Source of the DNA: a virus
Taxonomy: Duplodnaviria > Heunggongvirae > Uroviricota > Caudoviricetes
Strand: one strand, 5' to 3'
Virus record (IMG/VR): IMGVR_UViG_2585427748_000007
Location: 1-12,290 of that record
Length of the DNA: 12,290 bases
The notes below the pieces were generated by a model. That model searched no databases. It saw only the letters and a program-made list of their open reading frames with translations, and was not told the origin of the DNA. Shown here piece after piece: positions 1 through 12,290 of this stretch (position 1 is the stretch's first letter; the number at the start of each line of letters is the position of its first letter). The position numbers were made by a program, and so were the translations under genes.

Positions 1-218
1 ATATTGTCCAGGTCGCGACGACGCTTATCCGGTGGCTCTGCAATCACCTTTATCGCCAGCCTTCCGGACAGGCTTAATTTCAGCCGCTGCTGGCGAACAA
101 TAAGCGCCACAGCCCGGCGATAACGCTTTCCCTCCTCCGAGATAAAATATGTGCTGCCACGGCGTCGCCAGTAAGTGTTCACCGTCGGCGGGTAAGGTAA
201 AACCAAATCTATGAGCAT
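1..218 (-). CDS. rusA: RusA-like Holliday junction resolvase, N-terminal 72 codons; gene runs off the window edge
   Basis: Minus-strand frame absent from the ORF track because it has no in-window stop. ATG at 218..216 follows AAGAGG. Translation MLIDLVLPYPPTVNTYWRRRGSTYFISEEGKRYRRAVALIVRQQ...AEPPDKRRRDLDN shows the RusA hallmarks (LP.PPS.N.Y and PD.RRRDLDN). It starts 13 nt after the DUF968 stop. Confidence 0.7.
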   Translation of the reverse strand, partial: MLIDLVLPYPPTVNTYWRRRGSTYFISEEGKRYRRAVALIVRQQRLKLSLSGRLAIKVIAEPPDKRRRDLDN

Positions 219-230
219 CAGTCACCTCTT

Positions 231-1277
231 TTACCCAAGCACGCCAGTTGCAAAGGCGTGATCAAGAAAACGAAAAATTAAATCAACCTGAGAACCATGC
301 TTTTCTTCGAACGCCAGCGGATCCGCATGAAGCTCGTTGTGATGCTCCCGACACAGCGGTAGCGTGAAAATATCGTGAGATTTTGTCCCCATTCCGCCCT
401 GACCATGACCAATCAGGTGATGGGGATCGTCGGCTGGCTTACCACAACACGCACACGGCTGTGTCTTTACCCAGCGCGTATATTTCTCATTTACCCAACG
501 GCGACGTTTAGGTCGCTTCATTAAAGATTCCGGAGACTCCGGATCAACAGCAATGCTGACCACCGTCTTTTCCTGTGGCGGGGTTTGCTGGTGGGCGTGA
601 GGCAGCGGCGCAAGATTTTTTGTGCGCTGCTTCAGTATGCTGGTGGCGGTCTGCTCTCCCGGTACGATGTCGCTTTCACGGTACATTGAGCGGATTTTTT
701 CCGCACGCAACCCCAGCGAACGACGTAATACCGCTTCCGGTAGCGCGTCCGCCACCTGATTGCGGACCGCCCACCAGGATAATTCAGCCAGCGATAATTC
801 CCGCTCCTGCGTGCCATTCATTGCATGGCGTATGACGTCAATCATCCATGCTGACAGGTTTTGGTGAGCAAGTTGCCCGAGTGATTCGGAAGTCTGGTCA
901 CGCAGCTGGTTGTCGCAGTGCCAGCACAACACCATCGCGCCGGTACCGTAACGATGTATGACGGTTTCACTGTGATGGTAGTCACCATGAGGCCACTGGC
1001 AGGATTTGACATGACGCAGGAGCCAGTCAGACAGTGCACCAGCACCGCCTGCAGCGCGAATCACCCGTTCGTTGCTGAAAAATGACAGTAATGATTTATC
1101 TTCCGCCAGCGGCTGGCGAACGGCAGGAACGACTCCAGACGGCAGCCCGCGCATGCTTTTCGGTTCAGGCTCCACCAGCACTCGAGGGTTATGAAATACC
1201 TGCATGGATTCACGGCCCGGCTTAAGGACCACCAGCCCGAACTCCGGTACCAGAACAGGTCGAAGTAATACCCGCAC
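231..1277 (-). CDS. DUF968 family phage protein (YdfU-like, HNH-like Cys/His-rich C-terminus)
   Basis: 348-codon ORF. Start codon is GTG (1277..1275) with GGAGG 4 nt upstream. C-terminal segment QPCACCGKPADDPHHLIGHGQGG...LCREHHNELH resembles DUF968 proteins of lambdoid nin regions. Family assignment is from memory. Confidence 0.6.
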   Translation of the reverse strand: MRVLLRPVLVPEFGLVVLKPGRESMQVFHNPRVLVEPEPKSMRGLPSGVVPAVRQPLAEDKSLLSFFSNERVIRAAGGAGALSDWLLRHVKSCQWPHGDYHHSETVIHRYGTGAMVLCWHCDNQLRDQTSESLGQLAHQNLSAWMIDVIRHAMNGTQERELSLAELSWWAVRNQVADALPEAVLRRSLGLRAEKIRSMYRESDIVPGEQTATSILKQRTKNLAPLPHAHQQTPPQEKTVVSIAVDPESPESLMKRPKRRRWVNEKYTRWVKTQPCACCGKPADDPHHLIGHGQGGMGTKSHDIFTLPLCREHHNELHADPLAFEEKHGSQVDLIFRFLDHAFATGVLG

Positions 1278-1278
1278 G

Positions 1279-1557
1279 TTACCTCCAGATGCGTTGCTGA
1301 TATGTGCGGGACGGACGCGGTGGGCGTTCGGAATAAGGGAGTCTGACGTAGATTATCCAGTGACGATAATCGAGGGTGAGGGCTTTCTTAACCTCGTATC
1401 CGCGCCTGCGGTAACACTGAATCAGCCATTCAGCCTGTTCTTCGGTGCAGGGGTCGTGCTGATACCAGTCAGATTTGAATGCATGAGAACGCCGCCCGTG
1501 CCTGCTGGCAAAGACGGCTGAATTATCAGAATTGTATGGTTTGGTATCGTGCGCCAT
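1279..1557 (-). CDS. hypothetical phage protein (92 aa)
   Basis: ORF-track start at 1638 is TTG and would overlap the upstream terminator hairpin. First ATG is at 1557..1555 (MAHDTKPYNS...). Its TAA stop lies 1 nt before the DUF968 GTG start. Ribosome-binding site is weak. Confidence 0.45.
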   Translation of the reverse strand: MAHDTKPYNSDNSAVFASRHGRRSHAFKSDWYQHDPCTEEQAEWLIQCYRRRGYEVKKALTLDYRHWIIYVRLPYSERPPRPSRTYQQRIWR

Positions 1558-1625
1558 CTGTTTTCTCTGCTGGCGCAGCAGGTGCCAGTTGTTCAGGCTG
1601 GCGTGTGGATTGTAAACCAGAATGC

Positions 1626-1655
1626 CAGGAAAAAACAAAACCCGCGAAGCGGGTT
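1626..1655 (-). terminator. rho-independent terminator after the restriction endonuclease gene
   Basis: Stem AACCCGC (1639-1645), loop GAA, stem GCGGGTT (1649-1655). On the minus strand the hairpin is followed by TTGTTTTTTCC. It sits 73 nt downstream of the endonuclease stop. Confidence 0.5.
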
Positions 1656-1727
1656 AGTAAAAATGTACTGAAGTCAATGACGTGCCATCACAGTTAAAAT
1701 ATGACAGACTCTATTTACGTAGAGATG

Positions 1728-2606
1728 TCAGACTGCAAGATCCAAGGGAAGATCAGAAATATCCTTTAATCTTTTACCATTAACCATCACGGAAAGCATG
1801 TCAGCTGCATCGCTGAGCCCCAGTATTTCAACTGCTGATATAAGTTCATAAAGCGCAAAATGATACACGCAATCTATATCACCAGTACCAAGAGCAATAG
1901 ACGCCAGACGACTTGGAGTAGGCTCAGCAGTAACAACCATTACATGAGGGAGATTTCCCTTACGGTTGCGAATAAGATTTAATGCCTCAGAACGAGCATT
2001 CTGGGCCCGGTCGCTTCTTATTGTCCATTTGCAGGAAATACTTGCGTGTAATATTGGTTTCCCACCATTCGAACTCCTGAGAGCTGACATGCGGGTAACA
2101 GAATCATCCACCAGTAATTCAGGACTGTTGATAACTTGATCACATTCAGGTTCTCTTTCAACAATAATATCTGGTGAAATCGTATAATCACTCCCCAGTG
2201 CAGCAGCTAGCTGAGGATTACTTTTTGCAGCACTATCCAATGCTATAAGATGGGCATATTGTTCATATTTAGCTATCTCTAATCTGTTTCTACCAGAAAC
2301 CTGATGTACATTCCATTTTCCAGGGCGTAAGTGGCTGAGTTTAAAAAAGGTTTTTTCTATAAACTCTGCGCAGATACTCTCAAACTGATTACCAGATGTT
2401 TGCCCTGCAACACGTTCACCAATCGTTTCAGCCTGCAAGAAGCGAGCAATTTCTCTTGCTATAGCTTTACTGTTTTTGTTACTGCTATCTGCGTTACTAA
2501 CAACTCCGGCAGTATTAATTGTGAGCGTATTCAGTAACAATTGGGCATGAAACTCCTTTCTGGCTTCAGCAAAACCAACTATGCTGTCAACCAAATCTCC
2601 ATTCAT
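1728..2606 (-). CDS. Type II restriction endonuclease, NgoMIV/Cfr10I/Bse634I-like (292 aa)
   Basis: Start chosen at ATG 2606..2604 (MNGDLVDS...), 13 nt after the methyltransferase stop, preceded by AAGGAAATCCAGAA. Contains ISPDIIVERE and SCKWTIRSDRAQNARSE, i.e. a PD...S-x-K...E arrangement with K-to-E spacing of 14, as I recall for the Cfr10I/NgoMIV active site. Family call is from motif memory, not a search. Confidence 0.6.
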   Translation of the reverse strand: MNGDLVDSIVGFAEARKEFHAQLLLNTLTINTAGVVSNADSSNKNSKAIAREIARFLQAETIGERVAGQTSGNQFESICAEFIEKTFFKLSHLRPGKWNVHQVSGRNRLEIAKYEQYAHLIALDSAAKSNPQLAAALGSDYTISPDIIVEREPECDQVINSPELLVDDSVTRMSALRSSNGGKPILHASISCKWTIRSDRAQNARSEALNLIRNRKGNLPHVMVVTAEPTPSRLASIALGTGDIDCVYHFALYELISAVEILGLSDAADMLSVMVNGKRLKDISDLPLDLAV

Positions 2607-2619
2607 TTCTGGATTTCCT

Positions 2620-3744
2620 TCAGGCTGCTTGACTATTCTTACTGATGTTATTCTTATACCGTCCCTGCAAAACTCCATACACATATTGTGCGATTTTTGC
2701 CGCAAATAGCGGTGGAACAGCATTCCCGATCTGCTTTGCAATCTCAGTTTTTGAACCGGTAAAAATGAAATTATCAGGAAAAGACATTAATCTCGCTGCC
2801 TCACGATGAGTTATTGGCCGATCCTCTTCCGGATGTAAATATCGCCCTTTCTCCGGTTTGAAAAACTCAGTACGAATCGTTACTGAAGGTCTGTCCCACC
2901 ACAGACGTCCAAACAAATCGGTCCCTCCAGATTTCTTTTTTAGCCAGCACGCCGGGGTTATATCAGGTCTTTTTTTCTGTAAATCGAAACGGTTACCTCC
3001 TGGTGGAACCGCTTTATATCGCTCCAGAGAAACAGGTGTGGGATTACGCCCAAAATGTAAGTTCAGCGGAGGAAGTTCATTACGAATATCAGTTCCAACA
3101 GGAGCAGGTAAGTCACCAATTGCATCACGCGTACAGACCCATTCAGGCAAAGCGACATCCTTATCAGGGGAACGATGCGTTGGTGCTGGCGGGAACGCCG
3201 GAATACTATGCACATCGAAGAGTTCTCGTTTGATACCGATTGCTATCGTTCGTTTTCTTGTCTGAGGTACTCCATAGTCAGCAGTATTCAACACCATTGG
3301 ATTAAGCAGAATAAAGCCCATGGATTTCGCTCTAAACGTAATGTCCGCAAACTCATCGCTTATCAGCAATCCGGGGACATTTTCCATGACGAACATACAA
3401 GCCCTTGAACGCTCAATGACATCCATATAAGGCTCCCACAATGCTCTTCGGTGATCACCATAACGATTCTTATTTAATAAACTGAATCCCTGACACGGGG
3501 GGCCACCTATGACCACATCAGCCTCAGGAACAGTATTGCTGGATGCCCACTCCTCAATATTTGCCTGAACTCCATGCAAACCAAAATTGGCATTGTAGGT
3601 ATTTATAGCTGCAGCATTATTATCAATAGCAAGGATACTTTCAAAGTAGTCAGACATCTCTCCATGAAGAAAACCATAAGATAATCCACCTGCCCCACAA
3701 AAGAGGTCTATCACTCTGAATTTATTTAATTCTTTCATCCGCAT
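2620..3744 (-). CDS. DNA (cytosine-5)-methyltransferase (374 aa)
   Basis: Canonical C5-MTase motifs in order: I FCGAGGLSYGF, IV GGPPCQGFS, VI FVMENVPGL, VIII GVPQTRKRTIAIG, X QIGNAVPP. ATG at 3744 with GAGG 7 nt upstream. Confidence 0.85.
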   Translation of the reverse strand: MRMKELNKFRVIDLFCGAGGLSYGFLHGEMSDYFESILAIDNNAAAINTYNANFGLHGVQANIEEWASSNTVPEADVVIGGPPCQGFSLLNKNRYGDHRRALWEPYMDVIERSRACMFVMENVPGLLISDEFADITFRAKSMGFILLNPMVLNTADYGVPQTRKRTIAIGIKRELFDVHSIPAFPPAPTHRSPDKDVALPEWVCTRDAIGDLPAPVGTDIRNELPPLNLHFGRNPTPVSLERYKAVPPGGNRFDLQKKRPDITPACWLKKKSGGTDLFGRLWWDRPSVTIRTEFFKPEKGRYLHPEEDRPITHREAARLMSFPDNFIFTGSKTEIAKQIGNAVPPLFAAKIAQYVYGVLQGRYKNNISKNSQAA

Positions 3745-3922
3745 CCATATGCCTCAGATTAATGTTGAGCGTCTTACAGGACGCGTAATGTTAACTGGGG
3801 CTTTCTCTATCTGCCTTTTGGTGTTCATGCCTGAGGCAGACAGCCTCAGGCACCCGCAGCAATTCTACTTAACTCACGTCACCTCGCCAATATGAAATCA
3901 ATCAGAAAGGTGATCCATAAAA

Positions 3923-4609
3923 TCACTCCTTCTCTTCTTTTCCGTAGTGGAGTTGGCCAATTTTGATAAGAGGGCGTCCCTGAGATTTGCGGTGTAGATT
4001 GGTATCGCGCAGAGAATACACACAGCCACAATATTCCTGCTGATAGAATTTTTCGCGCTTGCTGATTTCAATCATACGGGACGAGCCGCCCTGCTTGCGC
4101 CAGTTATAATCCCAGTACACCATACCCGGATAATGCGCAACAGCTCGCCGCCCACACTCGTTAACCTGCTGCATATTTTTCCAGCGTGAAATGCCCAGTG
4201 AACTGCTGATCACACTGAAACCATTTTCAGCAGCGTACAACGCTGTCCGCTCAAAACGCATGTCAAAACACATGGTACAACGGATCCCCCTCTCAGGCTC
4301 CCATTCCATTCCTTTGGCACGTTCAAACCAGTTGTCGGTGTCGTAATCAGCATCGATAAACGGCACGCCGTGTTGTTCAGCAAAGCGAATATTTTCATCC
4401 TTACGAATTAAATACTCTTTCTGAGGATGAATGTTCGGGTTGTAGAAAAAGATGGTGTAGTCGATTCCCGAGGCCTGAAGCGCCTCCATCACTTCACCGG
4501 AACATGGAGCACAGCAAGAGTGCAGTAGTAGTTTGTTTGCCCCGTTTGGGAGTTCCAATTTAGGCCGTTTGAAATCAGCAATAGTCATAAATATTTTTAT
4601 TGGGGTCAT
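3923..4609 (-). CDS. QueH-like (DUF208) putative epoxyqueuosine reductase-family protein (228 aa)
   Basis: N-terminal [13 protein letters not shown] plus downstream CTMC and C-terminal YCGCVYS Cys motifs, matching my recollection of the DUF208/QueH Fe-S signature. Start could be ATG 4609 or ATG 4588; neither has a strong ribosome-binding site. Confidence 0.55.
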
Positions 4610-4762
4610 GAAAATAGCACAGAGTGTAGCATCAGAGCAGGGCTATCGGGAATATATGTCTAAATCTGGTAATATCTGGTTTTGACGCAAAGCGGACAAC
4701 CACGCTGGCTCTACCCTGCGCCATGAAAATGTCAATTCACATCTGAACTAATGCTCTTTAAT

Positions 4763-4766
4763 CTAG
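4763..4766. repeat. IS5 target-site duplication CTAG (left copy)
   Basis: CTAG directly abuts the IS5 terminal inverted repeat. The same tetranucleotide flanks the other end at 5963-5966. IS5 makes 4-bp duplications at YTAR targets. Confidence 0.8.
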
Positions 4767-5962
<1,196 letters not shown>

Positions 5963-5966
5963 CTAG
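5963..5966. repeat. IS5 target-site duplication CTAG (right copy); also supplies the TAG stop of the adjacent gene
   Basis: CTAG immediately outside the IS5 inverted repeat. On the minus strand, 5965..5963 reads TAG, the stop codon of the 131-aa gene. Confidence 0.8.
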
Positions 5967-6358
5967 TAACGTCTAAAATACCTAACATTTCCTTGATAAA
6001 ATGTCAGTACACGCTGCATAGCTTCGCTCTTCCGGCACTCGCGACAGATTATATTCAGGCGCCTGTCGTAGCGGCGTATTTCTCCGTCTGGTAACTTTCG
6101 AATCAGTGTCGGGTCAGCAGCCTTCTCCGGTGTCTTACGCCATACGCGATACGCCTGCTCTGATGGAAATACCCCGCAATCACAGAGCCAGACATCACCA
6201 CTGGCCGCAAGCGCACCAGATAAACGACGAATAGCGGTCTTACTGACACCCGTTTTATCTGCCAGTTGTCGAAAAGTTTCTCGTCCGCTCAGGCGCACGA
6301 ATTCCACAATGCGCGCCTTCACTTCTTCCCGCTCTTCTGGTGTAAATACTTTTGCCAT
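5963..6358 (-). CDS. hypothetical phage protein with HTH-like segment and Cys cluster (131 aa)
   Basis: ORF-track start at 6373 is TTG. ATG at 6358..6356 (MAKVFTPEE...) follows GGAGG with a 5-nt spacer. Contains TFRQLADKTGVSKTAIRRL (HTH-like) and CDC...CRECR. Stop codon lies in the IS5 duplication. Confidence 0.5.
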   Translation of the reverse strand: MAKVFTPEEREEVKARIVEFVRLSGRETFRQLADKTGVSKTAIRRLSGALAASGDVWLCDCGVFPSEQAYRVWRKTPEKAADPTLIRKLPDGEIRRYDRRLNIICRECRKSEAMQRVLTFYQGNVRYFRRY

Positions 6359-6373
6359 AAGCGCCTCCGGCAA

Positions 6374-7144
6374 TCACTTTTCCGACACAATACGACCGGA
6401 TGAATCGACAATCTGTCGAACAATATCCCGGTGCTTGTACAGCTCCCGCAGCGCGGCGCAGACTCGCTCCCACTTCTGAACCTGACCTTTTGCCCGGCGC
6501 AGCTCGCGGTTAGCCACATGCAGCGATGGTAAAATCAGACCATCCGGATGTTTTCTGGTGAACGACGGCTGTGACTGCACTGTGACCGCCACACTTTCAG
6601 TTTTTATTTCTTCCTGTGTTTCCGCTTCCCGGACAGGTAACGCAATACCTGCTGGCTGAGGAATGGCTTTACCATCCGTTTCCGCTACGGATGCAGCTTC
6701 CGGCTCTGCCGGTAAATCAGCGCCCGGTATGCAGTAACGAAATTTACCGTTCTGATTTACGCGTGCCAGGCGCCCCGTTGCTGTTACGACCGCCAACGTG
6801 GAAGCAACCTTGCGAATGCTAACACCGAACTTATCCGCCAGTTCCTCACACGTTTTAGCCCCATCCTGACAGATAAACTCAATCATCATGTCCGCGGTAA
6901 CTTTTTGTTCGACCTCCCCGGTCAGCATATCCTGTGCTTCAGATTTTACTGGCCGCTCTTCGGTTACCCGGGATTCACCTTCGCCAGCCAGAAACCAGGT
7001 GTGACCAGTTTTATCAACGACGCCATTTCTTTTGAGTTCCCACAGCTCGTTGACAGCCTCTTCACGACTGATTCCAAGGCGAGCTGCCACCACATGTGAA
7101 GAGGCTTTTTTCAGTGCTTTCAGTGCGTCAAATACGGTTTCCAT
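6374..7144 (-). CDS. hypothetical phage protein with two winged-helix-like segments (256 aa)
   Basis: ORF-track start at 7162 is TTG. ATG at 7144..7142 (METVFDALK...) follows GGAGGA. Its TGA stop is 15 nt upstream of the ATG of the 131-aa gene. Function not recognised. Confidence 0.5.
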   Translation of the reverse strand: METVFDALKALKKASSHVVAARLGISREEAVNELWELKRNGVVDKTGHTWFLAGEGESRVTEERPVKSEAQDMLTGEVEQKVTADMMIEFICQDGAKTCEELADKFGVSIRKVASTLAVVTATGRLARVNQNGKFRYCIPGADLPAEPEAASVAETDGKAIPQPAGIALPVREAETQEEIKTESVAVTVQSQPSFTRKHPDGLILPSLHVANRELRRAKGQVQKWERVCAALRELYKHRDIVRQIVDSSGRIVSEK

Positions 7145-7177
7145 TAATATTTCCTCCGACAAAATCGTTTCTCAGAT

Positions 7178-7840
7178 TCAAATAAAACCAGCTGCCTTCC
7201 GGCGTTCGTATTCCTGTTTCAGCCGTTCAATTGGCGTTGGCCCTTGCGGGTGTTTCGCCCCTTCCAGTTGTCGTCGCACTGGCGGAACACTCATCCCGTT
7301 ACCAACATGCTTTGCCCATTTCGTCAGTTGCCGTTCCGCAAGTCGTTTTAACTCACCCTGCGTCATCTGGCGCTCAATCCCTCTGGTACGCATTTCGAGG
7401 CAGATGTGGTACAGCACAGGCTGTGGCCACGGGTATTTATCACTCCCGTCGTATCGCCAGGATTCATTGCGCCAGCGCCGGTACTCTTCCATCACTGCAT
7501 CCACCGTAAGACCAAATGGATTTGCCCCACTCTCCGAAATCAGTGCAACAAACTCAGCCAGGTCCGGGGGCCACGTTTCACCCGCCCGGCAGCGGTCCAT
7601 GCACTGACGGCAGACCAGCCGGATTTGCTGTTCAGTCATCGCGCCAATCTGGGCAATCCAGAGCTTCGAAGGTGCGGCCCCGTTCTTCTGTGTCCAGCGG
7701 TTCGAATACACCTCCCCCATAAGCTCCCACAGCTTCCAGGCCGTTTCCGTTGCTGATAAATCCGTTGTCACGTTCCCACTGTTCGCGTGCTGCCCGGATT
7801 TCCTGAACTGCCCGTGATGCCGTGCCACCTGATGCTGCAT
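7178..7840 (-). CDS. replication protein P-like (helicase loader), lambda P family
   Basis: Recalled similarity to lambda P: GETWPPDLAEFVAL vs PFLPSPGQFVAW, YPWPQPVLYHICLEMR vs YPWKSNAHYWLVTNLYQNMR, ELKRLAERQL vs ELRRKAADEL. ATG 7840 has AAGGGGG upstream. The N-terminal 209 nt overlap the O-like ORF out of frame; an alternative start ATG 7639 forms ATGACTGA with the O-like stop. Confidence 0.6.
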   Translation of the reverse strand: MQHQVARHHGQFRKSGQHANSGNVTTDLSATETAWKLWELMGEVYSNRWTQKNGAAPSKLWIAQIGAMTEQQIRLVCRQCMDRCRAGETWPPDLAEFVALISESGANPFGLTVDAVMEEYRRWRNESWRYDGSDKYPWPQPVLYHICLEMRTRGIERQMTQGELKRLAERQLTKWAKHVGNGMSVPPVRRQLEGAKHPQGPTPIERLKQEYERRKAAGFI

Positions 7841-8648
7841 GGCTTACCCCCTTGCTGACTGGTTTTACCTGTGCCCTGACGTGCTGCACGTGGCGGGCAA
7901 ATTTCTGCTCCCACTGAACCTGCGTGAAAACCTTCCCCTCCGCCATCCAGTAATCCCGGAATGCGGCAAGCTCTGCAGGTGTAAATTCCGGCTCAGGCAG
8001 AGCCATACCCCACACTGCTGCCCGTTGTCGAAAATCCGACGACGGCTGCCAGACAGTAGTCATCGAAAATTTCCCGATCGGTTCGCTCAGGCCGTCCAGG
8101 TATTCAGGTTCGGCTGTCTGCAACGGCGCACCATGCGACTCACCGGTTGGAGCACTCTCGCGCATGCGCGCGTTATGTGTGGGGTTTAATTCTGTATCTG
8201 TATCTTTATCTGTCGTGACTTGTCGTGACATGTGCGTGACATTTCGTGACGCGCCGTGACAATCGCCATTTTGTTCCCGCTTTCTTTCCCTCTCACGCTG
8301 CGCCCTCTTGCGCTCTGCCGGAGATTTTGCGGTTTGCGAAATATTGCCGTTGTCCTCTTTAAGCACCTGGCGTTTTTCCCATCCAGTGATTAAATCACCA
8401 TCAAGTACCCGCCCCTGCATCGTCTGCAAAATTGAATCAATTACCTCTTCTGTCACGTCGAGCGCACTTGCCAAATCTTCTGTCGTGACATCAATGTGAC
8501 CTCGCGTGACATTTCGTGACGCGCTCACCAGGAGGTGGATATACACTGCCATCACTGTTGCAATTGGCTGCCCTGACACCCTGGCAATTGTTCGCCACTT
8601 AGGGTCATTTGGCATGTCATGCCATAATCTGAGCCAGGCGTTAGCCAT
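7632..8648 (-). CDS. phage replication initiator (O-like) containing internal iterons
   Basis: 338 codons from ATG 8648..8646 (MANAWLRL...), preceded by AAGAGGTGA. ORF-track start at 8654 is GTG. Sits in the O position between ydaT and the P-like gene and contains two CGTGAC repeat clusters, as lambda O contains ori. Not sequence-similar to lambda O as far as I can recall. Confidence 0.6.
   Translation of the reverse strand: MANAWLRLWHDMPNDPKWRTIARVSGQPIATVMAVYIHLLVSASRNVTRGHIDVTTEDLASALDVTEEVIDSILQTMQGRVLDGDLITGWEKRQVLKEDNGNISQTAKSPAERKRAQRERERKREQNGDCHGASRNVTHMSRQVTTDKDTDTELNPTHNARMRESAPTGESHGAPLQTAEPEYLDGLSEPIGKFSMTTVWQPSSDFRQRAAVWGMALPEPEFTPAELAAFRDYWMAEGKVFTQVQWEQKFARHVQHVRAQVKPVSKGVSHAASGGTASRAVQEIRAAREQWERDNGFISNGNGLEAVGAYGGGVFEPLDTEERGRTFEALDCPDWRDD
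8191..8260. repeat. iteron cluster 1: five CGTGAC copies at 10-11 bp spacing, preceded by TGTATC/TTTATC repeats
   Basis: CGTGAC at 8214, 8224, 8235, 8245 and 8255 (start positions), helical periodicity. Lies inside the O-like coding region. Confidence 0.55.
8453..8524. repeat. iteron cluster 2: CGTGAC/TGTGAC copies at 10-11 bp spacing plus one inverted copy
   Basis: Copies start at 8484, 8495, 8505 and 8515; inverted GTCACG at 8453. The 21-bp block GCGTGACATTTCGTGACGCGC (8504-8524) is an exact copy of 8234-8254. Confidence 0.55.
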
Positions 8649-8719
8649 ACTCACCTCTTCTGATACCGAATCTTTTTACTCACGAGTTGCCGGAAGCGAT
8701 TCGATATGGCTATTGTCAG

Positions 8720-9145
8720 TCAATGTACTGCCACAGCATTTCCTGCCGGGCCACCACGGTTCATCTGATTGAAACCGGCGATTGCCACTGCGACAAAATC
8801 ATCAGCGTCTCTCACCAGTCGCTCCCGCGTCTCCACCAGCTCCCGAAAATAAGCTGAACTGTGGCTGCGCATTCTGGCCACCAGCAAAGGTGGCATTGCC
8901 TTTTCGATCGCTGGTAACAACGCCTGAATTTTTTCAACTGCATCAGGGGTGTCTTTCTCTACCCAGCGGAAAATTTTCTGGGTATTACGGGCCAGGGCTT
9001 CCGGATGGCTGTCGTCGTACAGTTCCGGGAACGTCATCCCCAGTTCGAAATAAGTCCGGGCTATTTCAGCTGCTGGAACTTTCTCACCGTCTGGATACGC
9101 CCAGGCATTCATTGCCATGCGGATGTGTTCATGCTTGATTTTCAT
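8720..9145 (-). CDS. ydaT: YdaT-like regulator (reported CII functional analogue), 141 aa
   Basis: ATG at 9145..9143 (MKIKHEHIRMAMNAW...), preceded by GGGGGGA. The ORF-track 5' extension is rejected. Position immediately after the Cro-like gene and the MKIKHEHI N-terminus fit the YdaT family as I recall it. Confidence 0.6.
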   Translation of the reverse strand: MKIKHEHIRMAMNAWAYPDGEKVPAAEIARTYFELGMTFPELYDDSHPEALARNTQKIFRWVEKDTPDAVEKIQALLPAIEKAMPPLLVARMRSHSSAYFRELVETRERLVRDADDFVAVAIAGFNQMNRGGPAGNAVAVH

Positions 9146-9404
9146 GAATCCCCCCCGCCTCTGGTTGTGTGTTAGCCTGATACTCGACAGGTAAGCCGTC
9201 GGTTGGGTTGGGATAAGTACTGCCATCAATCTCGTGCGGAGTTACTATCCAGCCTGTTGCTTCGCACCAGCGTAAAATTTTTTTCCCCGTAAGTTTCGCC
9301 CGTCCGGTAATGACATGGCTTACCATCCCTTGGGTTACCCCAACAATTTCAGCAAAATGCTTCTGAGTTATACCGGAATGATGCAAATATTCTCCAAGAT
9401 TCAT
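9129..9404 (-). CDS. ydaS: YdaS-like Cro-type HTH regulator (91 aa)
   Basis: ATG at 9404 with GAGGTGA upstream. HTH-like segment ITQKHFAEIVGVTQGMVSHV. Divergent from paaR2 and overlaps the ydaT start by 17 nt. Confidence 0.6.
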   Translation of the reverse strand: MNLGEYLHHSGITQKHFAEIVGVTQGMVSHVITGRAKLTGKKILRWCEATGWIVTPHEIDGSTYPNPTDGLPVEYQANTQPEAGGIHENQA

Positions 9405-9511
9405 TGTTCACCTCATGTGATGTCATCACGATCACTAATAGCATTGTTATTTTTAAAAGTAAATAGCATCACTATTTCAAAGAGATTAATAATCTTATTA
9501 GAATTGAAGGT
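9405..9511. promoter_or_regulatory. divergent promoter/operator region between ydaS and paaR2 (OR-like)
   Basis: Perfect palindrome GTGATG-T-CATCAC (9417-9429). Two imperfect 7-1-7 sites built on AATAGCA (9437-9451 and 9462-9476), centres 25 bp apart. Putative rightward promoter: -35 TTCAAA (9476-9481), 17-bp spacer, -10 TAGAAT (9499-9504), start about 9511, which would give a near-leaderless paaR2 mRNA. Confidence 0.45.
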
Positions 9512-10012
9512 ATGAAAAGAAAATCCCTGTCAGAGATCGACCTGCAAGCCGCCCAGAGACTGAAAGAAATCTGGACGGCGAAAAAAAATCAACTAGGGTT
9601 AACCCAAGAGCGTGCGGCAGAAATTCTGGGATTTTCGACACAGGGAGCTGTAAGCCATTATCTAAATGGTCAGACACCTTTAAATCTTGAGGCTGTTATC
9701 AAGTTCGCAGGGTTGCTGCAAGTTCCTCCCGAGTCAATCAGACCAGATATGGCCGAGTTGTTACAAATTGTAAGGATGTATCCCCAAGAATCTGGGGAGG
9801 ACAATGTTGTCACTATATCTGCAGATATGGAACAATCGGAAAACGAACTTCCGTTTAATATAGACCCCATGGAGCGGGATTTGCTCCAGACGTTCAGGGC
9901 TTTCCCCAAAGAAGATAAAGAGAAAATGCTTAAGGAAATGAAGGAGAAAAAAGAATCAATTGAAGAAATCGTTGCGCGATGGCTAGCTGCGCAAAAGGGT
10001 CGTCGCGCCTAA
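9512..10012 (+). CDS. paaR2: PaaR2-like XRE-family HTH regulator (CI-like position), 166 aa
   Basis: HTH-like segment LTQERAAEILGFSTQGAVSHYLNG. First gene of a three-gene operon with a 63-aa antitoxin and a ParE toxin, matching the paaR2-paaA2-parE2 organisation reported for E. coli O157 prophages. The GAAGG upstream is only 1 nt from the ATG. Confidence 0.65.
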   Translation: MKRKSLSEIDLQAAQRLKEIWTAKKNQLGLTQERAAEILGFSTQGAVSHYLNGQTPLNLEAVIKFAGLLQVPPESIRPDMAELLQIVRMYPQESGEDNVVTISADMEQSENELPFNIDPMERDLLQTFRAFPKEDKEKMLKEMKEKKESIEEIVARWLAAQKGRRA

Positions 10013-10029
10013 TCTGAGGAGGTAAAAAC

Positions 10030-10221
10030 ATGAGTACAGCCCTTTCCCCGATAATTTCTGAATTTGAAACAGTCGAACAAGAAAACAGCTATAACGAATG
10101 GTTGCGAACCAAAGTGGCAGCAAGCCTCTCAGATCCCCGTCCTGCAATTCCACATGACGAAGTAATGGCTGAAATGGAAAACCTTATTGCTCAATTAGCT
10201 GCAACGAACAGGAGTGAGTAA
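10030..10221 (+). CDS. paaA2: PaaA2-like antitoxin (63 aa)
   Basis: Strong GAGGAGG 7 nt upstream. Small acidic protein. Its TAA stop overlaps the toxin ATG in TAATG. Confidence 0.65.
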   Translation: MSTALSPIISEFETVEQENSYNEWLRTKVAASLSDPRPAIPHDEVMAEMENLIAQLAATNRSE

Positions 10222-10511
10222 TGCTGCCCATTTTATGGCTACCTTCTGCACGTGATGATTTACGTCAGATCGTAGCCTATATTGCTAAGGAAAACCCTCC
10301 CGCTGCACGTAGACTAAAAATACGCATTGAAACATCAGTTTTGTCACTTACTGAACACCCTTATCTGTACCCACCGAGCGAAAGAGTTCCAAGTCTTCGT
10401 GAGATAGTGACTCATCCTAACTACATAATACTTTACCGAGTAACAGCATCTAACATCGAGATCGTAAATGTAGTTCACTCACGAAGACAGTATCCAAACA
10501 AAACCTGTTAA
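10221..10511 (+). CDS. parE2: ParE/RelE-superfamily toxin (ParE2-like), 96 aa
   Basis: Typical ParE size, start translationally coupled to the antitoxin stop, followed by a strong terminator. N-terminus MLPILWLPSARDDLRQIVAYIAKENPPAARRL is ParE-like. Confidence 0.7.
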   Translation: MLPILWLPSARDDLRQIVAYIAKENPPAARRLKIRIETSVLSLTEHPYLYPPSERVPSLREIVTHPNYIILYRVTASNIEIVNVVHSRRQYPNKTC

Positions 10512-10525
10512 TCCTTCCTGTCAAC

Positions 10526-10549
10526 AACCACCTTCGGGTGGTTTTTTTC
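10526..10549 (+). terminator. rho-independent terminator of the paaR2-paaA2-parE2 operon
   Basis: Stem AACCACC, loop TTCG, stem GGTGGTT, then TTTTTT (10544-10549), 15 nt after the parE2 stop. Confidence 0.7.
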
Positions 10550-10559
10550 TTGCCACGAT

Positions 10560-10598
10560 AATAGCACTGCTATTTACATAATTAAATAGTAGTGGTAT
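10560..10598. promoter_or_regulatory. OL-like operator pair upstream of the ydfA-dicB operon
   Basis: Perfect 7-1-7 palindrome AATAGCA-C-TGCTATT (10560-10574) and imperfect AATAGTA-G-TGGTATT (10584-10598), centres 24 bp apart. Same half-site as the sites at 9437-9476. Confidence 0.4.
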
Positions 10599-10780
10599 TG
10601 TTCATTCATCAACCCACCCCGCCCCACAGAACGCCAGGCAATACTTCGAGTTACCCGGCAGTGGTCAGGGGTTAAGTAGCCAGCCCGAGGCGTATGAACA
10701 TGACGGCGGGAACACTTTATATAACAGCGCAGCAGTTTTTTAGTTCCGCTACCCCGGCGTTAAGGGGAAATGAGGTCAGC

Positions 10781-10936
10781 ATGGATACTATCGATCTTGG
10801 CAACAATGAATCTCTGGTGTACGGCGTGTTTCCCAACCAGGACGGCACATTCACCGCGATGACGTATACCAAAAGCAAAACGTTTAAAACCGAAAATGGT
10901 GCCCGTCGCTGGCTGGAAAGAAACTCAGGTGAGTGA
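10781..10936 (+). CDS. ydfA: YdfA-like small protein (51 aa)
   Basis: ATG 10781 with GAGGT upstream (MDTIDLGNNESLVYGVFPNQDG...). First gene of the ydfA-ydfB-ydfC-dicF-dicB arrangement known from Qin. The ORF-track N-terminal extension from 10694 is rejected. Confidence 0.7.
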   Translation: MDTIDLGNNESLVYGVFPNQDGTFTAMTYTKSKTFKTENGARRWLERNSGE

Positions 10937-10937
10937 T

Positions 10938-11066
10938 ATGGATTTCGACACAATCATGGAAAAGGCTTACGAAGAATACTTCGAAGGCCTTGCCGAAGGC
11001 GAAGAAGCTCTCAGCTTCAGTGAGTTTAAACAGGCGCTTTCCAGCTCGGCAAAATCTAACGGCTGA
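10938..11066 (+). CDS. ydfB: YdfB-like small protein (42 aa)
   Basis: Not in the ORF track (under 60 aa). ATG 10938 is 1 nt after the ydfA TGA. Translation MDFDTIMEKAYEEYFEGLAEGEEALSFSEFKQALSSSAKSNG. Confidence 0.65.
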   Translation: MDFDTIMEKAYEEYFEGLAEGEEALSFSEFKQALSSSAKSNG

Positions 11067-11095
11067 TAAGCGAAACAGCACCGCGAGGAATCAGT

Positions 11096-11314
11096 ATGCA
11101 GAAACGAGAACCCGTCATCATCGCGCCAGACTATACCGATGATGAACTTTATGAGTGGATGCACCAGAAAATTAATGCAGCGCAGGATCTGAAATGGGCC
11201 AATGAAGCCAGGGCTAAGCAGGCTGAAAATCTGTCCGCTCTGGAGCAGGATATCACTAATCTGGAAAAAGCAGCGGCATTAAGCATTGCCAGAATGATTA
11301 CATACCCGCGTTAA
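11096..11314 (+). CDS. ydfC: YdfC-like protein (72 aa)
   Basis: ATG 11096 with GAGGAA upstream (MQKREPVIIAPDYTDDELYEWMHQKINAAQ...). Size and position match ydfC of the dicB operon. Confidence 0.7.
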   Translation: MQKREPVIIAPDYTDDELYEWMHQKINAAQDLKWANEARAKQAENLSALEQDITNLEKAAALSIARMITYPR

Positions 11315-11336
11315 TAGCTAACCAACGAGGCTAATA

Positions 11337-11711
11337 ATGGAATTTAAAGATTTACCAATGCAATTCCAGGAAATGGCAGCGAATATAGTTCGTTCCCAAC
11401 TGGCGACTCTTGACCTGAGTACCGTAGAAAAAGAAACCATCGACAATATATCCGGTAACGTACGCCGAGCCTTTATCGGGCTGTACGAAGAGAAGCAGCT
11501 CTCTGATAACCAGGATTTACATGAAAAATACTTTCTGGAATTAATGGACATCATTAATAAAGGATTTGGCTTGTTAATGAAAAAGAAAGGGATTCGAATA
11601 GCTCCCCTTGAAAATCATTTTACAGCAAGCAGTATTAATTCCTGTGATTTAAAGCATCACACATCCGATGGGAAAGTTGAATCAAACAACAAAATATCGA
11701 TTAATCATTAA
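11337..11711 (+). CDS. hypothetical protein (124 aa), AT-rich, inserted between ydfC and dicF
   Basis: ATG 11337 with GAGG 7 nt upstream. Noticeably more AT-rich than its neighbours. No recognisable motifs, acidic, no obvious hydrophobic segments. Confidence 0.5.
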   Translation: MEFKDLPMQFQEMAANIVRSQLATLDLSTVEKETIDNISGNVRRAFIGLYEEKQLSDNQDLHEKYFLELMDIINKGFGLLMKKKGIRIAPLENHFTASSINSCDLKHHTSDGKVESNNKISINH

Positions 11712-12016
11712 TTTATTCACAGGTGAGGTAGAGTGCGTGCGCCGGACACGGATAAGAATCCGGCACTGACAGTTTACTGAAAAGGATATATCCCTGAAAA
11801 GTCAGGGCATAACACGAAAGCGCCCGGAGAAGTTAGTCTCTCTGTATAGGTCGTCGTTAAATTTAATTCGATCGTGCGCTTCCGGTTGTGGCAATCCGCG
11901 AAATGGCGCGGCGGTAAGTATGGCGGGGGTATTTCTTCCCCCCCCGAGGACACCGGGTTGTCAGGTTGACCATACGCTTAAGTGACAACCCCGCTGCAAC
12001 GCCCTCTGTTATCAAT

Positions 12017-12075
12017 TTTCTGGTGACGTTTGGCGGTATCAGTTTTACTCCGTGACTGCTCTGCCGCCCTTTTTA
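12017..12075 (+). ncRNA. dicF: DicF small RNA (ftsZ-targeting sRNA), approximate ends
   Basis: Sequence TTTCTGGTGACGTTTGGCGGTATCAGTTTTACTCCGTGACTGCTCTGCCGCCCTTTTT matches the DicF sequence as I recall it, ending in a GC-rich stem and T-run, and it sits just upstream of dicB. Exact 5' and 3' ends are not determined here. Confidence 0.65.
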
Positions 12076-12243
12076 AAGTGAATTTTGTGATGTGGTGAAT
12101 GCGGCTGAGCGCACGCGGAACAGTTAAAACCAAAAACAGTGTTATGGGTGGATTCTCTGTATCCGGCGTTAATTGTTAACTGGTTAACGTCACCTGGAGG
12201 CACCAGGCACCGCATCACAAAATTCATTGTTGAGGACGCGATA

Positions 12244-12290
12244 ATGGAAACGTTATTACCAAACGTTAATACGTCTGAAGGTTGTTTTGA
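12244..12290 (+). CDS. dicB: DicB cell-division inhibitor, N-terminal fragment (runs off window)
   Basis: ATG 12244 with GAGGA 7 nt upstream. METLLPNVNTSEGCF matches the DicB N-terminus as recalled (K-12 has K at position 2). Confidence 0.7.
   Translation, partial: METLLPNVNTSEGCF

Follow-up and report, generated by a model that had tools for sequence, protein, structure and literature searches.

A predicted GCCGGC-directed restriction-modification pair in place of mok/hok at the hokD locus of an E. coli lambdoid prophage

[quoted passage not shown] As a tetramer it engages two sites, and roles have been described for its residues S192 and E201 (PMC4652773). Contacts to the outer G:C pair come from R227 and D34, with a role for E201 also described in that work (PMC5389614); the role of Q63 and the core contacts of the RXDR motif were reported together with a strict specificity for GCCGGC (PMC3413111). 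[quoted passage not shown] Cfr10I and Bse634I, which cut R^CCGGY and belong to the same fold family, with a permuted active site and an R-(D/E)R core motif (PMC3413111), read this pair loosely, and Bse634I has P203 and N73 at the positions equivalent to those of NgoMIV (PMC3413111, PMC4652773). NaeI (GCC^GGC) has the GCCGGC site in common with NgoMIV. In the common NgoMIV-type cassette, found in many phyla, a methyltransferase of about 318 aa is followed by the nuclease; M.NgoMIV presumably belongs to this short methyltransferase lineage. Type II pairs also travel as cargo of temperate phages. The Stx2 prophage of E. coli O104:H4, for example, has a PstI-like restriction-modification system, whose enzymes, site and position in the phage genome are not those of the pair described here.

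The window, that is, the whole stretch of 12,290 nucleotides analysed here, carries two consecutive genes on its minus strand, the first (M) for a C5-cytosine methyltransferase and the second (R) for a restriction endonuclease, in an E. coli lambdoid prophage (Table 1). A preliminary description had read this block as an intact type II restriction-modification pair carried as prophage cargo, in a nin-like position between the replication genes and rusA. Both points hold: the pair is backed by Pfam, PDB and PADLOC matches, by conserved residues, by purifying selection and by the same architecture in other genera, and the genes on its upstream side are replication genes, DUF1627 and DUF977, those on its downstream side DUF968 and RusA. 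With 41-46% GC, the cassette is poorer in GC than its flanks (about 55%). The stop codon of M (TGA, 2622-2620) precedes the ATG of R (2606), whose own stop lies at 1730-1728, and the AAGGA that had been noted as the ribosome-binding site of R lies in the 13 nt between the two genes. A longer version of R, a 337-aa open reading frame starting at a TTG (1728-2741), was dropped, as homologues and the structure-based alignment favour the ATG at 2606. The upstream neighbour QueH is not part of the cassette: it is carried by 956 of 5,426 complete genomes, against 60 with the restriction-modification block, and in strain AZ161 it is followed by an intact hokD.

Table 1. Features of the restriction-modification locus and its borders (window coordinates)
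Feature	Position	Strand	Basis
C5-cytosine DNA methyltransferase gene M	2620-3744 (longest) or 2620-3738	-	profile matches and motifs
NgoMIV-family type II restriction endonuclease gene R, 292 aa, WP_001012717.1	1728-2606	-	PF09015, PDB, PADLOC
M-R spacer, 13 nt, with AAGGA; AGGA ribosome-binding site 9 nt before the R start	2607-2619	-	
3' untranslated tail of the cassette, without the hok fbi element	1659-1727	-	alignment A1
Intrinsic terminator, that of hokD: AACCCGCTTCGCGGGTT hairpin, 7-bp stem, TTCG loop region, T-run	1628-1655	-	
Promoter-like site TTGGCG-17 nt-TAGAAT, hokD-derived	3862-3890	-	consensus scan
Truncated 5' leader of the hok mRNA, from the tac-type 5' hairpin to the mok Shine-Dalgarno GAGG (3755-3752)	3752-3855	-	Rfam
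Short upstream ORF, 8 codons, ATG 3748 to TAA 3722, in a different frame, overlapping the M start codons	3722-3748	-	read from the sequence
QueH (epoxyqueuosine reductase), upstream neighbour flanking the hokD slot	3923-4588	-	PF02677, E 1e-65

The nuclease is a full-length homologue of NgoMIV (292 against 286 aa). It matches Pfam PF09015 (NgoMIV_restric) with E 6e-127 and 423 bits (cut-off 23.2) over profile positions 1-275 of 275, the PDB chains of NgoMIV (1fiu/4abt) with E 1e-118 at 65.8% identity, and the PADLOC model REase_II with E 8e-126; the Pfam and PDB values place its membership of the NgoMIV family far beyond chance. All 15 catalytic or DNA-contact positions of NgoMIV that were checked (D34, Q63, E70, P139, D140, S185, C186, K187, R191, S192, D193, R194, N197, E201 and R227) are identical in R. 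The PD...(S)xK...x13...E active site and its upstream glutamate are thus kept, with E70, D140, K187 and E201 of NgoMIV corresponding to E76, D146, K193 and E207 of R, and the alignment reveals no catalytic mutation, in agreement with the NgoMIV/Cfr10I-type active site recognised earlier. The RSDR motif that contacts the CCGG core (R191-S192-D193-R194) is found unchanged at residues 197-200 of R.

The same alignment bears on specificity. The readers of the outer G:C pair in NgoMIV, D34, Q63 and R227, are identical in R (D40, Q69 and R233), as is S192, and this conservation points to G^CCGGC as the predicted target of R. Of the two CCGG-core sites put forward in the preliminary description, GCCGGC is therefore the favoured one, and not RCCGGY. 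R has the permuted active site and core motif in common with Cfr10I and Bse634I, but at the outer pair it has the NgoMIV residues, which makes a degenerate site unlikely.

M matches Pfam PF00145 with E 4e-54 and 184.6 bits (cut-off 22) and TIGR00675 with E 5e-45. Five motifs had been listed for it before, and all were recovered (FCGAGG, GGPPCQGFS, ENV, QTRKR and GNAVPP); the canonical C5-methyltransferase motifs I (FxGxG), IV (PCQ), VI (ENV), VIII (QxRxR), IX and X (GNAVP) are all present. The start that is conserved among alleles and used by PGAP is the ATG at 3738 (372 aa, WP_001427299.1); the ATG at 3744 (374 aa) is the first in-frame start and occurs in the window allele only. For the initiation of translation the ATG at 3738 is not a clear-cut site: 13 nt separate it from the mok GAGG, and the short upstream reading frame overlaps it. 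The junction variants of other alleles also retain a short reading frame at the start of M.

The order of the genes, on one strand, is that of the common NgoMIV-type cassette, whose nucleases are 60-78% identical to R. The methyltransferase, on the other hand, is of another kind. The common cassette has the short 318-aa protein, 25-28% identical to M, where the window has 372 aa, and among 80 loci with other NgoMIV-type nucleases, 47 of which had a detectable upstream methyltransferase and 33 no adjacent match at E 1e-10, identity to M reached 25-30% at most. By sequence comparison, M falls outside the usual partner lineage of NgoMIV and belongs to a separate C5-methyltransferase lineage. Within that lineage the target-recognition region is nearly invariant in relatives that adjoin NgoMIV-, NaeI- or HNH-type nucleases (alignment A3); the HNH partner, of ~330 aa, occurs in P2-like prophages. 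One relative, 66% identical to M and with the same target-recognition region, adjoins a NaeI-type nuclease (PF09126) that matches PDB NaeI at 7.6e-35 and is a distant relative of NaeI only; in one such locus (L087) the two genes are convergent, an orientation different from that of the window, where R is not NaeI-like. From the nuclease partners of its relatives, M is predicted to make 5mC within GCCGGC. The pair is one of mixed lineages, a NgoMIV-type R combined with an M whose lineage also partners NaeI-type and HNH nucleases, and its interest lies in the apparent shuffling of partners at one specificity, with a single M lineage beside three unrelated nuclease folds. No characterised homologue of M was identified; the names returned by three large protein searches are generic only, and confirm neither the 318-aa lineage as that of M.NgoMIV nor M as M.NaeI-like.

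The borders of the cassette lead to the prophage hokD (relF) locus, a type I toxin-antitoxin locus. Homology to the hokD loci of prophages that lack the restriction-modification genes ends at 3751 and is found again from about 1658 (alignments A1 and A2). The window and these loci have in common their promoter, their terminator and the initial ~100 nt of the leader, as far as the mok Shine-Dalgarno; mok, hok, the region expected to hold the sok promoter and the 3' fold-back (fbi) element are gone from the window, and M and R are there instead. Neither the hok toxin reading frame nor the overlapping mok frame is present. In intact hokD loci fbi is CCTCAACGCACCC, complementary to the 5' GGGTGCTTGAGG, and the window has unrelated sequence there. 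As judged from these alignments, the cassette appears to have precisely replaced the mok/hok coding part of hokD. The Rfam model RF01794 (sok/hok leader) gives 3855-3675 a score of 61.0 bits, just above its gathering score of 59, and the alignment is good only as far as model position 88 or so; an intact hokD locus reaches 120.5 bits. The hok leader of the window is a remnant and not a working locus. A consensus scan for a sok promoter on the antisense strand of the window found none, but it found none in an intact hokD locus either, and so this result is uninformative. The terminator reported earlier at the end of the pair is indeed present, as a hairpin and T-run at 1655-1628; it is not a dedicated one, however, since by alignment it is that of hokD.

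Transcription of the pair can be considered in the same terms. The hokD promoter and leader reach to a few bases before the start codon of M, and the promoter-like site of the window is also found upstream of the intact hokD of AZ161 and is invariant in alignment A2. The native upstream region of the cassette, conserved in relatives, is missing. The possibility that the cassette brought its own promoter and terminator was rejected on this ground and on the hokD origin of the terminator. As the cassette took the place of mok/hok without its native upstream region, the putative promoter at 3862-3890 is likely to drive M and R in the lysogen. It is not obligatory, since one copy of the pair (L115) has no hok leader. 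One may go further and propose that the graft is itself functional, the 5' hairpin, the mok ribosome-binding site and the overlapping reading frame holding expression of M and R low and ordered. We regard this as doubtful. If it were so, control at the RNA level would replace the controller proteins or native promoters with which other type II systems establish themselves safely in a new host, and a second addiction module would have taken over the regulatory chassis of the first.

Of 5,426 complete E. coli genomes, 60 contain the identical 2.1-kb block, always on the chromosome, and the copies that were inspected lie in lambdoid prophages. Among the carriers are FDAARGOS_1286, several O111, O103 and O39 strains, and the O157:H7 clone of which strain 9000 and the Z-series isolates are representatives. 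All 60 copies measure 2,093 bp, have no indels and have both genes annotated. Comparison of the two E. coli alleles gives a dN/dS of 0.125 (M) and 0.10 (R), which indicates that both genes are under purifying selection; in comparisons with other genera, where synonymous sites are saturated, pN is 0.11-0.17. The order M, 13-nt gap, R recurs in Cronobacter and in five viral contigs (L116-L119, L154), and the junction stop-AGGA-9 nt-ATG is conserved in the Cronobacter and viral-contig relatives. Decay of R does occur: two viral-contig copies (L112, L113) carry a 1-nt deletion in R beside an intact M. The GenBank phage collection gave no nucleotide match to the cassette; at the protein level, one metagenomic record matches R at 56% identity and M had no match at E 1e-60 or better. 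The annotation of the nuclease is not new, as RefSeq already calls it "NgoMIV family type II restriction endonuclease". Literature searches on NgoMIV or its GCCGGC site in E. coli, in prophages or in O157, and on hokD together with restriction-modification, found no paper on the system, and the new detail is the cassette standing in place of the mok/hok of hokD and reusing the hokD signals.

Taken globally, we consider it probable that the two genes of the locus form an intact type II restriction-modification system, directed at GCCGGC and placed on the promoter, leader and terminator of hokD. In this scheme the cassette would have been captured in E. coli without its native upstream region. 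M and R would most probably rely on the hokD promoter and leader for their transcription, to which induction would add read-through from the early phage operon; transcription would end at the hokD terminator, with R translated from its own AGGA site. M would methylate a cytosine (5mC) within GCCGGC, and R, a PD...K...E nuclease, would work like NgoMIV, as a tetramer on two sites that cuts unmethylated G^CCGGC. The DNA of the lysogen would be protected, and unmodified incoming DNA containing GCCGGC would be cleaved. The enzymatic activity of the pair, its use of the promoter and its defence phenotype are predictions from these comparisons, and a defence benefit to the lysogen is plausible.

Type II restriction-modification pairs are able to act as addiction modules, and the pair may mainly stabilise the prophage by post-segregational killing, in the role of hok/sok, with phage defence secondary. 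The closest genome, JKHS016, is in line with this, as its prophage looks defective and yet both genes are intact. In other prophages, however, many unrelated cargo genes are found in the same slot, and the chromosomal hok loci tested gave no post-segregational killing according to a preprint (bioRxiv 10.1101/2025.08.07.668861). Addiction is moreover compatible with defence and not exclusive of it; as the main function we hold it to be possible but unlikely.

Another explanation is that lysogens do not express R, or only in an inactive form, and that M is the useful partner, modifying the DNA of the lytic phage so that its progeny escape GCCGGC restriction in new hosts. The cassette has lost its native upstream region and points the same way as the early phage operon, so that it may be strongly expressed on induction only, and the viral contigs with a frameshifted R and an intact M fit such a loss of function. 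Against it stand the intact R of all 60 complete genomes, a dN/dS for R as low as that of M, catalytic residues that are all those of NgoMIV and a conserved ribosome-binding site, which together leave this explanation improbable. Least probable of all is a specificity other than that of NgoMIV, be it RCCGGY as in Cfr10I and Bse634I or another CCGG-containing site: R does differ from NgoMIV at 34% of positions, M lies outside the classic partner lineage and the outer pair is read differently within the family (PMC3413111), but D34, Q63, S192, R227 and RSDR are all identical where Bse634I has P203 and N73, and the relatives of M also partner a NaeI-type enzyme.

If the GCCGGC-directed pair works as proposed, about 1% of complete E. 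coli genomes would have a strain-variable 5mC mark at GCCGGC together with a restriction barrier, with possible effects on transformation efficiency, on phage susceptibility and on how the methylomes of carriers are interpreted. The finding leaves the knowledge of how such enzymes work unchanged. It presents a cargo slot of lambdoid prophages in which one selfish or defensive module (hok/sok) appears to have been swapped for another, with the transcription signals reused.

Counting sites in the prophage, a check suggested at the outset, turned out not to discriminate. In the carrying prophages GCCGGC occurs 4-5 times against 12-15 expected under a maximal-order Markov model, but GGCGCC, GCGCGC and CGGCCG are equally depleted there, and relatives without the restriction-modification genes behave likewise. 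Being no greater than that of other GC-rich palindromes or of these relatives, the depletion gives no support to restriction-modification activity. The sole GCCGGC of the window is at 5229, inside IS5.

The window covers the early and nin regions of a lambdoid prophage, in the minus-strand gene order immunity region, replication genes, DUF1627, DUF977, IS5, QueH, methyltransferase M, endonuclease R, a small ORF, DUF968 and the start of RusA. The preliminary description of the restriction-modification pair reports a real finding and is essentially right in its interpretation. Its location in the nin region holds, with replication genes on one side and DUF968 and RusA on the other, and every coordinate for M, R, the 13-nt spacer containing AAGGA and the terminator (all on the minus strand) is correct, the sole small adjustment being the start of M. 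This we place at ATG 3738 (372 aa), which is kept across all alleles and is also the choice of RefSeq; ATG 3744 is present in the window allele only. The canonical C5-methyltransferase motifs of M (FCGAGG, GGPPCQGFS, ENV, QTRKR and GNAVPP) were seen again, and profile searches matched Pfam PF00145 (E 4e-54) and TIGR00675 (E 5e-45). RefSeq annotation already covers most of this, and our literature searches found no paper on this system. The new details are a predicted strict GCCGGC specificity, a mixed-lineage pairing of M with R, and a precise replacement of hokD, a hok/sok-type type I toxin-antitoxin locus of lambdoid prophages, that reuses its transcription signals; all three are of modest evolutionary interest.

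Features of the window, with coordinates and strand
Feature	Position	Strand	Details
M, C5-cytosine methyltransferase ORF	3744-2620	minus	ORF and motifs
M stop codon	2622-2620	minus	TGA
R	ATG 2606 to stop 1730-1728	minus	292 aa
Terminator	1655-1628	minus	hairpin AACCCGCTTCGCGGGTT, then T-run
Promoter-like site	3890-3862	minus	TTGGCG-17-TAGAAT; within upstream homology (A2)
QueH epoxyqueuosine reductase	3923-4588	minus	tRNA queuosine pathway enzyme; prophage cargo
IS5 copy	4767-5962		between QueH and DUF977; inverted repeat GGAAGGTGCGAA at each end; transposase ORF of 338 aa
Three-gene block	9512-10511	+	immunity region
166-aa helix-turn-helix protein	within 9512-10511	+	part of three-gene block
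PaaA2-type antitoxin	10030-10221	+	PF21217
ParE-family toxin	10221-10511	+	PF05016
DicF small RNA	12018-12069	+	full-length Rfam RF00039 match, 76.7 bits

The assignment of R to the very well studied NgoMIV family is borne out by a match over the whole Pfam NgoMIV_restric profile (423 bits, E 6e-127), by the PADLOC type II nuclease model (E 8e-126) and by NgoMIV itself (1fiu, 4abt; E 1e-118), its sole match in the Protein Data Bank. The two proteins share 65.8% identity in global alignment, and are identical at all those positions that could be linked to a function from published work (PMC5389614, PMC3413111, PMC4652773): the active-site residues E70, D140, K187 and E201 (NgoMIV numbering) with their SCK and PD contexts, the RSDR that reads the CCGG core, and D34, Q63, S192 and R227, the readers of the outer G:C pair. 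Bse634I, which accepts RCCGGY, in contrast holds other residues at the outer-pair positions. Given these matches and this difference, we predict that R is strictly GCCGGC-specific, which retains one of the two sites originally proposed and drops RCCGGY. It is also predicted to be a two-site tetramer, like NgoMIV. Nucleases of this family found in genome contigs (L005-L084) from Proteobacteria, Acidobacteria, Planctomycetes, Firmicutes, Chloroflexi and Actinobacteria are unusually conserved, at 59-78% identity to the E. coli protein, and such conservation between distant phyla implies that a protein under tight constraint has often been passed on horizontally.

Among 80 loci sampled from other phyla, with R homologues 59-78% identical, 47 carry directly upstream of the nuclease a short methyltransferase (about 310 aa where fully aligned; 324 aa in L038, the sole ORF read) with only 25-28% identity to M, and the remaining 33 have no adjacent M-like gene at E 1e-10. 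By this comparison, M is of a different lineage from the usual NgoMIV-type partner. Its close relatives are frequent in Enterobacterales and other Gammaproteobacteria, where the neighbouring genes differ: an NgoMIV-type nuclease across a gap of likewise 13 nt in Cronobacter, a ~330-aa HNH protein in Yersinia and Psychromonas (P2-like prophages), and in one case a convergent NaeI-type nuclease (7.6e-35 against crystallised NaeI). In a survey of 68 viral-contig loci, where the partners divide in the same way, an NgoMIV-type R comes directly after the M copies that are 73-80% identical and after the near-identical E. coli copies; nearly all others have downstream an HNH protein 32-100% identical to that of Yersinia, and two complete loci have neither. 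The motif VIII-IX region, the specificity determinant in this methyltransferase class, is near-invariant among all relatives compared (alignment A3), and GCCGGC is the recognition site common to NaeI and NgoMIV. From these two points we infer, as the simplest reading, that the M lineage methylates GCCGGC and has swapped nuclease partners over time. No characterised member of the lineage was found, and the database names of the matches were uninformative. For relatives 47-77% identical to M and sharing its target-recognition region, the most common downstream partner is the HNH-motif protein of ~330 aa (L085 5100-6092; L086 4654-5640; viral contigs L120-L157). This protein, in which repeated segments near the N terminus (...ARRIRELR..GW...) accompany an HNH motif at the C terminus, occurs mainly in P2-like prophages and may represent a third type of nuclease, unrelated to the other two, with the same target.

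In QueH-carrying prophages without the pair, the hokD toxin gene occupies the position of the M-R cassette, whose GC content is 41-46% against ~55% in the flanks. We defined the junctions from alignments with two RM-less, hokD-bearing prophages (A1, A2). On the upstream side, homology extends from the stop codon of QueH across the promoter-like site and ~100 nt of hok mRNA leader (A2) to ...AATCTGAGGC (3751), the Shine-Dalgarno of mok (the ORF overlapping hok), and breaks there, just short of the M start codons; the mok GAGG lies 13 nt from the conserved ATG of M, whose start is overlapped by an 8-codon ORF. Downstream, homology restarts at ~1658, at the terminator hairpin (A1), so that the "dedicated terminator" first described is a real hairpin but a borrowed one, that of hokD. 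Rfam agrees with these junctions: its sok/hok-leader model gives an intact locus 120.5 bits but the window only 61.0 bits, there with its 3' part misaligned. The fbi element, which in intact hokD loci lies just 5' of the terminator and is complementary to the hok mRNA 5' end, was not found in the window (A1; for the roles of hok elements see PMC9841398).

Cassette relatives in other genera have a conserved upstream region of ~100 nt that the E. coli copy lacks. With this region missing and hokD homology on both sides, the cassette would have come without upstream signals of its own, and now lies between the hokD promoter-leader and the hokD terminator. Since the junction is common to both E. 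coli alleles, the capture would be older than their divergence. In L115 (3800-4010), a viral contig with the ~97% allele in another lambdoid context, the hok leader is absent and the upstream sequence resembles the native region of relatives in other genera; the cassette still terminates at a hokD-type terminator. The hok-leader segment occurs in 3,947 of 5,426 genomes, which would give ample homology for cassette transfer between prophages. In strain A34 (L216 11585-13220) the cassette follows genes for a 'beta family protein' and an 'sce7726 family protein', not QueH; these two are another variable cargo pair of the same region.

The 2,093-bp cassette is found in 60 of the 5,426 complete E. 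coli genomes, in each as a single chromosomal copy without indels and with both genes annotated. About half of the carriers are one O157:H7 clone (strain 9000, Z-series), and the others include O111, O103 and O39 strains, one EPEC strain and assorted human isolates; the second allele, ~97% identical, occurs in strain A34 and in a small number of viral contigs. The carrier prophages represent at least three distinct backbones and integration sites, and the cassette was not found in the sequenced phage genomes of GenBank. A comparison of the two E. coli alleles gives dN/dS values of 0.125 (M) and 0.10 (R). In comparisons with other genera, synonymous sites are saturated, differences affect no more than 11-17% of non-synonymous sites, and the stop-AGGA-9 nt-ATG junction is conserved. 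Decay does occur, as two E. coli viral-contig copies (L112, L113) share a 1-nt deletion in R (window-equivalent 2357). Single-base losses in an A-run of M (2976) and the T-run of the terminator (1635) in L131, an older assembly, may be sequencing errors, since losing M while R is intact should kill. The genome closest to the window, strain JKHS016 (L004 3536-6021), carries the most similar prophage with both genes intact; this prophage looks defective, a truncated portal gene abutting a truncated tail-tip gene.

In a lysogen, the hokD promoter would probably drive joint transcription of M and R, to which early-operon read-through would add upon induction. M would guard the GCCGGC sites of host and prophage DNA, while R would cleave incoming unmodified DNA carrying them. 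Stabilisation of the prophage deserves serious consideration, as an alternative to this role or in addition to it, since restriction-modification pairs can also kill cells that lose them and this one took the place of a hok locus. Counting sites, one of the checks initially proposed, does place GCCGGC below expectation but does not discriminate, as all GC-rich palindromes are similarly depleted, in RM-less relatives too: in the prophage parts of loci L001, L002 and L004, with or without the pair, GCCGGC, GGCGCC, GCGCGC and CGGCCG fall short of their Markov expectation by a factor of two to ten. The sole GCCGGC of the window, at 5229, is inside IS5.

As for the remaining features, the QueH gene is present in 956 of the 5,426 complete E. 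coli genomes, and an RM-less prophage of strain B1_2 has IS5 at the same position. The three-gene block of the immunity region resembles the PaaR2-PaaA2-ParE2 module.

Follow-up and report, generated by a model that had tools for sequence, protein, structure and literature searches.

The final steps of queuosine formation on tRNA are well described in E. coli. In the tRNAs for Asp, Asn, His and Tyr, QueA forms epoxyqueuosine (oQ) at position 34, and QueG turns oQ into queuosine (Q), a reaction for which it uses cobalamin and Fe-S clusters. E. coli has no de novo synthesis of cobalamin and scavenges it, and Frey and colleagues are said to have observed, in 1988, that oQ is retained in E. coli tRNA when cobamide is not supplied. 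DUF208, or QueH, is reportedly a non-orthologous and cobalamin-independent substitute for QueG, a finding attributed to Zallot and colleagues in 2017. The QueH of T. maritima is represented by several crystal structures (PDB 7LC5, 7LC7 and 9DEU), the first of which reportedly shows a [4Fe-4S] cluster and, next to it, a further iron. The phage 7-deazaguanine clusters, in which DpdA is accompanied by FolE, QueC, QueD and QueE, are a second described system of relevance here since, like the gene described below, they are phage-borne genes from queuosine-related chemistry. These clusters, however, act on DNA, through the DpdA transglycosylase and the preQ0 genes, and a survey of such phage systems, published in 2019, found no QueA, QueG or QueH in the viruses analysed (PMC6884629).

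The window analysed here, a stretch of 12,290 nucleotides from the IMG/VR virus record IMGVR_UViG_2585427748_000007, contains a reading frame that was originally predicted to encode a QueH-like protein, next to a restriction-modification (R-M) operon in an E. coli prophage. We conclude that this phage-borne gene probably encodes a working, cobalamin-independent Fe-S QueH, which would convert oQ34 to Q34 on host tRNA; we give this reading, in which the activity is predicted from the sequence, a probability of about 0.7.

The queH reading frame and its relatives

The open reading frame listed for the window (3923..4609, minus strand) encodes 228 aa, and the protein matches the Pfam profile PF02677 (QueH, DUF208) over profile positions 1-174 of 175, with E=1.1e-65 and a score of 221.5 bits where the cut-off is 23.5, well outside what chance would give. 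No other family was found for this protein in the Pfam scan, and the NCBIfam scan found no model for it. The three cysteine motifs on which the original prediction was based are in place, HSCCAPC at residues 30-36, CTMC at residues 111-114 and YCGCVYS at residues 193-199, and they hold the full family set of seven cysteines: C32, C33, C36, C111, C114, C194 and C196 (228-aa numbering). In an alignment with 61 diverse full-length QueH representatives, each of the seven cysteines recurs in 55-61 of them; the representatives were drawn from an exhaustive search, which returned 4774 relatives at E≤0.001 and 2525 at E≤1e-10. A comparison with the PF02677 profile and with a characterised QueH, as well as a check of the cysteine ligands, had been proposed together with the prediction. 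Both comparisons gave a match, a search of PDB sequences returning T. maritima QueH as the sole family match (7LC5, E=8e-22), and all seven conserved cysteine positions are kept.

The prophage protein has both the Pfam family and the fold in common with T. maritima QueH, and C9, C10, C87, C90, C169 and C171 of the latter align with C32, C33, C111, C114, C194 and C196, but the two proteins are only ~31% identical. They also differ at the remaining cysteine, as T. maritima has Asp13 (CCAPD) where the prophage protein has Cys36 (CCAPC). Because a cysteine occupies this third CCAPC position in 57 of the 61 representatives, it is T. maritima QueH that is the exception, the prophage protein having the typical form. 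Moreover, the prophage protein has a C-terminal tail of ~25 aa, absent from the T. maritima crystal construct. An AlphaFold2 model of the prophage protein (pLDDT 76.7, pTM 0.78) was compared with the PDB using Foldseek. The best five matches are all T. maritima QueH (E 1.4e-11 to 3.5e-10; target-normalised TM-scores of 0.77-0.82), and among them are two mutants, C9S and D13N, and a queuosine complex; PP-loop ATPases come next in the list, only at E~1e-4. By its profile match, its cysteines, its fold and its close relatives, the protein is a member of the QueH family, and almost certainly a QueH like the chromosomal ones.

The true start of queH is probably the second ATG of the open frame, at 4588 (221 aa), and not the first, at 4609, because an in-frame stop codon lies just upstream of 4588 in L007, a diverged allele, because the homologues have 214-222 aa, and because PGAP picks the same codon; the RefSeq/PGAP entry (WP_000150294.1), with its start at 4588, already carries the name "epoxyqueuosine reductase QueH".

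The prophage protein is 80-92% identical to the chromosomal QueH of other Enterobacterales (Erwinia, Providencia, Photorhabdus, Scandinavium and Enterobacter), which are of equal length and have all the motifs in common with it. In Erwinia the chromosomal gene sits between purL and glrK (purL-queH-glrK); Providencia has it close to tmcA and purC, and Photorhabdus next to benE, and its neighbours in Scandinavium and Enterobacter are metabolic genes. Thus, while queH of E. coli and E. albertii lies within lambdoid prophages, in the other Enterobacterales examined it is found among non-phage genes, and the prophage neighbours of queH recur in just one of 80 species-level loci, that of E. albertii. 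Probably, a lambdoid phage lineage took queH from an Enterobacterales chromosome, and the gene is now an accessory one that Qin/Rac-like prophages conserve.

Prophage setting and expression signals

The genes of the window follow one another, all on the minus strand, in the order O/P-like replication genes, DUF1627, DUF977, IS5, queH, the R-M pair, a small hypothetical gene and DUF968 (Table 1); in a matching genome, RusA and then the antiterminator gene Q lie beyond DUF968. An Rfam match to DicF is found at 12018-12069, and dicB and ydfABC lie farther on in the matching genome. DicF, dicB/ydfABC and the gene order together mark the element as an E. coli lambdoid prophage of the Qin-like type. 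The E. coli prophage setting that had been proposed therefore stands, the more so as copies of queH that are 100% identical are found in E. coli genomes.

Table 1. Features of the window around queH.
Feature	Position	Strand	Evidence or remark
NgoMIV-family endonuclease	1728-2606 (open frame to 2741)	-	PF09015, E=1e-126; PADLOC REase_II
C5-methyltransferase	2620-3738 (open frame to 3744)	-	Pfam PF00145, E=4e-54; PADLOC MTase_II
Type II R-M cassette	1728..3738	-	boundaries from CE10 alignment
hok/sok leader, retained	3751..3922	-	directly downstream of queH; near-identical to CE10 hokD locus
queH coding sequence (probable start)	3923..4588	-	221 aa from ATG 4588; open frame reaches upstream ATG 4609 (228 aa)
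queH upstream region	4589..4766	-	IS5 end to likely start; includes 21 nt of open frame from ATG 4609
Conserved block CTCTGATGCTACAC	4623..4637	-	candidate extended -10 TGcTACACT, 4631-4623
IS5	4767..5962	-	between DUF977 and queH; transposase 4914-5930, NCBIfam NF033581, E=1.9e-109
DUF977 / Ren-like gene	5963..6373	-	Pfam PF06163, E=1.8e-38; phrog_142; upstream neighbour of queH

The gene is found in both Qin-like (dicB, ydfABC) and Rac-like (kilR, ydaE/F) prophages, and its site is fixed, between the replication module (O/P, DUF1627, DUF977) and the hokD/DUF968/RusA/Q region, where it shares its strand with the early-right operon. DUF977 is the neighbour on the upstream side in 86 of 87 loci, a set made up of seven annotated genomes or phages and 80 IMG/VR contigs. 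Escherichia phage HannyBb, an isolated and virion-forming phage, carries a 95% identical queH at the matching position. A search of phage records gave any match to queH in 25 of 50,697; among those inspected, which did not include short faecal contigs or the entries labelled as Staphylococcus or Listeria "phage", no isolated phage other than HannyBb has a close match. "Acinetobacter phage MD-2021a" was considered as a second carrier and rejected: in this 328-kb record the match is flanked by the chromosomal genes soxR, cynX and tadA, so that the region is not phage-like.

In the window, queH lies between IS5 and the methyltransferase, in keeping with the original prediction. The element has terminal inverted repeats and a CTAG target duplication (4763-4766 and 5963-5966), and the duplication overlaps the stop codon of DUF977. 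Most queH loci have no IS5, and DUF977 then adjoins queH directly; judged from these sequences, IS5 is a local insertion and not the ancestral arrangement. It separates queH and the genes downstream, including Q, from the early promoter, and sits 178 nt upstream of ATG 4588. Thus, IS5 may block early-right read-through and cripple this prophage copy of queH.

From its place on the early-right strand, between the replication genes and Q, at least delayed-early transcription of queH is to be expected. The suggestion that queH has a putative promoter region of its own on each side was not upheld by a consensus scan, which found four sites where 3.3 are expected by shuffling and, on the minus strand, none ahead of queH. 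The conserved block CTCTGATGCTACAC, however, contains a sequence missed by the consensus scan, TGcTACACT, which lies 34 nt before ATG 4588 and is a plausible candidate for an extended -10 element. The block is kept in all seven aligned alleles, including L007, in which the sequence farther upstream is unrelated; it could equally mark a recombination or module boundary. Neither candidate start (4588 or 4609) is preceded by a clear Shine-Dalgarno sequence. An Rfam scan upstream of queH at E≤5 returned only sok and one chance match, and hence neither a preQ1 nor a cobalamin riboswitch in 4589..4766. A structured leader upstream of queH was also considered and rejected, because the RNA folds no better than shuffled sequences (z=-0.94), and no terminator-like site was found on the minus strand in 4589..4766.

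A slot for exchangeable cargo beside queH

The R-M pair next to queH is a type II cassette with a GC content of 41-44%, against 52-56% in the flanks, and the endonuclease probably starts at 2606 rather than at 2741. The cassette stands precisely in place of the hokD reading frame. Alignment with CE10 shows near-identity through the hok/sok leader up to AATCTGAGGC (~3751), and the identity resumes at the terminator TAACCCGCTTCGCGGGTTTTGTTTTTT (~1660); the ~2.1 kb between AATCTGAGGC and TAACCCGCTTCGCGGGTTTTGTTTTTT replaced the mok and hok reading frames. The Rfam sok family (RF01794) matches at 3675-3855 on the minus strand with 61 bits, just above its gathering score of 59.

The distance from queH to the next conserved gene, surveyed in 74 IMG/VR loci, takes discrete sizes that correspond to the cargo of the slot. 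In 34 of the loci the cargo is hok alone (PF01848; gap of 481-482 nt), in 19 it is the R-M pair (~2287 nt), in eight it is hok with a lipoprotein-like ORF (~1147 nt), and in seven it is hok with a two-gene cassette that matches RosmerTA (PADLOC RmrT/RmrA, RmrA with E=6e-105; 2623 or 2344 nt), IS elements being found in a few others. A Kiwa KwaB-like gene occupies the slot in strain 7/2. This variety of cargo makes the slot a hotspot for interchangeable addiction and defence genes.

The original prediction had offered, as one of two hypotheses, a role for QueH as a partner of the adjacent R-M module, or in a 7-deazaguanine-type modification of DNA. The arrangement in the window seems to invite this explanation, since queH adjoins, on the same strand, a C5-methyltransferase and an NgoMIV-type endonuclease. 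Moreover, the R-M pair is rarely seen apart from queH: a scan of 5426 complete E. coli genomes found the pair in 60, and in 57 of these it adjoins queH. Yet the linkage, for which a survey had been suggested, is not conserved when seen from the side of queH: the junction with the methyltransferase occurs in 57 of the 5426 genomes, that is, in 57 of the 995 that carry queH (~6%), so that ~94% of the queH copies are without the R-M pair, as is that of HannyBb. Where the pair is missing, the slot holds the other cargo listed above, from hokD alone to RosmerTA, the Kiwa-like gene or IS elements, and in the window the pair has the low GC content and the exact boundaries of a cassette put in place of hokD. 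A methyltransferase also lies beside the chromosomal queH in three Erwiniaceae species, but this is the ordinary dcm-vsr, and a general link between queH and C5-methyltransferases was rejected. QueH as a defence protein was rejected as well, because it matches none of the PADLOC defence models (0 families), in contrast to the methyltransferase and the endonuclease beside it, which match type II R-M. As to DNA modification, no DpdA/TGT-type or preQ0-synthesis gene, of the sort on which the phage 7-deazaguanine clusters depend, is named among the window's ORFs of at least 50 aa and the eight Pfam-scanned proteins, and none is annotated in the 19 kb around queH in strain JKHS016; nor does the 2019 survey of such systems list QueH in the viruses that it analysed (PMC6884629). 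With these results, a role in R-M or in DNA modification has hardly any probability left, and queH is the fixed neighbour of the slot and not a functional partner of the R-M genes.

Distribution, selection and probable role

Among the 5426 complete E. coli genomes, queH is found in 995 (~18%), nearly always as a single, chromosomal copy, whereas queG is found in every one. Because none of these genomes is without queG, queH comes on top of queG rather than instead of it, and the idea of a non-orthologous extra copy was correct. The QueG of E. coli (yjeS) is predicted to have the same reaction and substrate as QueH, oQ34-tRNA to Q34-tRNA, but belongs to an unrelated sequence family, requires cobalamin, and is a core protein where QueH is accessory.

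The redundancy with queG in the host is one reason to consider queH a mere passenger, devoid of activity or released from selection; the lack of a clear ribosome-binding site, and the PHROGs family that the protein matches (phrog_3217, E=1.9e-138), which is labelled "unknown function", are others. The alleles speak against this. Among diverged prophage alleles, with dS of up to 0.46, dN/dS is 0.06-0.09, and the few amino-acid changes are concentrated within codons 1-7 of the long frame and the C-terminal tail, a pattern that indicates strong purifying selection on the prophage gene. The reading frame is full-length in all loci examined (87 of 87), every ligand residue is retained, and the position of the gene is held across at least two prophage types, the Qin-like and the Rac-like. 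A passenger gene is therefore a very improbable explanation.

The reading that we prefer is that QueH reduces oQ34 to Q34 on the host tRNA-Asp, -Asn, -His and -Tyr, as would be expected of an active member of the family. Since QueG needs cobalamin and E. coli cannot make it, a phage QueH would free the last step of queuosine formation from B12. This corresponds to the other hypothesis of the original prediction, that the lysogen could complete queuosine without cobalamin, and it is a plausible one, because it fits the purifying selection, the 80-92% identity to chromosomal QueH and the fold; the activity and the benefit under B12 limitation are both predictions from these comparisons. We know of no description in which oQ34 and Q34 differ physiologically in decoding, and for this reason the selective benefit is inferred. 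As an Fe-S enzyme, QueH may function poorly under aerobic conditions.

The same reaction on tRNA could also serve the phage. Expressed as a delayed-early gene, queH might tune the decoding of NAU and NAC codons in late genes, or the response to an anticodon nuclease. This would accord with the location of queH, which lies on the early-right strand after the replication genes and before Q and lacks a strong promoter to itself, with its place at the border of a hotspot for defence and addiction cargo, and with its presence in a virion-forming phage, HannyBb. The same data, however, fit a benefit to the lysogen equally, the protein has no PADLOC match, the argument is one of position alone, and we are not aware of any evidence, be it for a nuclease or for decoding, that sets oQ apart from Q. 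We consider a benefit to the phage rather unlikely. Carried further, the idea would make QueH a weapon or a shield of the phage, the switch at position 34 reprogramming late-gene decoding or altering the susceptibility of tRNA to anticodon nucleases. A role in conflict would explain why queH has a fixed seat beside a hotspot for hokD, R-M, RosmerTA and Kiwa-like genes. In a weaker version, ~18% of E. coli would differ in Q versus oQ under B12 scarcity, solely through a prophage gene. We regard this extension as quite improbable.

A working, cobalamin-independent QueH that acts on host tRNA would involve ordinary chemistry. The protein is a routine member of its family, already named by RefSeq, and the less familiar part is its phage carrier. 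Why a temperate phage conserves queH so tightly, and whether strains differ in B12-independent queuosine formation, are small questions. A full-text literature search found no paper specific to prophage QueH. The record can nevertheless be amended in two places: QueH, which the 2019 survey did not list for viruses any more than QueA or QueG (PMC6884629), is common in lambdoid prophages and present in HannyBb, and phrog_3217 still has the label "unknown function". If QueH is active, a phage would confer a difference in the modification state of four tRNAs, and about one-fifth of E. coli strains, including O157:H7, O111 and O103 isolates, could complete queuosine without vitamin B12.

Addiction modules and cargo downstream of queH

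Compared with the locus L004, the mok and hokD reading frames of a hok/sok locus have been swapped out precisely in the window for a type II restriction-modification (R-M) cassette of about 2.1 kb (GC 41-44%), which encodes a C5-methyltransferase and an NgoMIV-family endonuclease and is framed by the retained hok leader and terminator (see the table). The exchange is of one addiction module for another. The ATG of the methyltransferase gene lies immediately 3' of the hok leader, and transcription of the methyltransferase and endonuclease genes may therefore now be hok-like, perhaps also with hok-like antisense regulation.

A hotspot for cargo genes occupies the slot running from queH/hok to the small hypothetical gene that precedes DUF968. 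Its contents were counted over 74 loci; those inspected include L068 (~6560-8300), L079, L005 (4153-5792) and other queH-carrying IMG/VR contigs in the series L008-L087. The slot is filled by hok alone in 34 loci and by the R-M pair in 19, while hok is accompanied by a lipoprotein-like ORF of 130 aa in 8/74 and by a RosmerTA-like RmrT/RmrA pair in 7/74 (RmrA, E=6e-105, PADLOC). Other occupants are IS elements and a KwaB-like gene (Kiwa) together with a partner gene.

Features of the window and of chromosomal queH loci
Feature	Position	Strand	Remarks
hok terminator, retained	~1634-1660	-	comparison with L004
Type II R-M cassette	~1660-3750	-	versus L004 5100-6080
hok leader, retained	~3751-3922	-	contains perfect inverted repeat GCCTGAGGC...GCCTCAGGC
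IS5	4767-5962 (4763-5966 with duplication)		target CTAG, overlapping DUF977 stop codon
Two-gene pair, 63 aa + 96 aa	10030-10511	+	adjoins repressor-like gene
DicF small RNA	12018-12069	+	Rfam RF00039, 76.7 bits, E=7e-16
dcm-vsr beside queH	L102 2774-4183; L106 2870-4817; L108		divergent from queH; PRK10458 (848-860 bits), Vsr TIGR00632

Prophage type and the IS5 insertion

The DicF match identifies the element as a Qin-like prophage. In E. coli K-12, the defective Qin still has dicF/dicB and hokD, but the replication-queH segment seems to be missing from it. The pair of small genes in the immunity region, the second of which is annotated in the matching genome as a RelE/ParE-family toxin, is a further addiction module.

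The target duplication of IS5 keeps the DUF977 stop codon intact. Since the element separates the replication genes from queH and Q, which lie on the same strand, it may exert a polar effect on the remainder of the early-right operon. Only two of the loci examined share this insertion, one in strain JKHS016 and the other on an IMG/VR contig (L031); L086 also has an IS5 near queH, but in reverse orientation.

Annotation and neighbours of queH

The PHROGs v4 family phrog_3217, labelled "unknown function", matches QueH residues 41-228 (E=1.9e-138), and the queH of the isolated Escherichia phage HannyBb (PP925841.1, 33011-33697) is annotated as hypothetical; both could carry the QueH annotation. 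As the profile begins at residue 41 and leaves the CCAPC motif outside, some gene calls in phrog_3217 seem to be truncated. No NCBIfam model matched the window QueH (3923-4609), so that its PGAP name, "epoxyqueuosine reductase QueH", must derive from another type of rule.

Chromosomal queH adjoins a divergent dcm-vsr in Pantoea and two Erwinia species; because this is seen in 3 of the 80 species compared, we read the adjacency as coincidental rather than as a queH-methyltransferase link. Lastly, L175 (CAKLQH020000001.1, 128939-139595) is part of a 328-kb record named "Acinetobacter phage MD-2021a", in which the QueH gene is labelled "putative prophage protein". Its neighbours (soxR, cynX, tadA and a LysR regulator) are chromosomal and the region looks unlike phage DNA; the record may therefore be mislabelled.

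Follow-up and report, generated by a model that had tools for sequence, protein, structure and literature searches.

A probable lambda-type immunity switch around a regulator-antitoxin-toxin operon in a lambdoid prophage

Inverted repeats of the form AATAGCA-N-TGCTATT occur on both sides of an operon in which the gene for an HTH regulator is followed by antitoxin and toxin genes. The operon lies in IMG/VR record IMGVR_UViG_2585427748_000007, of which a stretch of 12,290 nt was analysed (hereafter the window, to which all positions refer). The locus raises the question of whether these repeats are the operators of a lambda-like genetic switch and, if so, which proteins would read them. As argued below, it is probable that the locus is the immunity switch of a lambdoid (Rac/Qin-like) prophage under lambda-type OR/OL control. 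Such a layout is already demonstrated experimentally for a sister prophage, CP-933P (Jurenas et al. 2021, PMC8630535).

Genes, repeats and promoters of the locus

Two genes on the minus strand border the operon. One is a ydaT-like gene, the CII analogue (8720-9145; Pfam YdaT_toxin, E 7e-10), and the other a ydaS-like HTH gene (9129-9404; Pfam HTH_3) for a Cro analogue of 91 aa that is 42% identical to its O157 paralogue. On the plus strand, the regulator gene (9512-10012) encodes 166 aa, comprising a lambda-CI-type N-terminal domain, a linker and a PaaR-type tail. The paaA-type antitoxin gene (10030-10221, plus strand; Pfam PaaA2, PF21217, E 1e-21) precedes the parE-type toxin gene (10221-10511, plus strand; Pfam ParE_toxin, PF05016, E 7e-18), and the two overlap in an ATGA at 10221. 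A terminator scan places the intrinsic terminator of this operon at 10526-10550 on the plus strand. Beyond it lies a ydfA-like gene (10781-10936, plus strand; Pfam DUF1391), the first gene of an operon driven by a PL-like promoter; according to the annotation of a near-identical locus (L001), ydfB, ydfC, the DicF RNA and dicB come next, and an Rfam scan of the window locates DicF at 12018-12069. DicF and sok, both outside the operator-operon region, are the only Rfam matches in the window, and the scan returned no known RNA family between 9300 and 10800. A candidate YdaT box at the ydaS/ydaT junction (9135-9152) has one perfect half (AATCAA) and another half with two mismatches; the pattern is not enriched in the window (7 matches against 8.4 expected). 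The prophage also carries an IS5 insertion and other accessory inserts. The locus occurs in 72 E. coli strains, JKHS016 among them.

Matches to AATAGCA-N-TGCTATT with at most two mismatches number four in the window, against 0.044 expected and a maximum of two in 2000 shuffles; with at most three mismatches there are five, against 0.59 expected, a number reached in 0 of 200 shuffles. All four of the better sites fall within the two non-coding gaps on either side of the regulator-paaA-parE operon. On the right, OR1 (9437-9451, AATAGCATTGTTATT, one mismatch) covers the -10 box of the promoter PR. OR2 (9462-9476, AATAGCATCACTATT), whose centre lies 43 bp 5' of the regulator ATG, shares 2 bp with the PR -35 box and, as had been proposed, also reaches into the PRM -35 box, in this case by a single base. 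On the left, OL2 (10560-10574, AATAGCACTGCTATT) matches perfectly, its last bases being part of the PL -35 box, and OL1 (10585-10599, AATAGTAGTGGTATT) overlaps the -10 box of PL. OR2 and OL1 of the window each deviate from the motif at two positions. The original prediction had listed these four 15-bp sites, all of which exist, and had given centre-to-centre spacings of 25 and 24 bp. The first spacing stands, but the fourth site had been placed at 10584-10598; because it is at 10585-10599, the second pair is also spaced by 25 bp. Overlooked at that time was a weak third right site, OR3 (9485-9499, ATTAATAATCTTATT, four mismatches), which lies within the PRM spacer and abuts the -10 box. The OR centres thus fall at 9444, 9469 and 9492, with spacings of 25 and 23 bp, and the three sites overlap the -10 and -35 boxes of PR and the -35 box and spacer of PRM. 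With its four mismatches, OR3 of the window may no longer work. A literature search for the operator strings returned unrelated papers only, and the motif could be described beyond the journals covered.

The promoters differ in quality. A promoter scan reports a PRM-like promoter on the plus strand (9476-9504), with TTCAAA (9476-9481), a 17-bp spacer and TAGAAT (9499-9504), the pair earlier noted next to the regulator ATG, which begins 7 nt beyond the -10 box. Four relatives (L024, L026, L027 and L003) have exactly these two hexamers but vary in the 7 nt between the -10 box and the ATG. Transcription from TTCAAA/TAGAAT would start at the ATG or one base before it, and the regulator message would therefore be leaderless. 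In nearly all relatives a -10-like hexamer precedes the ATG by 6-7 nt, which supports the earlier proposal of a leaderless message; no usable Shine-Dalgarno sequence precedes the regulator ATG, nor is any conserved among the relatives. PR, as read from the sequence (9435-9463, minus strand), would consist of a -35 box TTTACT (9463-9458), a 17-bp spacer and an extended -10 TGcTATTAG (9443-9435). It is a weak match, and the consensus promoter scan gave no call because the last base of the -10 box, TATTAG, is G; relatives have the same layout with better hexamers, such as TTGACA-16-TAGTAT (L004) and TTGATT-17-TAATAT (L006). The PL-like promoter (10573-10601, plus strand; TTTACA-17-TATTGT, with TG at 10593-10594), found by the promoter scan and likewise missed originally, overlaps both OL sites. 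Its position is conserved in all relatives, and it reads TTGACA in Rouxiella, Yersinia, Providencia and Proteus. In most relatives, the downstream pair of sites comes after a hairpin with a T-run.

The regulator and its relatives

The first ~90 residues of the regulator are truly homologous to the DNA-binding domain of lambda CI. In phmmer searches the protein matches PDB lambda repressor entries with E-values of 9e-10 to 5e-9 and 38-39% identity, in an alignment that retains the basic N-terminal arm of CI. Foldseek aligns the AlphaFold model with 1LMB, 3KZ3 and 1RIO at TM 0.81-0.93, the values for 1LMB and 3KZ3 being TM 0.84-0.93 and rmsd 1.1-2.1 A; the model, built on an alignment without the L002 sequence introduced below, is that of a monomer with a pTM of only 0.48 and is silent on assembly. 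The acidic residues E33 and E37 align with lambda E34 and D38, E33 being nearly invariant across the regulator family. The CI-type domain spans residues 2-90 and is followed in the model by a disordered linker and two helices, the PaaR-type tail (residues 119-165). An S24 peptidase domain is absent from the regulator, for which Pfam gives HTH_3 and HTH_31 only. The C-terminal ~55 residues are instead homologous to an O157 PaaR-type protein, the paralogue L002 (47% identity over 87 aa), which served as the partner in this comparison rather than CP-933P PaaR2 itself. The regulator's DNA-binding domain is unrelated to that of the same paralogue.

The gene had originally been called paaR2, a name that does not hold. 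CP-933P PaaR2 begins MQKKE and measures about 15 kDa, whereas the window regulator begins MKRKS and has 166 aa and a DNA-binding domain of the lambda-CI type; the intergenic region is 97 bp in CP-933P and 107 bp in the window; and CP-933P has 18-bp inverted repeats of consensus GTTTAGTAA in place of AATAGCA-N-TGCTATT. N-terminus, protein size, intergenic length, repeat consensus and primer sequences all mismatch, and identity with CP-933P paaR2 was rejected.

Eleven related loci were compared, from Escherichia, Shigella, Citrobacter, Yersinia, Rouxiella, Providencia, Proteus and Arsenophonus, the regulators of which all keep the segment TQGAVS(H/Q)Y. These loci have sites ~75, 50 and 27 bp 5' of the regulator ATG and a second pair of sites 0.6-1.1 kb downstream, past the terminator and overlapping a second promoter, while the cargo between the operators varies from a toxin-antitoxin pair to nothing to an S24-type repressor C-terminus. 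Across 88 half-sites, positions 1, 3 and 4 are A, T and A in 98-100%, and position 6 is C in 86%. In close relatives the sequence aligned with OR3 is ATTAG(C/T)AATCTTATT, and in Citrobacter, Providencia and Proteus it is ATTAGCAATAC(T/A)A(T/A)T; OR3 is clearer in the relatives than in the window.

The DNA of the O157 paralogue L002 is ~81-84% identical to the window in ydaT and again from the regulator tail through paaA, parE and ydfA. The part that codes for the HTH is different, as are the two operator patches, which carry ACTGT-N9/10-ACAGT repeats. A search of the window and of a dual-HTH Citrobacter locus for ACTGT-N-ACAGT repeats found none. Other combinations occur as well. In Providencia and Proteus, the relatives that share this HTH reach ~250 aa, their C-terminal region being longer and, by eye, LexA/S24-like; related proteins of 244 aa combine one tail with two different HTH domains. 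One DNA-binding domain with its operators can be joined to an S24 domain, to a helical tail, or to such a tail together with a second HTH, and one and the same tail and toxin-antitoxin pair are seen with three or more operator types. The proposed OR/OL-type arrangement around the regulator-antitoxin-toxin operon is supported by the conservation across genera of the motif, its register to the ATG and the downstream pair, and further by the replacement of both operator patches along with the DNA-binding domain in the heteroimmune paralogue. The AATAGCA-N-TGCTATT repeats are almost certainly real repressor-binding sites in a lambda-like layout around the repressor gene.

A model of the switch and its alternatives

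We infer that the 166-aa regulator, as the CI analogue, would bind as dimers to the 15-bp sites, with a half-site of A-A/T-T-A-G/A-C-A. Three such sites would form the right operator between the divergent regulator and Cro-like genes. OR1 would close the PR -10 and OR2 the PR -35, the latter with its centre at about -42/-43 of PRM, where OR2 of lambda also lies; OR3, inside PRM, may allow weak negative autoregulation. In the left operator, past the operon terminator, OL2 and OL1 would cover the -35 and -10 of the PL that drives ydfABC-DicF-dicB. Repressor on OR1/OR2 and OL1/OL2 would silence the Cro- and CII-like genes and the cell-division inhibitors, and repressor at OR2 would stimulate PRM through the conserved acidic patch E33/E37. 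The PL operon encodes the division inhibitors DicF and DicB, and loss of repression should therefore be toxic to the host. The toxin-antitoxin genes would be carried on the PRM transcript, in the place of lambda's rexAB, and the Cro-like protein would most likely compete for the same sites. The helical C-terminal tail would replace the RecA-sensitive S24 domain. By extrapolation from CP-933P PaaR2, this tail probably provides oligomerisation for cooperativity and possibly for a 1.1-kb OL-OR loop, which we regard as plausible.

We consider it unlikely, on the other hand, that the PaaR-type tail is a general SOS-independent substitute for S24, giving CI-type higher oligomers and a 0.6-1.1 kb OL-OR loop whatever the cargo. 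Were this true, the 244-aa proteins with two HTH domains would be dual-immunity repressors. Under the same reading, the toxin-antitoxin state or an anti-repressor might be coupled to immunity through contact with the tail, because the tail always travels with paaA-parE in E. coli and because the DNA-binding domain and both operator patches swap as a set.

Which sites the Cro-like protein would use bears on a perfect palindrome, GTGATGTCATCAC, at 9417-9429, about +1 to +12 of the inferred PR transcript. The original prediction had correctly reported it and suggested it as a separate YdaS site, and hence two distinct DNA-binding specificities. A YdaS operator of this kind, distinct from the AATAGCA sites of the regulator, would be suitably placed between PR and the ydaS ribosome-binding site, yet we find it very unlikely. 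The palindrome is missing in three close relatives (L024, L026 and L027) despite an identical YdaS recognition helix, SQGMVSHVITGR; it has no counterpart near PL; and it is statistically ordinary, being one of 12 perfect 6-N-6 palindromes in the window and not beyond chance. Its RNA fold is no better than that of shuffles (z = +0.89), and it was rejected both as a conserved operator and as an RNA hairpin. It is probably incidental. The recognition region of the YdaS-like protein, GVTQGMVSHVITG, resembles that of the regulator, GFSTQGAVSHYLNG, and the two have the motif TQG-x-VSH in common; since the Cro-like protein has the recognition-helix motif of the regulator, shared operators are likelier than two specificities. 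The overlapping footprints of YdaS and PaaR2 in CP-933P point the same way.

The remaining alternatives concern the function of the repeats themselves. OR and OL may be real operators that act independently, with local cooperativity at each promoter and no OL-OR loop. This reading is possible, though we lean against it: each promoter has its -35 and -10 boxes fully covered by one pair of sites, and this is sufficient for repression, OR3 of the window is degenerate, so that little would be gained from its loop-assisted occupancy, and the OR-OL distance ranges from 0.6 to 1.1 kb among relatives; but CP-933P PaaR2 is reported to be octameric in solution, as is looped lambda CI, and the paired OR/OL arrangement is conserved regardless of the intervening cargo. 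That the repeats are non-functional relics, or AT-rich promoter context in a decaying cryptic prophage, would agree with the IS5 and other accessory inserts and with a degenerate OR3. It is nevertheless exceedingly unlikely, given that motif and register persist in at least seven genera despite divergence of the non-coding DNA around them, and that both operator patches were swapped together with the HTH in L002. Antitoxin autoregulation is usual in type II toxin-antitoxin operons (general knowledge; also PMC8630535), and the PaaA-ParE complex itself might on that precedent bind the repeats, leaving the HTH regulator accessory. The probability of this is close to negligible: the antitoxin has 63 aa and in Pfam matches the PaaA2 family only, without a DNA-binding domain; PaaA2 is likewise reported to have none; and the same operators occur in relatives devoid of any toxin-antitoxin genes. 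The reading we prefer remains a repressor-operated switch of the OR/OL type.

Comparison with known switches

The closest experimental precedent is CP-933P (Sp12) of E. coli O157:H7, with PaaR2, YdaS, YdaT and paaA2-parE2 (Jurenas et al. 2021, PMC8630535; Prolic-Kalinsek et al. 2023, PMC9986795). There, 5' RACE and N-terminal sequencing established that the paaR2 message is leaderless; EMSA and DNase I footprints showed that PaaR2 and YdaS bind overlapping intergenic regions; PRM is activated by low PaaR2 levels; PaaR2 and YdaS each repress a PL promoter furnished with OL sites; and PaaR2 forms an octamer in solution (PMC8630535). The window has the same order of elements, namely ydaT-ydaS, a divergent regulator with paaA and parE, a terminator and PL, and the ydf/dicB genes, and its ydaT begins with exactly the sequence of the primer used to clone ydaT of CP-933P. 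Further likenesses are the PaaR-type tail (compared via L002), a regulator without an S24 domain, a regulator message that is leaderless (in the window, as predicted from sequence), and operators both in the intergenic region and at PL downstream of the toxin-antitoxin genes. Besides the regulator, operator and intergenic differences described above, the Cro-like protein begins MNLGEY in the window and MTLKEF in CP-933P. CP-933P has four inverted repeats, three OR operators that overlap three of them and three OL operators (PMC8630535), against three OR and two OL sites in the window.

With lambda, the locus shares a homologous N-terminal repressor domain with conserved acidic patch residues, a tripartite OR with OR2 at about -42 of PRM, a cI-type message predicted to be leaderless, accessory genes co-transcribed with the repressor (cI-rexAB in lambda), and an OL/PL past the terminator that reads in the same direction. 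The OR spacings are 24 and 23 bp in lambda and 25 and 23 bp in the window. Unlike lambda CI, the window regulator has no S24 autocleavage domain, and RecA/SOS induction is therefore not expected. The half-site is TATCACCGC in lambda and AATAGCA here, in sites of 17 and 15 bp, respectively; there are two OL sites rather than three; the potential loop measures 1.1 kb, as opposed to about 2.3 kb; and proteins of the YdaS and YdaT types take the place of Cro and CII.

The locus would be a second, heteroimmune example of a toxin-antitoxin-carrying lambdoid switch after CP-933P, and does not overturn current understanding. It differs from CP-933P in that its operator consensus is clean and easy to mutate, and in that the lambda CI-DNA and CI-sigma crystal structures can serve as direct templates for modelling its repressor domain. 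Natural experiments on the exchange of immunity specificity are afforded by the comparative series, which also bears on how non-SOS repressors reach cooperativity.

A further point of comparison is the Qin prophage of E. coli K-12, in which dicA/dicC control the ydfABC-dicF-dicB operon. The same PL-driven operon, with ydfA, ydfB, ydfC, DicF and dicB, is found here, whereas the toxin-antitoxin pair between repressor and PL sets the window apart from Qin and from phage Rac-SA53. The regulator was compared here with the 'dicA' of Rac-SA53, which is 54% identical to it across the HTH domain and resembles it in its short helical tail. The Rac-SA53 operators, of the form ATTAG-N5-CTAAT, are related to those of the window and differ from them in the inner bases.

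Probable operators at the regulator locus

All four of the AATAGCA-N-TGCTATT sites listed in the original prediction are present in the window: OR1 (9437-9451, one mismatch), OR2 (9462-9476, two mismatches), OL2 (10560-10574, perfect) and OL1 (10585-10599, two mismatches). The last had been placed one base off; after correction the second spacing, claimed as 24 bp, is 25 bp like the first. Four sites at two or fewer mismatches in 12.3 kb compare with 0.044 expected, and none of 2000 shuffles gave more than two. The motif sites are a real feature, and their earlier interpretation is mostly correct. OR3, ATTAATAATCTTATT (9485-9499), is degenerate, matching the motif with four mismatches. A perfect palindrome, AGATTA-A-TAATCT (9483-9495), overlaps it 3 bp off the 15-bp operator register; relatives carry GATTAGTAATC at this position, and the palindrome may be a by-product of operator half-sites. 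A 12-pair 'hairpin' flagged by terminator scan at 10565-10594 (CACTGCTATTTA...TAAATAGTAGTG) is no terminator; it arises because one half of OL2 faces one half of OL1.

The comparison took in loci of other species as well as closer relatives in E. coli, Shigella and E. albertii. The motif occurs ~75 and ~50 bp 5' of the regulator ATG, the same offsets as in the window, in Citrobacter, Rouxiella, Yersinia, Providencia, Proteus, Arsenophonus and three close relatives. A third site lies ~27 bp upstream of the ATG, and its counterpart in the close relatives reads ATTAG(C/T)AATCTTATT. Every compared locus has a second pair, 24-27 bp apart, just past the operon terminator, the upstream site of which provides the TT of a TT(G/T)ACA -35 box while the downstream site overlaps the -10 box. 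The half-site consensus is A-A/t-T-A-G/a-C-A/g (n=88 half-sites). The cargo between OR and OL differs between loci, being a toxin-antitoxin pair in the E. coli group, only a tailed regulator of 153-156 aa in Rouxiella and Yersinia, a double-HTH regulator of 250 aa in Citrobacter, and a ~250-aa regulator with a longer C-terminal region, LexA/S24-like by eye, in Providencia and Proteus.

A lambda-CI-like regulator and its exchange

The locus had been assumed to be paaR2 of the O157:H7 prophage CP-933P, an identification contradicted by the N-terminus and size of the regulator, the intergenic length, the repeats and the ydaS start. In CP-933P, PaaR2 begins MQKKE and is ~15 kDa, ydaS begins MTLKEF, and the intergenic region is 97 bp with GTTTAGTAA-type repeats (PMC8630535). 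The window regulator (166 aa, 9512-10012, plus strand) is 47% identical over 87 aa to an O157:H7 PaaR-type protein, with only the last ~55 residues in common. Residues 2-90 are instead directly homologous to the N-terminal domain of lambda CI (E about 1e-9, phmmer against PDB); an AlphaFold model fits 1LMB, 3KZ3 and 1RIO with an rmsd of 1.1-2.1 A and a sequence identity of 38-39%. The homology extends over the basic N-terminal arm (KRKS versus KKKP), and acidic residues align with lambda E34 and D38, the positive-control residues that contact sigma region 4. The segment TQGAVS(H/Q)Y is almost unchanged among homologues. A disordered linker (90-112) is followed by two helices (119-165), a tail that probably mediates oligomerisation. 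No S24 domain was found in the regulator, so induction by RecA is not expected, as has likewise been remarked for PaaR2.

The paralogue L002 (E. coli O157:H7 strain 7409) reveals what is exchanged. L002 and window DNA are 81-84% identical over 8722-9219 and 9882-11064, with no alignment over the ydaS 5' part, the intergenic region and the HTH-coding part. Within the second conserved block, a ~45-bp patch at the OL position is also replaced, so OL covaries with the DNA-binding domain, from which it is separated by ~0.6 kb of conserved toxin-antitoxin DNA. No AATAGCA sites were found in L002, where the OR and OL positions (2844-2880, 3878-3910) both have ACTGT-N9/10-ACAGT repeats instead. At the sequence level, no other observation argues as strongly as this covariation that both clusters are read by the regulator. 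The L002 regulator (133 aa, start MMSALEV, a -10-like TAAAAT 6 nt before the ATG) defines a third immunity variant of PaaR type, distinct from that of the window and from the one published for CP-933P. Regulators of ~244-250 aa (Citrobacter braakii L003 4001-4723; P0013-P0022) join two unlike HTH domains in tandem, one of the window's lambda-CI-like type and one of the L002 type, to one PaaR-type tail. Locus L003 has no ACTGT-N-ACAGT repeats, its OR and OL being of AATAGCA type only.

Promoters, Cro analogue and the proposed switch

The predicted TTCAAA/TAGAAT pair was recovered by promoter scan as PRM (9476-9504), with a 17-bp spacer and the -10 ending 7 nt before the regulator ATG. No usable Shine-Dalgarno occurs in the 6-7 nt before this ATG in the window or relatives, where these nucleotides vary. 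The OR2 centre is 43 bp from the ATG, hence at -42/-43 relative to a start at 9511/9512. The scan also called PL (10573-10601, with upstream TG); the hexamers of both promoters are conserved among relatives. A putative PR on the minus strand (TTTACT 9463-9458, 17-bp spacer, TGcTATTAG 9443-9435) mirrors PL, and relatives show better hexamers at the same layout. It is the weakest promoter assignment because the scan of the window did not call it. The non-coding block directly 3' of PL (10605-10700) includes CAACCCACCCCGCCCCACAGAA, invariant across immunity types, and has no Rfam match. Some 90 bp of it (10610-10700) are mostly 89-98% identical to a large share of 3,725 matched E. coli genomes, K-12 derivatives included, where no feature is annotated; a conserved element of the PL leader is one possible explanation.

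The palindrome GTGATGTCATCAC (9417-9429) had been proposed as a separate site for the ydaS-like HTH protein (9129-9404, minus strand). It is present, but as one of 12 perfect 6-N-6 palindromes in the window, and it is missing from close relatives with an identical YdaS recognition helix. Between OR1 and the ribosome-binding site the sequence varies more than anywhere else in the region, and the RNA fold of this stretch is no better than shuffles. The suggestion of two distinct specificities fares no better: the ydaS-like protein is 31% identical to the regulator over 67 aa (E 1e-7), with TQG-x-VSH common to the recognition regions, and the L002 pair likewise shares GV-x-QQTV-x-QW. These sequence comparisons make the AATAGCA sites the most likely targets of the Cro analogue as well, on the lambda pattern. 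The footprints of PaaR2 and YdaS reported for CP-933P overlap, which fits this reading (PMC8630535).

The locus is best explained as a lambda-type switch, in which repressor bound at OR1/OR2 and OL1/OL2 would silence PR (ydaS-ydaT and replication genes) and PL (ydfABC-DicF-dicB), while at OR2 it would activate PRM, whose transcript, predicted to be leaderless, would carry along the PaaA2-family antitoxin (10030-10221, plus) and ParE toxin (10221-10511, plus) genes. OR3 would provide weak autorepression, and the Cro analogue would compete at the same sites. The ydaT-like gene (8720-9145, minus) would encode the CII analogue, acting at a half-conserved box (9135-9152). PaaR2 of CP-933P is reported to be octameric (PMC8630535), which makes a 1.1-kb OL-OR loop plausible here. 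The candidate box, TTGATTTTCATGAATCCC, lies at the junction of ydaS stop and ydaT start, where CP-933P has a strong YdaT operator, OM (TTGATT-N6-AATCAA) (PMC9986795). The box matches perfectly in one half-site but deviates at two positions in the other, as the ydaS 3' end is a different mosaic segment.

This architecture is already known: it was demonstrated for CP-933P in 2021 (PMC8630535), in work that included the leaderless message of the regulator, intergenic operators, further operators at PL 3' of the toxin-antitoxin genes, analogues of Cro and CII, and the possibility of a loop. New here are an immunity type of another kind, with a repressor whose DNA-binding domain is truly lambda-CI-like, an operator consensus defined over 15 bp and conserved between genera, and modular exchange of the HTH with both operator patches while tail and toxin-antitoxin block stay constant. 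A literature text search for the operator strings, incomplete in coverage, returned nothing relevant.

Genomic setting

A lambdoid prophage adjoining yccA in E. coli JKHS016 matches the segment at 99.9% identity, and 72 of the 5426 complete genomes of E. coli have a nearly complete copy. The genes 3' of the locus are ydfA, ydfB, ydfC, the DicF antisense RNA (12018-12069, plus; Rfam RF00039, 76.7 bits) and dicB. Given the position of DicF downstream of ydfABC, the PL-like promoter probably controls this division-inhibitor operon. Elsewhere the prophage carries accessory cargo (1728-5930), all on the minus strand and named after the annotated genes of L001, a near-identical locus. It comprises a restriction endonuclease of the NgoMIV family (1728-2741), a DNA cytosine methyltransferase (2620-3744), the epoxyqueuosine reductase QueH (3923-4609) and an IS5 transposase (4914-5930). 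Directly past the methyltransferase gene, a sok antitoxin RNA match (3675-3855, minus; Rfam RF01794, 61 bits, gathering score 59) suggests a hok/sok-type module beside the restriction-modification genes.

Follow-up and report, generated by a model that had tools for sequence, protein, structure and literature searches.

The window, by which we mean the whole 12,290-nt stretch of Caudoviricetes DNA that was analysed, carries an open reading frame of 124 codons near its right end, designated ORF124. On the plus strand, the order of features was the PaaR2-like repressor, PaaA2, ParE, a terminator, a promoter-like site, ydfA, ydfB, ydfC, ORF124, the DicF leader, DicF and dicB. They were located as follows.

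9437-9484: operator-like AATAGCAnTGnTATT repeats adjoining the repressor gene
9512-10012, plus strand: PaaR2-like HTH repressor
10030-10221, plus strand: PaaA2
10221-10511, plus strand: ParE toxin
10526-10543, plus strand: strong terminator
10560-10599: operator-like AATAGCAnTGnTATT repeats overlapping the putative early-left promoter
10573-10601, plus strand: putative early-left promoter, TTTACA-17-TATTGT (promoter scan)
10781-10936, plus strand: ydfA (RefSeq annotation of the identical region; DUF1391 match)
10938-11066, plus strand: ydfB (RefSeq annotation of the identical region)
11096-11314, plus strand: ydfC (RefSeq annotation; 98-100% identical to K-12)
11327-11330, plus strand: Shine-Dalgarno sequence GAGG, read in the sequence, with a 6-nt spacer to the ATG at 11337
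11337-11711, plus strand: ORF124 coding sequence, 124 codons in the ORF list, with a product of 14.2 kDa and pI 5.9
11712-12017, plus strand: DicF leader, an untranslated portion of the polycistronic RNA (alignment with K-12)
12018-12069, plus strand: DicF small RNA (Rfam RF00039, 76.7 bits, E = 7e-16)
12244-12290, plus strand: 5' end of dicB, truncated by the end of the window (sequence and RefSeq annotation of the identical locus)

The stretch from the repressor gene through dicB was identical to that of a lambdoid prophage beside yccA in E. coli JKHS016, and it was also 100% identical in two IMG/VR prophage contigs. In the full JKHS016 prophage, dicB is followed by a DUF1482 gene, a RecE-like exonuclease, xis and int.

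Compared with the RefSeq entry for the matching prophage, the left part of the window was shifted by 125 bp and not fully collinear. In that prophage, RefSeq annotates an NgoMIV-family type II restriction endonuclease and a DNA cytosine methyltransferase at about 1700-3744 of the window (L001 2517-4527). The pair lies in the nin/Q-proximal region and is followed by QueH and an IS5 transposase. An Rfam match to the sok antitoxin RNA, just over threshold (61 versus 59 bits), was found at 3675-3855 (minus), between the C5 DNA methyltransferase gene (2620-3744, minus) and queH (3923-4609, minus). The ORF list contained no intact hok-like ORF of at least 25 aa around this match, which may be a hok/sok remnant.

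The PaaR2-like repressor/PaaA2/ParE module (9512-10511) occupied the cI/dicA position, with AATAGCAnTGnTATT repeats on both sides corresponding to OR and to a putative OL/PL. The immunity region of CP-933P in O157:H7 has the same layout as this PaaR2-type region (PMC8630535). In CP-933P, PaaR2 is the CI analogue, and a second promoter, PL933P, is repressed about 100-fold by PaaR2 (PMC8630535). In K-12, one transcript starting at dicBp covers the stretch from ydfA to dicF, which has no internal promoter, and dicBp becomes active spontaneously in a subpopulation of the cells (PMC10448788). The ydfC-dicF stretch of K-12 has been described as a long untranslated region (PMC5069750).

The promoter scan detected no usable promoter for ORF124; the only promoter-like match, at 11311-11338, overlapped the start codon. 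There was also no plus-strand terminator between 11096 and 12017. The lack of a promoter and terminator of its own suggested that ORF124 is an internal gene of a repressor-controlled early-left (PL, 'dicBF') operon, with the repressor control read by analogy from the homologous operons. It would be translated from a polycistronic ydfA-ydfB-ydfC-ORF124-dicF-dicB transcript. Since this operon lies behind a PaaR2-type repressor, the ORF124 product should be made only in the derepressed prophage, either on induction or on spontaneous derepression in a subpopulation of cells.

An Rfam search of 10500-12290 at E ≤ 1 returned DicF, a sub-threshold match to STnc100 and noise, and no RNA element inside ORF124. 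The STnc100 sRNA match lay in the dicF-dicB intergenic region (12081-12221, plus) and scored 38.4 bits against a gathering threshold of 47 (E = 2e-6).

The ATG of ORF124 lies 22 nt 3' of the ydfC stop codon, which ends at 11314. The spacing of GAGG, 6 nt and ATG was kept in loci where ydfA, not ydfC, lies upstream, and the upstream DNA is unrelated. This bore out the initial annotation, which had called the ORF well initiated on the strength of the GAGG and the ATG. Its statement that the ORF is more AT-rich than its neighbours was likewise correct: the GC content of ORF124 was 37.3%, compared with 47-48% for ydfA, ydfB and ydfC and 51.6% for the DicF leader (47-52% for the neighbours together), and 48.8% for the whole window. 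The interval that it had put at about 700 bp, from the ydfC stop at 11314 to the DicF start at 12018, measured 703 bp. It had also stated that dicF follows ydfC shortly in Qin. This was only roughly right, as the gap in K-12 Qin is 340 bp.

To assess the coding status, homologous loci were collected. The IMG/VR scan gave 80 close loci, and the genome scan added two from E. albertii. The scan loci and the chromosomal copy of JKHS016, wherever a full-length homologue could be extracted, made up a set of 81 loci. The initial annotation had proposed conservation across prophages as a check, and conservation was found: the 375-nt frame was uninterrupted in 81 of the 81 related loci, which comprised 31 distinct nucleotide sequences, and the pooled Nei-Gojobori dN/dS in the annotated frame was 0.18.

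Four of the five other frames gave dN/dS values of 0.9-2.7. The remaining one, the antisense frame that shares the wobble positions, gave 0.26, which is the expected mirror artefact. Variable sites at codon positions 1, 2 and 3 numbered 29, 17 and 48, respectively. The dN/dS was low throughout the gene (0.15 in the N-terminal part, 0.25 in the middle and 0.21 in the tail); for comparison, ydfC in the same loci gave 0.50. ORF124 is therefore a real, conserved protein-coding gene under purifying selection. A 78-aa ORF on the opposite strand that overlaps it (11318-11554, minus) was rejected as spurious, being broken by a stop codon in 18 of the 27 unique sequences.

Pairwise alignment with the Qin prophage of K-12 showed a clean indel, which corresponded almost exactly to ORF124. 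The block that differed from K-12 spanned 11313-11945 and consisted of ORF124 and the diverged 5' half of the DicF leader. The DNA flanking this block was 98-100% identical to K-12 on both sides. Within the leader, the segment 11696-11944 was 71-90% identical to K-12, and the sequence beyond it, including DicF, was 98-100% identical.

A differing block between near-identical flanks is the pattern of allele exchange. The block of about 630 bp thus looks like the result of homologous recombination rather than of simple insertion, and the diverged 5' leader allele (to about 11945), as judged from the alignment, travels with ORF124. The event could be either an insertion in the lineage of the window or a loss in K-12; the short K-12 junction weakly resembled both ends of ORF124, which was not decisive between the two. 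The RNase III site that yields the 190-nt DicF species in K-12 would map at about 11881, inside the diverged leader (11712-11945).

The distribution was counted over 5426 complete E. coli genomes. ORF124 DNA gave a match of any length in 881 of them and a match over at least 80% of its length in 702. The N-terminal 159 nt were found in 1358. DicF was present in 4068 genomes (7885 places), and the K-12-type 'empty' junction between ydfC and the leader (at least 80% of the query) in about 2395, or roughly half of the DicF-bearing ones. Among 185,579 species-representative genomes scanned, a homologue turned up at two E. albertii loci and in no other species.

Not all loci were arranged as in the window. 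In 55 of the 81 loci, ORF124 directly followed ydfA (offset -164), and ydfB and ydfC were absent; in the rest it followed ydfC. This indicated that ydfB-ydfC (10938-11314) is an optional cassette, as much as ORF124 is. In nearly all loci, ORF124 lay immediately upstream of the DicF leader. Family variants of 106, 109, 133 and 135 aa occupied the same slot in other loci.

Other sequences were also seen at this site. In L081-L084, the ORF124 homologue was separated from the DicF leader by an extra stretch of about 766 bp (about 3376-4141), which contained an opposite-strand ORF of 148 aa with two hydrophobic helices (for example L081 3454-3900, minus). This ORF had no Pfam match and gave a faint PADLOC hint of an RT-associated SLATT (E = 0.025). 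Possibly it is a moron of the defence type that has entered this slot. A 77-aa opposite-strand CDS (4386-4619, minus) overlapped the end of the 135-aa member in phages PPompW and Evi (L003 and L005); no family match was found for it.

The gene was also found apart from its usual neighbours. In L085 (3001-3750), dicB began about 330 bp after the ORF124 homologue, and the conserved leader and DicF were both missing, which showed that ORF124 is not strictly coupled to DicF. Stx2a-converting phages carried a 147-aa relative in the early-left region, with ydfC, DicF and DicB not nearby. The N-terminal module is thus not confined to the dicBF operon.

The operon is a string of independently assorting small cassettes, and the slot between ydfA or ydfC and dicF behaves as an accessory hot spot. 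Many Escherichia prophages carry ORF124 as an optional cassette of their early-left operon, an instance of ordinary lambdoid mosaicism. The initial annotation had described it as inserted into the dicB operon between ydfC and dicF. It is indeed a discrete cassette that K-12 Qin lacks, but with 881 of 5426 genomes carrying it, it is no oddity; and the placement after ydfC held for the window but not for the 55 loci in which ORF124 follows ydfA.

The ORF124 protein was divided into three parts.

11337-11495, plus strand: N-terminal module, aa 1-53, acidic (pI 4.65), with helices at 8-23 and 32-55 and dN/dS 0.15
11496-11606, plus strand: linker and third amphipathic helix, aa 54-90, the helix at about 61-83 followed by KKKGIRI; variant-specific
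11607-11708, plus strand: C-terminal tail, aa 91-124, with the last residues KISINH; predicted to be disordered (pLDDT <50)

An AlphaFold2 model built from 82 family sequences (pTM 0.43) showed a helical hairpin at residues 1-55 (pLDDT 82-88) and a third helix at 61-83 (pLDDT 59-68). A shallower alignment gave the same topology. The third helix and its packing were predicted with moderate confidence only. No membrane segment and no N-terminal hydrophobic signal were detected (maximum Kyte-Doolittle value 0.53 in a 19-residue window; GRAVY -0.46), which suggested that the product is a small soluble cytoplasmic protein.

The full length of the protein matched PHROG 6937 (residues 1-124 on profile positions 1-124 of 124, E = 9.7e-79), a family of unknown function. 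PHROGs 1363, 2151, 9419 and 33007, on the other hand, matched only residues 1-52 to 1-63 (E from 4e-26 to 6e-3). The N-terminal family could be written as 'MEFKDLP...NVRxAFxGLY', and residues M1, K4, L6, A14, L22, K32, R43 and F46 were invariant in two alignments. Relatives of 100-208 aa shared the hairpin at 38-87% identity and then continued into unrelated C-terminal sequence. In those of 122, 133, 135, 147 and 201-208 aa, the segment corresponding to aa 54-90 was replaced by unrelated sequence. Some of the C-terminal segments of relatives were found in other PHROGs behind different N-termini.

The hairpin also occurred alone, in stand-alone proteins of 52-64 aa. One of these, the 52-aa protein of phage phi191, was the sole structural match to the hairpin (TM 0.84 on target). 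An exhaustive phmmer search of 1.84 billion representatives returned 38 clusters, all of them fragments or variants of the ORF124 family, and a profile of the N-terminal module matched hypothetical proteins of E. coli and Salmonella only. As far as these searches show, the hairpin marks out a small family that is confined to Escherichia and Salmonella and in which C-terminal parts are swapped between members. The C-terminal replacement could reflect mosaic recombination breakpoints, and not selection for new specificities.

The tail showed a mixed picture. An ending of the form ...ISINH or ...IKISF recurred across otherwise different variants, and the tail is constrained (dN/dS 0.21) although it is predicted to be disordered. 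It was missing from the 106- and 109-aa variants, and for this reason it may be dispensable. The C-terminal Lon tag of SulA is ...KIHSNLYH (...LKIHSNLYH), of which we take the ORF124 tail, ...NNKISINH, to be reminiscent. The ...KISINH tail might be a protease degron that keeps the ORF124 protein short-lived.

With ORF124 and 10-19 diverse relatives as queries, Pfam, NCBIfam and PADLOC yielded no match above noise, nor any weak match common to several members. PADLOC-DB 2.0 gave no match to ORF124 at E ≤ 0.1, and only noise-level matches to seven relatives and neighbours. The sequence-profile search of the PDB gave nothing below E = 0.07. No fold match gave a function, all related PHROGs were of unknown function, and the database names were all 'hypothetical protein'. 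The statement in the initial annotation that there were no recognisable motifs agreed with the empty Pfam, NCBIfam and PADLOC scans; it did not anticipate the full-length match to PHROG 6937. The homology search and structure prediction that it proposed as checks yielded this match and the helical hairpin, neither of which gives a function.

At the identical locus, RefSeq lists WP_032178987.1 as 'hypothetical protein'. ORF124 did not differ in sequence from PHROG 6937 and WP_032178987.1, which carry no functional annotation. The gene is thus already catalogued, and its function is uncharacterised. No mention of it was found in the literature on ydfC, dicF, dicB and dicBF.

Two candidate functions were rejected. 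A DNA-mimic anti-restriction protein of the Ocr or ArdA type did not fit the pI of 5.9, the net charge of about -3.5 and the lack of a Pfam match. An N-like antiterminator did not fit the lack of an arginine-rich motif, as judged by sequence inspection only.

ORF124 is clearly a functional accessory gene. We interpreted it, with a probability of about 0.4, as an accessory PL-operon gene for a protein-binding factor in host takeover or counter-defence. The mechanistic half of this reading we infer from the anatomy of the protein and its context: the product would act by binding another protein, with the conserved hairpin as the scaffold or docking module that all members share, and the C-terminal part, which is exchangeable, as the determinant of target specificity. 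Its role would fall in the lytic programme, like those of the PL-operon proteins Kil, DicB, Gam, Ral and CIII. Host manipulation, which the initial annotation had raised, is possible. Its other suggestion, superinfection exclusion, was disfavoured in the classical form, because the protein is predicted to be soluble, with no membrane segment, the gene has no promoter of its own, and the operon is probably shut off by the repressor (PMC10448788, PMC8630535).

A benefit to the lysogen is still conceivable in another form, in which expression at a low level or in a subpopulation blocks other phages by exclusion or abortive defence, as with DicB. DicB, encoded in this operon too, is reported to inhibit inner-membrane receptor proteins and so to shield E. 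coli from phage (PMC6832061); this effect and the spontaneous firing of dicBp in a subpopulation (PMC10448788) keep such a role alive. The slot also accepts other accessory ORFs, such as the opposite-strand ORF with two hydrophobic helices and the SLATT hint (E = 0.025). We nevertheless considered it rather unlikely, since ORF124 has neither membrane segment nor signal peptide, has no promoter of its own in an operon presumed to be under repressor control, and gave no PADLOC match, either itself or in the seven relatives and neighbours. A growth or cell-division inhibitor analogous to Kil, or a modulator of DicF or DicB toxicity, would suit the position of ORF124, which directly precedes the DicF leader at almost every locus, and in phage Evi a family member lies just upstream of a Kil gene. 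Small helical PL proteins often target division proteins, Kil and DicB being the established examples. Against this, ORF124 resembled neither DicB nor Kil nor any other family in the Pfam, PHROG and PDB searches; the operon of K-12, which lacks ORF124, inhibits division all the same; and relatives occur in Stx2a phages without DicF and DicB and in L085 without DicF. This role appeared improbable.

The remaining alternatives assign no importance to the protein. ORF124 ends exactly where the conserved DicF leader begins and travels with a distinct 5' leader allele, as might be expected if its translation acted in cis, by preventing premature Rho-dependent termination or by altering processing upstream of DicF. 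Such a role is very unlikely in view of the dN/dS of 0.15-0.25 in all three parts, which indicates selection on the amino acid sequence, and of the N-terminal module that is kept at 40-50% identity in very different DNA contexts. That the ORF is decaying or spurious and has no function might be argued from the truncated and read-through variants in the databases (P0066, P0074 and P0075) and from the empty K-12-type junction in about half of the DicF-bearing E. coli genomes. The intact frame in 81 of 81 loci under purifying selection, the Shine-Dalgarno sequence conserved in two upstream contexts and the wide distribution of the gene contradict this and make it hardly credible.

The reading as a protein-binding PL-operon factor may also be carried further. 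The family would then be a polymorphic 'adaptor plus warhead' set, in which the hairpin docks on a hub and the swapped C-termini retarget it, with the slot as a counter-defence hot spot. The conserved hub could belong to the host or be a partner encoded by the phage, YdfA for example, and the swappable C-terminal parts could direct it to different host proteins of defence or physiology. We regard this extension as doubtful.

Work on the dicBF operon has been done almost entirely in K-12, which lacks ORF124. About one-sixth of the complete E. coli genomes, pathogenic lineages included, carry ORF124, and about one-quarter carry a gene with the same N-terminal module. If ORF124 targets a host or defence function, the picture of the operon gained from K-12 is incomplete for natural isolates. 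With its modular build, the family would also offer a compact, experimentally tractable model of target switching by small phage proteins. If there is no phenotype, on the other hand, ORF124 is one more uncharacterised phage accessory gene. Its existence would not surprise a specialist, as the mosaicism is typical of lambdoid phages.

Among known systems, SieB, the Sie/Imm types and Cor are membrane proteins or lipoproteins expressed from the lysogen. Like ORF124, they are accessory prophage genes in or near the early-left region; ORF124 differs in having a product predicted to be soluble and in lying in a presumably repressed operon. A moron, as reportedly defined by Juhala et al., is an additional gene with a promoter of its own on one side and a terminator of its own on the other. 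ORF124 resembles morons in being optional and more AT-rich than its neighbours and in having clean presence/absence boundaries, but it lacks both a promoter and a terminator of its own, and it is co-oriented and translationally spaced as an ordinary operon gene. A classical moron was rejected on this basis.

The closest likeness was to the host-directed proteins of the early-left region. DicB and the lambda proteins Kil, Gam, Ral and CIII are, like ORF124, small, non-essential, patchy in occurrence and encoded in a repressor-controlled PL transcript, and ORF124 is placed beside the division inhibitors DicF and DicB. None of the five has detectable similarity to ORF124 in sequence or fold. Unlike ORF124, with its shared hairpin and exchangeable C-terminal part, none of them is known to have a two-part modular architecture.
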